Origin: a bacterium | GTDB lineage: Bacteria; UBA8248 | Assembly (NCBI GenBank): GCA_965200245.1 | Contig: CBDATS010000004.1 | Span: 448,001 to 512,000, forward strand | Reading direction: 5' to 3' | Length of the DNA stretch: 64,000 nt | Part shown: one piece after another, positions 1-64,000 of the stretch | Position numbering within the stretch: position 1 is the stretch's first letter | How the letters are laid out: every line of letters starts with the position of its first letter | Notes under the pieces: model-generated | Told to the model about the DNA's origin: nothing | Database searches by the model: none | The model's input: the letters and a program-made list of their open reading frames with translations, nothing else | Position numbers and translations under genes: made by a program

Positions 1-351
1 TCGGAAATCATGCCCGTGGCACGCCATACCCCCCATGATGAAAAACACTCCTGCACCTTGCTCAAGGCGTAGATAAAGGCCAACGGGAAGGAAATCGAGA
101 AAAAGACCACCGAGTGGACGAACAAGACATACACAAACCTCATCCTGGGCACCGCAGGCGTATTTTTCATTGTCCCTTGGCTCTTCACGGATTTGAAGGA
201 CAAGGAAGCAATCGAGATCGAAGCGCTTGAGCAGCGAAACGAAGCTTTACGCCGGCTCGTCGCCGCCAAGGGCTGTGACGAGCCACTCCCCATCGTTACA
301 ATCCAGAGAAAACCGCAGGAAAATACAGGCGATGTCCACTCGCAAAAATGA
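1..351 (+). pseudogene. 5'-partial small lipoprotein-like/membrane protein gene with an in-frame TAG
   Basis: Frame 1 reads ...DEKHSCTLLKA*IKANGKEI...NLILGTAGVFFIVPWLFTDLKDKEAIEIEALEQRNEALRRLVAAKGC... to TGA at 349-351. A single TAG at 70-72 lies where Glu (GAG) would fit. Has a hydrophobic stretch and paired Cys. Confidence 0.5.
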
Positions 352-546
352 ATCAGATATATTTCAGGTTCCGCAGGAGCAGTTCGAAACGCCGCACTCG
401 ATACGGAAGATGGCAGGAATTCGCGGGGTGGATCGTCCGGGCAAACCGGATTGTTCAAATGATTCCCAAAGATTGTTCATCGTTGATGATTTCAGGAACA
501 TATTCATTCAAGCGATTGATTCAATACAAATTACATAACTGATGGG

Positions 547-1431
547 CTAGTCGAGTTCCCTGCCGAGCAGTTCTATGAAGCGTCTCACGCCGCCGTGTAG
601 CGGTTTGTCGCGCCTGTGGATGAGGCCCAGCGGCCGGATAATGCGCTCGCCCTCAAAGGGCAGCACCGCCAGCGTGTTCATGGCCCGTTCGTTGTGTACA
701 GCTGAACTCGGCAGGATACTCACCCAGGTGTCGATGAAAAGCGCCTCCTTTATGCTCTCCACGTTGTCGAACTCCATCACGATGTCCACGCTCACATCCG
801 CCTTGCGCAAGACCCTGTCTATGGCACCGCGGATCGGGATATCGGCATCGAACGCCACGAAGGGCTCTCCCGCAAGGTCTCCAAGCCTCACCGCGTGGCG
901 AAAGGCGAGTTGATGCCCCGGATGGGAGACGAAGAACATGGGCTCATCCTTGAAGGGAACGACCCGCAGCGCCTTGTCCCGTGGAGGATAGGAAAGAATC
1001 CCAACATCGGCCGTATCGTCCAGAACCGACCGCACCACCTTCTCGGGATGCAGACACTCCAGGAGAACCCGCGCCTGGGGATACAGTGTGCGGAAACGCT
1101 GCATGTAGGCGCCCATCTGGTGGAGCCCCACCGAGTAAATGGCTGCGACGCGTACCTGACCGTGCACCTCGCCGATGCCGTGCGATATTTCCGCGCAAAC
1201 CTGGTCGAATTCTCCCAGCATCTTGCGGCAAGCCTCATAGAACCGCGCGCCTTCTTCGGTAACGCCGAAAGGCCGCTTGCTCCTGTCGATCAACTCGACG
1301 CTCAAACCCCCTTCCAGTTGCCGAAGCGCCTGGCTCGCAGCGGGCTGGGTGACGCCGTTCAAGGCGGCTCCCTTGGAAAAGCTTCTCTCCTGAATGACGC
1401 GGCAATAGAGTCGCAAGGTTTCTATGTTCAT
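547..1431 (-). CDS. LysR-family transcriptional regulator, divergent from gltBD
   Basis: N-terminal HTH (SFSKGAALNGVTQPAASQALRQLE) and LysR substrate-binding domain (MEFDNVESIKEA). Confidence 0.93.
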   Translation of the reverse strand: MNIETLRLYCRVIQERSFSKGAALNGVTQPAASQALRQLEGGLSVELIDRSKRPFGVTEEGARFYEACRKMLGEFDQVCAEISHGIGEVHGQVRVAAIYSVGLHQMGAYMQRFRTLYPQARVLLECLHPEKVVRSVLDDTADVGILSYPPRDKALRVVPFKDEPMFFVSHPGHQLAFRHAVRLGDLAGEPFVAFDADIPIRGAIDRVLRKADVSVDIVMEFDNVESIKEALFIDTWVSILPSSAVHNERAMNTLAVLPFEGERIIRPLGLIHRRDKPLHGGVRRFIELLGRELD

Positions 1432-1444
1432 GAGGAAAGACTAC

Positions 1445-1495
1445 AATATAAGCAACATCAATGCAATGAATTAAATGTTTTAGTTTGCCTTATTT
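1445..1495. promoter_or_regulatory. Putative LysR-binding/divergent promoter region
   Basis: AT-rich intergenic segment with imperfect inverted half-sites ATAAGCAA (~1448) and TTGCCTTAT (~1484) between the LysR gene and gltB. Inferred from position. Confidence 0.3.
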
Positions 1496-1629
1496 TCAGC
1501 AGCGTGTTATATTTGAAGTCCGTTTCATGAAATCAGCATACGGTATCCATAGGGCACTTTCAGGAATTCCCCATAGAATGTGTGGGGGATTACCCGAGAA
1601 ACTCTCTGAACAAGAAAGTTGGTGAAACG

Positions 1630-4600
1630 ATGAGAAAACCCTTACAAAAACAGGGTCTGTATGATCCTGCCTTTGAACACGACGCATGCGGCGTGGCTTT
1701 CGTTGCGGACATCAAGGGACGCAAGTCCAACGACATTATCCAGAAATCCCTCACCGTCCTCCGCAACCTCTCCCATCGCGGTGCCACAGGTTCCGAGAGG
1801 AATACAGGAGACGGGGCGGGAATCCTGATTCAGTTACCCCACAAATTCCTCCACAAAGTATGTGAGACGGAAAAATTCAGGGTTCCGGCGGAAGGCCGCT
1901 ATGGAGTGGGTTCGGTGTTTCTCCCCAAATCCCCCAACCAGGCGAACGAATGCGAGCAGATAGTCGAGTCCATCGTATATGAGGAAGGTGCCGACGTTTT
2001 GGGTTGGAGGCCGGTGCCTGCCGATCTCTCCACAGTCGGTCCCACAGCGCGCGAGGCCGCGCCGCAATTCCGCCAAGTCTTCATCGGCGGATTCGACGAC
2101 GAGCTCGACGCGATGGGGATCGAACGCAAGCTCTACGTCATCAAAAAGCGGGTAGAACACGCCGTTCGCGAGTCGGACGTGCGTGACAGGGACGAGTTCT
2201 TCATCCCTTCGCTCTCCGCGCGCACGCTGGTTTACAAGGGGATGCTAACCGCGAAACAACTGGAGAAGGTATTCCCCGATCTCAGCGATCCGGACGTGGA
2301 ATCGGCTCTCGCGCTCATCCACTCACGCTTTTCCACCAACACGTTCCCCTCTTGGCCGCTGGCACACCCGTATCGTTGCCTCGCCCACAACGGCGAGATC
2401 AACACCCTGCGCGGCAACATCAACTGGATGCGCGCCAGAGAGGCATTCTGCGAGTCTCCACACCTGCCCGATCTGGAAAAAATCCTGCCTGTCATCATCG
2501 AAGGCGGAAGCGACTCGGCGATTTTCGACAACGTACTCGAGTTCCTCTACATGGCCGGGCGGGAGATGCCTCACGCTGCCCTGATGATGATCCCCGAACC
2601 CTGGGTGGGGCATGAATCCATGAGTCAGGAAAGGAAGGCGTTCTATGAGTTCCACGCGAGCCTCATGGAGCCGTGGGACGGACCAGCCTGCATCACTTTC
2701 ACTGACGGATCGGTTATCGGTGCCGTGCTGGACAGAAACGGACTGCGACCCGCCAGATATTACGTTACACACGACGATCTGCTCGTCATAGCATCGGAAG
2801 TGGGCGTCCTCGATATCGCGCCCGAAAACGTAAAGCTCAAGGAACGCCTCCATCCAGGACGCATCCTGCTCGTAGACACCGAGGAAGGTCGCATCGTCGA
2901 TGACGAGGAGATCAAGTCGCGCTACGCCTCCGAGCATCCATACCGCGAATGGCTGGACACGCACCAACTCCATCTCGACGAATTGCCCGACACCCCGCAA
3001 CTTCCCGAGCCGGATCACGAAACCATCCTCAACAGACAGAAAATATTTGGATACACGCAAGAGGATTTGCGGTTTTTCATCGGCCCGATGGTGAACCAGA
3101 AAAACGACCCCACCGGCTCGATGGGCAACGACGCGGCACTTGCCGTCCTCTCGAACCGGGCACGTCTTTTGTACGACTATTTCAAGCAACTCTTCGCCCA
3201 GGTGACGAATCCGCCCATCGACGCGATTCGAGAGGAAATCATCACGCAGCTATCCTCGACCGTGGGTCCGCAAAAGAACCTCCTGGCACCACAACCCGAT
3301 TCCTGCCGCCAGGTACAACTCGACTCGCCCATCCTCAACAACGAGGACTTCTATAAGCTCGTGCACATTGAGCAGGCCGATTTGAAGGCCGTCACCCTTC
3401 CCATACTTTTTCGGAGCGAAGACGGCCCCGAAGGACTCGAACAGGCGATGGCCGAGTTGTGCCGAAAGGCCAGCCGGGCCATTGAGCAGGGCTACAGTTT
3501 CATCGTCCTGTCGGATCGGGGCGTATCGAAGGAATATGCCCCCATTCCGGCGCTTCTGGCCACCGCCGGCGTCCACCACCATCTCGTGCGCGAGGGAACA
3601 AGAACACGCATCGGACTGCTCGTCGAGACAGGCGAAGCCCGCCAAGTGCACCACATGTGCCTGTTGCTCGGTTTCGGCGCAGCAACCATCAACCCCTATC
3701 TCGTCTTTGAGACCGTCGACGATATGATCCGAAACGGCCTCATCGAAAACATAGACCTGGATACAGCGCACAGGCACTACATCGCAGCCCTCAACAAGGG
3801 CATTCTCAAGGTGATGTCCAAGATGGGCATCTCGACCATCCAGTCGTATCGGGGTGCGCAGATATTCGAGGCTATCGGCCTGAAACGTGATTTTGTGAAG
3901 AAATACTTTACGTGGACGGCTTCGCGCATCGGTGGAATCGGCATCGACGTTGTGGCCCAGGAGACCTTGAAGCGACTTAACAACGCCTTCCCCGAGAGGC
4001 CCGTCGGATCCCAGGAACTCGAAGGCGGTGGAGACATCCAGTGGCGACGGGACGGGGAGTTCCATCTGTTCAACCCCGAAACCGTCTTCAAGCTCCAGCA
4101 CTCGACGATGTCGGGACGCTATGAAATTTTCAAGGAATACACCGACAAGGTGGACAACCAGAACAAGCATCTGGCTACGTTGCGCGGGCTTCTTGATTTC
4201 CGGTGGGCGGAAGACCCCGTACCTATCGACGAAGTGGAGCCGGTCGAGGATATCATGAGGCGCTTCAGCACGGGCGGCATGTCCTACGGCGCCTTGAGTT
4301 CCGAAGCCCACGAAGCGTTGGCCATCGCCCTGAACCGCATCGGCGGCAAGTCCAACTCGGGCGAAGGCGGGGAGGACGCGGACCGCTATACACCCGATGA
4401 GAACGGCGACTTCCGGCGGAGCGCCGTTCACCAAGTAGCTTCGGGACGCTTCGGCGTGACGAGCGAATATCTGGTCAACTGCACGGATCTGCAGATCAAG
4501 ATGGCCCAGGGCGCGAAGCCCGGAGAGGGGGGGCAGCTACCCGGCCACAAGGTCTACCCCTGGATAGCAAAGACCAGGCACTCCACGCCCGGTGTGGGCC

Positions 4601-6186
4601 TCATCTCTCCGCCACCGCATCACGATATCTATTCGATCGAGGATTTGGCGCAGCTTATATACGACCTCAAGAACTCGAATCCTCAGGCCAATGTTCACGT
4701 GAAACTCGTTTCCGAGGTCGGTGTCGGCACCGTTGCGGCGGGCGTCTCCAAGGCCCACGCCGACACTATCCTCATTTCGGGCCACGACGGCGGCACGGGC
4801 GCCTCGCCCATCACGAGCATCCTCCACGCGGGTACCCCCTGGGAGTTGGGGCTGGCGGAAACGCAGCAGGTTCTCGTGCTCAACAGACTGCGCGACCGGG
4901 TGGCCGTGCAGGTGGACGGGCAGATGAAGACGGGTCGCGACGTTATCGTGGGCGCTCTTCTGGGTGCGGATGAGTTCGGTTTTTCCACCGCACCGCTCGT
5001 GGTGATGGGCTGCATCATGATGCGCGTGTGCCACCTGAACACCTGCCCCGTCGGTGTCGCTTCCCAAGACCCGAAGCTGCGCGAAAAATTTGACGGCAAG
5101 CCCGAGTTTGTGGAGAACTTCTTCCGTTTCGTCGCCGAAGAGGTGCGCGAGTACATGGCCAGGCTCGGATTTCACACGATGGAGGCAATGATCGGGCGTG
5201 TGGACAGGCTCGACACCAAAAAGGCGGTGAACCACTGGAAGGCAAAAGGCCTCGATTTCTCGGCCATCCTCCACAAACCCGACGCCGGACCTGACGCAGC
5301 CATCCGCCAAATCACCAGGCAGGACCACGGCCTCGAACGATCACTCGACATGCGGGAACTGCTACCCCGATGCAAGGAGGCGATCGAGAATAAAACGCCG
5401 ATTAGCTTCGAACTTCCTATTCGCAACACGCACCGGACGGTAGGGACCATTACCGGTTCTGAACTGACGCGCAAACACGGGGGCAAAGGCCTGCCGGATG
5501 ACACCATTCGCATCCACTTCACCGGCTCCGCCGGGCAGAGTTTCGGCGCCTTCATCCCCAACGGGATGACGCTATCGCTCGAGGGCGACGCCAACGACTA
5601 CATGGGCAAGGGGCTCTCGGGCGGCAAGCTGATTGCCTATCCCCCCAACGGGGCAGGATTTGCAGCCGAAGAGAACATCATTACCGGAAACGTGGCACTA
5701 TTCGGAGCCACTTCGGGAGAGGCGTATTTCCGAGGCGTGGCCGGCGAGCGTTTCTGCGTGAGAAACAGCGGCACGTACACGGTGGTGGAGGGTGTGGGAG
5801 ACCACGGCTGCGAATACATGACGGGTGGCCGCGTCGTCATCCTGGGCAAGACGGGCAGAAACTTCGCCGCCGGTATGTCGGGAGGCGTTGCCTACGTGTT
5901 GGACGAGGCGGGTGATTTCGCCAAGCGCTGCAACATGGAGATGGTGGACATTGAGCCACTCCAGGCGCCCGACGATGTCGAGGAGGTGAAGGACCTTATC
6001 AAGAAGCACATCGAATATACGGACAGCACACAGGCAAGAGCGATTTTTGACGCCTGGGACGAGAACCAGCCGCGATTCGTCAAGGTGATGCCGCGCGACT
6101 ACAAGCGCGCACTCACCGCTATCGAAGAAGCGAAGGGCAAGGGCATCCCATGGGAGGAAGCCGTCATGGAGGGAGCTCATGGGTAA
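1630..6186 (+). CDS. gltB: Glutamate synthase large subunit
   Basis: HDACGVAF N-terminal Ntn cysteine, [24 protein letters not shown], 3Fe-4S motif [13 protein letters not shown] and C-terminal GXGXG domain. ATG at 1630. Confidence 0.98.
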
Positions 6187-7630
6187 GCCGACGGGTTTTG
6201 TAGAATTCGGAAGAGAAGCGCCCAAAACGAGGCCGGTGGAAGAGCGTGTCCACGACTGGGACGTTGTCTACCTTCCCACGCCACACGAGACCCTCAAACG
6301 TCAAGGCGCGCGTTGTATGGACTGCGGTATTCCCTTCTGCCACCAGGAATGCCCGCTGGGCAACCTGATCCCCGACTGGAACGATCTGGTCTACCGGGAT
6401 TTGTGGAAAGACGCCATCGACAGGCTCCACGCAACGAATAATTTCCCCGAGTTCACCGGCTGGCTATGTCCCGCTCCGTGCGAGGATTCCTGCGTTCTGA
6501 CCATCAACGACTCTCCGGTGACGATCAAGGAGATTGAGAAATCCGTTATCGAGCACGCCTTCGAACAGGGCTGGGTGAAAGCGACCACGCCTGCGGTGCG
6601 CACCGACAGGAAAGTTGCCGTCGTAGGCTCAGGGCCGGCGGGTCTGGCCGCCGCCCAGCAACTCAACTGGGCAGGGCACTACGTCACAGTCTTCGAGCGG
6701 GATGACAAGCTCGGCGGGCTCATGCGCTACGGGATACCGGATTTCAAGATGGACAAGACCTACATCGACCGCCGCACGCAGCAGATGAAGGAAGAGGGCG
6801 TGACGTTTCGCGTGAACGCGAACGTGGGCGTCGACCCAAAGGTTTCCGAGCTACAGGAAGAGTTCGACGCCATCGTGCTGGCCGCAGGTGCTTTGCAACA
6901 CAGGGATTTGCAGATTCCGGGCCGAGAGCTGGAAGGCATCTACTTCGGCATGCGCTACCTCACCATGCAGAACCGGCAGCTCACGGGCGGGAACATGCCG
7001 GACGAGGAAGTCATAACCGCGAAGGACAAGCACGTGGTTGTCATCGGCGGCGGCGACACGGGCGCTGACTGCGTGGGCACAGCCCACAGGCAGGGGGCAA
7101 AATCCGTCCGGCAGTTCCAGTACCACCCGCGTCCCCCTGACAAGCGGAACCCGTTGGACGACCCGTGGCCGAACTATGCGAACATCTTTCGTACAGCACC
7201 CATGTATGAAGAAGGCGGGGAGCGCATCTTTCAGATTCAGACCCGTCGTTTTCTGGGGGAAAACGGCCATGTGCGCAAAATCGACACCGTAAAGGTGGAC
7301 GAATCGCACGATGATTCTGGAAGGGCCGTCTTCACCGAGATTCCGGGCACGGAGGAGGAAATCGATGCGGACCTCGTGCTCATCGCCATCGGTTTTCAGG
7401 GTCCCGACTGCCATCCCTTGCTGGAAGAACTGAATCTCAAGCGCACCGGGCGTGGCGCGGTAAGCCGCGACGAGCGATGGATGACGAACGCACCCGGCGT
7501 CTTCGTGGCGGGCGACATGATGCGTGGTGCATCCCTAGTGGTCTGGGCGATAGCGGATGGACGCTCCTGCGCCCGCGCCGTGGACGAATACCTCATGGGA
7601 GAATCGCACCTGCCCGCCCCGCTGGAGTAG
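6179..7630 (+). CDS. gltD: Glutamate synthase small subunit
   Basis: MGKPTGF start, [10 protein letters not shown] and CPAPCE Fe-S motifs, GSGPAG and GGGDTGADC nucleotide-binding motifs. Overlaps the gltB stop. Confidence 0.97.
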
Positions 7631-7694
7631 GCGACGTTTCCTGAGGTTTGCGTCCTTCTCGATTCATCAACTTTCGAGAAGCTATCCACGAAAC

Positions 7695-7727
7695 AAGCCC
7701 GGCGAAGGGATCCTCCGCCGGGCTTTT
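7695..7727 (+). terminator. Rho-independent terminator after gltD
   Basis: AAGCCCGGCG-aagggatcctc-CGCCGGGCTT followed by TT. Confidence 0.7.
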
Positions 7728-7773
7728 GCTTCATCACATGGCTGCAGGAACTCCTGAACAACCGGGATTCACA

Positions 7774-8160
7774 CTAGTTCGCCAGCACCTCGTTCCTGAT
7801 GGGCTCGATATCGAAAACTTCGGGCTTCTTCATGTCCACCGTCACCTTGACGGCGTGCATCTGCTTCACGCCGAATACCTGAAGCACAAATATGTTCGGC
7901 GCTTTTTGGAGGAGCGGACGCGTAATCTTGCATTTGTGGCTGTCCCCGTAGATCAGAAAAACCGGCCTTGAACATATCGGCGTGGACCGCGACCACGATG
8001 GCTCTGGCGGCAACCCCTTTCTCGAAACCTGCGTTCAACCAAGCGCCACGAAGGTGAAGGGCTTATTGGCCGAGGCGACACCCGTCGTCAGCGCGAGCAG
8101 CGCAGCCGCGAAGGACAAGGCACCTAGGCATTTTTCCCAAAGTGATGCGGAATTTTCCAT
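7774..8160 (-). pseudogene. Internally deleted, frameshifted secreted metallophosphoesterase-like gene
   Basis: Signal peptide plus FTFVALG(D) start jumps directly to C-terminal blocks in other frames (ARAIVVAVHADMF; FLIYGDSHK...VLQVFG...HAVKVTVD). Confidence 0.6.
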
Positions 8161-8381
8161 CGAACCCATCCAACTGTCCCCCATGTTTAGGTCAAAGAAA
8201 GTTACGGCCTCTTCCACGAACGAAGAAAATCTTCCGTTCGACGTTCCTGGCCATTGCGGATCTTGGCACTCAATCGGGGGAAATATAAAAAATATCTCGA
8301 GAGGAAAGGTTACGAACAGGTGACGATTCTATGGACTTACGATAAATCGAGGGTAGGTAGATAATATCCCGGCACCCAAAC

Positions 8382-9260
8382 CTAGTTGCGCCAGCCCAGC
8401 CTGTCCACCATGCGCAGGAGGATATCCGAGCGGTTGAGTGCATACACGTGAAAATGCCTGGCGCCCAGTTCCATCAACTCCTGAATCTGAGCCGCCGCAA
8501 GTTCTGCCGACTTTTCCTGAAACGCCTCCGTGTCATCCTGGTGGGGCGCAAGATACTCCACAACGCTCGGGGGCACGCTGGCCCCGCACTTTCCCGCAAA
8601 ACGCTGCACCTGGGCCACGTCGCGCACGGGCAGGATGCCCGGTGCCAGCGGGATCGTAACGCCCCGCCTCGTCATCTGCTCCATGAACCGCTCCCAGACA
8701 GAAGCCTCGAAAAAGAACTGCGAAGCCGCATAATCGGCACCCTGATCCACCTTGCGGGCAAAGTGATCCATGTCTTCGTTCTTGTCGGGCGTTTCGGGGT
8801 GCCCCTCTGGATAGCAGGCCACGCCAATCGAGGAGAGTCCACCCAGGGTTCTGAGCCACCGGACGAGATCCGCAGCGTAGCGGAACTCGCCGGACACCGC
8901 CTCTTCACGCGTCATGCCCTCAGGGATGTCTCCCCGAAGCGCCAGGATGTCATTCACCCCGTTTTCCTGATAGATGGCCATCAGACGCGAAATTTCCGCC
9001 TCGTTCGCGCCCACGCAGGTGAGATGCGCCACCACGCGGCCCGGATAGAGCCTCGAAAGCTCCAGCACGAGTTCGAGCGTGCCCTCCTGCGTGGAACCGC
9101 CCGCTCCGTAGGTCACCGAGGTGAAGGCGACATCCATCGCGTCCTGAATCGCCGCCACCTCGCGCAGGGTACGATCCACCGCCTTTCGTCCCCTGGGCGG
9201 ATAGAGTTCGATGGAAACGCTTACCCTCTCGGAAACAATGCTCTCGGTGATGGCGGACAA
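8382..9260 (-). CDS. metF: 5,10-methylenetetrahydrofolate reductase
   Basis: SIELYPP, SVTYGAGG, AHLTC, LALRGD, ACYPEGHPE, SQFFF, HFHVYALNR. Probable TTG start at 9260 after a GGAGGG RBS. Confidence 0.93.
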   Translation of the reverse strand: MSAITESIVSERVSVSIELYPPRGRKAVDRTLREVAAIQDAMDVAFTSVTYGAGGSTQEGTLELVLELSRLYPGRVVAHLTCVGANEAEISRLMAIYQENGVNDILALRGDIPEGMTREEAVSGEFRYAADLVRWLRTLGGLSSIGVACYPEGHPETPDKNEDMDHFARKVDQGADYAASQFFFEASVWERFMEQMTRRGVTIPLAPGILPVRDVAQVQRFAGKCGASVPPSVVEYLAPHQDDTEAFQEKSAELAAAQIQELMELGARHFHVYALNRSDILLRMVDRLGWRN

Positions 9261-9312
9261 ACCGCTACCCTTTCCCTCCGCTCTCGGGCGGACATCGGCA
9301 GAATGAGAGACG

Positions 9313-9348
9313 CAAAAAACGGGCGCGGGGCGAATCCACCCCGCGCCC
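9313..9348 (-). terminator. Rho-independent terminator of the sodA-peroxiredoxin unit
   Basis: GGGCGCGGGG/CCCCGCGCCC stem followed on the minus strand by GTTTTTT. Confidence 0.75.
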
Positions 9349-9373
9349 AGAAGCACAAACCTCAGGAGCAGGC

Positions 9374-9838
9374 CTAGTTCAGACCCTCAAGCGCCGCGAA
9401 GAGCTTTTCATCGTCGGGTTTCTCGGGCGGAGCCGCCGTCTGCTCCATATAGGCGACATTCCCGTCCTTGTTGACAAGAATCACCGCGCGGTTGCTGAAA
9501 CCCTTGTCGTTCAGCAAGCCATAAGCCGCACACGTTTCCTTGCCGAAAAAGTCGCTCAGTAACGGGAATTCGATGCCGTACTTCTCCGCCCAAGCAACGT
9601 GGGCGAACGGGCTGTCCACGCTGATGCCGATGACCTCGCAGTCGGCGGTGTCAAACCTCGCCTTCTCCTGCTGATAGGCGGGCAGCTGTTCGCTGCATAC
9701 GGAGGAGAAATCGAACGGATAGAAGCAAAGGAGCACGTTCTTCTTGCCACGGTAATCGCTCAACTTGATCGTGTCACCTTCTGCGAGAGTTCTCGGCAGT
9801 TCGAAGTCGGGAGCCGCGTCACCTACGCTCAAAGCCAT
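9374..9838 (-). CDS. Peroxiredoxin (AhpC/TSA, AhpE-like)
   Basis: [20 protein letters not shown] (peroxidatic Cys), GISVDS, FPLLSD, conserved Arg in NRAVILV. Confidence 0.92.
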
Positions 9839-9851
9839 GGAAAAAATCCTC

Positions 9852-10439
<588 letters not shown>

Positions 10440-10685
10440 TTCGTTTTCTCCTTGATGGGAATGGAATGTTCTGATTCACATGGCAAAAATGAAGCTACAG
10501 AGGCCAATGCCCCTAAAACTTATCGAATCTCCGCAACTCGCATGAGCGGCGATGTGAGAAGCTGCGGATGAATTTTCCGTTTAGCGTAAATTTTCTCTCT
10601 GCCCTGGTTCATGAGCGCGCGTATTCTACTTTCAGGGATCGACTGCGTCAAACCACATCCCAAACAGGAACGGCCCACCATTCGG

Positions 10686-11585
10686 CTATTCCGGTGCGTC
10701 CATTTTCTGTATCTGGTCGAAGTCGCGGTAGAGCAGCGTCAGGTCTTCTTCGATCATCCCCCGATCGACGGCCTTCCTTAAAAACGTGAGCGTGTGCTCG
10801 GCAAGTTGGATGTCAGCACCTCGTCTGCGCCCGATGCCGACGGCGAGGCCGACGTCTTTTTGCAGGTTGTAGATGCGCGCCTGTCCGTTCCACGTTCCCG
10901 AAAGGATGTTGTTCGGAAAACGGTGGCGGCTCGCATAGCTGTAGGCCGTCGAGGCGTTGAAGATGTCGATCATGTCCTCGACACGCATCCCAAGTCGTTC
11001 GACCAGGCGCGCACCCTCGCACGTCGCCAGGAACATCGTGTGAAGTACCATGTTGTGGATGAGTTTCATGGTGTGGCCCGAACCCAATGCGCCCAGATGG
11101 AATATGTGACCCACACAGGGTTTCAGGTATTGCCTCGTGCGCTTGAGGAGTTCTTCGTCCCCTCCGATCATGAGGGTGAGCTTCCCCTCCAGGATATTAC
11201 CCGGACCGCCGCTCATGCCTGCGTCGAGATAGCCCAGCCCCGCACGCTCGGCACGCTTCGCAAGGCGCTTCGTCTTCGCCGGGTCTGAGGTCGTGAGGTC
11301 GTAGATTACGAGGCCTTTCTCCGGATTCTTGAGCAGGCCGTCCTTCCCCTTGAAGCAAATCGCGATTTCTTCCGATGAGGGTACGACGAAGAAGACGACC
11401 GCGCAGGTCTCGCCCATCTCGCGTGGCGTGGCGATAGCCACACCCTCTGTTCCCTCGAACGGTTTGCGCCTCTCCTCCGAAATGTCCCAGATCATCAAGG
11501 GCATCTTCGCCTGGATAAACCTTAGCGCCACGGGACCTCCCATGCGACCCAGGCCGATGACGCCTACGCTCTTTCGTTTCGCCAT
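10686..11585 (-). CDS. NAD(P)-dependent oxidoreductase, 3-hydroxyisobutyrate dehydrogenase family
   Basis: GVIGLGRMG Rossmann motif, DAGMSGG, LTLMIGG, GSGHTMKLIHN (catalytic Lys). Confidence 0.88.
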   Translation of the reverse strand: MAKRKSVGVIGLGRMGGPVALRFIQAKMPLMIWDISEERRKPFEGTEGVAIATPREMGETCAVVFFVVPSSEEIAICFKGKDGLLKNPEKGLVIYDLTTSDPAKTKRLAKRAERAGLGYLDAGMSGGPGNILEGKLTLMIGGDEELLKRTRQYLKPCVGHIFHLGALGSGHTMKLIHNMVLHTMFLATCEGARLVERLGMRVEDMIDIFNASTAYSYASRHRFPNNILSGTWNGQARIYNLQKDVGLAVGIGRRRGADIQLAEHTLTFLRKAVDRGMIEEDLTLLYRDFDQIQKMDAPE

Positions 11586-11623
11586 GAAATACCCCGGAGA
11601 ATCGAGAAAGTGGAGGAATACAT

Positions 11624-11700
11624 TGGAGCCGACGACCGGACTTGAACCGGTGACCTGCTGATTACGAATCAGCTGCTCTACCTGCCTGAGCTACGTCGGC
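11624..11700 (-). tRNA. tRNA-Thr(CGT)
   Basis: Reverse complement GCCGACGTAGCTCAG...GCTGA TT CGT AA TCAGC...GGTTCAAGTCC...GTCGGCTCCA. Cloverleaf with encoded CCA. Confidence 0.97.
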
Positions 11701-11833
11701 TGGAAAAGCATGGAACCCTGGCGAGGCTCACGTTCCCATGAGGAAGGTATTGAACACGCCGCCCCCCCCTTCGTCAAGCCAACGACGGCGCGAGCTCAAT
11801 TCGCGCTGCCGCTTTCACGGTTTATCGAACGGC

Positions 11834-11862
11834 TTGACTTACGCGCCGACGCATCGTAAATC
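11834..11862 (+). promoter_or_regulatory. Putative sigma70 promoter for tRNA-Lys
   Basis: TTGACT (11834), 17-nt spacer, TAAATC (11857), about 12 nt upstream of the tRNA. Confidence 0.45.
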
Positions 11863-11874
11863 TCTTTTCTCTTC

Positions 11875-11950
<76 letters not shown>

Positions 11951-11956
11951 CAAATC

Positions 11957-11978
11957 ACCCCGAATCCGTTCGGGTTTC
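11957..11978 (+). terminator. Short hairpin/terminator after tRNA-Lys
   Basis: CCCGAA-tccg-TTCGGG followed by TTT. Confidence 0.45.
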
Positions 11979-12113
11979 ATACAATACCTCACAGGAACGC
12001 CCGGCCAACGGCAAGTGAGGGCGGGGGAAGGCTGTGCCCCCGTATCGGGGCTGGTTCGCTCGCCTGTGACCGCTCCCTGGTCGATTTCCGCACCTACAAG
12101 ATGGAGACAGAAT

Positions 12114-12497
12114 ATGGACAACGCCGAGAAGAAGGCCTTGATGGATCAGATGGTCGCCGACCGCGGCTGGGTATTGCCGGAACAGGAGTATTATATCGAA
12201 AAGGACCCCGAATACCACGCCAGGCAGAGCGCGGTGTACAATCACGTCCTCAAGCGCGAGGGGGCACTTTCTGAAAAGATGCGCGAGATCATCACCGTCA
12301 CCGCCCTTTGCGTGCGACTGCCTAGCACGGAGGTGGAAACCTACGTTAAAAATCACATCCGGCGTGCGCTGGACCTGGGAGCCACCGAGGATGAAATATT
12401 CGAGGCCGTGCAATGTCTCATCTTCCCGGCCGGCGGCCCCTCACTGATGATGGGCATCAAGTGCCTACGCGCTGTCCTGGAAGAGCGGAAGACTTGA
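12114..12497 (+). CDS. Carboxymuconolactone decarboxylase (CMD/AhpD-like) family protein
   Basis: GALSEKMREII..., HIRRALDLGATEDEIFEA, PAGGP. GGAGA RBS before the ATG at 12114. No CxxC. Confidence 0.85.
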   Translation: MDNAEKKALMDQMVADRGWVLPEQEYYIEKDPEYHARQSAVYNHVLKREGALSEKMREIITVTALCVRLPSTEVETYVKNHIRRALDLGATEDEIFEAVQCLIFPAGGPSLMMGIKCLRAVLEERKT

Positions 12498-12529
12498 GAT
12501 TATCAATACCCCTCCCTGGGAGACACTAC

Positions 12530-13267
12530 ATGGACAGAAGCATCTGGGCGACCTGGTACGACCTGCCGAAAGAAGACGAGACCGAATACAACGACTGGCT
12601 CCACCACATCCACATCAAGGACGCGCTCAAGCGCCCCGGCTACATGTGGGCGGCGCACTACGAACTCGTGGACAGGGAATCACCCAAATCCAAGAAAAAA
12701 GATCATCTCGCCTACACGGACGATCCCTCCATCCCCAACGGAACGGAGTTTCTGCTGCTCTTCGGAGGAGCGAGCGCGGAGGTTTTCCTGAGCCCCAACC
12801 CCGCACAGCTTGAGGAATTCTACTCCGATGAGACGAAGACGATGCTTGGCAAAAGAATCGGCGAGCGTACGGGCATCTTCACCGAAGTGGACAGGGTGAA
12901 CGGTCCTGACGCCGCCACGCGTGCTCTGGGCGGCGTGCCCGCGCCTGTCATCCAGATGGGGACATTCAACTGTTTCACGCCCGAGGATGACTTTGACCTG
13001 AGTTCGTGGTACGCGCAGGATCGCCTGCCCGCGATGAAGTACATGCGCGGCTGTGTGGGCACGCGCAAGCTGGTCTCGGTGGCAGGATGGGCGAAACACT
13101 CCATCTTCTATGAGTTCTCCTCGTTGGAGAAAGTTCTCGAACACTTCCCGCGTGCGGACAGGCTCTTCCCGGGAGAGAACGACTGGTCGTACCACGTATG
13201 CCAGCGCCTGCTTCACACGCCCGGCTCGCCCACGCGCGGCAAGCGCATCTGGCCCCCCGTAGAATGA
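12530..13267 (+). CDS. Hypothetical protein with a duplicated EthD/DUF4286-like dimeric alpha-beta barrel
   Basis: Two repeats of the pattern 'E.eyn.W....H....l..pG...a' (ETEYNDWLHHIHIKDALKRPG; DFDLSSWYAQDRLPAMKYMRG). GGGAGA RBS. Confidence 0.65.
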   Translation: MDRSIWATWYDLPKEDETEYNDWLHHIHIKDALKRPGYMWAAHYELVDRESPKSKKKDHLAYTDDPSIPNGTEFLLLFGGASAEVFLSPNPAQLEEFYSDETKTMLGKRIGERTGIFTEVDRVNGPDAATRALGGVPAPVIQMGTFNCFTPEDDFDLSSWYAQDRLPAMKYMRGCVGTRKLVSVAGWAKHSIFYEFSSLEKVLEHFPRADRLFPGENDWSYHVCQRLLHTPGSPTRGKRIWPPVE

Positions 13268-13282
13268 GCAAGGTGGCCAAGA

Positions 13283-13966
13283 ATGAGTTACATGAAACCG
13301 ATACGGGTCGAGGAGGCGGAAGGCGAGGCCGCGAAACTCTTCGCGGGCGTGACGAAGATGCTTGGTCGGGTGGCGAATTCCTTCGCCGTCATGGCCTATC
13401 AGCCCTATGTCGCCAAGGTCATCCTGCCGCTCACGGTGACACTCATGCGCGAGGGACTGGGCACGGTGCTTCCCACCAGGATCAAGGAAATCGCCGTTAT
13501 CAAGACGAGTCACCTGAACGGGTGCGAGTACTGACTCGGACACAACACGGCGCTCGGTCGAGACGCCGGAGTCACCGAGGAACAGGTACACGAAATCTGC
13601 TCGGACGCCTATCTGGACTCCCCAACGATGAGCGCACGTGAGAAGGCCGCCGTCCTGTGGGCGGAGCACGTAACGCGCAACACCGCCAAGACGCGCGACG
13701 ATGTGTTCGAGGAGGTGCGGCGCCACTTCGATGACCGGGAATTCGTCGAACTCACGATGGTCATAACCTACTTCAACATGAGAAACCGCTTTCAGGATGC
13801 CCTGCGCATTCCGCTGGATGAACCGAAAACGATCTCGGACATCACCATAGGGCACAGGCAGGACCCCGAGAACCTCAAAAACTATCTCGCAGGGGTCGTG
13901 GCGACGTGGCCCGAGAGTTTCCCGGGCCCTGCTGCGGAGAATGAACCTGGGGAGCAACGCGAATGA
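13283..13966 (+). CDS. AhpD/CMD-like selenoprotein (CxxU, Sec at codon 84)
   Basis: Track ORFs 13283-13534 and 13628-13966 are in the same frame, separated by one TGA (13532-13534). Read-through gives KEIAVIKTSHLNGCEY-U-LGHNTALGRDAGVTEEQV...SAREKAAVLWAEHVT...EFVELT...NMRNRF, a complete 227-aa AhpD-like protein. Confidence 0.88.
13532..13574 (+). promoter_or_regulatory. Bacterial SECIS-like hairpin
   Basis: TGACTC pairs with GAGTCA (13569-74). Upper stem CGGCG-CTC/GAG-A-CGCCG with apical loop GGTC (13556-59) starting 21 nt after the UGA. Confidence 0.75.
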
Positions 13967-14406
13967 CCGAAAAACCCGATTTCGTCTGGGAAAATCTCAA
14001 GGTCGATATGACGGTCGGCGAGCGGAGCCTTACGGTGACACAGGAGATGGTGGACACGCACTGCGATGCCGTGGGTGCGGAGCGGGAGTGGTACAAGGGA
14101 GATTCCCCCGCGGGCGGGCCCATCGCGCCGCCTATGATCTTCATCAACGACCTGCTCGCCATTTATGATGAGAACTACAAGCGCTTCGGAACTATCCATG
14201 CAAAGCTTGGCTACCGCTTCCACAAACCCGTGCGAGTTGGCGAGACGGTGCATCAAAAAGTCACGGTGAAGGACCTCTACGTGAAGCGTGAGAAGGGCTG
14301 GATTGTGAGCGAACTCGCCGTTACGAACGAGGCGGGAGAGTTGTTGCTCACCTCTTCTCATACTTCCGTCTTGAGTCTCACGAGAAAGCATGGAGAAAAC
14401 GACTGA
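13963..14406 (+). CDS. MaoC-like hot-dog protein (probable non-catalytic partner subunit)
   Basis: Y...SPAGGPIAPP, GTIHAKLGYRFHKPVRVGE, NEAGELL. ATGA overlap with the selenoprotein stop. Lacks D-x4-H. Confidence 0.8.
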   Translation: MTEKPDFVWENLKVDMTVGERSLTVTQEMVDTHCDAVGAEREWYKGDSPAGGPIAPPMIFINDLLAIYDENYKRFGTIHAKLGYRFHKPVRVGETVHQKVTVKDLYVKREKGWIVSELAVTNEAGELLLTSSHTSVLSLTRKHGEND

Positions 14407-14830
14407 TATGCTGCCTGAAAACCTGAATGTAGGCGACGCCCTTCCCGAACGGACATACAAGGTGGATTGGGAGGATATTCTCAGATTCAACTGCTACGTC
14501 ACAGGTGGCGTGGACACCAAAAATATCCACACTGACGATGAGGTAGCGCGCAAAGCGGGTCTTCCCCGCGCGGTGGCGACGGGCCGCCACCCGGTCTCGT
14601 TCATCACAGAAACCATGGTCGATTATCTGGGGATGGGCTTCATCCTGTATGGTGAGGTGGAGGTTTCCTTTATCAAGCCGATATTCCCGGGCGACGTTCT
14701 GACACTTTCGGCGAGGCTGAAACAAAAAACGCCTGACACGGACGCAACGCACTATCTGTTCGACGTTTCGCTCACGAACCAGGATGACACAGCCGTAACT
14801 ATCGGCACTGCAGGCGGCCGTCTGGGCTGA
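14390..14830 (+). CDS. MaoC family (R)-enoyl-CoA hydratase/dehydratase
   Basis: DTKNIHTDDEVARKAGLPRAVATG (D-x4-H hydratase-2 motif), FIKPIFPGDVL, NQD. Alternative start at 14408. Confidence 0.85.
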   Translation: MEKTTDMLPENLNVGDALPERTYKVDWEDILRFNCYVTGGVDTKNIHTDDEVARKAGLPRAVATGRHPVSFITETMVDYLGMGFILYGEVEVSFIKPIFPGDVLTLSARLKQKTPDTDATHYLFDVSLTNQDDTAVTIGTAGGRLG

Positions 14831-14840
14831 TATTCGATTC

Positions 14841-16951
14841 ATGTACACGAACGAAAGCCTCAAGAGTCTCTTTCATCCCGAATCTTTCGCAGTGGTGGGC
14901 GCGGCCTCGGACCCGAACCGTCTGGGTGGTATCCCCTTGAGGCTTACGATGCGCTACGGTTTTCCCGGCCCCATCTATCCCATCAACCCGAGGCGTGAGG
15001 AGATCGCGGGCCTTAAGTGCTACCCCGAGATCGCCTCCCTGCCTGAAACGCCCGAGTTCGCGTTGATCTGCACCCCGCGAGAAGACGTGCTGCCCGCCCT
15101 CGCACAGTGCGCGGAACGCGGCGTCAAGGCCGCCGTCGTCATCACTTCGGGTTTTGCGGAAACAGGTGCGGAAGGCGTGGCGCTTCAGGAAAAGATACTG
15201 GAACTCCGCGATACGTCCGGCATGCGCGTGCTCGGTCCCAACTGCATGGGTGTTGTGCACGTGCGTTCGAGGCTCATGGCCACGTTCACGATATCCATCC
15301 GCGACGACGACCCCCTCATACCGGGAGCGGTGGCCATCGTCACCCAGAGCGGGGCGATGGGGGCGTGCATGCTCACGGGCTTTCAGGAGAGCGGCTCAGG
15401 CATCAGCAGCCTCGTGAGCCTCGGCAACGAGGTGGACGTTGATTTTGCCGAATGTGTCGAATACTTCATCGACGATCCGCACACGCGCGTCATCTGCGGA
15501 TATCTGGAATCGGTGCGAGACGGCGAACGGCTGCAGCGCGCTGCCCTGCGCGCAATGGAGTGTGGAAAACCCATCGTGCTACTCAAAGGGGGAAAACCGA
15601 GGAGGGCGCACGCGCCGCGCGCAGCCACACCGCTGCCATCACGAGTTCGAGCGACGTTTTCGACGCTTTCGCCGCACAATACGGGATTCAGGTGCTGGAT
15701 TCGATGGACGAATTCATCGAGATAGCGGATTTCCTCGCGCGCACGAGACCGATTCGGGGAAACGGGGTGGGAATCCTGAGCTTTTCGGGCGGGCTCGGCG
15801 CGCTCGCGGCGGACCTGTCGACCGAGGCAGGCTTTACGCTTCCCATTCTTGCGGAAGGTACACAAGAAAAACTCGCGGGCGTCCTGCCCGATTACGCTCC
15901 CAAGGACAACCCCGTCGACCTCGTATCCCTTATGGTCAGCAAGCCCGAGAGCCAACCGCTCAAGACGGCGGGCGAAGCTGTGGCGGGGGACAAGAACGTG
16001 GACGCCCTGCTATTCCTCATGGGCGTCTACCACCACGTAGGAGAGCAGATAGCACAGGAAGTCAAGGCGCTGTTCAACACCTCGCCTGTGCCCCTCGCAT
16101 TCGCCTGGCTCACCGGTCCGCGAGATCGGATAGAGGCACTCAGGAAAGACTCCGTCCCCGTCTTCGGTGATTACGCAAGGGCAATTCGAGCACTGGAATC
16201 CCTTTTATTTCTCAAAAACGCTCGTGAGGCGTCCTCCTGCCGGTTCCGCGCTATCGCCTCGGCGCGCGCCGAGGCGGCGAGGCTGATCATACATGAAGCC
16301 CCCCGGTCCCCCGATGGTTTTTTGCCGCCGGAAGCTTGCGCCCGGATCCTCGATCTCTACGGCGTCCCAAGACCCAAGGAGGCGCTCGTGGGCACGGCGG
16401 AAGAAGCGCTCAAGGCGTGGAAGGAAATTCAGGCGCCCGTTGCACTCAAGGTCATATCGGATAACCTCTCGCACAAGACCGAAGCGGGTGGTGTGCTCTT
16501 GAACCTCGATACGCCCGACGAAGTCCTCGCCTGCGCCGAGCGGCTGCTCTCGCTCGCTGATGACGCACGCCTTCTCGTGCAGGAAATGATAGAAGGGGGC
16601 ATCGAACTCCTCGTCGGCACATCGCAAGACCCGACATTCGGCCCGTGCGTGACAGCGGGGCTGGGCGGGGTGTACGTGGAAGCACTGAACGACGTGGCCC
16701 GTCTGTTGCCACCCTTCAGTGCCAGGGAGGCCGAAAGCACGCTCTCGAGCCTCCGCTCGCGCGTCATACTGGAGGGTTTCCGAGGCGGGCCAACCATTCA
16801 AATCCCGCACATATCCGATATAATGGTCAGAATTTCGGAATTGGCGACAGAACTCGGAAACGAACTCGCCGAGATGGACTTGAACCCGCTCATCGCCACG
16901 GCGGAAGGCTGCATCGCCGCGGACGTTCGGATAAAGATCAACTCCCAGTGA
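14841..16951 (+). CDS. ADP-forming acyl-CoA synthetase (acetate-CoA ligase family), frameshifted at ~15590-15596
   Basis: First frame has CoA-binding (AVVGAS, YPINP, GPNCMG, TQSGA, SLGNEVD). The -1 frame continues GKTEEGARAARSHTA (phospho-His) and the ATP-grasp domain (PVALK, HKTEAGGV, DPTFGP, EMDLNP). Confidence 0.85.
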
Positions 16952-16961
16952 GAGGATGCGC

Positions 16962-17396
16962 ATGAGCACGAGAATCACACCTGCAATTCGCGCCTTGGTG
17001 GGGCGAAAGCATGGCCCCTACCGCGTAAGGGTCGAGCAGGGGGCCATCGAGAAATTCGCGGACGCGGTCGGCGATGACAACCCCGCCTACCGGGGAGTCG
17101 GTGCGATTGCACCGCCGACGTTTCCCACCACCTTCCGGCCCATGGACGCCTATCCCGACTTGCCACCTGAATTCGGTGACGTGGGGCTTCACGCCTCCCA
17201 GGTTTACGAGGTAGAGCGGCCCATCCGCGCAGGAGATGAGCTGGACATTTCCTTCACCATCGTGGACATCACCGAAAAATCGGGCCGCACGGGCGACCTC
17301 GTCTTCGTCGAGCGTGAATACGAGTTCCTGGACGCGCGCGACGGCTCACGCGTGGGCGGGGGCAAGTGGGTTTCGCTCCGGCGATTCAGAAACTGA
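16962..17396 (+). CDS. MaoC dehydratase N-terminal-type (HadA/FAS1-like) hot-dog subunit
   Basis: VEQGAIEKFADAVGDDNPAY, IAPPTF, LHASQVYEVERPIRAGD, KSGRTGDLVFV. Confidence 0.85.
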   Translation: MSTRITPAIRALVGRKHGPYRVRVEQGAIEKFADAVGDDNPAYRGVGAIAPPTFPTTFRPMDAYPDLPPEFGDVGLHASQVYEVERPIRAGDELDISFTIVDITEKSGRTGDLVFVEREYEFLDARDGSRVGGGKWVSLRRFRN

Positions 17397-17406
17397 AGGA
17401 GATGCC

Positions 17407-17808
17407 ATGAAATACAAGCAGGGCGACATGCTCCCCGAACTCGTGAAGGAACCCGTATCCCGGACGCAGCTTGTGAAATACGCGGGGGCAAGCGGTGATT
17501 TCAATCCCATCCACTATGACGACGAGGCCGCGCGGGCGGGCGGGCTGGAGGGCATTATCGCCCACGGGATGCTTTCGATGGGCTTTCTGGGGCAATTTGT
17601 CGAAACCGCTTTCGGCGCGGGCAACTACAAAAGGCTTGAGGTGCGCTTTCAGGGCATGGTGAAACTGGGCGAGATCATCACCTGCCGGGGCGTCGTGACC
17701 GATATTGCGGAAGAGAACGGCCAAGAATACGCCACCTGCGATATCAAGGCGGTCGACGCAGGAGGCCGTGTCGTCACAAAAGGCGAGGCGCAGGCCTGGC
17801 TGGACTGA
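17407..17808 (+). CDS. MaoC family dehydratase (HadB-like catalytic subunit)
   Basis: LVKYAGASGDFNPIHYD...AGGLEGIIAHGML, canonical hydratase-2 motif. AAGGAG RBS. Confidence 0.9.
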   Translation: MKYKQGDMLPELVKEPVSRTQLVKYAGASGDFNPIHYDDEAARAGGLEGIIAHGMLSMGFLGQFVETAFGAGNYKRLEVRFQGMVKLGEIITCRGVVTDIAEENGQEYATCDIKAVDAGGRVVTKGEAQAWLD

Positions 17809-17856
17809 GCCCATACAACAGCAATTGAATCCATAGAACAGAAAGCGAGGAATTCC

Positions 17857-18600
17857 ATGAGACTGAAAGACAAGAACGCCCTCGTCACCGGAGCCGCGCA
17901 GGGCATCGGACGCTCGGTCTGCCAGCGCTTCGCGGAAGAAGGCGCCAGGGTACTCGTCGTCGACATGAACGAGGAAGGCGGGGAAGAGACGGTGCGCCTG
18001 ATCCGGGATGCGGGCGGCGAGGCGCTATTCCACAAGGCCGACGTGAGCAGCCTTGCGGAAGTCGAGGGTGCGCTCAATGCTTCAGAAGCCGCGCACGGAC
18101 CGATTCACGTCATGGTGAACAACGCAGGCATCGTCCGCGCGGCCATGCTCCACAAGATGAGCGAAGCGCAGTGGGACGAGGTGATCGCCGTGCATCTCAA
18201 GGGCACGTGGACGGGCATCCACGCGGCGGCCAAGCGCATGATTCCCCGCAAGGAAGGCCGCATTATCAACGTTACTTCCGGCGCGGGGCTTCGCGGGACT
18301 ATCGGGCAGATCAACTATTCCTCCGCCAAGATGGGAATCGTCGGTGCAACGCAGAGCGCGGCACGTGAACTTGGCCGCTACAACATCACCGTAAACTGCG
18401 TCTCGCCCGCAGCCATTACTCCCATGACCGAGACGATTCGCACCGATGAACGCTTTGAATCGAAGTATCTCGAGCGCATTTGCCTGGGCCGATGGGGCGA
18501 GCCCGAGGAAATGGCTGCGGGGTTCGTCTTTCTGGCGTCTGATGAGGCGAGCTACGTGACAGGTATTGTGCTCCGAATCGACGGCGGGTTGGGGATGTAG
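17857..18600 (+). CDS. Short-chain dehydrogenase/reductase (FabG-like 3-oxoacyl reductase)
   Basis: TGAAQGIG, NNAGI, YSSAK catalytic motif, IDGG. Confidence 0.92.
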   Translation: MRLKDKNALVTGAAQGIGRSVCQRFAEEGARVLVVDMNEEGGEETVRLIRDAGGEALFHKADVSSLAEVEGALNASEAAHGPIHVMVNNAGIVRAAMLHKMSEAQWDEVIAVHLKGTWTGIHAAAKRMIPRKEGRIINVTSGAGLRGTIGQINYSSAKMGIVGATQSAARELGRYNITVNCVSPAAITPMTETIRTDERFESKYLERICLGRWGEPEEMAAGFVFLASDEASYVTGIVLRIDGGLGM

Positions 18601-18754
18601 ATAGCGGGCAAACCTGCCCTGAGAAGGAACAACTACGGGATCAGGACAAACCCAAAGGATTGTACCTACAGTTAGGGCCGTGCGTGAACGATCCCCGCAA
18701 GACCAATAAGCCTCGATTCCGGCATTCGCTGGAATGATGTCGTCTGATTCTCCT

Positions 18755-20146
18755 TCACTCTCTCGGGCCGATCATGTTCTCGGGTTTGACAGCGGCATCA
18801 AATTCCTCACCCGTCAAGAGGTTGAGCGTAATGGCCGCGTCGCGTAGCGTGCCGCCTTCTGCGAACGCTTTCTTCGCGACCCTAGCTGCGTTGTCGTAGC
18901 CGATGACAGGGTTCAGCGCCGTCACGAGCATGAGCGAGTTCTGGAGATACCCCTCTATCGCGGGTCGGTTCGGTTCGATTCCCATCGCGCAGTGTTCGTT
19001 GAACGAATCGCACGCATCGGCGATCAGGCGCACGGAATTCAGCAGGTTGAAGATCATGACGGGCTTGAAGACGTTGAGTTCGAAATGTCCCGTTGCGCCG
19101 CCCATATTCACTGCCACGTCGTTGCCCATCACCTGGGCGCACACCATCGTCATCGCCTCACTCTGGGTGGGGTTCACCTTTCCGGGCATGATGGAGCTTC
19201 CCGGCTCGTTCTCGGGAATGAGAAGTTCGCCCACACCGCACCTCGGGCCCGAGGCCAGCATGCGGATGTCGTTCGCTATCTTCATCAACGACGCCGCCAG
19301 GGTTTTCATCGCCCCGCTCGCGAATACGACCGCATCGTGCGCAGCCAAGGCCTCGAACTTGTTGGGCGCACTCCGGAAGGGTAACCCGGTCATCTCGGCG
19401 ATTCTGGCAGCAGCCTTCTCTGCAAAGTCGGGGTGCGTATTGAGACCGGTTCCCACCGCCGTGCCACCCAGGGCCAGCTCATAAATGCCGTCGAGCGACA
19501 TCCTGACGCGCACGAGGCCGTTTTCCAATTGCTGCGCGTAGCCCGAGAATTCCTGGCCCAGCGTCAGGGGAACGGCGTCCATGAGATGTGTACGGCCGAT
19601 CTTGATGATCGAATCGAAGGCCTCGGCCTTCTGCGCCAGTGTTGTCTTGAGCGTCTCCACGGCGGAGATGAGTTTTTTCGTCATCTGCTCGCCCGCGGCG
19701 ATGTGCATCGCGGTCGGGAAGGTGTCGTTCGAGGACTGCGCCTTGTTCACGTCGTCGTTTGGGTGGACCGGGTCCTTGGAACCCATCACGCCACCCGCCA
19801 GTTCGATGGCGCGGTTGGCGATGACCTCATTCGCGTTCATGTTCGTCTGCGTACCGCTACCCGTCTGCCAGACGACGAGCGGGAAATGTTCGTCCAGATC
19901 GCCGGCAATCACCTCGTCCGCCACCCGGGCGATGAGCGCGGCCTTCCTGGAATCGAGGATTCCCAATTCCTCGTTCGTCGAGGCGGCGGCTTTCTTCAGA
20001 ATCCCCAGCGCGCGGATGATCTCGCGCGGGAAGCGGTCACCGCCGATCCGGAAGTGAAAGAGCGAACGCGCCGTCTGTGCGCCGTAGTATTTGTCCTCGG
20101 GCACCTCGATCTCGCCCATGCTGTCGGTTTCGATTCGATACGCCAT
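18755..20146 (-). CDS. fumC: Class II fumarate hydratase
   Basis: [42 protein letters not shown]. Confidence 0.97.
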
Positions 20147-20240
20147 GCTGCCTCCCGCGGATGCGTTGGAAATGTTCGGGGGTTTTATGATCTCATCGGC
20201 TCAGTCGCCGTTTAGCGTTGGCAAACCCTTGGCCCGTGCC

Positions 20241-21271
20241 TCACCAGGTGAGCACGATACGTCCCACCGGGTCGCCCGCGCGAAGAGCGGCCAGTGCGTC
20301 GTTGGCATCGGGCATCGGGGCTTCCTCTCGGTGATGACGGCGCGCACGCGGCCATCGTTCACAAGACTCGCGGCGTCGGCCACATCGCGCACCGTGTGGT
20401 TATGCGACGCGATGATCTGGATCCACTTGTACACAAGCTGCGCCGGATCGATTTCCACCTTCTGGCCGAAGGCATAGCCCAAGATGACGAGCCGCCCACC
20501 GGGCCGGAGCAGGTCGATGCACTGCTGAAGCACGGGAGGCACGGCGGCCCCGCCGACGATCTCAAGCGCAATGTCAGCCCCGAACCCGTTCGTAATGTCC
20601 ATCACGGTCTTGACCGGATCGGCTTCCATCGCGTTCACCGTCTCGAATGCGCCCAACTCGCGTGCCTTGGAAAGTTTTTCTTCCTTCACGTCCACGGCGA
20701 TGACGTTTGCCCCAAGGTGGCGGAGGATTTGAAGGGCGTGCAGCCCCAAGCCCCCGACCCCGAAGATGACGGCACACTCGCCGAGCTCGGGCTGTGCCAT
20801 GCGGATGGCGTGGAGCGGGGAGCCAAGCGTCCCGCCGATAAGGGAAGCGGCCGCCAGCGACACGTTGTCCCCAACCTTGGCGATATTCCGATCAGATACC
20901 GCGACCAGCTGGCCGAAACCGCCATCCAGCTCTATTCCCAGACGTCCGGGTGAGTTCAGGCACATCTCCTCATGGCCCGCGCGGCACATCCGGCAGCGCC
21001 CGCAGGTCTGTTTGCTCACGACGACCACGCGGTCGCCGGGGACAACGGACTCGACCTCATCGCCCACCTCCAGGACGACGCCTGAATTCTCATGGCCGAG
21101 CATCAAGGGAATGGGAGCGGTCCTGACGTTTCCGTCCACAATTTTCAGGTCCGTCGCGCAAAGACCGTTCGCCTTCGATTCGACGAGCACCTGGCACAGG
21201 CCGTTTTGGGGCTCGGGCACCTCCTCGTAGACGAGGGGTGCGCCGTATTGTTTGAGGATCATGGCCTTCAT
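20241..21271 (-). CDS. Zn-dependent alcohol dehydrogenase (MDR), frameshift near the 3' end (~20317-20320)
   Basis: GLCATD, GHE, CGRCRMC..C, GVGGLG. The typical C-terminus (DANDALAALRAGDPVGRIVLTW*) lies in another frame after a 4-nt G/C run and ends at 20241. Confidence 0.85.
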
Positions 21272-21439
21272 GGGCGGTTCCTCCATTTGCGTTGTTTACC
21301 GAGGCGAAACTGCGGCGATTCTAGCAGGCCAACCATGGGGGCGCCAAACAGGGAATGGTATCTCCGAGTCAGGCTCTGTGAATGCTGGATAATTTTTTGG
21401 CGCACATCTCCGATTGAGATAAGAACGCGGTCGTTTTCT

Positions 21440-22045
21440 GCCTCGTAGTTTTGGTCCAGTTTGCGTCTCCGGACATCCGTCTGTTGGCACTCCTCCACGA
21501 ACAGCCCTCCAAGAGGTCCGTCGTGCGCACAGTTCGATAATGATTGACCGTTGCCCTGAGGTGCGCGATGCAGGCTTCGAAGTCGTCGCGGGGGCAGGTG
21601 GCGGTGCCGGGCTGTTCAGACTCGCAGTCCCGGATGAATCCCTCGACCAGTTCCCGGCGCCCCATCAATGAACAGATAGTCGACCTCCTGCGCGCCCAAC
21701 TCCCGCAACGTGAACTCTTAGTCGTCTTCCCACAGACACGTACCGAGTTCCGAGAATTCCGTGTGCGAGAGCAGCATACGACCACTCTCGTCGTTGAAAA
21801 CGTCTTCGGACAATCCCGACGACGGCCGTTACAGCAGTCCTAGCCGAGCTTCGCTCCGTGCTCGTAGTGCTCCCGACCAAGAACGTCGCCACTCTCCACC
21901 TTCAACGCTTGTTCCACGATAAGCCGCGTGACTAGTTTCACAAGGTCAGTTCGCGCATCTGGACCCGACAGGCAATCTTCGCACAAGGCACCAAGGGCTT
22001 GGCATGTGTGCATAGACTCCTGTATTCTTTTCTACACGGTTTCGT
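21440..22045 (-). mobile_element. IS256-family transposase relic (internally deleted, multiple stops)
   Basis: Fragments RLIVEQALKVESGDVLGREHYEHG, EDVFNDESGRMLLSHTEFSELG, EVDYLFIDG and DDFEACIAHLR...VRTTDLLE resemble IS256 mutator transposase blocks. Confidence 0.7.
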
Positions 22046-22295
22046 GACACCTCTGCCGAGAATGCAAACCCCTTCATTATCCAGCAAGTTTAGGACTTGA
22101 AGGAAAGAAACTAAAGCCAAAACGACTTGCGGATCATGATGAATTGTTTCCGCCGGGAGCAGGAAATACAAGAAGCGAGGCAGTGGAATTTTACGCCGAC
22201 TTCATTGCATGGCAGGAAAAAACGGGGCAAAGCTGAAAATCACGTCGATTACTTATGAGAAACAGGTGGATTAAGTCAAATAGGAAAGTGATATA

Positions 22296-22446
22296 ATGAG
22301 CGCAGCCCCGACTCCCCGACTCCCCGACTCCCCGACTCCCCGACTCCCCGACTCCCCGACTCCCCGACTCTAGTAAACTAACCCCCAAAAAATATCGGGT
22401 TGTTTCTCTTTTCTTCGACATAAATACGCCTGAGAAAGGCGTATAG
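22296..22446 (+). pseudogene. Stub of a repeat-containing DNA cytosine-5 methyltransferase gene
   Basis: ATG, repeat, then SSKLTPKKYRVVSLF in a shifted frame, resembling the start of C5-MTase motif I. Truncated before SGxGG. Confidence 0.45.
22306..22369 (+). repeat. Perfect octamer tandem repeat (CCCCGACT)x8
   Basis: Eight exact copies counted, 10 nt after an ATG (22296) and just after TATAAT (22292). Confidence 0.97.
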
Positions 22447-22448
22447 AA

Positions 22449-22625
22449 ATGGCGAACGAGAGGAAGGCGGAAGCGATTGTCCGTAAATTGCTGCGTCAAA
22501 ACGGTTATATGGACGATGGAAACATCGCCATCGAAGAACAATCCTCTGACAATTCTGCAATCAACAATTTATTGAAAAAGGCATCCAGAAGCGGAACTGG
22601 ACAAGGGTATCCCACTTTATTGTAG
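22449..22625 (+). pseudogene. N-terminal stub of a BcgI-like type IIB R-M alpha subunit / N6-MTase
   Basis: MANERKAEAIVRKLLRQNGY...IEEQSSDNSAINNLLKKASRSGTGQGYP then stop, matching the recalled N-terminus of BcgIA-like proteins. Confidence 0.55.
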
Positions 22626-22641
22626 TTCTGGAGAGAGAATA

Positions 22642-24099
22642 ATGAATAAAATCGAAGAGATTTTGAAGGAATCCCAACGCGCAAGGCTTATTCCTAGTAT
22701 TGCCGACTCAAAGAAGGAAGAGCGGCTTGTATCTGTTCTGCTCGCAACTTTGTCCGTAGTGCCCCCATTCGCCAAACAGTTCTTAGAACGCTGTGGAGTG
22801 GGGAAAAAACGGGGAAAAACGTCAAAATTACTCTGCCATACGGAGGTCAAATTCCCAACTTCTGACGAAAGCAACCATGATAACAGCCAAGACCGGCCCG
22901 ATGGCGTCTTGACTCTATCGACGGGCAAATCACCCCGGTGGAGAGCGCTATTAGAATGCAAGATTGACAATGTCGAAATTGATCGAGAGCAAGTGCTCAA
23001 GTATGCAGAGATAGCGCACCAATATGGAATCGAAGCAGTTATTACATTGTCGAATCAGCTTACGCCTTTACCAACGCATATTCCGTATTCTTCCATTCCG
23101 AAAAAGCTCAGTAATCACGTTGATTTCTTTCACATTTCATGGGTCAGCGTACTCACCCAAGCGTTATTGATTTTGAAGGACAAAGAAGAAATAAGTATCG
23201 AGCAGACATTTATTCTTGAAGAAATGACGTATTATTTCGAACCTCCCAAGTCCGGGGTCAAACGTTTCGATCAAATGAACAAAGAATGGAAACCACTCGT
23301 CGAAGGGATTAGGAACGGCAAGAAGTTCAATCCATCTTCGCCTGAGATTGAGAATACGATTTCCAGCTGGCATCAGGAAGAACGGGACGTTTGTCTTTTA
23401 TTGAGCCGTCGTATTGGTAAGCACGTCGATATCCCTCTTCCTCAGAAATATAAGAAATATCCTGAGCTTCGATTGCAAGAGGCATGCAATTCGCTGGTTA
23501 CTTCTCATGAACTGCGCTCCAGCTTCAGGGTACCGAATGCCGCCAGCGATATAGATGTAATAGTAAATTTGGAACGTAGAACGATTGCCTGCTCCATGAA
23601 ACTTGATGCGCCCGGCGGCAACAAGAGAGACAAAAGCAGAATTAACTGGCTCTTAAAACAATTGCAAGACGTTGACGGAGATGACGTAAGCGTTCGAGCT
23701 GTAGAGTCTGGAAGAGGAAAGAATCAAAAGAAACAAGAACTTCTATCAAAGGTCCGAAGCAATACTAGTTGTCTTGAAATGGGGCGCCAAAGAGCAACGA
23801 TTGCAACTTTCGAGGTTGTGGTGGTCAAATCCCTCGCAGGCCGCTTCTCTAAGCCACGGAACTTCATCGAAGACTTGGAAAATCTAGTACCGGAATTCTA
23901 CAACCGAATCGGTCAGCGTTTAAAGAATTGGGCTCCATCAGCCCCACAAATCGATAAACACGACCCAATCCAGGAACCCACTATCCGCGAAACGACGGAA
24001 GAGAATAGTCGACACGACTCTCCGCCAACGGAGACAAGCCAGTCTCACAATATGAACGCGCCAAATGATACAAATACATTACCTACGGAAAGTCCATAG
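22642..24099 (+). CDS. Hypothetical protein with an N-terminal PD-(D/E)xK nuclease-like motif
   Basis: 485 aa, visibly AT-richer than the flanks, GGAGAGAG RBS. ARLIP...EER..SVLLA, EVKF, RPDG...LLECKI, QVLKY motifs. Confidence 0.75.
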   Translation: MNKIEEILKESQRARLIPSIADSKKEERLVSVLLATLSVVPPFAKQFLERCGVGKKRGKTSKLLCHTEVKFPTSDESNHDNSQDRPDGVLTLSTGKSPRWRALLECKIDNVEIDREQVLKYAEIAHQYGIEAVITLSNQLTPLPTHIPYSSIPKKLSNHVDFFHISWVSVLTQALLILKDKEEISIEQTFILEEMTYYFEPPKSGVKRFDQMNKEWKPLVEGIRNGKKFNPSSPEIENTISSWHQEERDVCLLLSRRIGKHVDIPLPQKYKKYPELRLQEACNSLVTSHELRSSFRVPNAASDIDVIVNLERRTIACSMKLDAPGGNKRDKSRINWLLKQLQDVDGDDVSVRAVESGRGKNQKKQELLSKVRSNTSCLEMGRQRATIATFEVVVVKSLAGRFSKPRNFIEDLENLVPEFYNRIGQRLKNWAPSAPQIDKHDPIQEPTIRETTEENSRHDSPPTETSQSHNMNAPNDTNTLPTESP

Positions 24100-24177
24100 A
24101 GGTTTTTTTTCTCGTACAACTGGCAAGAGGACCCAGAAGAAGCTTGAGCGGTCCTACTACCCGCAAAGGAGTGCGCC

Positions 24178-24651
24178 ATGCCGGAAGTCCCCGCAAACAC
24201 TTGATAGTTCACCTATTTCCCTGAAGATTACCGTTGGTCTTCGGGCGTCGTGAGAGGAGCCGAGATCAGCGAGATTGATCAGTGGGCAGAGCGACTCAGG
24301 AAAGATGTCGGAAACGACGGGCTTCGGTTCCATAAGTGGGTCCACATGGTGAACATGGTGCTGGCAGTGAAAGAGAAAAAACACCGCTTGAGCACTGCCT
24401 ATCACCACAAACGCGCCGCGATGTACTACCAGATTGGAGAATGCTTTCGCACGCCCAAGGACAAACGGGTGAAAGAAACCTACAAGCTCGCACTCGCCAG
24501 CATCCTGCGTTTCACGAAGCTGACCTATGTTTCAAAGATCGAACGCGTGGAAGTGCCTTTCAAGAACAGCATGAACCTGCCGGGATATTTCTTGCACGCG
24601 CAGAACACGAAAAAGGCCAAATCGCCCGTCATCGACTATTTCGACTGCTAG
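24178..24651 (+). pseudogene. Alpha/beta hydrolase (FrsA/DHPON-hydrolase-like) N-terminal remnant
   Basis: AAGGAG RBS, MPEVPANT**FTYFPEDYRWS...GAEISEID...RAAMYYQIGE...IERVEVPF..LPGYF; ends before the catalytic domain. Confidence 0.6.
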
Positions 24652-24781
24652 GAGGGTGGGGAATTCAGGGGGGAAGTTTTCGATGGCAGGGACAACCTTT
24701 GAGTTGTCCTGTCCATAGTGGCTGTCCTTGTAAAGGACAGGTCGCAGCCTGTACCTGCGGGTGACCCCACGACACCCTCCC

Positions 24782-25825
24782 CTACCTCTCCGCGAACCCC
24801 TCGAACGCCGCGGGTATCGCCTGGATATCGCGGATCAGATCGGGCGGCAGATTCCTGTCTGCCGTTGGGAGCATTCCCGCGTAGAGGGTGTCGACGCCGT
24901 CGCCGAAACGTACCTCGATCGCCTTTTTGATATCCGCGTGCACGCCCACGGCAGCGAAAAGATGTACGAGATCATCCGGAATCTCGCCTGAGAGCGCGTC
25001 CCACTTACCCTCGCGCGTCATTTGTCTCAGCTTGCGCCCCAGATCTCCATGGCCGTGCATCTCGAGCACGGGCCAGTAATCGGGCGTTGAGCCGTAAAAG
25101 CCGAGGCGTACTTTCACCTCGTCCATCCCGCGCCTGACAGCCTCCTCATCGCGCCCCGTGACGATGTAGCCGCCGCCCGTAATCTCGAAGCACTCACGCG
25201 ATATCCCATTCTCCTCAAGTCCCTCCTCAAGTTTCGGCAGGCAGAAATCCTCGAAATACCTTCTGGTGCAAAAAGGGTGGAGCCGCACGCCGTCGCACCG
25301 GCTTCCGGCGACTTTCAGCATGGCGGGCCCCACCGCCGCGATAGTGACGGGTGTCATGGGCTGCCCGCCCGAGGGTGGCGTGAAAGCGGGTGTCATGAGG
25401 CTGAACTGATAATACTCGCCCTGGTAATCGATTTTTTCCCTGTGCATCCACGCGCGCCATATCGCGCGAAGCGACTCCACGTATTCGCGCATCCGTGCGG
25501 CAGGGGCACTCCAGGGCACGCTGAAACGCCGTACGTTGTGTGCGCGGATCTGGGGACCGAGCCCCAGGACGAAGCGCCCCCTCGAAGCGACCTGCAAATC
25601 CCAGCTTGCGCTCGCGCACACCATGGGGCTCCTCGGGAAGGCGATGGCTACGGCGGTCAGAAGTTCCACGCGCTCGGTCTCCACCGCCGCCACCGCCAGA
25701 GGAAGAAACGGATGATGCGCGTTTTCCATGGTCATCACGCCATCATAGCCCGCCGCCTCGACAGCCTTCGCCGCGGGGCCTGCTTTTTTCAAGTCACCCA
25801 TCGGAAGGGTGGTCATTATGCGCAT
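24782..25825 (-). CDS. LLM-class F420-dependent oxidoreductase (TIGR03617-like)
   Basis: GYDG...E..HHPFLPL, AIAFPRSP, SRGRFVLGLG.Q...H..RRFS, AAVGPAM, HPF, FYGSTP.Y. Confidence 0.88.
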   Translation of the reverse strand: MRIMTTLPMGDLKKAGPAAKAVEAAGYDGVMTMENAHHPFLPLAVAAVETERVELLTAVAIAFPRSPMVCASASWDLQVASRGRFVLGLGPQIRAHNVRRFSVPWSAPAARMREYVESLRAIWRAWMHREKIDYQGEYYQFSLMTPAFTPPSGGQPMTPVTIAAVGPAMLKVAGSRCDGVRLHPFCTRRYFEDFCLPKLEEGLEENGISRECFEITGGGYIVTGRDEEAVRRGMDEVKVRLGFYGSTPDYWPVLEMHGHGDLGRKLRQMTREGKWDALSGEIPDDLVHLFAAVGVHADIKKAIEVRFGDGVDTLYAGMLPTADRNLPPDLIRDIQAIPAAFEGFAER

Positions 25826-25963
25826 CCCGAAATCTCTCCTCGTTCATACCAGAAGTCACCGCCGGTCGACGGCGCGGGGCATGATACACGATCCGACAAT
25901 ACGACACATCGTGATATGATGAGTCATCCAGAGCATCGGACATTGAGACCCGGGAGGACACTC

Positions 25964-26713
25964 GTGAGCCAGCCATGCCGTCTCGAATACCGGGGTTTTC
26001 ACCAGTTGGAACTCGTGCGCAAAGGCGGCGAGGAAATCCGCATCGGCGGTCGGCTGCGCACGCTTCAGGACCCCCCACCCAACGTAGCCTCGCGCCCTCC
26101 CGTCGACACGGTACAGTACGTCTACGCGACCTGGGACCCGCGCCGTGAACGCGTGAAGCTCATCGCCTCCACGACCGGGCACGAAACCCTGGACGGTGAA
26201 GAGGTGATGCGCGGTGACTCGGCGGCACTTCTCGTCGGCATGGGTAGACCCTACGAGAACAGGCCCAAACACTACCACTGGGCGGACAGACCCGAGCACA
26301 GGACGCTCATACTGAGCCATCACAACAGAAAGCCTGCGGAATGGAGACGGCGACTGCGCACAGACACGGCAATTTCTCCGGGCGGATGGCGCGAGGTGTC
26401 ACAGGATCTCTGCGTTTCCTTTCTCGTATGGGGCGGGGAGGCGGCGTATCTCACTATCGAGGGTCGGTTACGGTGTACGGAAGCTGCATCTTCACTTGCG
26501 TTGGGTGTCGGTCTCGACGGCGCGCCTCCTGAGTCCACCGAACTGGAAATTACGCCTCACGATGCCTTGCAAGGTTTCAGGCTCTCCGTCGAGAGGCGAC
26601 TCTCCCGCAATGAGGAGGGTTTTCATACGCTGTCCTTATTCGGGCAAACGCAAGATGCCGCCTGGACGATCCTCGGAGTTACAACCGAACTTCGCTTCTC
26701 CACCCTAGGCTAA
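25964..26713 (+). CDS. Hypothetical protein
   Basis: GGAGG RBS before GTG at 25964, open to TAA at 26713. The 5' part of the track ORF is only antisense to the LLM gene. Confidence 0.6.
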   Translation: MSQPCRLEYRGFHQLELVRKGGEEIRIGGRLRTLQDPPPNVASRPPVDTVQYVYATWDPRRERVKLIASTTGHETLDGEEVMRGDSAALLVGMGRPYENRPKHYHWADRPEHRTLILSHHNRKPAEWRRRLRTDTAISPGGWREVSQDLCVSFLVWGGEAAYLTIEGRLRCTEAASSLALGVGLDGAPPESTELEITPHDALQGFRLSVERRLSRNEEGFHTLSLFGQTQDAAWTILGVTTELRFSTLG

Positions 26714-27706
26714 GGATCAGGACGATCAACGAAGTTCCCAAGACCCAGAAATGCTGAGCAACTTCGGCGTTCGCCACGCCACCAGCGCGCGTATGTGCCA
26801 GATCGTCCCGAGGATCGGGGAGGAACCCCTGCGAAGACAACCATGAAGGATGGGTTGCCCACCATCCCTTCGGCCAGCACAGAAGGCTTGGTCACGCTCT
26901 TGGCCAAAAACACCTCGACCTCGCGCCGGAAGGTGGAACGCAGATGTCCCGTGAAGACGAGTACACGGTCGGCCGTATCGAGCAGCACATAGCGGCCGCA
27001 TCTCAGCACACCCACGAAGGGCGTCTATCCCAAAGTGCTTCGTGCGAATACCTTTGCGCTTGATCCTGCCTCAATGCTTTGTCTCAATTGTTCGCCCAGG
27101 GACATCTCGATGTGGCGTTCAAACTTCTTCATGTAGACACATGGTATACGAAAATTGTTTCTCCCCGGGTCAACCTCTTGCAAAACGCAACCGACCCATC
27201 TGAACGAGCGCCGTGGATTCAAATACCTTGTTCCGCCAAGCCAAAGAGATGAGCCTGTTCCATGGACCTCGCTCCTGCCGGGTGGCAACTTATGCCACCT
27301 TGCCCTGCTGTCATTTTATCTCGAGAGTGTGGCCACCGAATCGCTCACGGACACGGTCGGTACTGACCGCGCCGATATTGTGATGAATCCGCTTTCGTTT
27401 TGATTACGAATTACAGAGGTCGAATTTGAACAAATATTCTAAAAATTAAGGGGAATTGTATACGATCCTACCCACAGCGAAAGTGAGCGGAGTTACACTT
27501 TACCGGAAATGTTGGCGGATTTCAGAATCCCGTTTGCCGTGTGCCTGCTTTTGATATTCGTCGGAATACTCACTTTCTCGTCGCTATCCAATATCTTCCA
27601 TATTTCATGTTCGCTCCCCTTGGCAATCCATGTTTTGAGGGACAATCACAAGGGATTGTCCCTGCAAAAAGAACAGCACAAGGGCAGGCAACCGAAAAGT
27701 ATCCCC

Positions 27707-30418
27707 CTAATCCAGATTCTCGCCGCTCTTCAGGAGTTGCCGCAGCACGTACTGCAGAATGCCGCCGTGCTGGTAGTAGGCCACCTCGTTGGGCGTGTCG
27801 ATGCGCACGATAGCGTCGAAGGCAATTGGTTCTCCGCCGCCCTCCGGCATGGCGATGACACGCACTTCCCTCGCTTCGCCCTGATCCAGCCCCTCTATGT
27901 CAAAGGTCTCGCGGCCCGTTAATCCCAACCCCTCAGCCGAATCTCCCGGTTTGAACTGGAGTGGCAACACGCCCATCCCCACCAGGTTCGAGCGGTGGAT
28001 GCGCTCGTAACTTTCGGCAATAACAGCCCGGATGCCGAGCAAGCTCGACCCTTTGGCAGCCCAGTCGCGCGAGGAGCCCGTGCCGTATTCCTTGCCGCCC
28101 AGGACGATGAGCGGGACTCCCACCTCTTGGTACTGCATCGCTGCGTCATAGATGGGCATGACCTCGTTCGTCGGGAAATAGGTGGTGAAACCGCCTTCGG
28201 TCCCCGGTGCCGCGCGGTTCCGCAGGCGAACGTTCGAGAAGGTACCGCGCATCATCACCTCGTGGTTCCCACGACGTGACCCGTAGGAGTTGAAGTCGGT
28301 GGGCAGCACATCGTTCATCACCAGGAAATGTCCGCCGGGACTGTCGCGCTTGATGGAGCCGGCCGGCGAGATGTGGTCCGTCGTCACCGAATCGCCCAGA
28401 AGCGCGAGGCAACGCGCGCCCCGGATGTCCTCGACCGACTCGGGTTCCGCCTTCATGCCGTCGAAATAGGGTGCCTTCCGGATGTAGGTGGACATGTCGT
28501 CCCAATCGAACAGACCGCCCTCGGGCGTGGGGACACCCTGCCAGCGCAGGTCGCCCCTGAAGACGTCGCCGTAGCTTTTCTGGAACATATCCGCTTTCAC
28601 GTGGTTCATCACCACGTCCTGAAGCTCACTCTGCGTAGGCCAGATGTCTTTGAGATAGACCGGCTCGCCATGCTGATCCTTGTCCAGGGGATCTCGCGTG
28701 ATATCGAGGTCCATGCGTCCGGCGATGGCGTAGGCCACCACCAAGGGCGGCGAGGCCAGGAAGTTCATACGCACCTCGGCGTGGACGCGGCCCTCGAAGT
28801 TCCGGTTCCCCGAGAGGACCGAGCAGGCGACCAGGTCGCCTTCGGCAACGGCCTGAGAGATGTGCGCGGGCAGAGGACCCGAGTTCCCGATACAAGTGGT
28901 GCAGCCATAACCCACGTTATGGAAACCAAACGCCTCGAGGCAGGGAGTGAGGCCCGCGCTCTGAAGATATGCCGTCACCACCATCGAACCCGGCGCAAGC
29001 GAGGTCTTTACCCAGGGTTTGGCTTTCAAACCCCGCTCAGCGGCTTTTTTCGCCACCAGTCCCGCGCCCAGCATCACGGAGGGGTTCGAGGTGTTCGTGC
29101 AACTCGTGATCGCCGCGATGACGACCGCCCCGTGCGTTATTTCGTAAGTCTTCGTTCCGTCCCGCACGGTGACGGCCGCGGGTGCTACCGCCGTGCCGCC
29201 ATCCCCGCCGCCGAGTTCGGTCAGCATCTTGTCGAGTTCACGCTCGAAGGTGGCGCTGGCGTCAGTGAGCGTGATTCGGTCCTGCGGCCGCTTGGGCCCC
29301 GAGATGCTGGGGACGACATCGCCAAGCTCAAGTTCCAGCGTATCGGAGTAGACGGCCTCAGGCGAATCCGTCTCGCGGAACATGCCCTGCGCCTTCGCGT
29401 ATGCCTCCACGAGCGCTATCTGCTCCACAGGCCTGCCTGTAAGTTCCATGTACTTGAGCGTCTCGTTGTCGATGGGGAAAATACCGCAGGTGGCGCCGTA
29501 TTCGGGCGCCATGTTCGCGAGCGTGGCACGGTCGGCAAGCGGCAGGTTGTCGAGACCCGGCCCGTAGAATTCCACGAACTTGCCGACGACGCCCTTTTCT
29601 CTCAGCATCTGCACGACCACGAGCACCAGATCCGTAGCCGTGGCACCCTCTCTCAAATCGCCCGAGAGACGGAAACCCACCACGTCCGGAATGAGCATCG
29701 AGTAGGGCTGGCCCAGCATGGCGGCTTCGGCCTCGATACCGCCCACGCCCCAGCCCAGGACACCGATGCCGTTAATCATCGTGGTGTGGGAATCCGTACC
29801 CACGACGGTATCGGGAAATGCGCGCGTGACCCCTCCTTTTTCGTCCGTACCCACGACCGGGGCGAGGAACTCGAGGTTCACCTGGTGGACAATGCCGGTA
29901 TCAGGCGGTACGGCGCGGAAGTTGTCAAAAGCGTTCTGCGCCCAGCGCAGGAAGGCATAGCGTTCGGTGTTGCGATCGTATTCGAGTTGTGCGTTCGTCT
30001 CGAGCGCCGTCTCGGTGCCGAACTCATCTACCTGTACGGAGTGGTCGATCACTATATCGACGGGCTGCAGGGGATTGATGAGATCGGGATCTCCACCCAA
30101 GTCCTTCATGGCGTCGCGCATGGCGGCCAGATCGACCACGACGGGTACGCCCGTGAAGTCCTGCAGCAGCACTCGGCTCGGCATGAAGCCGATTTCTTTC
30201 GTTTCGCCCTTCTTCGCGTCCCAGGAGGCAAGCGCCTCGATGTCTGCGGCACGCACAGAGCGGCCGTCCTCGTTTCTGAGCAGGTTCTCCAGCAACACCT
30301 TCATGGCGTAGGGGAGCCTTTCGACGTCGCCTTTATCTCTGAGCGCGTCGATTCGGAATATCTCATAGGTTTTCCCGGCGACTTCGAGTTCTGCGCGGGC
30401 ATTGAAGCTATTGGTCAT
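27707..30418 (-). CDS. acnA: Aconitate hydratase A
   Basis: [69 protein letters not shown]. Confidence 0.98.
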
Positions 30419-30650
30419 CTTTCACCTCTTTCGGACGGGAGTCCTGCATCCCGCAAAAGCCATCGAGAAAACAGCCCCCACCCCGTCAAGCGCCCCTTTT
30501 ATCCGAAACGGCGTCAAGGCCGATTCGGCGAAGAAGCTATAACAATTTGAAGCGTATTGAGTTATGGAAACAACGACTTCCAGCTTGTGAGATAATATCA
30601 CAAGTGCACGCGAAGGACGAGGGCGATCCGGGTTCACCCTGAAAGCCGTT

Positions 30651-31076
30651 TTACGCCTCTTTTACAACCATATATGTAGCCGATGCGAAACAGATGAGCC
30701 TTTCCGCATCGTCGATAATCCGAATCTCCCATACCGAAGTCTTGCGCCCCAGGTGCAGGGCCTTCGCCTCGCCCAGGAGGGTTCCCTCCTTCACGGGTCG
30801 GACGAAATTTATTTTCATCTCCACCGTCACCATCTGCGTGCCGACTGGATAGTTCACATAGCTGCCCACGCCGCCCACGGTGTCGGCGAGCGACGCCAGC
30901 GCGCCGCCGTGGATAACCCCGAAGGGCTGATGAAGCCTCGGCTCCACGGGCATTGCAACGCGGGCAAAGCCCTCTCCCGCTTCGAGTACCTCGAAACCCA
31001 TGAGGTCGTTGAAGTTTCCCTGCCAGCGGGCTTGAAACACCCGCTTGACCTCTTCTTTCGTCCATGAGCGATCCAT
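30651..31076 (-). CDS. PaaI-family hot-dog thioesterase
   Basis: HQPFGVIHGGALASLAD, TVEMKINFVRP, HLGRKTSVWE. Confidence 0.9.
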   Translation of the reverse strand: MDRSWTKEEVKRVFQARWQGNFNDLMGFEVLEAGEGFARVAMPVEPRLHQPFGVIHGGALASLADTVGGVGSYVNYPVGTQMVTVEMKINFVRPVKEGTLLGEAKALHLGRKTSVWEIRIIDDAERLICFASATYMVVKEA

Positions 31077-31665
31077 AATCGTCCTTTCTGACGTGTGCTT
31101 TCTCATTAGGACGATGAACACAAAAACACTTGATCATTCGCCGGAAAACCAACGACGGAATGGAACCATCTCGGAAAGCCCGGGAGAACCTCTACAAAAC
31201 ACCGAGACCTAAGCTGATCTCAAAAGTATAAGGAGTACCGACATGGGTTCGGTCGATTTTTCCAGGCGTTCGGGCGCTATTCCAAACTATGCATGGATTG
31301 CACTAAGCTTCTTTGGATCCCTGACTCTGCGCGATGATTGCATCAAGCGCCTTGTCCCCTTGCCTTTTTCCGGCGGCCGGTGGTGTAGGGCCAAATCGAA
31401 ATACACTACGCGATGCCCATGAGATATTCCGTATTGATCGGCTGGAAATCAATCATCTTTCCACATCCTCCCTTTCCGGATCCTCATCAGGATTATCTCT
31501 TGAACACCAGAACCAAAACGCGGGATGAACGCAAACTCCCAAATTCCTCTTTGTGAACCCACACAATTATGTGAATTCTGAAACAGGGTTTGACCTTTTT
31601 CCCTTCACTCTGTGCCTGGTGCCAATCCCGGCGATACGGGCAAGAATGATACTCCCGAAGCCCGG

Positions 31666-31980
31666 CTAGCCGAAAATCTGCGTCGGCACGCGGCCCCATT
31701 TAGCGGGGTCAGTGAGGATATCGCCATCCTCGCCCTCATAGGAGCAAAAGAGCAGTTCGGTTTCAGTCTTCCTGCCCTTTTTCTCAAGACGCCTCACAGT
31801 GATGGTAGGCACGTGAATGCCGAGTTCGAAGTTTTTGGCGTGGCTCACCGAGACGCTCGCCCCGAACTTGGCAGCGCAGTTCTCGAGTTGTTCCCTCGTC
31901 GTCTTCACCCGGCCGTCCGCGAGGATTTCCCCGCCAAAATTTTCCGTGAGATCGACGAAAAAAATTTCAGGCTCCAGCAT
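31666..31980 (-). CDS. Hypothetical protein (~104 aa)
   Basis: AAGGGAG RBS, protein-like composition, no motif recognised. Confidence 0.6.
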   Translation of the reverse strand: MLEPEIFFVDLTENFGGEILADGRVKTTREQLENCAAKFGASVSVSHAKNFELGIHVPTITVRRLEKKGRKTETELLFCSYEGEDGDILTDPAKWGRVPTQIFG

Positions 31981-32089
31981 GATGGCGCACACTCCCTTGA
32001 AACGAGATGAAAGAAATCCCCTATTCGGGGTCTACGAAAGCGCGGAGTCTAGCAGAATAGCGCGAATAAGTCTCACAATTCCGGGAACC

Positions 32090-32860
32090 CTACCAATCCC
32101 AGAACAGGGTATACGCCCTGCCAGTGACGGGCGCGGTTTCACGCCATTCCAGACAGGTCTGACCGGTCTCGTTCAAAATGCGGGGGTAGACGCGGCGTTT
32201 GTTAAAACTGTTCGACGCCCCCTGAGATTCCTCGCGTCGCACGCCCACGATCTTGCGGCCGGAAGGTATCAGCACTTCCAAATGAAACTCGTCTGTGGGG
32301 TATTCGACTACGAGGGTGACCCACTCATTTCGCGAGGTGAACGAATCGCGCAGGTGCAGTTCGTGATGAAGCTCGAAGGTCGCGCCCTCGGGAATCGGCT
32401 CGGTCAAGGGCAGGTGCGCGGAATAATCCGCCCCCCTCTCACTATTGATGCGATACTCCAAGAGTGTCCAAGGCACCTCGGCAGCACCCTCTTCGATGAG
32501 GCGGTAGGAATAGGCCGCCTCCCGGTCGCCGCTGCCCGTATGATAGCGCGTGCGGATGCACGGCATCTCCCTGTTCGCGAGACAGTGGCGTACGCTCTCC
32601 ATGCGCGCGGCGCGGCCCACGATGTCTTCAATCGTATAGGTGCGGGCATGGAGCAGGACACGGTAGTCGAACTCATCGTTTCCTTCACGCGCAGACTGAG
32701 GTGCGGTGACACTGGCACGGGTTGTATACTCCAGACGCCGCAAGTTCGCCTCAAGCGTATCAAGCCTTTTGGCAAACTCCTCAAGACGCCTCGAAACTAT
32801 AGAATCACCACTGGCCGGCTCTTCGGGCGGGCCGCCGGTTTCGGGGTGTTCAGCCACCAT
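32090..32860 (-). CDS. Hypothetical protein (short coiled coil plus predicted beta-rich domain)
   Basis: GAGGG RBS before ATG 32860. RRLEEFAKRLDTLEANLRRLE coiled coil; alternating beta-strand pattern ending GRAYTLFWDW. Confidence 0.65.
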   Translation of the reverse strand: MVAEHPETGGPPEEPASGDSIVSRRLEEFAKRLDTLEANLRRLEYTTRASVTAPQSAREGNDEFDYRVLLHARTYTIEDIVGRAARMESVRHCLANREMPCIRTRYHTGSGDREAAYSYRLIEEGAAEVPWTLLEYRINSERGADYSAHLPLTEPIPEGATFELHHELHLRDSFTSRNEWVTLVVEYPTDEFHLEVLIPSGRKIVGVRREESQGASNSFNKRRVYPRILNETGQTCLEWRETAPVTGRAYTLFWDW

Positions 32861-33209
32861 GTTCGTGCATCCCTCGCGTCGCGCCGATGCGGCGCATTTT
32901 CCCGCATTTGCTACGCTTCCAAGAAATGGAACCAAAAGTATACCAACATACCGGGCGCATGGGCAAGGAGCACCCTGCGATGTCTGATCAGCAGTCGATT
33001 GCGATCTTTTCCCTGGCCGGAACAGGTCGTTGACCTCGCGTGACGCAACCGGCACGGACCGATTCCTTGTCGAGCGTCATCAACCTCATGAACGGACAGC
33101 TACGCCGTTCGCATCTCGTTTCACCCGCTGGCCAAAACTGAACAAACCGATAAATGTCGATAGATTCACGATGTATTCGAAGAAAGAAATGGAGATTTAA
33201 ATTGCTGTA

Positions 33210-34364
33210 TCATACGGAATTAAGCCGTTGGCGGGAGTTTTCGACGGTCAGTCGGCGGGGGTCGGCCAACTGCCCGCACGCTGCCAGGATGTCGCTCCCC
33301 TTGCTGATGCGCGTGGTGGCCACCAGACCTGCAGCGAGAAGTATGCGACGGAATTCCTCGACACCCTCATCGTCTGGCCGCTCGAAGGCGACACCGGAGA
33401 AAGGATTCCAGGGAATGAGGTTCACCTTGCACTTGAGGCCCTCCAGGAGCCGCGAGAGAGCCCTTGCATCCCCTGTTGAATCGTTCACTCCTCGCAACAT
33501 GACGTATTCAAAGGTGATGCGACGGCGTTCGCCGATGGGCAGATTCCGGCATTCATCGACCAGTGCCCCGAGATTCCATTTACGGTTCACGGGCACGAGT
33601 TTCTCTCTGGTCGCATCGTTCGCCGCATGGAGCGATACCGCCAGACCCACGCCCGGAGCGGCGGAGACGAAATCCTTTAACCTCGAAACGACCCCGACAG
33701 TCGATACAGTAAGCCTCCTGGGACTGACACAGTTCGCCTGCGGGTGCGTGAGGATTCTCACAGCCTTCACGGTGGCGTCGAAATTATCGAGCGGCTCTCC
33801 CATGCCCATGAACACGATATTATGAAAGCGTTCTCCTTCGGCAAGGAGTCTTCTCGCTGCGAGAAACTGGCTGACGATTTCACTGACTTTCAACTGCCTG
33901 ACGAAACCCATTTTTGCCGTCAGGCAGAACGAACATCCCATAGCGCATCCCACCTGCGTGGAGATGCAAAGAGACCACCGCATGGCACCGTTTACGTATC
34001 TCATGGGTATCCGGACGCTTTCGATACGTGAGCCGTCGCGAAGCCGCCACACGTATTTCTCCGTCCCGTCTGCGCTTTTGCTCTCCTGGTCAAGCGTGAG
34101 GACTTCCAGGTGAACCGTTTCTGCCAGTTTCACCCTGAAATCCTTGGGGATGTTGGTCATCTGGGAGAATTCGCTCACGCCTTGATCGTAGAGCCAGGAG
34201 AATAACTGCCGGCCTCTGTATGGGGGCTCCCCCAACTCCTCGCACAGCGAAGCGAGTTCCTCATCATCCATGCCGACTAGATCGATAGGCTCGGAGTTCG
34301 GCAGCCAATCTGCCGGAGTTGCCACAAATTTTGATTTCACATCCTGTTTCATCAATGGACTCAT
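33210..34364 (-). CDS. rlmN: 23S rRNA m2A2503 / tRNA m2A37 radical-SAM methyltransferase
   Basis: CISTQVGCAMGCSFC, FMGMGEPL, SLHA, EYVML, VNLIPWN, DILAACGQL. Confidence 0.96.
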   Translation of the reverse strand: MSPLMKQDVKSKFVATPADWLPNSEPIDLVGMDDEELASLCEELGEPPYRGRQLFSWLYDQGVSEFSQMTNIPKDFRVKLAETVHLEVLTLDQESKSADGTEKYVWRLRDGSRIESVRIPMRYVNGAMRWSLCISTQVGCAMGCSFCLTAKMGFVRQLKVSEIVSQFLAARRLLAEGERFHNIVFMGMGEPLDNFDATVKAVRILTHPQANCVSPRRLTVSTVGVVSRLKDFVSAAPGVGLAVSLHAANDATREKLVPVNRKWNLGALVDECRNLPIGERRRITFEYVMLRGVNDSTGDARALSRLLEGLKCKVNLIPWNPFSGVAFERPDDEGVEEFRRILLAAGLVATTRISKGSDILAACGQLADPRRLTVENSRQRLNSV

Positions 34365-34440
34365 GGTGTTATGGTTTGCCCGTTTTGCTTCCAGTTTGAA
34401 TCATATCATGGTTATTCATGCTTGGATGGAGAGCACCCAT

Positions 34441-35076
34441 ATGGCCATACGCGCGCTACTTTTAGACCATGACGGCACACTTGTCGACAGCTACGAGGGC
34501 ATCGCCAAATGCATGCGTCTCATGTGCCACGACATGGGCATGCCCGAAATGAGCGATTCGGAGATACTCGCGTCTATTGGCCCTACGCTCGAGCAAAGAT
34601 TCACCGAACTATGGGGAGAAGGCATGGCCGATGAGGCGGTTCGCATCTACCGTTCCCACTACAAGGTGCACAACCTCGGCGGCACACAAATCATACCCGG
34701 TGTGAAGAAAACCCTCGAAACCCTCGCGGGGCGGGGGATTCGGATGGCATGTGTTTCGAACAAGGCGTGGTTTTTCTGCAAGGAACAACTAGCGCACGTC
34801 GGGATCCTGCCCTACATGCAAGCGGTATTCGGCCACCGTCAGGGATATGCACCGAAACCGGACCCTGAAATGCTGTTCGCCGCCGTTGAATCGCTTGAAG
34901 TGAAACCGGAAGAAGTCGTGATGGTCGGAGATACGACGACGGATATTCAAGCCGCCAGAAACGCATCCATCCCGGCATGGATCATCAAGGGGAAATACTC
35001 CCGACATGATGAGATATTGCGATTAAACCCGGACAAATATCTGGACAGGATTGAAGAGGTGCTGGATTTCATATAA
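34441..35076 (+). CDS. HAD-superfamily hydrolase (phosphoglycolate phosphatase-like)
   Basis: LDHDGTLVDS, VSNK, KPDP, MVGDTTTD. Confidence 0.9.
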   Translation: MAIRALLLDHDGTLVDSYEGIAKCMRLMCHDMGMPEMSDSEILASIGPTLEQRFTELWGEGMADEAVRIYRSHYKVHNLGGTQIIPGVKKTLETLAGRGIRMACVSNKAWFFCKEQLAHVGILPYMQAVFGHRQGYAPKPDPEMLFAAVESLEVKPEEVVMVGDTTTDIQAARNASIPAWIIKGKYSRHDEILRLNPDKYLDRIEEVLDFI

Positions 35077-35734
35077 CCCGGAATCTTCCCGCTTGCGCTC
35101 TTGATGATGGTTGCCTGCCTTCAGCTTCGTTTGGCGAAAAGAGGCAAGTTTTGGGGCCACGCCGAGTCTTCCCGAATCGCATCATTTGCAGAAAAGATAT
35201 TTGTCCAGCCGGACCGTCACATGGTCTGAATGGATCTGGAAACATGCAACGGACGCCTGTTTCAACACGAGTTCCTTTCAGTTCTGGTGTAAGGGCCAAA
35301 TGGAAGAGGGCGGGACATTGTTCCTGGGATGGGGTTGCCGGAAGCCCGGTGATTCGGCAGAGAGGAGATGCGCCCCCATGGGAGTAGACACGATATTTTT
35401 TACGAATCAAGCCTTTCGGGACGAAGCGAGCGCAGCGAGAAGACGGCGCCGAGTCTCGGGCATTCACCCGCCAAGGGTGCCGAAAAACGATGGGGCTGCC
35501 CTAGCGGCTTGCATCGTCCGGCAAACGTGGCCGCCGATGCAAGGGGCATCAATGGAGTGGACGAAAAACAAGCGCGAACGAGGCTCACTGGATTCAGGGC
35601 GCTTGTACACCAGATTTGACTGCACTCTTCATCCTGAAATCACATTGCCAAACCAGACATGACTTCTATATTTTATCTAACAAAGATGCGCTCTGACCAT
35701 GACACATCGGAAACCCAACCAGACCGGATATGGA

Positions 35735-36475
35735 ATGCCGACGAGAACTGCCTCACCCACGACCCAGAAGCGGAAAATCCTCAAGCTAGCGGATAGACTA
35801 TTATCCCGCTTCGGGCTGCCAAAGCGCATAAAGCAAGGAAATCTTCTGGACGCGCTGGTTGAAACCCTGCTCTCACAAAGCACGACCGATCATAACCGCG
35901 ATCTCGCGTTTGATTCCTTGAAAAAAACTTTCACCGACTGGGATGAAATCGCCGACGCTCCCCAAGAATCGCTTGCCCGTGCAATTCGTTCGGCTGGTTT
36001 GGGGAATCAAAAAGCCGGGAGAATCCGGGATTTCCTAAGATGGCTTCACGAGGATCGTGATGAACTGTGCCTGGAATTCCTGCATCATGAAACAGATGAT
36101 TTCGCCGTGCACTACCTTACCCAGCACAAAGGCATCGGTGTCAAAACCGCTTATGTCACCTTGATGCTGGCTTCAAACCGGGATTTGTTTCCCATTGATG
36201 TCCATATACACCGAATCATGATTCGCCTCGGTATCATTCCCGAGAAAATCACGCCCGAAAAGTCTCATTCCGTTCTTTCGCCACTCATTCCCAAAGGCCG
36301 TGCTCATGAATTACACATGAACATGCTGAGCTTTGGTCGAACCATATGCACCGCCAGAAACCCGAAATGCTCCATCTGCGACTTGAGGCGAATGTGCCTC
36401 TACTATAAAGACAATAAACTGGGCAAATCCAAAGACGGAGAAACTCATCTTTCGCAAAAGCAAGCCAGCCCATGA
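35735..36475 (+). CDS. nth: Endonuclease III-like HhH-GPD DNA glycosylase with 4Fe-4S cluster
   Basis: LLSQSTTD, KGIGVKTA, FPIDVHIHR, CTARNPKCSICDLRRMC. Alternative start at 35699. Confidence 0.88.
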   Translation: MPTRTASPTTQKRKILKLADRLLSRFGLPKRIKQGNLLDALVETLLSQSTTDHNRDLAFDSLKKTFTDWDEIADAPQESLARAIRSAGLGNQKAGRIRDFLRWLHEDRDELCLEFLHHETDDFAVHYLTQHKGIGVKTAYVTLMLASNRDLFPIDVHIHRIMIRLGIIPEKITPEKSHSVLSPLIPKGRAHELHMNMLSFGRTICTARNPKCSICDLRRMCLYYKDNKLGKSKDGETHLSQKQASP

Positions 36476-37368
36476 ATTGGATCCAATGGATTGGCCCGGG
36501 CGAACTCCTGGCCATCGCATCCTCTATCACATTTTCCGTAGCGCAAACTTTTCTCAGACAGGGAATGAGAAGCGTATCACCACTGGCCACCGCTCTCATC
36601 ATCAATGGAATCGTAAGCCTGGGGGGTCTTACGATATCCCTCCTGAACGGCGCGCTTCTTGCGTCGAAGGCAGAAGCAATTTTCTGGTACGCCGCCGTAG
36701 GCGCGACGGGTCCAACCATCGGAAGATATTGCTACCTGGTGGGCGTCTCTCGGATAGGGCTCAGCCGTACCGTGCCCATATCATCCGCGGCTCCTATTTG
36801 GGGAACCCTTTTCGCAATCCTGCTTTTGGGGGAAACGCCGACGGCCCTCGTCGTCATCGGTACCCTCGGGATCGTCATCGGCGTATCCATTCTCGGCATA
36901 CAGGACGATAAATCACAATCTTTCAAAAGCTGGTTTCATGGCGCGCTGATATTTCCGCTTACAGCATCACTTGCCTATGCGGCTGCGCCCATTTTCGCGA
37001 AACTCGCCTATGCGCATCAAATGACACCCAGTGTCGGCATGGCCGTATCTTTCGCCACGGCCAATTGCCTTCTTCTTGTTTCCCGGCCGATTCTACCTGG
37101 TCAAACCGATATCCGTGGAGAGAAAAGAGGCCTCATATGGGTAGGGGGTGCAGGAATCATCGGTATTTCCAGTTCCTACATGCTTTGGACGGCCTTCACG
37201 ATGGCGAGCGTATCCACTGCTCTGCCCCTGAGTCGAATCGCCCCGATTTGGGTATTGATACTGAGCTATTTTTTCCTGGGAAAACTCGAAACGATCAACC
37301 GCAAAACAGTTTTGGCGACGTTTTGCGTCGTCGCAGGCGGAGTGTTGATCACTGCCTTCAGAAACTAA
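36472..37368 (+). CDS. EamA/DMT-family transporter
   Basis: About 10 hydrophobic segments in two repeats (LLLGE; FFLGKLE). Confidence 0.85.
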   Translation: MNWIQWIGPGELLAIASSITFSVAQTFLRQGMRSVSPLATALIINGIVSLGGLTISLLNGALLASKAEAIFWYAAVGATGPTIGRYCYLVGVSRIGLSRTVPISSAAPIWGTLFAILLLGETPTALVVIGTLGIVIGVSILGIQDDKSQSFKSWFHGALIFPLTASLAYAAAPIFAKLAYAHQMTPSVGMAVSFATANCLLLVSRPILPGQTDIRGEKRGLIWVGGAGIIGISSSYMLWTAFTMASVSTALPLSRIAPIWVLILSYFFLGKLETINRKTVLATFCVVAGGVLITAFRN

Positions 37369-37428
37369 CCCGCAAAAAGCGCGCCAAATTCCGAATTCCC
37401 CGGCCGGGTTTTCCTCTTGCGCAAGCCG

Positions 37429-38676
37429 CTATCTTCCCGCCGCCGCCTCGGCGACACGAGGGGAATAAATGAGATCATCCACCTGGGGCGGATCCTCGAG
37501 GAAACCTGCCGCTTTCAGTGTCAAAACATCGTTCGTGCCGTCTGAGTGCAGGAAGCTCAGGGCATCACGCATGAGTTTCTCGATGGGATTTTTCCGCATG
37601 TACCCCGCCGCTCCCCAAAGTTCCATCGCCTCCTGGCAAACCTGTACGGCGGACTCGGATGCGAACACCTTGCTCAGCATCGCATTTTTCCGGTCCATCT
37701 CCTCAAGTTGGGTGGACCATGCCGTACGCCACAAATAAGCACGAGAGGCTTCTATTTTCATGGCCATCCGTGCAAGTCTGATTTGCTGAAGCTGATGATC
37801 GAGTAAAGGCACGCTGCCCTGGATTCTGGCATGCGCATATTGCAAGGAAAGGTCATATGCACGTTGGGCTACCCCCAGAACGGTGGCACCCGCCTGGATG
37901 TTGCTCCCGTGCCTGATGAACAAATTCGCCAAAGCCGGCAGAGCTTGCCCCACTTCCCCGATTTGATCTTCCGCCGGAACTTCCACGTCGTGAAACTCCA
38001 GCGTGCCGTTCTGAACACATCGCTGGCCGAGTTTGTCCCAAACTTCCGTTACTGCAAAACCCTTGGCGTCTGAGGGAACCAAAAAGGCCGTAAGACTGTT
38101 CATCATCGGATTGTCCTTATCCGTCCTCGCAGCGATTTGATAGACTTTGGCGAGACCTCCATTGGAGATATACCGTTTCGCTCCGTTCAACACCCAGCGG
38201 TCTCCCTTTTTTTCCGCATACGTCTGTATTCCGGCCCCAGGCTGCTGATTCGGCCAGACGTTGTCGCTTCCCGCCATGGGCTCTGTCCAGGCCGTCGCCA
38301 GAATACACTCGTCATCATCCATTATTTTGGGAAGCCATCGGCTTTTCTGATCATCGTTCGCTATGTTCGCAATCGACGTCATGATCTTCCACGTCTGATC
38401 AAACGCGACGGCGAGCCCCAGATCCCCATATGCCAGTGTCTCACCCACGATGGCGCAAGAAAGCACATTGGCACCTTCGCCGCCATATTCCTTCGGGACG
38501 GTAAGCGTCCTGAGGCCACGCCTCGATCCTTCCCTGATGACTTCCCAGTTAAAGGACTCTTCGGGATTCTCAATGCGATCCGCGACCTCCGCGGCGGGGA
38601 TCATGACTTCGGTAGCAAATCTTTTCGCAATATCTCTGAGTTCCATTTGCCGGGGGGTGAGCTGGAAATCGACCAT
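37429..38676 (-). CDS. Acyl-CoA dehydrogenase family protein
   Basis: VPKEYGG, TEPMAGSD, LNGAKRYISNG, KLGQR, RIQG, WGAAGY, EKLMRDA, DGTND. Confidence 0.92.
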   Translation of the reverse strand: MVDFQLTPRQMELRDIAKRFATEVMIPAAEVADRIENPEESFNWEVIREGSRRGLRTLTVPKEYGGEGANVLSCAIVGETLAYGDLGLAVAFDQTWKIMTSIANIANDDQKSRWLPKIMDDDECILATAWTEPMAGSDNVWPNQQPGAGIQTYAEKKGDRWVLNGAKRYISNGGLAKVYQIAARTDKDNPMMNSLTAFLVPSDAKGFAVTEVWDKLGQRCVQNGTLEFHDVEVPAEDQIGEVGQALPALANLFIRHGSNIQAGATVLGVAQRAYDLSLQYAHARIQGSVPLLDHQLQQIRLARMAMKIEASRAYLWRTAWSTQLEEMDRKNAMLSKVFASESAVQVCQEAMELWGAAGYMRKNPIEKLMRDALSFLHSDGTNDVLTLKAAGFLEDPPQVDDLIYSPRVAEAAAGR

Positions 38677-38802
38677 CTGCTTTATCCTCCAAGAGAAGAA
38701 TCGTCATGGCGATTCTGACGCTATGAATTCATGGCAAACATCATGCCAGAAAGTCCCGCAGTTGCTGCTTCGCTCTTCCAGTTCCCAGGATATGAGCGCA
38801 TT

Positions 38803-39201
38803 TTAATTGGCGGACGGATTCTCGCACAACTCGATGCGGATATTTCCAGGTCCCCGGACGTAGGCGATCATCCGTCCGCCAATGCCGCGGCGCACGGGCT
38901 CGACCATAATCTCCGCGCCTCTTTCTCTCAGCCATTCAACGGCGGCTTCTACATCCGGCACACCGAATCCAAAATGATCCAAACCCTGAACCAGTTCCGG
39001 CTCTACGGAATCGGGCATCTCTTCCGGCCTGATACCGCGTGCGAATATCATCAAGCGGCCAATCCGAATCGCTGCATTGGGCGAACCCTTGAAGTCTTCG
39101 TCGTAGCGGACGATTTCCGCGTCGAAGATGTCTCGAAAATAATCGGCAAACGCCTTCACATCCCTACACACATAGTGAATATGATCAAAACCGAATTCCA
39201 T
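38803..39201 (-). CDS. VOC/glyoxalase family protein
   Basis: FDHIH, GLDHFGF.V.DVEAA, YVRGPGNIRIEL. Confidence 0.88.
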   Translation of the reverse strand: MEFGFDHIHYVCRDVKAFADYFRDIFDAEIVRYDEDFKGSPNAAIRIGRLMIFARGIRPEEMPDSVEPELVQGLDHFGFGVPDVEAAVEWLRERGAEIMVEPVRRGIGGRMIAYVRGPGNIRIELCENPSAN

Positions 39202-39221
39202 GACACTCCTCAACAATGAGA

Positions 39222-40931
39222 TTACGGTGTGATGATGATCGGCGAATCCTCAGAATCGGTTTCTTCTGAAACACCGCCATCCTCGATATCATTTTCTCGT
39301 ATTTCCCCATCCTCACCCTGCGATTCGCGGATTTGGCGAATCACCCTTTCCAGCATCACGTTGATGGAATACTGAACCATTTCGAGAAATAACGTGGCAG
39401 GTTCATTCGAATCCACCTGTACTTCATCAGCCAACGTCACACATTCACGGGCCATGGCTTCATCGCCCGCTCGATAAAAAATATATCCGTTGTCCTCCAG
39501 TTGGCCCGCAATACGTTCCCGCAGTGCCGTATCCCGAAATATATCTTTCGCGCCGTTTTCCACGATTTGCAAGAGACGCTCTTTTTTCTGTCTTTCATCC
39601 AGAGCCACCTGACTTTCCATGGACTCGAAAAATTCCTGAAAATACGGCGCCACGCGCTCTTCATCCATCACCCAACCCCAAAAAGGCCGATGCGCGAACA
39701 TCGTACGCACCTCCAACCTGCTCTCGCCTTCCTCAAGAGGATTCACAATCGCGCGGACGGGATGTGGCCCCTCCAAGGGAAACGCATCGACCTCCGCCAA
39801 GGGATCGAGCATGAGTTTCGCATGCGTATAACCACGTGGCAGAGGCGTTTCCGCCTCCTCGTTTTCGCGCTGACCGCGTTCAAGAAGCCAAATGGCATAC
39901 CCGGCGGGCACCTCATACGAAGCCAAGCTGGGAATTTCCTCAATCCGCCGGAAAACATCGCGTAATTCCTTTGCGCTCATTTCCATATCGTTGAACTCGA
40001 CAATGCCCCGGCCCCGATGCAACCGCGCCTGTACTAGATACCTTCCCCGGGGAACCCGGGAACGAGCGAGCCACAAAAGCATCTGTCCACGACCATCCAC
40101 GGCGCTCGCCACTGCATGAACATAATCAGGATAACCGGCCCTCTGGGCAGTGCGAACCCCCGTATCAGGCGATTTTTCAATTTCCACGCCTTTGTTTTTC
40201 AGCCGAAACAGCGCTTTGCGAATTCGTGACGATGTATCTTTGTCTTTCGTGGATTCCGAGAGTTTTCGAAGCGCAATCGCGGCATCTTGCGTAGCCACCT
40301 CCGCGAGGAACTGAATGAAAAATGCAGGCGGCGACGAGCCTTCCCGGAACATCGCTTCAGCCAAGAGGAGCGAGTTTTTTTTCGAGACCCCATCCGTACC
40401 ATCCAAACCGTCACGCAAAACGACTTCCTGCAAAAAAGAAGGTAGGTCATTCAATGACGATACGATAGACTTCGCGGTATCAACCGCGAGAAGGGCATTC
40501 CCGCTGAGTTGCCCGGCAACATCCCGGGCCCGGCGTAAATTTTCCCCATCGAAACCCGCTGGCAATTCTACTTGCGAATCCAACGTCCGAAGCGTCTCGA
40601 AGAGCACCGTGAGCCCCGGTATCGACCAACGCATCGTCCGAACAAGAGAAACAAGCCTCTGAACGACGTATGGATCGTTCAGTTCGCGCAGAGCAAGAAG
40701 CGTGGGAATACGCCCCTCCGGCGTAGTGGAGGAGAGGTGATGCAATACACCAGCGAGCCCGACCTCCCGCATTTCCCTGATTTCATCCAGAAGAGGGGCA
40801 GGCGCCATGGCTCCCGGCGGAGGCGGCACGGTGAACGACGCTTCAAGGCCTGCCGCTATGGCGACAGCCCGGTTTAAATCTTCCTTAAAAAAAGTTTTTT
40901 TCGAGGCCTTTACCCTCGTTTTCTTCGCCAA
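39222..40931 (-). CDS. Conserved hypothetical protein (helical/HEAT-like N-half)
   Basis: 569 aa, TTG start after AGGAG. RIRKALFRLKNKGV, SAVDGRG..LWLAR; acidic tail ending IITP. Confidence 0.75.
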   Translation of the reverse strand: MAKKTRVKASKKTFFKEDLNRAVAIAAGLEASFTVPPPPGAMAPAPLLDEIREMREVGLAGVLHHLSSTTPEGRIPTLLALRELNDPYVVQRLVSLVRTMRWSIPGLTVLFETLRTLDSQVELPAGFDGENLRRARDVAGQLSGNALLAVDTAKSIVSSLNDLPSFLQEVVLRDGLDGTDGVSKKNSLLLAEAMFREGSSPPAFFIQFLAEVATQDAAIALRKLSESTKDKDTSSRIRKALFRLKNKGVEIEKSPDTGVRTAQRAGYPDYVHAVASAVDGRGQMLLWLARSRVPRGRYLVQARLHRGRGIVEFNDMEMSAKELRDVFRRIEEIPSLASYEVPAGYAIWLLERGQRENEEAETPLPRGYTHAKLMLDPLAEVDAFPLEGPHPVRAIVNPLEEGESRLEVRTMFAHRPFWGWVMDEERVAPYFQEFFESMESQVALDERQKKERLLQIVENGAKDIFRDTALRERIAGQLEDNGYIFYRAGDEAMARECVTLADEVQVDSNEPATLFLEMVQYSINVMLERVIRQIRESQGEDGEIRENDIEDGGVSEETDSEDSPIIITP

Positions 40932-41091
40932 AACGGTTTCTCCTGAAAAGATGTCTCAAATCACGGATCATCAGCGGGCACGATACTTACTGTCAAGACG
41001 AAGGAAGAAAGCGCCCTTTTTGTCCTGTCGCTTTTGCCAATCGCTACGCACACATGCCACAATCACCGGAATTTCGCCTCCAGGAGATAAT

Positions 41092-42099
41092 GTGACTTTT
41101 CGGTTCGCCCATTGTGGTGATTTTCATCTCGGCTATGACTTCGGCTACCTACCGCCTCGCAAAGCCGCGGCGCGACAAGCCGATATCCGCATAGCGTTTT
41201 TCCGATCCGTTCGAGAAGCTCTGAAATGGGGCGCGCAGGTTTTCCTCATTTCAGGGGATCTGTTCGATTCCCCGCATCCAAGCAACCGTGACGTCGAAAT
41301 CGTCTCGAAAAACCTCTCGCATCTGTCCAAAAAAGGGGTGCATTGTTTCGCCATTCCCGGCAATCATGATCCAATGCAATCAAATTCCGTGTGGAACCAG
41401 CCTGAAATTCTGAATAACATCCATCTTTTCCATAGCGCCCCCGATGCCGGGCTGGCGCAGGCGAAGATCGCCGAACTCAATCTTACGATCGCTGGAATCC
41501 CGTGGGACACCAAAGACGCCTTCAAACCACCTTTACAGGAAATCCTCACGCGCAAACTCCAATTGCTCGACAGATCCATCCTGCTTTTGCATGGCTCGGA
41601 AAACGCTCTCGCCTCGGAACACCCTGCATTCAAGGAACATCCGTTCGCAGCCAATGATTTGAAGCGCCTGCCCTTCGGGTATGTGGCCATCGGCCACTAC
41701 CACAAGCCCATGGACGTCGCAAAATGGAGCGGCGGGGGCGCATGCTACTGTGGTTCGCCTGAAGGATTGCGTTTCAGCGATCACAATCTGGGGGATCGCT
41801 CCATCGTTTTGGGAGAAATGAACGAGCGAGGCTCTCTGACTCAACTCAGGCGGAAAACCATCAACGCGCGTACCATGAAAACGCTTTCTTATTCCACAGG
41901 CGATGGAACTACGGCAGACGACTGGTTTCGGGCTATTGACGACATGAGAGATCCGAATACCCTGTTGCGCGTGCGCGTCCCCAAACAAAACGGCGACAAG
42001 CAAAGACGGGCGGAAATTCTCTTGTCCGCCCTAAGTCATGATTTTTTCTATCTGGAAATCATTTGGGAATCCCCTGGTGAGCAAGAACACCTGGTGTGA
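41092..42099 (+). CDS. Mre11/SbcD-like metallophosphoesterase (DNA repair exonuclease)
   Basis: HCGDFHLG, ISGDLFD, PGNHD, LLHG, YVAIGHYH, YCGSPE. GTG after AGGAG. Confidence 0.85.
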   Translation: MTFRFAHCGDFHLGYDFGYLPPRKAAARQADIRIAFFRSVREALKWGAQVFLISGDLFDSPHPSNRDVEIVSKNLSHLSKKGVHCFAIPGNHDPMQSNSVWNQPEILNNIHLFHSAPDAGLAQAKIAELNLTIAGIPWDTKDAFKPPLQEILTRKLQLLDRSILLLHGSENALASEHPAFKEHPFAANDLKRLPFGYVAIGHYHKPMDVAKWSGGGACYCGSPEGLRFSDHNLGDRSIVLGEMNERGSLTQLRRKTINARTMKTLSYSTGDGTTADDWFRAIDDMRDPNTLLRVRVPKQNGDKQRRAEILLSALSHDFFYLEIIWESPGEQEHLV

Positions 42100-42865
42100 C
42101 GTCGCTTTCTCTCATCCGGAAATCCCCGTCAGACTCAGGGACGCATATCGGGCGCAAGCCGTTAATGCACAAGACATCGTGTGCGTCGTGATTGATGTCC
42201 TGAGAGCCACGACGAACATCGCCACCATCCTTGAGAATGGATGTCACGCGATTCATCCGTGCGCCTCTCCTGAAACGGCGCTTTTGTTGGCTCAAAAGCT
42301 GCGGTTTCGCCACGGTTCCGAAAAAATCATCCTGGGCGGAGAGCAAGACGGCAAACCCATTGAAGGATTTGACGGGGGAAACTCTCCACTCGAATACACG
42401 CGGCGAAGAATCAGCGGTAAAACCCTGATACTCTCAACAAGCAACGGCACCAAAACACTCGCTGCCGTAAAAAACTGCGGGGAAATTTTCACCGCCGCTT
42501 TCGTGAACATCACCGCAACCGCCGAGCGCATTGCTTCTACTCTGGATACAAATCCGAACAAATCACTCCTGATCGCCTGCTCGGGTCGCGAGGGCGCGTA
42601 TTGCGAAGAAGACACCGTAGGAGCGGGCATGCTCCTGCATATTTTGTCCAAAAATGCAGGGAAGCTGGAATTGTCCGACACTGCTCGTGCGACCTTGCAC
42701 ATCGCTCACGGGGCTGCAGAAAACCTGGAGAAGATGCTTTTTCACACTTTGTGGGGCAGACACTTATCGTCTCTGGGGCTTGATGAGGACATATCTTTCT
42801 GTGCCCGGAAAGACATCACAAGGGTCGTCCCGAAACTGGAGGACGGAGTAATCAGGATTCCTTAA
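42077..42865 (+). CDS. comB: 2-phosphosulfolactate phosphatase
   Basis: VVIDVLRATT, LGGEQDG, GNSPLEY, STSNGT, CSG.EG..CEED..GAG. Confidence 0.88.
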   Translation: MSKNTWCDVAFSHPEIPVRLRDAYRAQAVNAQDIVCVVIDVLRATTNIATILENGCHAIHPCASPETALLLAQKLRFRHGSEKIILGGEQDGKPIEGFDGGNSPLEYTRRRISGKTLILSTSNGTKTLAAVKNCGEIFTAAFVNITATAERIASTLDTNPNKSLLIACSGREGAYCEEDTVGAGMLLHILSKNAGKLELSDTARATLHIAHGAAENLEKMLFHTLWGRHLSSLGLDEDISFCARKDITRVVPKLEDGVIRIP

Positions 42866-43674
42866 GTCATTACCTCTTTATCGAATACCTCTCCCACTAC
42901 GTCGTGTGAATTCGGAGAACAGGCGCCGGGTTGCAAATGGAGGAAGAATTCCCGGTTCCCCTTCGCACCCAGAATCTTGCTCAAGGCGATGCCTTGGGGA
43001 GACAATCTCATCTGAAGCGTTTTATCCCAGATACGGAGGAGCACTTCGCGGTGATGTTCAGGGTCGCGAACTATCCCTCCCTTGCCGACACGTCCCTTCC
43101 CCACCTCGAATTGCGGTTTGATGAGCACGAGCATCTCACCATCGTCGTCGAGCAAACCATGAATCGGTCCGAGCACCTTTGCGACGGAGATGAACGAAAC
43201 ATCCACGACGCATAACCTCGGGCGTTCCTCTCCGGCCAACTTCTGAAACATTTCCGGCGTCAGATGCCTGGCGTTGACACCCTCCAGAAGGGTAACCCGC
43301 GGATCATTCCTCAGTTTCCAGTCAATCAAGCCCTTGCCTACGTCCACCGACGCAACGCGGCGGGCTCCACGGGCAAGCAGCATATCGGTGAATCCACCCG
43401 TCGACGCGCCAACGTCCATGCAATACTTCTCCAAGGGGTCGACGCCAAAGACATCCAGCGCACCAACGAGTTTCAGGCTTCCCCGGCTCACATAGGGGCA
43501 AGGATCTTTTTTGAGGGTGATAGATGCTTCTAGCGGAAATGAAGAACCCGCCTTTGAAGCGGGTTCGCCATCGACACTGACCAGACCGGCCAAAATCAGG
43601 CTGCGCGCACGCTCCCGACTCGGGGCGAGCGCGCGTTCAACGAGTAATTTATCGAGCCTCTGTTTCTGTGCCAT
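42862..43674 (-). CDS. tlyA: TlyA-family rRNA 2'-O-methyltransferase
   Basis: S4 domain (RLDKLLVER), YVSRG.LKL, DVGASTGGFTD, DVSFIS, LIKPQFE, GAKGNREF. Confidence 0.95.
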   Translation of the reverse strand: MAQKQRLDKLLVERALAPSRERARSLILAGLVSVDGEPASKAGSSFPLEASITLKKDPCPYVSRGSLKLVGALDVFGVDPLEKYCMDVGASTGGFTDMLLARGARRVASVDVGKGLIDWKLRNDPRVTLLEGVNARHLTPEMFQKLAGEERPRLCVVDVSFISVAKVLGPIHGLLDDDGEMLVLIKPQFEVGKGRVGKGGIVRDPEHHREVLLRIWDKTLQMRLSPQGIALSKILGAKGNREFFLHLQPGACSPNSHDVVGEVFDKEVMT

Positions 43675-45586
43675 GCGCCTCCAGATCGGCAGAATCAGCC
43701 TCGTCTTGCATCAAGACACGAGCCGCCTGGGTGATATCACCCGGCGTCAGTCCACAATCCTCGAGCTGGAGTTGAGGCGCCCCGTGCTCAATAAACCGAT
43801 CGGGAATACCCAGAACCGTGGTAGAAACGTCCTGGATGCCATTCTCTGCCAAGAGTTCCAGAACGCCAGCCCCCATCCCACCGACGCGCGTACCCTCCTC
43901 AATCGTCACGACGCGCTTACACCGCCTGGCGAGTCCTAAAACTTTCTCATCATCCATCGGTTTGACAAAGCGAAGATTCAAGACCGATGCCCGTATTCCG
44001 AGTTCTTGCAATTGCGCAGCAGACTCCATCGCGAGACCAACCATGGGACCCAAGGCGATGAGAGCGACATCTTCGCCATCGCGAAGCAGTTCCGCCTCTC
44101 CGACAGGAATCGTCTCGATATCCTCATCCAACGGCACCCCAACGCCTGAGCCACGCGCAAAGCGCACTGCTGCAGGACCCGGATATTCAATCGCGGTTAA
44201 GACCATTTTCTGAAGTTCGTTTTCGTCTTTAGGCGACATGATGACCATGTTCGGCAGACACCGAAGATAGGCCAGGTCATAAGCCCCTTGATGGGTGGGG
44301 CCGTCATCACCGACAAGTCCGGCCCGATCCAGCGCAAAGGTAACGGGCACATTCGTGAGGCAAACGTCATGGATGATCTGATCGTAGGCGCGCTGCAAGA
44401 AAGTGCTGTAAATGGCGACGACCGGCTTCATGTCCTCAAGCGCGAGCCCTGTAGCAAAAGTTACCGCATGCTGTTCGCACATCCCTACGTCAAAGCAGCG
44501 ATCCGGCAAGGCTTTTTGATAGTTGACGAGCGCCGTACCCTCAAGCATAGCTGCCGAGATGGCGACAACCTTTTCATCCTTTTTGCTGAGCTTGATCATG
44601 GTATCGGTAAAAACTTTTGAATAACCGGGAGGTCCAGGTGCTTTTTTGTGGAATTTGCCGGATTCGGGGTCGAATTTCGTCACACCGTGATAAGTGATAG
44701 GTTCTGCCTCGCTGTGGGGATACCCATATCCTTTGCGCGTAACGACGTGAACGAGATTGGGACCATCCATATTTTTCACGTTTTTAAGTGTGGGAATCAG
44801 CAAATCGAGCCTGTGCCCATCTACCGGGCCGATGTACCGAAAACCCAGTTCTTCAAACAAAATGCCCGGTACGATGATATTTTTCAGAGATTCTTCCACC
44901 CTGTCCATGAGCGTAACGGCATGATTGCCCACCAAGGGGAGGTGACTGATTATTTTCTGAACTTCGCCGCGCACCTTGCGGATCCGATTCGACCACTCAC
45001 CCGTCATAATTCGCGCCAAGTAGGAACACATCGCACCCACGTTATGCGAAATTCCCATTTTATTGTCGTTGAGAATGACGGTGAGATTTCTCTTTGCATC
45101 GCCAGCGTTGTTGAGCCCTTCCATCGCCAAGCCGGCTGTCAAGCTCCCGTCTCCAATAATGGCGACGACCTGATAATCCTCACCCGAAAGGTCCCGCGCC
45201 GTGGCCATGCCCAATGCCGCCGATATGGAGGTACCTCCATGCGCCACATTCAGATGGTCATATTCACTCTCGCGCCTGTCCGGAAAACCGGCGATTCCCT
45301 TCCACTGCCTCAGCGTATGGAAACTATCCCGTCGCCCCGTCAATATCTTGTGGGTATAGGCCTGATGGCCGACGTCCCAAATCAACTTGTCCTTCGGCGT
45401 GTCATAGAGATAGTGAAGCGCTACAATGAGTTCCGCCGCTCCCAAGGAAGCGCCGAGATGCCCACCCGTGTTGGAGGTTACCTGAATAACCATATCGCGG
45501 AGTTCATCCACGACCTGAGGCAACTCCTTCGCTGACAGTCGCTTCAAATCCGCCGGGCTATCTATACGTTCGAGCAATTCACCCAT
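43649..45586 (-). CDS. dxs: 1-deoxy-D-xylulose-5-phosphate synthase
   Basis: GGHLGASLG, WDVGHQAY, IGDGSLTAG...NDN, YSTFLQRAYDQ, DRAGLVGDDGPTH. Confidence 0.97.
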   Translation of the reverse strand: MGELLERIDSPADLKRLSAKELPQVVDELRDMVIQVTSNTGGHLGASLGAAELIVALHYLYDTPKDKLIWDVGHQAYTHKILTGRRDSFHTLRQWKGIAGFPDRRESEYDHLNVAHGGTSISAALGMATARDLSGEDYQVVAIIGDGSLTAGLAMEGLNNAGDAKRNLTVILNDNKMGISHNVGAMCSYLARIMTGEWSNRIRKVRGEVQKIISHLPLVGNHAVTLMDRVEESLKNIIVPGILFEELGFRYIGPVDGHRLDLLIPTLKNVKNMDGPNLVHVVTRKGYGYPHSEAEPITYHGVTKFDPESGKFHKKAPGPPGYSKVFTDTMIKLSKKDEKVVAISAAMLEGTALVNYQKALPDRCFDVGMCEQHAVTFATGLALEDMKPVVAIYSTFLQRAYDQIIHDVCLTNVPVTFALDRAGLVGDDGPTHQGAYDLAYLRCLPNMVIMSPKDENELQKMVLTAIEYPGPAAVRFARGSGVGVPLDEDIETIPVGEAELLRDGEDVALIALGPMVGLAMESAAQLQELGIRASVLNLRFVKPMDDEKVLGLARRCKRVVTIEEGTRVGGMGAGVLELLAENGIQDVSTTVLGIPDRFIEHGAPQLQLEDCGLTPGDITQAARVLMQDEADSADLEAHGTETEAR

Positions 45587-45699
45587 AACGCCCCCCTACT
45601 GACACTCGCTTCGACACAGAGTCTGCGTCATCATGGAAATGCCACCCTTCCCGACATTTCCGTTTTGGTTCAAAGTCAATCAAGAAATATAGTAGATTG

Positions 45700-46614
45700 T
45701 CAGAACCGACGCAAGATAATAAATTGCGCCAAAGATTCGAGTTCCGGCGCATTATTCGGGAAAATTTCCAACGCTTGCAATGCTTCCTCGCAAGCGGAGC
45801 GCGCCAGTTTTTTCGACGTCTCCATACCATACAAGGCGGGATAGGTTGCTTTGTTCAGCCCCTCATCCGAACCCGTGGGCTTTCCCATGAGGGCTTCATC
45901 GCCTTCCACATCCAAAATATCGTCCACAATTTGAAACGCCAGTCCAATCCTCTCTCCATAAACGTGCAACGCTTCCAGCTGCGCTTCATCACCGCCACCG
46001 AGTAGGCCCCCCAAACAAACGGAAACCCTCAAGAGCGCACCCGTTTTTCTCCTATGGATTTCCTCCAAATGTGCCACATCACTCACCAGGCCATCGGCCC
46101 GAATGTCCAAAAGCTGTCCCCCTACCATACCCGTCGCACCCACCGCCTCCGCGACCATTCGAATCGCTTGCACATGGCGTTCAGGCGAAATTTTCGCCGC
46201 CATTCGTTCGTTCGCCATCAACTCGAAGGCCAAGGCCTGCAACCCATCACCTGCGAGAATCGCCGCCGCCTGGCCATATACCTTGTGACTCGTAGGCATC
46301 CCGCGTCTGAGGTTGTCATCGTCCATGGCGGGCAAATCATCATGGATCAAGGAATAGGAGTGAATACACTCCAGGGCACAGGCGGCAGGCAGGATGAATT
46401 CGGGGTTTGCGCCTACGGCTTCGCATCCAGCCAAGCAAAGCACGGGGCGCAGGCGCTTCCCTCCCGCGAAAAGGCTGTAGCGCATGATCTCGAAAATCTC
46501 GGGTGGTTCGGAGGATTCTGGCACAAGGCGACCCAACTCATCTTCCACGCGTTTCGCCCATCGATCCAGGTAAGCTGCGGCATCAATACCGCCTGTGGGT
46601 TCGACCTCAGACAT
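45700..46614 (-). CDS. ispA: Farnesyl/geranyl diphosphate synthase
   Basis: GGKRLRP, SLIHDDLPAMDDDNLRRG, KTGAL, FQIVDDILD, KATYP. Confidence 0.95.
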   Translation of the reverse strand: MSEVEPTGGIDAAAYLDRWAKRVEDELGRLVPESSEPPEIFEIMRYSLFAGGKRLRPVLCLAGCEAVGANPEFILPAACALECIHSYSLIHDDLPAMDDDNLRRGMPTSHKVYGQAAAILAGDGLQALAFELMANERMAAKISPERHVQAIRMVAEAVGATGMVGGQLLDIRADGLVSDVAHLEEIHRRKTGALLRVSVCLGGLLGGGDEAQLEALHVYGERIGLAFQIVDDILDVEGDEALMGKPTGSDEGLNKATYPALYGMETSKKLARSACEEALQALEIFPNNAPELESLAQFIILRRF

Positions 46615-46876
46615 CATCTTCACCATTTTCAAACGGATGCAACGAAAACGTTTCTTCCGATCCTCCGACGAGTTCTTCCACTTTCTTTTGCGCTGCGTTC
46701 AACTGCTCCCGGCTATAGCGGAAGAGCTTCACACCCTCTTCATACAACAAAACCGCCTTCTCCAGGGAAGGTTCACCCCCTTCAAGTTCTTCGACGACAG
46801 CTTCCAGGCGCTCCAGCGCAGCCTCGAAACTTTTTGGTTCCGCATCAGAGTTCACGGACACATTCTCCGTATTCAT
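46607..46876 (-). CDS. xseB: Exodeoxyribonuclease VII small subunit
   Basis: FEAALERLEAVVEELE..LEKAVLLYEEG; located between xseA and ispA. Confidence 0.93.
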   Translation of the reverse strand: MNTENVSVNSDAEPKSFEAALERLEAVVEELEGGEPSLEKAVLLYEEGVKLFRYSREQLNAAQKKVEELVGGSEETFSLHPFENGEDDV

Positions 46877-48273
46877 GGCCCCTCTCCCTCGGGCAGTACT
46901 TCTTCGACTCGGCACCTCAAACCACCTTGCGATAAACGAATCCGCACGAATTCCTGTTTTCTCACGTTTTCGACCTTTTTCACCAATGCGCCATCCAGTT
47001 CCTTGTACACCAAGCTGTATCCCCGCGCCAAAACGGCCAGCGGCGACACCAACTCAAGGCGTCCAGCAGTAGTCTTTAACACACCCGCCCTGTTTTTCAA
47101 CAACAATCCTTGCGCCGTATGCAAGTGTTTCAAATTGTCTTCGAGTCTTGATATCAATACACCTATTTTCACTTTGGGTGAGAGCATCCGCAACCTCGGA
47201 CCCATCCCCTCCAAATACATCCGCCCCATCTGCTCTCTTTGCCTGGCGGCCGTGCTCATTCGCTCATAGAGGGCATCCAGACGCTGCGCCAACGATTCGA
47301 GCGGGGCTTCTGGCCTTCTGAATACAGGTTCTCTCAGAAAACGGGACAATCTCTCATCGAAAGAGGCCAGGAGAGTTTCCACCGCCCGGCGCGCATCCTG
47401 GATCAAGTCGGAAACGTCTCTGGCGACATTCTGCCAGTTCCTGGCCACTCGCTCGGCCGCCGCCGTGGGCGTGAGTGCCGATTCATCGGCTGCCAAATCG
47501 CCAAGCGAGGTATCGACCTCATGCCCCACCGCCGACATGATGGGCGTTCTGCAATCAGCGATTGCCCGAACCACCTCCTCTTCGTTGAACGCCCATAAAT
47601 CCTCCCGGCTTCCTCCACCGCGACCCGTGATGATGAGGTCTACGGGACGCCCCATCGCTGCGAGATTCTCATCCGCTCTTCGAATCGCCGCCGCGATAGA
47701 AGAAGCGGCGCTCTCTCCCTGCACCTGGGTGTGAACGATGACGATTTCCACAATCGGTGCGCGTTCCTTGAAAACCCGCAACATATCCTGCAAGGCGGCG
47801 CCTTCACGGCTCGTCACCAATGCCACGCATCGAGGACGTTGGGGGATATCCATTTTCCGCAACGGATCGAACAGACCTTCTTTTTCCAGTCGTTCATGCA
47901 ACTGTCGAAAGGCGACCTCAAGCGCGCCTTCTCCCAAGGGCTCCATCGAAAGTGCCGATAACTGGAAGTTTCCTTCCTTCTCATAAAGGGTCACACGACA
48001 ACGGATCATTACGCGTATGCCCACTTCGGGCTCGAAGCGCAAAAAACGCCTCCGGCCCGAAAACATCACCGCGCTTACCCTGGATGCGGCGTCTTTCAGA
48101 GCGAAATAGGAATGTCCGGATATGTGGTTGTTCAAGGATGAGATTTCACCCTCGACCAATATCTCGCCTAATTCACCTTCCAGCAATTCTTTCACGCGCG
48201 CGTTGAGTTGTGAGACGGTGAACACCGCCGGGGCTGCACGAGGCGTATCGTTACCCAGAAGGTCTACATTCAT
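46873..48273 (-). CDS. xseA: Exodeoxyribonuclease VII large subunit
   Basis: VEGEIS, SGHSYFALKD, RGGGSREDLWAFNEE, SAVGHEVD, TPTAAAE, VLARGYS. Confidence 0.96.
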   Translation of the reverse strand: MNVDLLGNDTPRAAPAVFTVSQLNARVKELLEGELGEILVEGEISSLNNHISGHSYFALKDAASRVSAVMFSGRRRFLRFEPEVGIRVMIRCRVTLYEKEGNFQLSALSMEPLGEGALEVAFRQLHERLEKEGLFDPLRKMDIPQRPRCVALVTSREGAALQDMLRVFKERAPIVEIVIVHTQVQGESAASSIAAAIRRADENLAAMGRPVDLIITGRGGGSREDLWAFNEEEVVRAIADCRTPIMSAVGHEVDTSLGDLAADESALTPTAAAERVARNWQNVARDVSDLIQDARRAVETLLASFDERLSRFLREPVFRRPEAPLESLAQRLDALYERMSTAARQREQMGRMYLEGMGPRLRMLSPKVKIGVLISRLEDNLKHLHTAQGLLLKNRAGVLKTTAGRLELVSPLAVLARGYSLVYKELDGALVKKVENVRKQEFVRIRLSQGGLRCRVEEVLPEGEGP

Positions 48274-48292
48274 TCGGGAACCTTTATCAGTT

Positions 48293-49159
48293 CTATGCCC
48301 CCACTTCTTGCGACTGGAGAGAGTATGCACGAACCGTGTTCATCATCAGCATGGCGACCGTCATCGGTCCCACACCACCCGGCACAGGCGTGATAGCGGA
48401 AACCTTCTCAATCAAAGGTTCGAAATCACAATCGCCGACCAGTTCCCCATCCACCCGGTTAATGCCGACATCGACCACTATGGCCCCTTGCCGAACCATA
48501 TCCTCGGTCAGGAATTTCGCCCTCCCCAAGGCTGCCACTACGATATCGGCTTCTCTCGTGATGGCGGGAATGTCGCGTGTCCGGGAGTGGCACACTGTCA
48601 CCGTCGCATTCTCGTGCAGCATCAATATCGACAGAGGAAGCCCCACAATCTTGCTACGCCCGATGATGACCGTTTTCTTCCCTTCCAAGCCGATGTCGTA
48701 GAACTTCAAAATCTCGAGGACTCCGGCAGGCGTACAGGGTTTGAGTTCTCCCTGTTTTAGCGCCAGCTTTCCGAAATTCTCCGGATGAAAGACGTCGGCG
48801 TCTTTGCGGGGAGATACCTTGCGCAGCACTTCATCCTCATTCAAATGTCCGGGGATCGGCAGCTGCACCAATATCCCATCCACCTTGTCATCGTGGTTCA
48901 ATTCTTCGATCAGCGAAACGATATCCTCTTGCCTCGCATTCTCGTCGAGATGGTGATCGAAGGTCTGGATGCCGAGCTTCTTGGCGGAACGTCCCTTGAT
49001 GCGGACGTATACCTGAGAGGCCGGGTCCTCTCCCACCAGCACGACGGCGAGCCCCGGAGGCCTGCCGACCTTGGGAGTCAGGGTATCGATGGAAGTCTTG
49101 AGTTCCTCCATCACCTTGTCAGCCACGGGTTTACCTTCCAGGAGCAGGGCTTGTGGCAT
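48293..49159 (-). CDS. folD: Methylenetetrahydrofolate dehydrogenase/cyclohydrolase
   Basis: GEDPASQVYV, GILVQLP, PCTPAG, GRSKIVG, DVGINR, TPVPGGVGPMT. Confidence 0.97.
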   Translation of the reverse strand: MPQALLLEGKPVADKVMEELKTSIDTLTPKVGRPPGLAVVLVGEDPASQVYVRIKGRSAKKLGIQTFDHHLDENARQEDIVSLIEELNHDDKVDGILVQLPIPGHLNEDEVLRKVSPRKDADVFHPENFGKLALKQGELKPCTPAGVLEILKFYDIGLEGKKTVIIGRSKIVGLPLSILMLHENATVTVCHSRTRDIPAITREADIVVAALGRAKFLTEDMVRQGAIVVDVGINRVDGELVGDCDFEPLIEKVSAITPVPGGVGPMTVAMLMMNTVRAYSLQSQEVGA

Positions 49160-49213
49160 TCTACATCCTTTATCTCGGGCGCGGCGGATACGAAATTTCG
49201 TCTCGAACAGGCA

Positions 49214-50185
49214 CTACACCAGAATTTTTCCGTCCTGGATGATCATCTGCTCATCAGCCCATACGGTGGGATGGTCGAAAATCATGTCGATGTGGAGCGG
49301 GGCTTCGATGTTGCCCCCGATGCTGCCGCTATCACCCACCGCCATGTGACAAGTGCCCCACGTCTTTTTTGCTTCCCGCATCGTCTCACGGGGCCTGCAC
49401 GCAGGATTCGTGCCGATGGCGAATTCAGCCACGTTCTTCGCCAGATCTCCGTTTTCATCGAGCAATTTCCAGAAACGATCCGCGGCGGCGCTTCCCGTAA
49501 TGGATGCGACTTTCCCTTCCTTAATCTCGATGCGCATTGGCTCGGTAACGAAACCCAAATCCTTTCGCTCAATAGAGAAGGGATTCACCATCACGCCGTT
49601 CGACGTGCCCTCCAGGGGACTCATGGCCGCTTCTCCGTCGGGACACGCCGCGAATTCTCCGGATTTTCTCGCCACGCCAATGAGGGGGAAACAGGTCCTG
49701 CCCTCAAGCGAGAACTCCATGTCACATCCGTCCGGCGTCGTGAACCGGCCCGTTATGGCCTCGGTGTAAATATCGGAAATCACTTGAGTGACACGGGCCA
49801 CCTCGTCGTAATCGGCCAAGGCACCTCCTGCGACCATCATATCCTCGCGCCATCCCCACATATCCAGAACGCGAGCACCCTGTTTGAGCGCGTTTCTGGC
49901 CGTCTCGGTATGGATAGTGGCGAAGCTGGTCTGGAGTATCACCACGTCGGAAGCCGCCATCGCCGCCCCCACTTGGGGCAGCGGGTCGATCCCCCCGTTC
50001 ATATGCGGGGGCATGTGCATGACAGAAAGCTTCGCTCCCGCGGCGCTTAAGGCATGCGCCAACGCTTCGGTGATCGAAGCGGGACGATCCGAATCCGTTA
50101 CAAGAAGCACCAGTTCGCGTTCTTTCACATCAAGAACCTGCTCGACGATACGCCTGGCAGTAGGTGCCATATTGAACTTTACCAT
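49214..50185 (-). CDS. M29-like aminopeptidase / leucyl-aminopeptidase-like metalloprotein
   Basis: PDGE, AEFAIGTNP, EAKK..GTCHMAVG, PLHID. The same fold includes NicX-type dioxygenases, so the substrate is unknown. Confidence 0.75.
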   Translation of the reverse strand: MVKFNMAPTARRIVEQVLDVKERELVLLVTDSDRPASITEALAHALSAAGAKLSVMHMPPHMNGGIDPLPQVGAAMAASDVVILQTSFATIHTETARNALKQGARVLDMWGWREDMMVAGGALADYDEVARVTQVISDIYTEAITGRFTTPDGCDMEFSLEGRTCFPLIGVARKSGEFAACPDGEAAMSPLEGTSNGVMVNPFSIERKDLGFVTEPMRIEIKEGKVASITGSAAADRFWKLLDENGDLAKNVAEFAIGTNPACRPRETMREAKKTWGTCHMAVGDSGSIGGNIEAPLHIDMIFDHPTVWADEQMIIQDGKILV

Positions 50186-51031
50186 TTCATCACCCCTGTG
50201 GGCTGGAAACCAAGAATTGATGACGCCTCGACAAAATGAATTGTCTCCCGGCGGAACTGTCTTTTGAATCGCAGCATTATATGGGCCTGGGAAATATAGT
50301 CGCAAGAGCACGATCCGGTATGCGAAGAAACGTTGGCATCCGAGAGTATTTTTCCATACTCAGCCCATACACAGCGAACACACAGGTAAAAAATTCCAGA
50401 AATCCTTGCCTTCCAGCAAACTTCATCATCAAAATCAAGAACAAAAGTGACGATCCATGCGTTATGATGATCGAGTGGAAAAGTCCACCGGCAGTGCTTG
50501 GATCTGAAAAATTCCACCGCTGATTGTGCTTCCTTTCCCTGCAATCAGGTTGTACGGTTTTGTTTATTTTCCACACGAATTTCCAAACGGGGGAAATGGA
50601 ACAGCGGGAAATGATATTATGTCCAAAGGCCCACAAGACAAAAAAGGCCAAGCGATGTCACATGTTGCGCTGGATGAGTCGCCAAGGTCGCTACAGGCGA
50701 ACTCGGAGACGTGCAACAAAGAGCAGGAAGGTAGGTCCAATAGCGATCTATCTTACACCTGAGCGCAGGAAAGAAACCACACAAAACGGTGCGGCGGTGT
50801 GCAGCAGCTTGCAAGAAATTCCGATGATTTCCTCTCTTGACTACAAATTCCTCGTTGAAGTCGGCGCGGGTCGTGTTCCCGCCAAAGACCCCTGGCACCT
50901 GTACCCGATCCTAGTATCAGGCAATTCGATATGTTTCCAAGCACCGACACTGGTCTTGGACTGGCAGGCGTCGTTTCGCCGCGCTGGTGGCGATAGCACC
51001 TATCCGTACCCCACACTATTCTGGGCATCCC

Positions 51032-51541
51032 TCACCTGTGATGCCAAATCTCTGGCTCAGGCGGCCGAAGTTCCATTAACTGAAGCAACTTTCTCCTGAG
51101 CCTCTTTACTTGGCTTCGCGTCCATGTCTCTTGGTTTTTCAACCGTGCCAGCGCGTGTGCGATATTTTCGGGGCCTGCGTCATCGACTACACATACCTCC
51201 TGCGACTTTCCGCGGGTCCGAAGTTCACGCACATCTCTTGCGACAACGATGGCAATCCCCCGATACATATTTGTGGGCTTCCTCGCCTCGAATGTCCGAC
51301 CTCGTTCATCGATCTCCTGCAGACAAACGCAATTCAACCTCGTGAAAGAGAGCCCGTGGCGCGATGAATCTTGTGAAGGAATGACTGTCGGTGACAAGAA
51401 CCCGTCGTCATTGACGTAATCTTCGAGGTAAATGAAACGAGCGGGCGTTTCTTCATCCAACACAATGCCCGGTGAACCTTCAGATTGTGGTTCGCACTCT
51501 TCCGGGCAAGTTGTCTGTTCACCGTCGCCGCTGGCGACCAT
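51032..51541 (-). CDS. Hypothetical protein with ART/RES-like toxin pattern
   Basis: EETPARFIY, GLSFTRL, GIA...VR, VVDD...NIAHA pattern. Start overlaps the end of the upstream partner gene. Confidence 0.55.
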   Translation of the reverse strand: MVASGDGEQTTCPEECEPQSEGSPGIVLDEETPARFIYLEDYVNDDGFLSPTVIPSQDSSRHGLSFTRLNCVCLQEIDERGRTFEARKPTNMYRGIAIVVARDVRELRTRGKSQEVCVVDDAGPENIAHALARLKNQETWTRSQVKRLRRKLLQLMELRPPEPEIWHHR

Positions 51542-52292
51542 TCGAGACCGTCAGAATCGCATCGAGTAGTGCGCGTGGTATGGAGCGACCAGTGAATTCG
51601 ACTGAATCATCGATATCAATCGCTTTTTGTTTCACTTCAGCGAAAAAATGAAGCATGCCATCACCAACAAAGCCGACATCAAACAAAACATCATCGCTTC
51701 GTCAATAAATGCAATTTTCTCCATCCTCAGCGACGGCAACGCTTGGGAGTTTGACATTTCACGGAAGCGAATTGATGAACCTCGTCGCGGCATCGACCGC
51801 CTCCCTCGTTGGAACTACACTCGTTTCGTCCACAAAGCCACCCTCAATTCGCCAGTTGCTCACCTAGAGAGGAGCGACGTCAGCCAAGCCGCTCGTTGAG
51901 AACTCAAAACCTTCATCGGTTGCACCCATGGCAGGCGGGTTTACGACATATGGTTTGGAACTCATATACAATGCTACCCACGGTAGTATCGCATACATTT
52001 CCACGTTTCCTGGGCTAAGTAACTTCGCCACCTCCACGTGCCTTAACCCCTACCCAGCGGCCATGCAGAATATCCGCCCTAATTGACTTGGATTTATATG
52101 TCCCAAGAACGTCACACTACCCTTATGGAAACACAAAGTTAAGGCTTTGGGTAATTCTGTATCGTCTTGACAAACTGCTTCGATGTCGCCTCCCGATAGT
52201 CGGCTTTTCATGGAGTTTTCTTTGTCTATGCTGGTCTGGAGTTCTTGTTGTCACTCGCTAAACATGACATTCTGATCTCGTGCCGTTGTCAT
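51519..52292 (-). pseudogene. Decayed partner gene of the ART-like ORF
   Basis: C-half reads VPTREAVDAATRFINSLP*NVKLPSVAVAEDGENCIY*RSDDVLFDVGFVGDG..., with in-frame TGA at 51759-61 and 51702-04. More stops and frameshifts upstream; the 5' boundary is uncertain. Confidence 0.55.
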
Positions 52293-52343
52293 ATTATGCA
52301 GTGATCGAAGGCTGGCCAGAGAGGGAGCGACCAAACTCGCCGG

Positions 52344-52694
52344 ATGTGCGACCATTCCATATCTTTTGATCGGAATACCTCATTGGGTCATCTCTATGGG
52401 TTGTTGTTGAAACTTGGTCTCGATCTTTGCATTCCCATTGAGACCCGGACTGTTGCCGGCAAATCTGTGCACTCTGTCGGTGCCGGTACGCTCCTCGCTT
52501 GTCTCGGCAAAGCGATCTCCCGCGATGATGTGGAGGCGCTGGCGTCCGGGATCGCTGACTGGCATGACACGCTCGCGCCAGCCAGCGAAACCACTATCGT
52601 GTTTCGCGACAGCGCCTTTGCCGACGATGTCGCCAAGACAAACCTCGCGGCCATTCTTGAACAGCGTGGCCTCGGGAACGTCCGAAGCCTGTGA
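52344..52694 (+). pseudogene. C-terminal remnant of a type III R-M Mod methyltransferase
   Basis: LLLKLGLDLCIPIETRTVAGK...VFRDSAFADDVAKTNLAAILEQRGLGNVRSL, typical Mod C-terminus; catalytic region absent. Confidence 0.75.
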
Positions 52695-52717
52695 TACCGA
52701 CGGGGGAAGAAGAGTCC

Positions 52718-52979
52718 ATGAACCGGCATGAGTGGCTGCTGCAGACCATTCTCCACGGACGGTCGGATGCGAACATCCGCTTTGCCGACTTGCGTGCCCT
52801 GTTGCAGTATCTGGGATTCGCGGAGCGCGTTCGCGGAAGCCACCACGTCTATCGGAAAGCTGGTGTGGTCGAAAAACTCAACCTGCAGACTGCAGAGCAG
52901 TGGCGGACAGGCCAAACCTTATCAGGTGAGACAGGTTCGACAGTTGATCCTGAGATACCAACTGGGAGAAAACGACTGA
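52718..52979 (+). pseudogene. hicA: HicA toxin, frameshifted by a 7-bp duplication
   Basis: NIRFADLRALLQYLGF.ERVRGSHHVY, then AKPYQVRQVR in another frame. CTGCAGA is duplicated at 52883-52896. Confidence 0.8.
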
Positions 52980-53191
52980 TGCTCAAGTACGAGATCATCA
53001 TTTACTGGAGCAACGAAGATCGGGTGTTCATTGCCGAGGTGCCCGAGTTGCCTGGGTGCATGGGGCACGGCGACGATCAAGAGTCTGCGTTACGGAACAT
53101 CAACGACGCGATGCAACTCTGGATTGATACCACACGGGAATTCGGCGATCCCGTGCCTGAACCCAAGGGTGAACGCCTGATGTTCGCTTGA
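52979..53191 (+). CDS. hicB: HicB antitoxin
   Basis: YEIIIYWSNEDRVFIAEVPELPGCMGHG...WI...G.PVPEPKG; TGATG overlap with the hicA stop. Confidence 0.88.
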   Translation: MLKYEIIIYWSNEDRVFIAEVPELPGCMGHGDDQESALRNINDAMQLWIDTTREFGDPVPEPKGERLMFA

Positions 53192-53222
53192 CAGAACTCT
53201 CCCAAAGGAACCCGCCCCAGCC

Positions 53223-53290
53223 ATGATGAAGCCTCGTTTCGAGTCCAATCTTGATTTTCAGTTGCAGGTGATGGATGTCGTCTGCAACTG
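53223..53290 (+). pseudogene. N-terminal stub of a type III R-M Res subunit
   Basis: MKPRFESNLDFQLQVMDVVC resembles the MKL.FEPNLDYQ..A start of Res proteins; follows mod. Confidence 0.55.
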
Positions 53291-53491
53291 GCTGTGCAAC
53301 CCAAGATTCTACTGGACGGAGCCCACAACCACGCGAGAGCAGATATACCCGAAACACAGGTTTGCCTTTTTCTGGGAGGGTTTCTGTAAGAACAACCGAC
53401 TAACACTGTTCGACGACAAGAGTCCCGAAAGCATGAGCTGCCTCACTGGAGCAATGGCAGGGACGTTTCGAGTTCTCGAAGGTTCTACACC

Positions 53492-54132
53492 ATGAGCTGG
53501 TCTGAACACATGGTCCGGGCAGGACCCTATCAAGCGTGTATAGATAACAAACCCGACCCCGAGAAACACCGGGATCATGTTGAGCCCTGGCTGTCGGCGT
53601 TGTTTCAGGCCGAGCACTTGAATGTCTTGCTCGGTAGTGGCCTTACGACAGCCGTCGCCTGTGCCGCGGGCGCTTCAATTGTCGACATGAGCCCGACTAC
53701 GTTTGATTGCGACTACGCTGACACTGTGACGCAGGCAGCACGGGAAAGCGCGCAGCGACTTGAACGCAAGAAACTCAACCTCGAACGCCCTTCCGAAGTG
53801 TCTCCAACCGTGCTCTCACAATTCAACACCTTTCCCCTCTATCGATTTGTCAACGGCTGCGATCAGGAGCTGGTGAAGCGTCTCGTGCCGGACGGACTCG
53901 GTCCGCTCTTGCGAGAGTTTCCGAGCCTTCCCACCCGACGCGTGATATTATTCGGCTGGGCGGCACCGGCCCCGATTCTCGTCGAGGTTCAGGAGGGCAC
54001 TGGAGAACATCGGTCCCACTCCCCGGATCCACTTTCTGGGACATGTGGGTCGCCAACCAAGAGTGCCATGTCAACTGGAAGAGCATCGCGCAAACTTGGC
54101 AAGGCAGCGACCCGCCCGACCCTTCGGGTTAG
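53492..54132 (+). pseudogene. Chimeric remnant: Sir2-family N-terminus fused to HerA ATPase C-terminus
   Basis: VEPWLSALFQAEHLNVLLGSGLT (Sir2 start) joined at ~53785 to RPSEVSPTVLSQFNTF...DQELVKRLVPD...LPTRRVILFG..P (HerA end); further frameshift near 54030. Confidence 0.7.
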
Positions 54133-54135
54133 AAG

Positions 54136-55562
54136 ATGATGGTCGAGGGTCAGAATCTCGAATGGAAATCGTCTTGGCGGGACGAGTATCTTAAGTGGAT
54201 CTGCGGGTTCGCCAACGCCCAAGGCGGTGTCCTCATGATTGGCAAGAACGACCTCGGCGAGATTGTCGGCGTAAGGAACCCGCTACAACTGCTGGAGGAG
54301 ATACCCGGCAAGACGCAATCTCTGCTGGGCATCGTCGTGGACGTGAACCTCAAGTCCGAGACAGGCGGGGAATACCTGGAGATTACGGTCGAGCCCAGCC
54401 CCAATCCAATCAGCTATCGGGGCGAATACCATTACCGCAGCGGTAGCACCAGGCAGGTGCTGAGAGGCACTGCGCTGAACCAGTTCTTGCTCCGCAGACA
54501 TGGCCGCAACTGGGATGATGCACCAGTGCCGGGTGTTGGACTGAGCGAACTGGACCAAAGGACGTTGGTCGAGTTTCGTCGTCGCGACATCGCCAGCGGC
54601 CGACTGCAGCCTGATGTGCTAAACGAGTCCGACGACGACCTGATCGAGATGTTGCGTTTGCGCGAGGGCGAGTATCTGCGCCGCGCCGCGGTGTTGCTGT
54701 TTCATCCCGACCCGGTGCACTTCTTCGCCGGTGCTTTCGTAAAGATTGGCTACTTCCGGACGGAAACCGATCTCGTATACCAGGACGTCATTGAAGGCAA
54801 CCTGTTCACGCAGGTGGACCGCACCTTAGACCTGCTACGCACGAAGTACTCAAGGGCCGAAGTCTTCTACGACGGCATCTACCGACGTGAACCCCCCCCC
54901 AAGCACCCGGCGAGGCGCTGCGAGAAGCGGTACTCAACGCCGTCGCACACCGAGATTACGGCCATTCGGCACCAATCCAGATTCGCGTGTACGACGACCG
55001 CATCGTTTTGTGGAACCCGGGGATGCTGCCTCACGACTGGACGCTCGAAAAGCTCATGAGAGCGCATGCTTCCGCACCACAAAATCCAGGTATTGCCAAT
55101 GCGCTCTTCCGCGCCGGTTTGATCGAGGCATGGGGGCGCGGCATCGGCAACATCATCAAGGCATGTCGAGCCACGGGGACAGCCGAGCCACGATGGGAGG
55201 TAGAACCGAATGAGATGCGGCTAGAGTTCGTGTTCACCGAACCCGGTCACGGACCTCATCATCAAGACATGACGCACGAAACTTTGCGTCACGACCGATC
55301 ACGGCCAGAGTCGCTGAAAACGAGAATACTCCGGCAATTGGCAACCGGGCCAATGTCGAAAGCCGAACTCTCCAGGAACTTGGGGCAGAGACGGATCTCC
55401 GGTCAACTCAACACAGTGATTCGGCAACTCATTACCGACGGAAACATCGAATACACGATTCCCGAAAACCCCCGCAGCCGAGTTCAGCAATATCGCCTGA
55501 CGGACAAGGGGCGGAGCGTTGTCGATGGATTTTCGGACAGGACCACCGGGGCCAGGACATAA
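54136..55562 (+). CDS. AlbA_2 (Schlafen-like) + HATPase_c_4 + HTH protein, frameshifted at the C-run 54892-54900
   Basis: EGQNLEWKSSW...ICGFANAQGG. After the C-run another frame gives EALREAVLNAVAHRDY...NPG...NP.IAN...GLIEAWGRG and TIPENPRSRVQQYRLT. Confidence 0.8.
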
Positions 55563-55586
55563 CATACATAAGGGTACGGGAAGAAC

Positions 55587-55640
55587 ATGAAACTCCGTTT
55601 CGAACCCGAATCAATTTTCAATTGCAAGCAGTAGACACCG
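55587..55640 (+). pseudogene. Second type III Res N-terminal stub
   Basis: ATGAAACTCCGTTTCGAACCC...TTTTCAATTGCAAGCAGTAGAC is a diverged copy of the 53226 stub (MKLRFEP..FQLQAVD with a frameshift). Confidence 0.5.
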
Positions 55641-55642
55641 GT

Positions 55643-56250
55643 AAACCCTTCGCGCAACTGCAGCAAGCGGCCATGAAGATAGCCGTGATGGGCAATATCC
55701 TGCGCCAGCACGATCCGGGCTTGAAAGCTGCTGTTAAGGCGAGCCTCGTGGGCGATGTGAAGCGCGCCTTCGAAAAACTGGGGCCCAACGTGGTCGAAAT
55801 CAGTCCGAGTCACAAACTGCGCCAGTAGCTCAACGCATATATCCGCGAACGCCTCGCACAGGAGGGATGTATCCACGGAACCGCAACGAAAAGGAATTGA
55901 ATCTGGTCAACAGCCGTACCGCCGAGGTGACGGGCGTGACCGGAGAGCGCGTGAGTTTTAAACTTGAGGATGTGCATAGGCTCGAACCGCAACCGCGCCA
56001 TCTCGACCATGCCTAGGGCATCTACCGTCCACATCTTCCAGGGCCGGGCGGTGGATGGCGTCATCGCCGCCATGGAGGCGAATCACCCCCACCTCACCAC
56101 GCAGAAAACTTCTACGTCGAGAGCAGACATGCGCGTGACCGGGCCGAATTCGTCACTGACGACGCGAAGGCCCTGTGCAAGCGGTTCGAAGCCGTCATCG
56201 GGGAGCGGATCCCGGCTTTGGAAGCACTCGGAGCAAACAGGGCCAAAGAG
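55643..56250 (+). mobile_element. Fragments of a MOBF (TrwC/TraI-like) conjugative relaxase-helicase
   Basis: KPFAQLQQAAMKIAVMGNILRQHDPGLK and ASTVHIFQGRAVDGVIAAMEANHPHLTTQK..YVE.SR...TDDAKAL...GERI.ALE, helicase motif V/VI-like blocks. Confidence 0.65.
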
Positions 56251-56523
56251 ACGGAACCGAAACAACTTCGACACCCGGGAGTATGCTGTACGGGCTGGAT
56301 ATATTGACAACCGGTCGCAGCCGTGCAGTTCATCCCCGACCATAGAACTTCATTAGAAACCCGGCGATCAATGAAAGATCCCATCCATCTCTTCCACGGT
56401 TCTGCCCGCGATGAGGCCGGTGCCCGGGTACGAGCAGAATGAGACAGGTATTCCTATGAGAAAGATGATTCCCCATGGAAATCATGTCTGGTCTGCGCCT
56501 GTCGTTTTACAGAAGTGCAGTTG

Positions 56524-56538
56524 ATTTGTCAGACAAAT
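56524..56538. promoter_or_regulatory. Perfect palindrome ATTTGTC-A-GACAAAT upstream of cysE-iscS-iscU
   Basis: 7-bp inverted repeat abutting TATAAT (56538). A second TGCTATAAT lies at ~56591. Confidence 0.4.
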
Positions 56539-56663
56539 ATAATTCCATGGTGCACATCTTCCCTCCCTCGCTCTTTATTGAAGCACACTGTGCTATAATG
56601 GATGTGCAACGCGGGGGAACACGTCTGTTTCCCCGATTTTTCTTTGAACAGGACCTGCAAGCC

Positions 56664-57371
56664 ATGAACAGATTCCTCAGAGGTTTAGGGCGCGGATTCG
56701 AATGGATTCAAAAGGACATCGCTGCCGTCATGGAACGCGACCCTGCCTGCAGATCGAAAGCGGAAGTGATTTTCTGCTATCCGGGTTTTCACGCAGTCTG
56801 CCTGCACCGCATGGCCCATTACTTCTGGAAAAGGAAATTTCTGCTCGTCGCGCGATGGCTGAGTCACTGGAACCGATTCATAACGGGTATCGAAATTCAC
56901 CCTGGCGCGCGGATCGGCGAAGGGCTATTCATAGACCATGGGATGGGCGTCGTCATCGGAGAAACGACGGAAATCGGGAAAAACTGCACCATCTACCAGG
57001 GAGTGACGCTCGGCGGCGTGAGCCTCAAGAAAGAAAAAAGGCATCCTACTTTAGAGGACAATGTCGTCGTAGGAGTTGGCGCCCAGTTGTTGGGTCCGCA
57101 TATTATCGGCGCAGGCAGTTGCATCGGTGCAAGTTCAGTCGTCATCTCGGATGTTCCACCCGGCTGCACGGTCGTCGGCGTGCCTGCGCGCATCGTCTAC
57201 CGGGAGGGAAAAGGCAAAACGGATGTTCTGCTCCCTGTTTCTTTCGAACATCACGAGTTGCCAGACCCGGTGGAGGCGGCCATTCAGGTCCTGAACCAGC
57301 GCATTGCAACCCTTGAAAAAGAACTGTCCCATCTGCGGGCACCGATACAGGAAAAACAAGAGTCCCTATGA
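56664..57371 (+). CDS. cysE: Serine O-acetyltransferase
   Basis: [41 protein letters not shown]. Confidence 0.95.
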
Positions 57372-58537
57372 AAACCATCTACATGGACCACAACGCAACC
57401 ACCCCGATGCGTTCTGAGGTCTTGGCCGCAATGCAACCCTATCTCGGCGAGAAGTTCGGAAACCCGAACAGCATTCACCGATACGGTCGCGAAACCAGAA
57501 TCGCGATTGAAAACGCCCGCGACCATGCGGCGGCCCTCATCGGTGCCACGGACAGTGATGAAATCTTCTTCACCTCCGGCGGAACGGAAAGCGACAACTG
57601 GGTGCTTCGGGGCGTCATCTCCGCCGCCCAGGGAACAAGTCATATCGTCACCACGGCTATCGAGCACGAGGCCGTACTCGCGACTTGCCAAATCCTAGAA
57701 ACGGAAGGGGTGTCGATCACCTACGTGAAGCCGAACCGGCAAGGGCGCGTTCTACCCGAGCACGTGGCCTCTGCGATTCGGCCGAATACGAAAATCGTGT
57801 CCGTCATGTGGGGCAACAACGAGGTCGGTACCCTTCAGCCGATTCATGAAATCGGCGCGATTTGCCGGGAACACGGGATATTGTTTCACACCGACGCCGT
57901 GCAGGTACTGGGCAAGGAGGAAATCGACGTAGAACGAGCCTGCGTGTCTCTGCTTTCTGCCAGCGGGCACAAAATCAACGCCTCCAAGGGCACGGGTTTT
58001 TTGTACGTCAAAAAGGGAACCAAGCTCGACCCCTTTATCACCGGAGGCGGACAGGAGCAAAAGCTACGCTCGGGCACTGAAAATGTGGCCGGCATCGTGG
58101 CGATGGGAGAAGCCTGCCGCCTTGCGAAAAAAGAAGGCCCGCAACTCGCAAAGAATATTTCCACCCTGAGAGATCGGCTCGAAAGCGAAATCTGCGAACA
58201 CATTCCCGACGTATTGGTCAACGGTGATACGGAGCACAGGCTTCCCGGCACTTCGAACCTTGGTTTTATCGGCGCGGAAGGGGAAACGCTCCTGATTCGC
58301 CTCGACCTGGAGGGCTTCGCCGTGAGCACGGGCGCAGCTTGCAGTTCGGGATCTCCCGAACCCAGCCACGTTCTGCTGGCGATGGATCTGCCCAAGGAAA
58401 CCGTGCAAGGTTCACTGAGGTTCAGTCTTGGCTTCGGCAACTCGGATACGGATATCGACAGGCTGCTCGATGTGTTGCCGGAGGCCGTGAGCAAGGTGCG
58501 TGAAATGGCCCCCCGCCAGAAATCAACAAAAACATGA
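57368..58537 (+). CDS. iscS: Cysteine desulfurase (IscS/NifS)
   Basis: [28 protein letters not shown] (PLP Lys), [15 protein letters not shown]. Confidence 0.93.
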
Positions 58538-58546
58538 GAAGAACCT

Positions 58547-58930
58547 GTGGCTCCAAGAGATGATTATCACTATAATGAGACCGTGCTCGCCCACATTGCG
58601 GATCCCCACAACATCGGTGTCATCGAAGACGCGGACGCCGAGGGAAGCGGAACGAATCCCGCCTGCGGCGATGAAGTGACGCTTTATCTCAAATTCGAAG
58701 GCGAGGCGGTCTCGGATGCCAAGATTCGAATTCTCGGTTGCGGGGCAATTACCGCCGCCATGAGTTCCCTGACAGATTTGGTGCGCGGAAAAACCGCGGA
58801 GGAACTTGGAGAAATTACAGCCGAGGAAATCGCGCAAAGCGTCGGCGGCCTTCCCACCCACAAACGCCACTGCGCCACGCTCGCCCGACGTGTGCTACAA
58901 AATGCCTTAAAATCGAAAAGGGCAAACTGA
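58547..58930 (+). CDS. iscU: IscU/NifU-type Fe-S scaffold
   Basis: NPACGD, GCGA, KRHCA (three scaffold Cys); GTG start. Confidence 0.88.
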   Translation: MAPRDDYHYNETVLAHIADPHNIGVIEDADAEGSGTNPACGDEVTLYLKFEGEAVSDAKIRILGCGAITAAMSSLTDLVRGKTAEELGEITAEEIAQSVGGLPTHKRHCATLARRVLQNALKSKRAN

Positions 58931-58937
58931 CACGCAG

Positions 58938-59399
58938 ATGAGGACTTCGCAGCCCGCCCAAATATTCGAACTAGACGCCTTCAAGGGTTGGGCGCTTCGT
59001 ACCGGAGCCGCTGCCAGCCCCGAGATCATCGGTCTCACCCAGGCCCGCTTGCTCAAGATATGCGCGAACCTCCCCGGAATCGGCCCCGCTTGTGGATTCG
59101 ACCATGGAGAAGGGGGATATGAAGCCTGCCGGCAAGCACTTACGGATCTACCTATGCCCGAAGAACTCCACGAGACGAACTTTCCGGGCGGATGGCACGC
59201 GGCAGGAACGCACATCGGGGGATACGATACACTGGCCATCACATTGGAAGAAATGCTGAACCAGTGGCTGCCGCATAGCGGATTCAAGAGAAGAGAAGGC
59301 CCGGTGATGTACCGATACTTGACCGACCCGCGCGAGACGGCGGAAGCCGAAATCAGAACTGAAATTTGCGTGCCCGTTCAGCCCGACCCGATCGAGTGA
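58938..59399 (+). CDS. GyrI-like small-molecule-binding domain protein
   Basis: PGGWHA...HIGGYDTL...WLP.SG...YLTDP..T.E.E.RTEICVPV. Confidence 0.75.
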   Translation: MRTSQPAQIFELDAFKGWALRTGAAASPEIIGLTQARLLKICANLPGIGPACGFDHGEGGYEACRQALTDLPMPEELHETNFPGGWHAAGTHIGGYDTLAITLEEMLNQWLPHSGFKRREGPVMYRYLTDPRETAEAEIRTEICVPVQPDPIE

Positions 59400-59820
59400 G
59401 TGGCTCTGGCAAGACACATTTTTGTATTATCAGGGACCTCGCGCAGGCACAGGGCCTGTCCCACTACGGGCCCCATATGATTCGGAGCGAACTCGCAGGG
59501 TCGATCGCCTGTACCCCGTGATCGACCTGTCTCACGAACTCCCTCCCCTTCGAGATGGACCGTTCACGAGCCAAGCAACTCTCCATTCCCCATATTATGG
59601 GAATTACCCAAGACCGGTGTGAACAAAACAAGTGCAACGGTAGTCGACGATACCACTCAAGAAACACTGCATCGTTTGTCAAGGAACGGGCGAACAAGGA
59701 AGCCATGGTTAGCCTGCCAGGCGATCCTTTGTTCGTTGAACCCTCTGATTTTTTTTGTGCTTGATTGCGCGTTTATGCACATTTTTGTATCGGCAAATAA
59801 ACCGAAATCAACAAAAATAT

Positions 59821-60257
59821 CTATTTTCCTTCATTTTCTGCAGGGGTCGTGGAGGACAAGTATTTCATAAGCGCCCCGGTTAATACCCTGATATCAGCTT
59901 TGATTTCCTTTCCTAACTCTCCGATTTTTGCGTCGATCTTCGCATCCAACTCATCGATCTTCGTGTCGATCTTCGCATTCAACTCATTGATTTTTCTATC
60001 GATTTTCGTATCCAACCTGTCGATCTTTCCGCTTACTTTTCCCAAGAAAGAATTGAGGTTTGCAATATCACCGTCAATTCTTTTCATCTCCGTGGATAGA
60101 CTAGCTGTAACTGCTGTAAATCGAGCTATTGTTTCTCGTCATGTTCTGCGAGCGCCCATCCACCCACGCCACCCAGCAAACCGAGCACCGCAATGAGCAG
60201 AATACCAATATCCCGCCATGCAGATTGTTCCTTGATCCATTTGAACCGCTCGCTCAT
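59821..60257 (-). CDS. Membrane-anchored coiled-coil protein with 11-aa repeats, frameshifted at ~60132
   Basis: MSERFKWIKEQSAWRDIGILLIAVLGLLGGVGGWALAEHDEK (TM). One extra A would join it to TIARF...KIDRLDTKIDR KINELNAKIDT KIDELDAKIDA KIGELGKEIKA. Confidence 0.6.
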
Positions 60258-60586
60258 CAGGTTATCCCCCCATTTCAGATAAAAATATCGGGCTTTTTAA
60301 GGAGGGTGTCAAATATCTTCAAAACCAAGTCCTCATACTCAAGCGTGAAGCTATTATTATGCCACCAATTCCTGCAAGTAACCCTTCGCCCGTCCATACC
60401 TTTGTCCAATGATTTATGCGATCCATCGTTTCAATCTCACAATGAACTCATTCAGCCAGAACGTAACATGAATCACTGAAAAAATCAAGAAATTTTGTTT
60501 TATATACTCTTTTTATTCGTCATTATGCGATAATATCCATGCCATTTTCTGCAAAATTACAAATGTAATTCCCTGTTATCGATAGT

Positions 60587-63538
60587 TCACGTCTTGGAGA
60601 TTCGACATAATAGACTTTTCAGATTCGTCTGGTCCGAGGCCGGATCACGCTGCGTGATATCCGTCAGGAAATTTACCGACCGCCATGGATGGTAAGGCTG
60701 ACGCTCCCCCCAGCCGATGGGAACGAATACCGAGTCCTCCCTGATGCCCGCATTCACCCAGGCCATCGCCTCAATGGCGCCGTGCGCGGTTTCCACCCGG
60801 ACTTTCTCTCCATCTTCGATTTTCAATTCCTGCGCTTTTTGAGGATGGATCTGGCAGTAGAGGTCGGGCCACATCTCCTGCGCCTGCCAGAAATAATGCG
60901 TCCAGCTATGAAAATGCGGAGCGGGCGGGCGACCCGTTATCAGCGTCGTTTCATAGCCTTTCCGGCGAAGCGCATCACCCAGGTTTTGCTCGTCCGGCTG
61001 GACGATTCTGGCGACGCGAGAACCCGTAGGCGTCTTGCTAAAGGGAGAGATGATTTCCAGATCATCATCGCCATGTTCATATTCGAGATACGGCAAACCC
61101 AGGAGATTCTCTTTCTCGCTGTAAAACTCCGGCAGCGCGGAAAGTCCTACTTTAGAGAATTTTTCCTCCAACGCTTCCGTCCAGAACTCAAGCCGCCCGC
61201 TCGGCGTGGGAAAGCGCTTGCCCTCGGGTTGCCCGGTGGCGGTCGTTCCTTCGAGATACAGGGTTTCCTGCTCGGGGGCATCCTCGCTCGCGACGGGAAA
61301 GCGCACCCACCGATAGGGAACCGAGTGGAGCCGTTTCTGCGTCACACCCCGCAAAAAATCGTTGTCGATGCACATCTCGTCCCAAAACGTCCCAGGATCC
61401 TTGTATTCCTCTTTCATGACATCACCGAACCCGAGGCGCTTGCCGAGTTCTATCCATATCCAGCCATCGGGCTTCGCCTCTCCCGGCGGATCGATCATCC
61501 TGTCTATCCATACGATTCTTCTATCGTCATTCGTACGGCCCAGTTCCCCTTTTTCGATTCCGCCCGCCGCAGGAAGCACATAATCCGCAAACGCAGAGGT
61601 TTCATTCGCGAACAATTCGATGTGGACGATGAGATCGAGTGCATGAAAGGCCGCTCGCGCGTCATCCTGGCCCGGCCATTGCGCCAGTGGATTGTTGCAC
61701 GTAATAAGGCCCTTGATGTGATACGGCTTGCCCTCGCGCATGGCACTCAACCAACCAGCCGGGCTTCTGCGGACCATCGGCTTCCCAATTTCCGCCCTCC
61801 TGTGCTTCGGTGCGTTGGCGGCGATTGGCGGGCCCGCAGTCATGTTCACATAGGCACCGCCCTTGCGGCCCCAATTTCCCGTTATCGCGGCAACGAACAT
61901 GAACGCCCGGTTCGTTTGCACCGAGTTGGTGTGCTGATTGATTCCCCGGCTCCCGAAAATAACGCAGCCATCTGCCTTCGCCACGCCTGCAGAGAGCGCG
62001 CGAATATCTCCCGCGGTTATGCCCGTGACGGCCTCCGCCCATTCGGGGGTATATCCCCTGGAAAATATGAAGTCGCGCCAGCGCTCCCAGCCGAGCACCC
62101 ATTCATCACAAAAACGCTCATCGTGCATGTCTTCGGAGAGAATATGGTGCGCCATGGCGAGAGCGAGAGCCATGTCGGTTCCCGGGCGGATGGCAAGCCA
62201 TTGATCCGCCTTACTCGCCGTGGCGGTATACCTCGGGTCCACCACCACCATCCTTGTCTTGTGCTTTATGCGCCAGTCGTTCACCTTGCCGAAGTAGACT
62301 GGCCGCGTCTCCGCCTGGTTGTCTCCGACATAGAGATACATTCCGGCACTTCCGATATCTTCAGGCGTGTAGCTGTTTCCATTGCCGTTCAACCCGTGCG
62401 TCACCTCGTAGGCGACTACCTTGCCCGCCGCACAAAAGGGATCTGTCCCCTGCAAATTGGGCGTGCCCCACATCTGGCTGAACAGTCGCACATAGCCTTT
62501 CTGCGTAATCAAACCCGTACGGGTTCCCACGAAAAGCGCCAGCGCCTCAGGACCCCAGCGATCCTTGAGAACTTCGAGTTTCGCGGCGATTTCATCGAGT
62601 GCCTGCTTCCAGGAGATGCGCTCGAATTCACCATCGCCCCGGCGGCCGACACGCTTGAGAGGATATTTCAGGCGGTGTTCGTTGTGATGAAGTTGAAGCG
62701 TGAACTGCGCCTTGGGGCAGAGTTTTCCGTCCAGAACGGGATCCTCGTCGTTCCCTGTCACGTTGATGAGCCTGTCACCCTGAAAATGGAACTTGGCGCT
62801 GCAGCAGTTGAAACAGAAATTACATCCACCGGGCACGACGCGGTCCGCCTGAAGGGACTTTTTGTCATGCAGGCAGGGGAAATCGGGGCCTTTTTCCTCG
62901 AAAACGTCCCTTGCTTCCGGGAGTTCCACGAATCGAGGACGACTCGGGTTTTCATGCGAACCGGAACCATCCTTTCCGTTCAAGCAACTGTTCTCTCTGG
63001 CGACTTTCTCCAGATATATCGTCTGCGGTTTCAAGAGAAAATGATCGTGATCACGAAGATGCCGACCTTCTTCCTCTGCCTTTTCGAGGAGGTTTTCCCT
63101 CTCGCCGAACGAGATGGCATAGCCCGGACAAATTTCCGTGCAGGCGGGTTCCAGACCCTTTTCCCGCCTGTCCGGGCAAAGATCGCATTTCACCGAATGA
63201 TGGCCTTGCGCATCATAACCCATCGCGCTGTAGGGACACGCCATGACACACTCCCCACAACCTGTGCAAAGCGCCTCATGAACTTCCACCACGCCGGTGT
63301 CGGGGTCTTTCGTTATCGCCTTGGGGTGGACAGGACAGGCTCTCAGGCAAGCGGGCCGCTCGCAATGCTGGCACGTCAGTGTGAGGAAATCGGGCGCACC
63401 CGTGGAGGCGTTCCCCAGCCAGACCACCTTGTTCCGGTATTGGCCAGGGCCGAGTCTGTGCTCCTGCTTGCAGGCCGCCTCACAACTCTTGCAGCCGAAG
63501 CATCGTTCCAAGTCTATCATCAAGGCTAGCCGGCCCAA
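60587..63538 (-). CDS. DMSO-reductase-family molybdopterin oxidoreductase with a fused N-terminal DmsB-like 4Fe-4S domain
   Basis: CFGCKSCEAAC, CQHCERPAC, CTGCGECVMACP, KCDLC; then CNFCFNCC...LCPK, RLKYPLKR, VVVDPRYT, IRPGTD, ADYVLP, and a C-terminal MGD-binding domain. No Tat signal. Confidence 0.9.
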   Translation of the reverse strand: MGRLALMIDLERCFGCKSCEAACKQEHRLGPGQYRNKVVWLGNASTGAPDFLTLTCQHCERPACLRACPVHPKAITKDPDTGVVEVHEALCTGCGECVMACPYSAMGYDAQGHHSVKCDLCPDRREKGLEPACTEICPGYAISFGERENLLEKAEEEGRHLRDHDHFLLKPQTIYLEKVARENSCLNGKDGSGSHENPSRPRFVELPEARDVFEEKGPDFPCLHDKKSLQADRVVPGGCNFCFNCCSAKFHFQGDRLINVTGNDEDPVLDGKLCPKAQFTLQLHHNEHRLKYPLKRVGRRGDGEFERISWKQALDEIAAKLEVLKDRWGPEALALFVGTRTGLITQKGYVRLFSQMWGTPNLQGTDPFCAAGKVVAYEVTHGLNGNGNSYTPEDIGSAGMYLYVGDNQAETRPVYFGKVNDWRIKHKTRMVVVDPRYTATASKADQWLAIRPGTDMALALAMAHHILSEDMHDERFCDEWVLGWERWRDFIFSRGYTPEWAEAVTGITAGDIRALSAGVAKADGCVIFGSRGINQHTNSVQTNRAFMFVAAITGNWGRKGGAYVNMTAGPPIAANAPKHRRAEIGKPMVRRSPAGWLSAMREGKPYHIKGLITCNNPLAQWPGQDDARAAFHALDLIVHIELFANETSAFADYVLPAAGGIEKGELGRTNDDRRIVWIDRMIDPPGEAKPDGWIWIELGKRLGFGDVMKEEYKDPGTFWDEMCIDNDFLRGVTQKRLHSVPYRWVRFPVASEDAPEQETLYLEGTTATGQPEGKRFPTPSGRLEFWTEALEEKFSKVGLSALPEFYSEKENLLGLPYLEYEHGDDDLEIISPFSKTPTGSRVARIVQPDEQNLGDALRRKGYETTLITGRPPAPHFHSWTHYFWQAQEMWPDLYCQIHPQKAQELKIEDGEKVRVETAHGAIEAMAWVNAGIREDSVFVPIGWGERQPYHPWRSVNFLTDITQRDPASDQTNLKSLLCRISKT

Positions 63539-63563
63539 GGTTCGCTCCTTGAAGATGTGCGGG

Positions 63564-64000
63564 CTACCATTTCGTCAGGTGCCACCAGTATATTTCTCCC
63601 CCACCCGAGACATAACCGGCAAAAAACGTAACGGTGATGACATGCCCCAGAATACCAAGAAGAAAAACGAACGCCAAAACGATGTGAATCATCCGCCAAT
63701 ACGCCTGCGCGTAAGATACACCGGAGCGCGCCATCAGTATATTGTGTTCCCGGCCGACAAGCCGGGCGTAGGCGAACGCAAGCCCGGGTCTGGTGAACCA
63801 GTGCCTGAGTCCCAGCGAAAAGACGCCTTCCTCGGCTCCCGGCTCAAGCCTTGACAATATGGACTCTTTTTCTTTGATGATTCGGGCAAGACGCTCGCGG
63901 TTCCCGGAACTGAGCGGAGAGAAGGATTGTTCCCTGGAGGCGAACGTGGCCGCCATACTCCTGGAGAGGCGAACGCGCGCCCAGACACCCAGAATCACCA
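63564..64000 (-). CDS. 5'-partial membrane protein upstream of the molybdoenzyme
   Basis: YWRMIHIVLAFVFLLGILGHVITV, a bis-His TM pattern as in heme-b ferric-reductase-like domains; runs off the window edge. Confidence 0.6.
   Translation of the reverse strand, partial: VILGVWARVRLSRSMAATFASREQSFSPLSSGNRERLARIIKEKESILSRLEPGAEEGVFSLGLRHWFTRPGLAFAYARLVGREHNILMARSGVSYAQAYWRMIHIVLAFVFLLGILGHVITVTFFAGYVSGGGEIYWWHLTKW

Follow-up and report, generated by a model that had tools for sequence, protein, structure and literature searches.

Results

Organization of the locus

The stretch of DNA analyzed (the window) comprises 64,000 nucleotides of a contig from a Nitrospinota-labelled metagenome-assembled genome (MAG). 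Two open reading frames of its forward strand, 13283..13534 (83 amino acids, ending in NGCEY followed by TGA) and 13628..13966, lie in the same frame. Read-through translation confirmed what an earlier note, made from the letters alone, had proposed, namely that they form a single frame of 227 codons cut by one TGA at the position of the second Cys of the AhpD redox motif. This TGA, codon 84, is the only internal one, and the motif reads C81-E-Y-U84-L-G-H87. The 31 codons that separate both frames (13535-13627) are, as had also been stated, free of stops and include the sequence GRDAGVTEEQV; they are conserved. It had further been anticipated that standard gene callers would split such a gene, and many public homologues are C-terminal fragments of 124-141 amino acids, some of them named 'hypothetical protein'. 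The features of the locus and the evidence for each are collected in Table 1.

Table 1. Coordinates of the features at and around the interrupted reading frame (positions within the window).
Feature	Position	Strand	Evidence and remarks
CMD-family gene without CxxC motif	12015..12497	+	Pfam CMD, E 3.9e-10; heads the same-strand cluster
Tandem ferredoxin-like (dimeric alpha-beta barrel) protein, 245 amino acids	12530..13267	+	Conserved adjacency; likely start Met at 12530, not 12413
Putative Shine-Dalgarno-like AAGGTGG	13270..13276	+	6 nt upstream of the ATG; inferred from the sequence
Predicted AhpD-like selenoprotein, full coding sequence, 227 codons plus terminal TGA	13283..13966	+	Translation, Pfam CMD, TIGR00778; orthologues align over residues 1-227
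Glu69	13487..13489	+	11 residues before Cys81; Glu position of the AhpD proton relay (PMC3141380); nearly invariant in alignment A4
Redox motif C81-E82-Y83-U84	13523..13534	+	Predicted Sec codon TGA at 13532-13534; Cys in homologues at this column; orthologues and the genome's other CxxU genes retain the TGA
Extended lower stem of the minimum free energy fold (CUCGG/CCGAG plus AC/GU)	13535..13579	+	Folding; unconserved
His87	13541..13543	+	Three residues past the predicted Sec; invariant column in alignment A4
Candidate SECIS upper hairpin	13548..13568	+	8 bp, one bulged A, GGUC apical loop at 13556-13559; folding, covariation, RNAalifold
Two overlapping hotdog-fold (MaoC/HadAB-like dehydratase) genes, 13963-14406 and 14390-14830	13963..14830	+	Directly downstream; conserved downstream of most orthologues
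True stop TGA	13964..13966	+	Overlaps the ATG of the next gene (13963-13965)

Conservation of the TGA codon and of the reading frame

Full-length homologues have CxxC at the column of the presumed selenocysteine (Sec), as in NGCxYCYAHNT. When DNA was searched with tblastn, 108 matches covered this column (loci L024-L122; rows that are not independent, with some genomes present twice), and the codon was TGA in 99, TGC in eight and offset in frame in one. Thus, TGA pairs with Cys in the alignment of homologues, both in the CxxC proteins and in the eight TGC forms. Orthologues sharing 76-91% identity were found in 19 of the 22 genomes of the genus, and all of them have the TGA; no orthologue was found in the other three, where the best match was 51-53% identical. 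Among loci L024-L043, column 84 is TGA in 19 of 20, and in the remaining one the alignment is shifted although its DNA likewise reads TAC-TGA-CTC. The window's own genome contains nine further homologues, matched with the read-through protein, that have TGA at this column, and the marine metagenome relatives have it in 75 of 76 cases, the other being TGT.

Three database homologues (P0018, P0021 and P0024) show Trp at the Sec column, the kind of residue that the earlier note had named as contrary evidence. The DNA encoding P0021 (L123, 99.5% identical) has TGA there; it was the only one of the three for which its own DNA was found, and P0018 and P0024 were judged by relatives of about 60-66% identity, all of which have TGA. 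Judged from these sequences, the Trp in the database homologues is a mistranslated TGA, and the Trp entries were rejected as a refutation.

Selection has acted on both sides of the codon: in 18 pairwise comparisons, dN/dS was 0.04-0.20 before the TGA and 0.11-0.24 after it. Synonymous change showed a modest dip over the 12 codons that follow the TGA (pS 0.19 vs 0.35). A contig from another study's run had no differences over the whole stretch, and an RNA-library contig (13459-13723) spans the TGA, also with no differences; contigs of the latter kind may derive from carried-over DNA. Together with the conservation in the genus, these two contigs indicated that the TGA is genuine and not a read error.

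Selenocysteine machinery and genetic code

The components of Sec biosynthesis and insertion were looked for elsewhere in the genome, and the selA, selB, selC and selD set is present in the same assembly: a tRNA-Sec with anticodon tca (75.9 bits), selA (572.7 bits) and selB (391.9 bits), the last two on the window's own contig, and selD (338.6 bits), which itself has an in-frame TGA. All four scored above the curated cut-offs, within an assembly that is a MAG of 8.11% estimated contamination and where tRNA-Sec and selD are on contigs other than that of the window. TGA is otherwise the commonest stop of the genome, closing 1252 of 2510 long open frames, and it also terminates 10 of the 16 genes that were checked in the window. 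Since TGA is used in this way, the genetic code is standard, and recoding according to codes 4/25 was rejected.

The hairpin downstream of the TGA codon

The stem-loop that had been drawn 3′ of the UGA stood in its upper part and not in its lower one. Folding of the region found the upper hairpin, CGGCGCUC-GGUC-GAG(A)CGCCG, the loop of which begins 21 nt past the UGA. The free energy of the 76-nt fold was -27.4 kcal/mol (z -3.0, a value reached by none of 200 shuffles) and that of the hairpin alone was -11.5 kcal/mol (8 of 200 shuffles as good). The legend to Figure 2 of the review PMC13188914 describes bacterial SECIS elements by a loop of 3-9 nt, an upper stem of 4-16 bp, a G in the first two loop positions, a spacing of 16-37 nt and a minimum free energy (MFE) of -7.5 kcal/mol or lower. 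With its 4-nt GGUC loop, its 8 bp with one bulge, its 21-nt spacing and its -11.5 kcal/mol, the hairpin lies within all of these limits. A scan of 13400-13700 against Rfam at E ≤ 10 gave no match, and Rfam may or may not hold a bacterial SECIS family.

The pairing is also supported by covariation. Before pairs were counted, each sequence was assigned to one of two hairpin registers by better fit, a procedure that favours the structure, and under it 95.3% of the cells were paired in alignment A2, with both sides changed in four pairs and 26 cells, while 0 of 500 shuffles reached as high a value and slid controls gave 24-54%. The corresponding figures for alignment A3, counted in the same manner, were 91.9% paired, five pairs, 20 cells and 0 of 500 shuffles. 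RNAalifold recovered the same upper hairpin. Although TGACTC and GAGTCA are able to pair as a lower stem, the MFE fold pairs differently there, and neither this stem (83.3% of cells paired) nor the lower stem of the MFE fold (66.7%) had any covarying pair; both were rejected as parts of the element. At least seven of the eight pairs are kept in 56 of 62 distinct TGA forms vs two of eight Cys forms, and the GGTC loop is found in 49 of the 62 TGA forms vs none of the eight Cys forms. Since two Cys forms still have seven of the eight pairs, part of the pairing stems from the conserved S/A-L-G-x-A-A coding sequence.

Fold, family and predicted active site

The read-through protein matched Pfam CMD (PF02627) with an E value of 7.4e-11 (42.3 vs a cut-off of 23) and the AhpD core domain TIGR00778 with 33 bits (cut-off 27.8). 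Sequence matches in the PDB include PA0269 at E 3e-18 (HMMER), the best solved sequence relative. An AlphaFold model (pLDDT 87.5) was matched by Foldseek to the AhpD structures 6k40 (TMt 0.81), 2prr, 2oyo and 3c1l. As judged from sequence profiles and the model, the 227-residue protein has the all-helical AhpD/CMD fold; about 45 further residues at its C-terminus form a conserved extension (Y201, W209, P210).

The best NCBIfam match was NF053654 (YciW-related (seleno)protein), aligned over residues 1-178 with 77.6 bits vs a cut-off of 310, and TIGR01926 (peroxidase-related enzyme) aligned over residues 2-177 with 62.8 bits vs a cut-off of 81.8. Scores so far below the cut-offs place the protein in a related but separate subfamily. 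YciW is presumably linked to COG2128. The matches to the Bmp8 debrominase, in both sequence and fold, and those to YciW-like models are all weak and at the level of the fold. NF053654, TIGR01926, NF041238 and NF041047 are NCBIfam selenoprotein models, the first two of which align nearly end to end, and a true TIGR01926 member with TGA (102.2 bits) is located elsewhere in the genome (C4:267619-268146). TIGR01926 is listed as an 'AhpD-like protein' CxxU selenoprotein in the review cited above (PMC13188914).

The relay residues E69, C81, Y83 and U84 are in register with PA0269 of Pseudomonas aeruginosa (PMC3141380), and the protein has the same helix-pair motif with Glu, Cys-x-Tyr-Cys and His. 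It differs from PA0269 in having the predicted Sec in place of the second Cys, and in that its His is found at +3 (H87, invariant in the subfamily) instead of +4, H87 aligning with Met and N88 with His55. With this shift of the relay His by one residue, AhpD-type chemistry is invoked by analogy. The protein is also longer, 227 amino acids vs 145-165 in PA0269 and the AhpD-like structural family (2o4d, 2ijc, 7xw1). According to PMC3141380, the relay of Mycobacterium tuberculosis AhpD consists of Glu118, Cys130, His132, Cys133 and His137; it likewise is a CxxC-type redox center in a CMD fold, with the Glu 11 residues ahead of the first Cys, although the topology differs, the motif being N-terminal here and C-terminal there.

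Relation to known selenoproteins

The earlier note was correct in that AhpD-like selenoproteins were already known, their CxxU forms since 2005-2008; a Sargasso Sea study also reportedly included them. PMC2398784 describes two kinds in marine metagenomes (GOS), 'AhpD-like 1' (COG2128, CxxU) and 'AhpD-like 2' (Pfam CMD, CxxU). They resemble the protein studied here in fold family, in a CxxU motif whose second redox residue is Sec, and in having Cys homologues, and the marine metagenome relatives described above are probably of the same family as these GOS proteins. The copy studied here differs from the marine forms in its origin, a Nitrospinota-labelled MAG, in being about 50% identical to them, and in the bulged A of its hairpin, which the marine forms do not have. 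Table 2 of the BSepDB paper (PMC13326102), which gives totals per organism only, places 'UBA8248' MAGs among those with the largest bacterial selenoproteomes, one of them with 54 selenoprotein genes. A MAG of the same name, among the family-level relatives of the window's genome, has an orthologue (66% identical) and a homologue (53% identical) of this gene, at loci L055 and L083. The gene is therefore an additional case of a known selenoprotein family, motif and decoding mechanism, the latter of textbook kind, in a lineage already rich in selenoproteins.

Neighboring genes and family copies in the genome

The tandem ferredoxin-like gene immediately upstream encodes a protein for which AlphaFold gave a model of pLDDT 75.6 and Foldseek pointed to an oxygenase-like fold, with DUF4286, EthD and NIPSNAP as leads; His residues H25, H43, H190 and H229 are invariant. 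Three of the five clear paralogues of this gene in the genome adjoin a Sec-AhpD gene. The pair occurs three times in the genome, in two gene orders, and the tandem ferredoxin-like partner also adjoins Sec-containing AhpD-like genes in alphaproteobacterial MAGs. In total, the 3.7-Mb genome has 13 CxxU CMD-fold genes, three of which, beyond the present gene and the nine homologues, came from family models. The literature on AhpD-like selenoproteins, UBA8248 and selenocysteine in Nitrospinota yielded, for this lineage, the BSepDB table only, and nothing on the neighbor gene or on the copy number of AhpD-like genes, and supplements and BSepDB entries may list these genes.

The same-strand cluster also holds genes for an ADP-forming acyl-CoA synthetase, which has an apparent frameshift in the assembly, and an SDR. 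No AhpC-type peroxiredoxin was found in this cluster, the nearest (9374-9886) being 3.4 kb away on the opposite strand; unlike M. tuberculosis AhpD, the gene studied here has no ahpC next to it.

Discussion

The sequence comparisons indicate, with a probability that we put at about 0.93, that 13283-13966 is one gene for a 227-residue AhpD/CMD-fold selenoprotein whose UGA is read as Sec, as the earlier note had held. The pairing of Sec with Cys, the kept TGA, the dN/dS values, the covarying hairpin and the Sec machinery all argue for it. The hairpin would recruit SelB with Sec-tRNA(Sec) while the ribosome sits on the UGA, whereas the second TGA, which has no such element, would lead to termination. 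If so, Sec84 would take the place of the second Cys of the C-x-x-C in the conserved AhpD helix pair, surrounded by Glu69, Cys81, Tyr83 and His87. By analogy with AhpD, the protein is probably a selenol/thiol oxidoreductase that cycles through a Cys81-Sec84 selenenylsulfide, and its substrate would be either a hydroperoxide, reduced directly, or an oxidized partner that it restores in the way AhpD restores AhpC.

The two open reading frames and the public C-terminal fragments of 124-141 residues are also what would be seen in a pseudogene or a split gene, where translation stops at the TGA after 83 residues and what follows is either dead or translated on its own from the ATG at 13628. Against this very improbable reading stand the persistence of TGA at the same codon in the 19 genus genomes, the nine homologues of the own genome and 75 of the 76 metagenome relatives, the stop-free and conserved codons that join both frames, and the purifying selection downstream of the TGA; moreover, according to the model, truncation after residue 83 would deprive the AhpD fold of its core helices. 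Insertion of a standard amino acid (Trp, Cys, Gly or Arg) through a changed code or near-cognate suppression, without selenocysteine, fares only slightly better and is still improbable. The W in three database homologues would suggest it, but this W is an artefact of TGA-containing DNA, TGA ends half of the long open frames of the genome and most of the checked window genes, a dedicated tRNA-Sec with selA, selB and selD is present, and homologues have Cys at this place of a redox motif, which is followed at SECIS distance by a covarying hairpin. That the true codon is TGC or TGT, misread in sequencing or assembly, is negligibly probable: the acyl-CoA synthetase gene nearby has another apparent frameshift, but the same TGA is found in many independent assemblies and both contigs covering the codon show no differences.

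The preferred reading, a selenoprotein, leaves room for more than one function. The selenol may serve a reaction other than peroxide reduction, namely a different thiol/selenol-dependent conversion of a small molecule; reductive dehalogenation of the Bmp8 type and the sulfur/cysteine chemistry suggested for YciW are examples, and the protein would then act with the tandem ferredoxin-like neighbor and the acyl-CoA genes. The Bmp8 debrominase among the sequence and fold matches, the YciW-related model as best NCBIfam match, the oxygenase-like fold of the conserved neighbor, the company of hotdog dehydratases, acyl-CoA synthetase and SDR, and the absence of an AhpC-type peroxiredoxin from the same-strand cluster all point in this direction. 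On the other hand, the Bmp8 and YciW-like matches do not go beyond the fold, the protein has four of the five residues of the AhpD relay in register, and weak peroxidase activity has been described for PA0269, its closest homologue of known structure (PMC3141380), so that we regard a non-peroxide function as a possible but minority explanation. A little more doubtful still is the proposal that the Sec-AhpD and the 245-residue tandem ferredoxin-like protein, which resembles cofactor-less oxygenases, constitute a conserved and undescribed two-gene redox module. In such a module the partner would make or bind a peroxide, sulfur or organic intermediate that the selenol enzyme would then reduce.

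The gene adds a well-supported case for heavy investment in selenium by a Nitrospinota-labelled lineage, the UBA8248 of BSepDB. It also bears on annotation, as relatives are miscalled publicly as truncated 'hypothetical protein' entries or, when translated with a wrong code, as proteins with an active-site Trp, and each genome with such a miscall would therefore hide a 227-residue selenoenzyme. The conserved neighbor at 12530..13267 is the sole lead past known ground; if the two-gene module is real, then, with 13 CxxU CMD-fold genes per genome, this family may be a main driver of the very large selenoproteomes of the lineage. The covarying set of hairpins could, in turn, be used to refine SECIS models.

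Reading frame and conservation of the UGA codon

The window contains a genuine, well-supported selenoprotein gene at 13283-13966 that gene callers split in two. The 5′ open reading frame extends from ATG 13283 to TGA 13532-13534 and ends in N79-G-C81-E-Y83, and 31 stop-free codons in the same frame (13535-13627) link this TGA to the 3′ open reading frame, for which gene finders would take ATG 13628 and which ends at TGA 13964-13966, overlapping the ATG of the next gene. Read-through yields 227 residues, and the only internal TGA (U84) falls within the motif C-E-Y-U-L-G-H. Re-reading of the sequence confirmed what the earlier note had described, i.e., one frame interrupted by a single TGA in NGCEY-TGA-LGH and stop-free codons between the two frames, and its proposal of a hidden AhpD-like selenoprotein was right.

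Alignment to full-length homologues (about 220 amino acids, 40-53% identity), a check proposed in the same note, placed Cys at the U column (NGCxYCYAHNT). Six-frame searching of the window's own genome and 60 relatives (61 genomes) gave matches in 47, among them 22/22 of the genus and 36/36 of the family. Among the matches listed, all but two had at least one TGA. Orthologues with 76-91% identity (one partial) were found in 19 of the 22 genus genomes, and all of them carry the TGA; the six-frame search found no orthologue in the other three (G007, G009 and G017), where the best match was 51-53% identical. By tblastn, TGA occupied column 84 in 19 of the 20 loci from L024 to L043, a set that includes the window's own locus. 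In the remaining one, L042, the TAC-TGA-CTC DNA is retained, but tblastn aligned it in a shifted frame just upstream; this suggests an indel in the assembly of its genome, G006, whose estimated contamination is 16%. Over loci L024-L122 the column was covered by 108 matches that are not independent, some genomes having been fetched twice, with 99 TGA, 8 TGC and the offset L042. Against 18 orthologues, dN/dS was 0.04-0.20 upstream of the TGA (80 codons) and 0.11-0.24 downstream of it (130 codons).

The selA, selB, selC and selD genes that the earlier note proposed to look for are all present in the genome, each scoring higher than its curated cut-off: tRNA-Sec with anticodon tca (75.9 bits), selA (572.7 bits) and selB (391.9 bits), the latter two on the window's contig, and selD (338.6 bits), which has its own in-frame TGA (C8:72779-73741). 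TGA is the commonest stop genome-wide, terminating 1252 of the 2510 open frames with 300 or more codons, and ends 10 of 16 checked window genes, including the one 15 nt upstream of the AhpD-like gene; therefore, the genetic code is standard.

Tryptophan records and assembly error

Trp in homologues at this column, or a different codon in raw reads, had been named as evidence against selenocysteine. Three database homologues (P0018, P0021 and P0024) carry W there. As a true residue it was rejected for P0021, since the metagenome contig encoding this protein (L123, 99.5% identical) has TGA at the W codon. The gene caller had translated this TGA as sense, so that the W arose by mistranslation, and the claim stands. 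Related metagenome loci covering the codon had TGA in 75 of 76 cases and TGT in one. In another study's run, one contig matches the whole stretch without a difference; a contig from an RNA library (13459-13723) crosses the TGA, likewise with 0 differences, and four raw DNA reads agree with the window sequence. The DNA contig might come from the same source as the window, and DNA can be present in RNA libraries; these contigs and reads therefore count against assembly error only.

The SECIS hairpin

The 76-nt RNA 3′ of the UGA folds at -27.4 kcal/mol (z -3.0; 0/200 shuffles as good). The upper hairpin alone gives -11.5 kcal/mol, and 8/200 shuffles fold equally well. The bacterial SECIS model has a loop of 3-9 nt, an upper stem of 4-16 bp, G in the first two loop positions, a distance of 16-37 nt from the UGA and an MFE ≤ -7.5 kcal/mol (PMC13188914), and the upper hairpin agrees with every one of these published values.

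Covariation was analyzed on codon-anchored, gap-free 63-nt stretches, which fell into two registers, one with a bulged nucleotide (the orthologue clade and nearest sisters) and one with no bulge (most other forms). In the bulged register (24 distinct sequences) 95.3% of cells were paired, with two-sided changes at 4/8 pairs (26 cells), 0/500 shuffles as high and slid controls at 24-54%. In the unbulged register (31 sequences), 91.9% of cells were paired, two-sided changes affected five pairs (20 cells), and 0/500 shuffles scored as high. These values come from registers sorted by fit and from mutually related sequences, in a stretch that is at the same time coding sequence for a conserved peptide. 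RNAalifold independently predicted the same hairpin. Cys forms (n = 8) served as a natural control for distinct TGA forms (n = 62): at least 7/8 pairs were kept in 56/62 TGA forms versus 2/8 Cys forms, the loop was GGTC in 49/62 versus 0/8, and the Gly codon was GGT in 49/62 TGA forms and GGC or GGG in 8/8 Cys forms. Synonymous change showed a modest dip in the 12 codons after the TGA (pS 0.19 vs 0.35 elsewhere). Of the stem-loop drawn in the earlier note, the upper hairpin held up, as it folds, covaries and has its GGUC loop beginning 21 nt past the UGA; the lower stem did not, as neither it nor the MFE lower stem showed covariation. An Rfam scan of the hairpin region gave no match.

Protein family, fold and proposed reaction

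Residues 60-128 match Pfam CMD (E 7.4e-11), and the AhpD core domain model TIGR00778 of NCBIfam scores 33 bits (cut-off 27.8). The top full-length NCBIfam matches, both to families containing selenoproteins, were NF053654, a YciW-related (seleno)protein (77.6 bits, cut-off 310), and TIGR01926 (62.8 bits, cut-off 81.8). Since both scores are below the cut-offs, the protein is, judged by sequence, a sister subfamily to these rather than a member. An AlphaFold2 model built from 23 sequences (mean pLDDT 87.5) matched the AhpD-type structures 6k40 (TMt 0.81), then 2prr, 2oyo and 3c1l, and also the debrominase Bmp8. The nearest solved structure by sequence is Pseudomonas aeruginosa PA0269 (E 3e-18), whose AhpD proton relay is Glu36, Cys48, Tyr50, Cys51 and His55 (PMC3141380). 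Glu69, Cys81, Tyr83 and Sec84 are in register with this relay, whereas the invariant His87 precedes the position of the PA0269 His by one residue.

The analysis shows, for the AhpD-like gene, one frame, a Sec/Cys pair, a SECIS-like covarying hairpin and an AhpD fold, and, in its genome, the insertion machinery. Insertion at U84 would be SelB-dependent. By analogy with PA0269 and Mycobacterium tuberculosis AhpD, Cys81 and Sec84 would pass through a selenenylsulfide redox cycle, and the protein could serve as a hydroperoxide reductase or as the reductant of a partner. PA0269 has weak peroxidase activity (PMC3141380). Alternatively, the protein may carry out a non-peroxide reaction together with the 245-residue protein encoded beside it.

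Gene cluster and the 245-residue neighbour

Two genes precede the AhpD-like gene in a same-strand cluster (see table). In the acyl-CoA synthetase, 14841-15725 aligns with positions 5-246 of NF045493 (a model of 698 positions) and 15452-16951 with positions 242-697, which implies a putative frameshift, real or introduced during assembly, near 15584-15605. On the opposite strand, 3-4 kb upstream (9374-10439), are an AhpC/TSA peroxiredoxin and an Fe/Mn superoxide dismutase; a dehydrogenase gene (10686-11585, minus strand) and tRNA genes (11624-11700 and 11875-11950) are located between this pair and the cluster.

The neighbour, whose start at M 12530 is fixed by homologues, is directly upstream of the AhpD-like gene in orthologous loci, and a homologue (44-48% identical) is directly downstream of another group of AhpD-like Sec genes. 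Homologues also adjoin Sec-AhpD genes of alphaproteobacterial MAGs, both gene orders occurring, and 3/5 clear paralogues in the own genome adjoin such a gene. Pfam gave no significant family, only DUF4286 (E 0.016), and a protein atlas gave DUF4286, EthD and NIPSNAP-like clusters. The model (pLDDT 75.6) is a tandem ferredoxin-like barrel with matches at fold level only (TM 0.4-0.65) to anthrone-oxidase-like proteins, putative monooxygenases, bacterial chalcone isomerase, sulfur oxygenase reductase and coproheme decarboxylase. H25, H43, H190 and H229 are among the invariant residues of the neighbour.

Features of the AhpD-like Sec gene, its cluster and related genes (window numbering; G000 C, contigs of the own genome, C4 being the window's; L, homologous loci)
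Feature	Position	Strand	Detail
AAGGTGG	6 nt 5′ of ATG 13283	+	
Upper hairpin	13548-13568	+	CGGCGCUC-GGUC-GAG(A)CGCCG
CMD-family gene without CxxC/CxxU	12015-12497	+	first in cluster
245-residue protein without family	12530-13267	+	second in cluster
Two hotdog dehydratase subunits		+	directly after AhpD-like Sec gene
ADP-forming acyl-CoA synthetase	14841-16951	+	after hotdog pair; split over two frames
Two more hotdog genes, then SDR		+	after acyl-CoA synthetase; end of listed cluster
CxxU CMD-fold gene with TGA	G000 C4:91071-91421	-	
CxxU CMD-fold gene with TGA	G000 C4:267619-268146	-	
CxxU CMD-fold gene with TGA	G000 C4:815883-816062	+	
CxxU CMD-fold gene with TGA	G000 C4:1107232		
CxxU CMD-fold gene with TGA	G000 C5:15070-15615	-	
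CxxU CMD-fold gene with TGA	G000 C5:510287		
CxxU CMD-fold gene with TGA	G000 C5:562926-563444	-	
CxxU CMD-fold gene with TGA	G000 C5:686669		
CxxU CMD-fold gene with TGA	G000 C8:205858		
CxxU CMD-fold gene with TGA	G000 C8:277104		
CxxU CMD-fold gene with TGA	G000 C2:110790		
CxxU CMD-fold gene with TGA	G000 C15:128374-128721	-	
Neighbour protein	G000 C4:1106460-1107194; C5:511008-511721		beside Sec-AhpD gene
Neighbour protein	L064-L073, L078, L082, L083, L090, L118-L121		beside Sec-AhpD genes

Related selenoprotein genes

AhpD-like CxxU selenoproteins are already known, and the window gene adds one member. They are among the commonest prokaryotic selenoprotein families, with 299 'AhpD-like 1' and 70 'AhpD-like 2' sequences in the GOS data set (PMC2398784), and are also listed in a 2026 review (PMC13188914). 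The closest public relatives are MAGs labelled Nitrospinota, and Table 2 of BSepDB includes three Nitrospinota-labelled MAGs, GTDB UBA8248, with 54, 50 and 48 selenoprotein genes (PMC13326102), one of which shares its organism name with loci L055 and L083. Literature searches, which covered main texts, gave nothing further on the lineage, AhpD-like copy number or the neighbour gene.

When the own genome was searched with the AhpD-like protein, nine further homologues (28-54% identity) had TGA in the corresponding column; a Cys form and a homologue lacking the motif were also found. Family searches added three CxxU CMD-fold genes, raising the candidates to 13 including the window's. This 13-fold expansion and the conserved 245-residue neighbour are the parts worth a further look. 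In other MAGs, two TGA-containing AhpD-like genes are located within a few kb of each other (L078, L082, L090, L101, L105, L112, L118, L120 and L121). The public protein records P0003-P0016 (313-366 amino acids) start with the portion of an AhpD-like domain that follows the TGA, after which comes a second AhpD-like domain that has lost the first Cys; they probably represent two-domain selenoproteins that gene callers have truncated.
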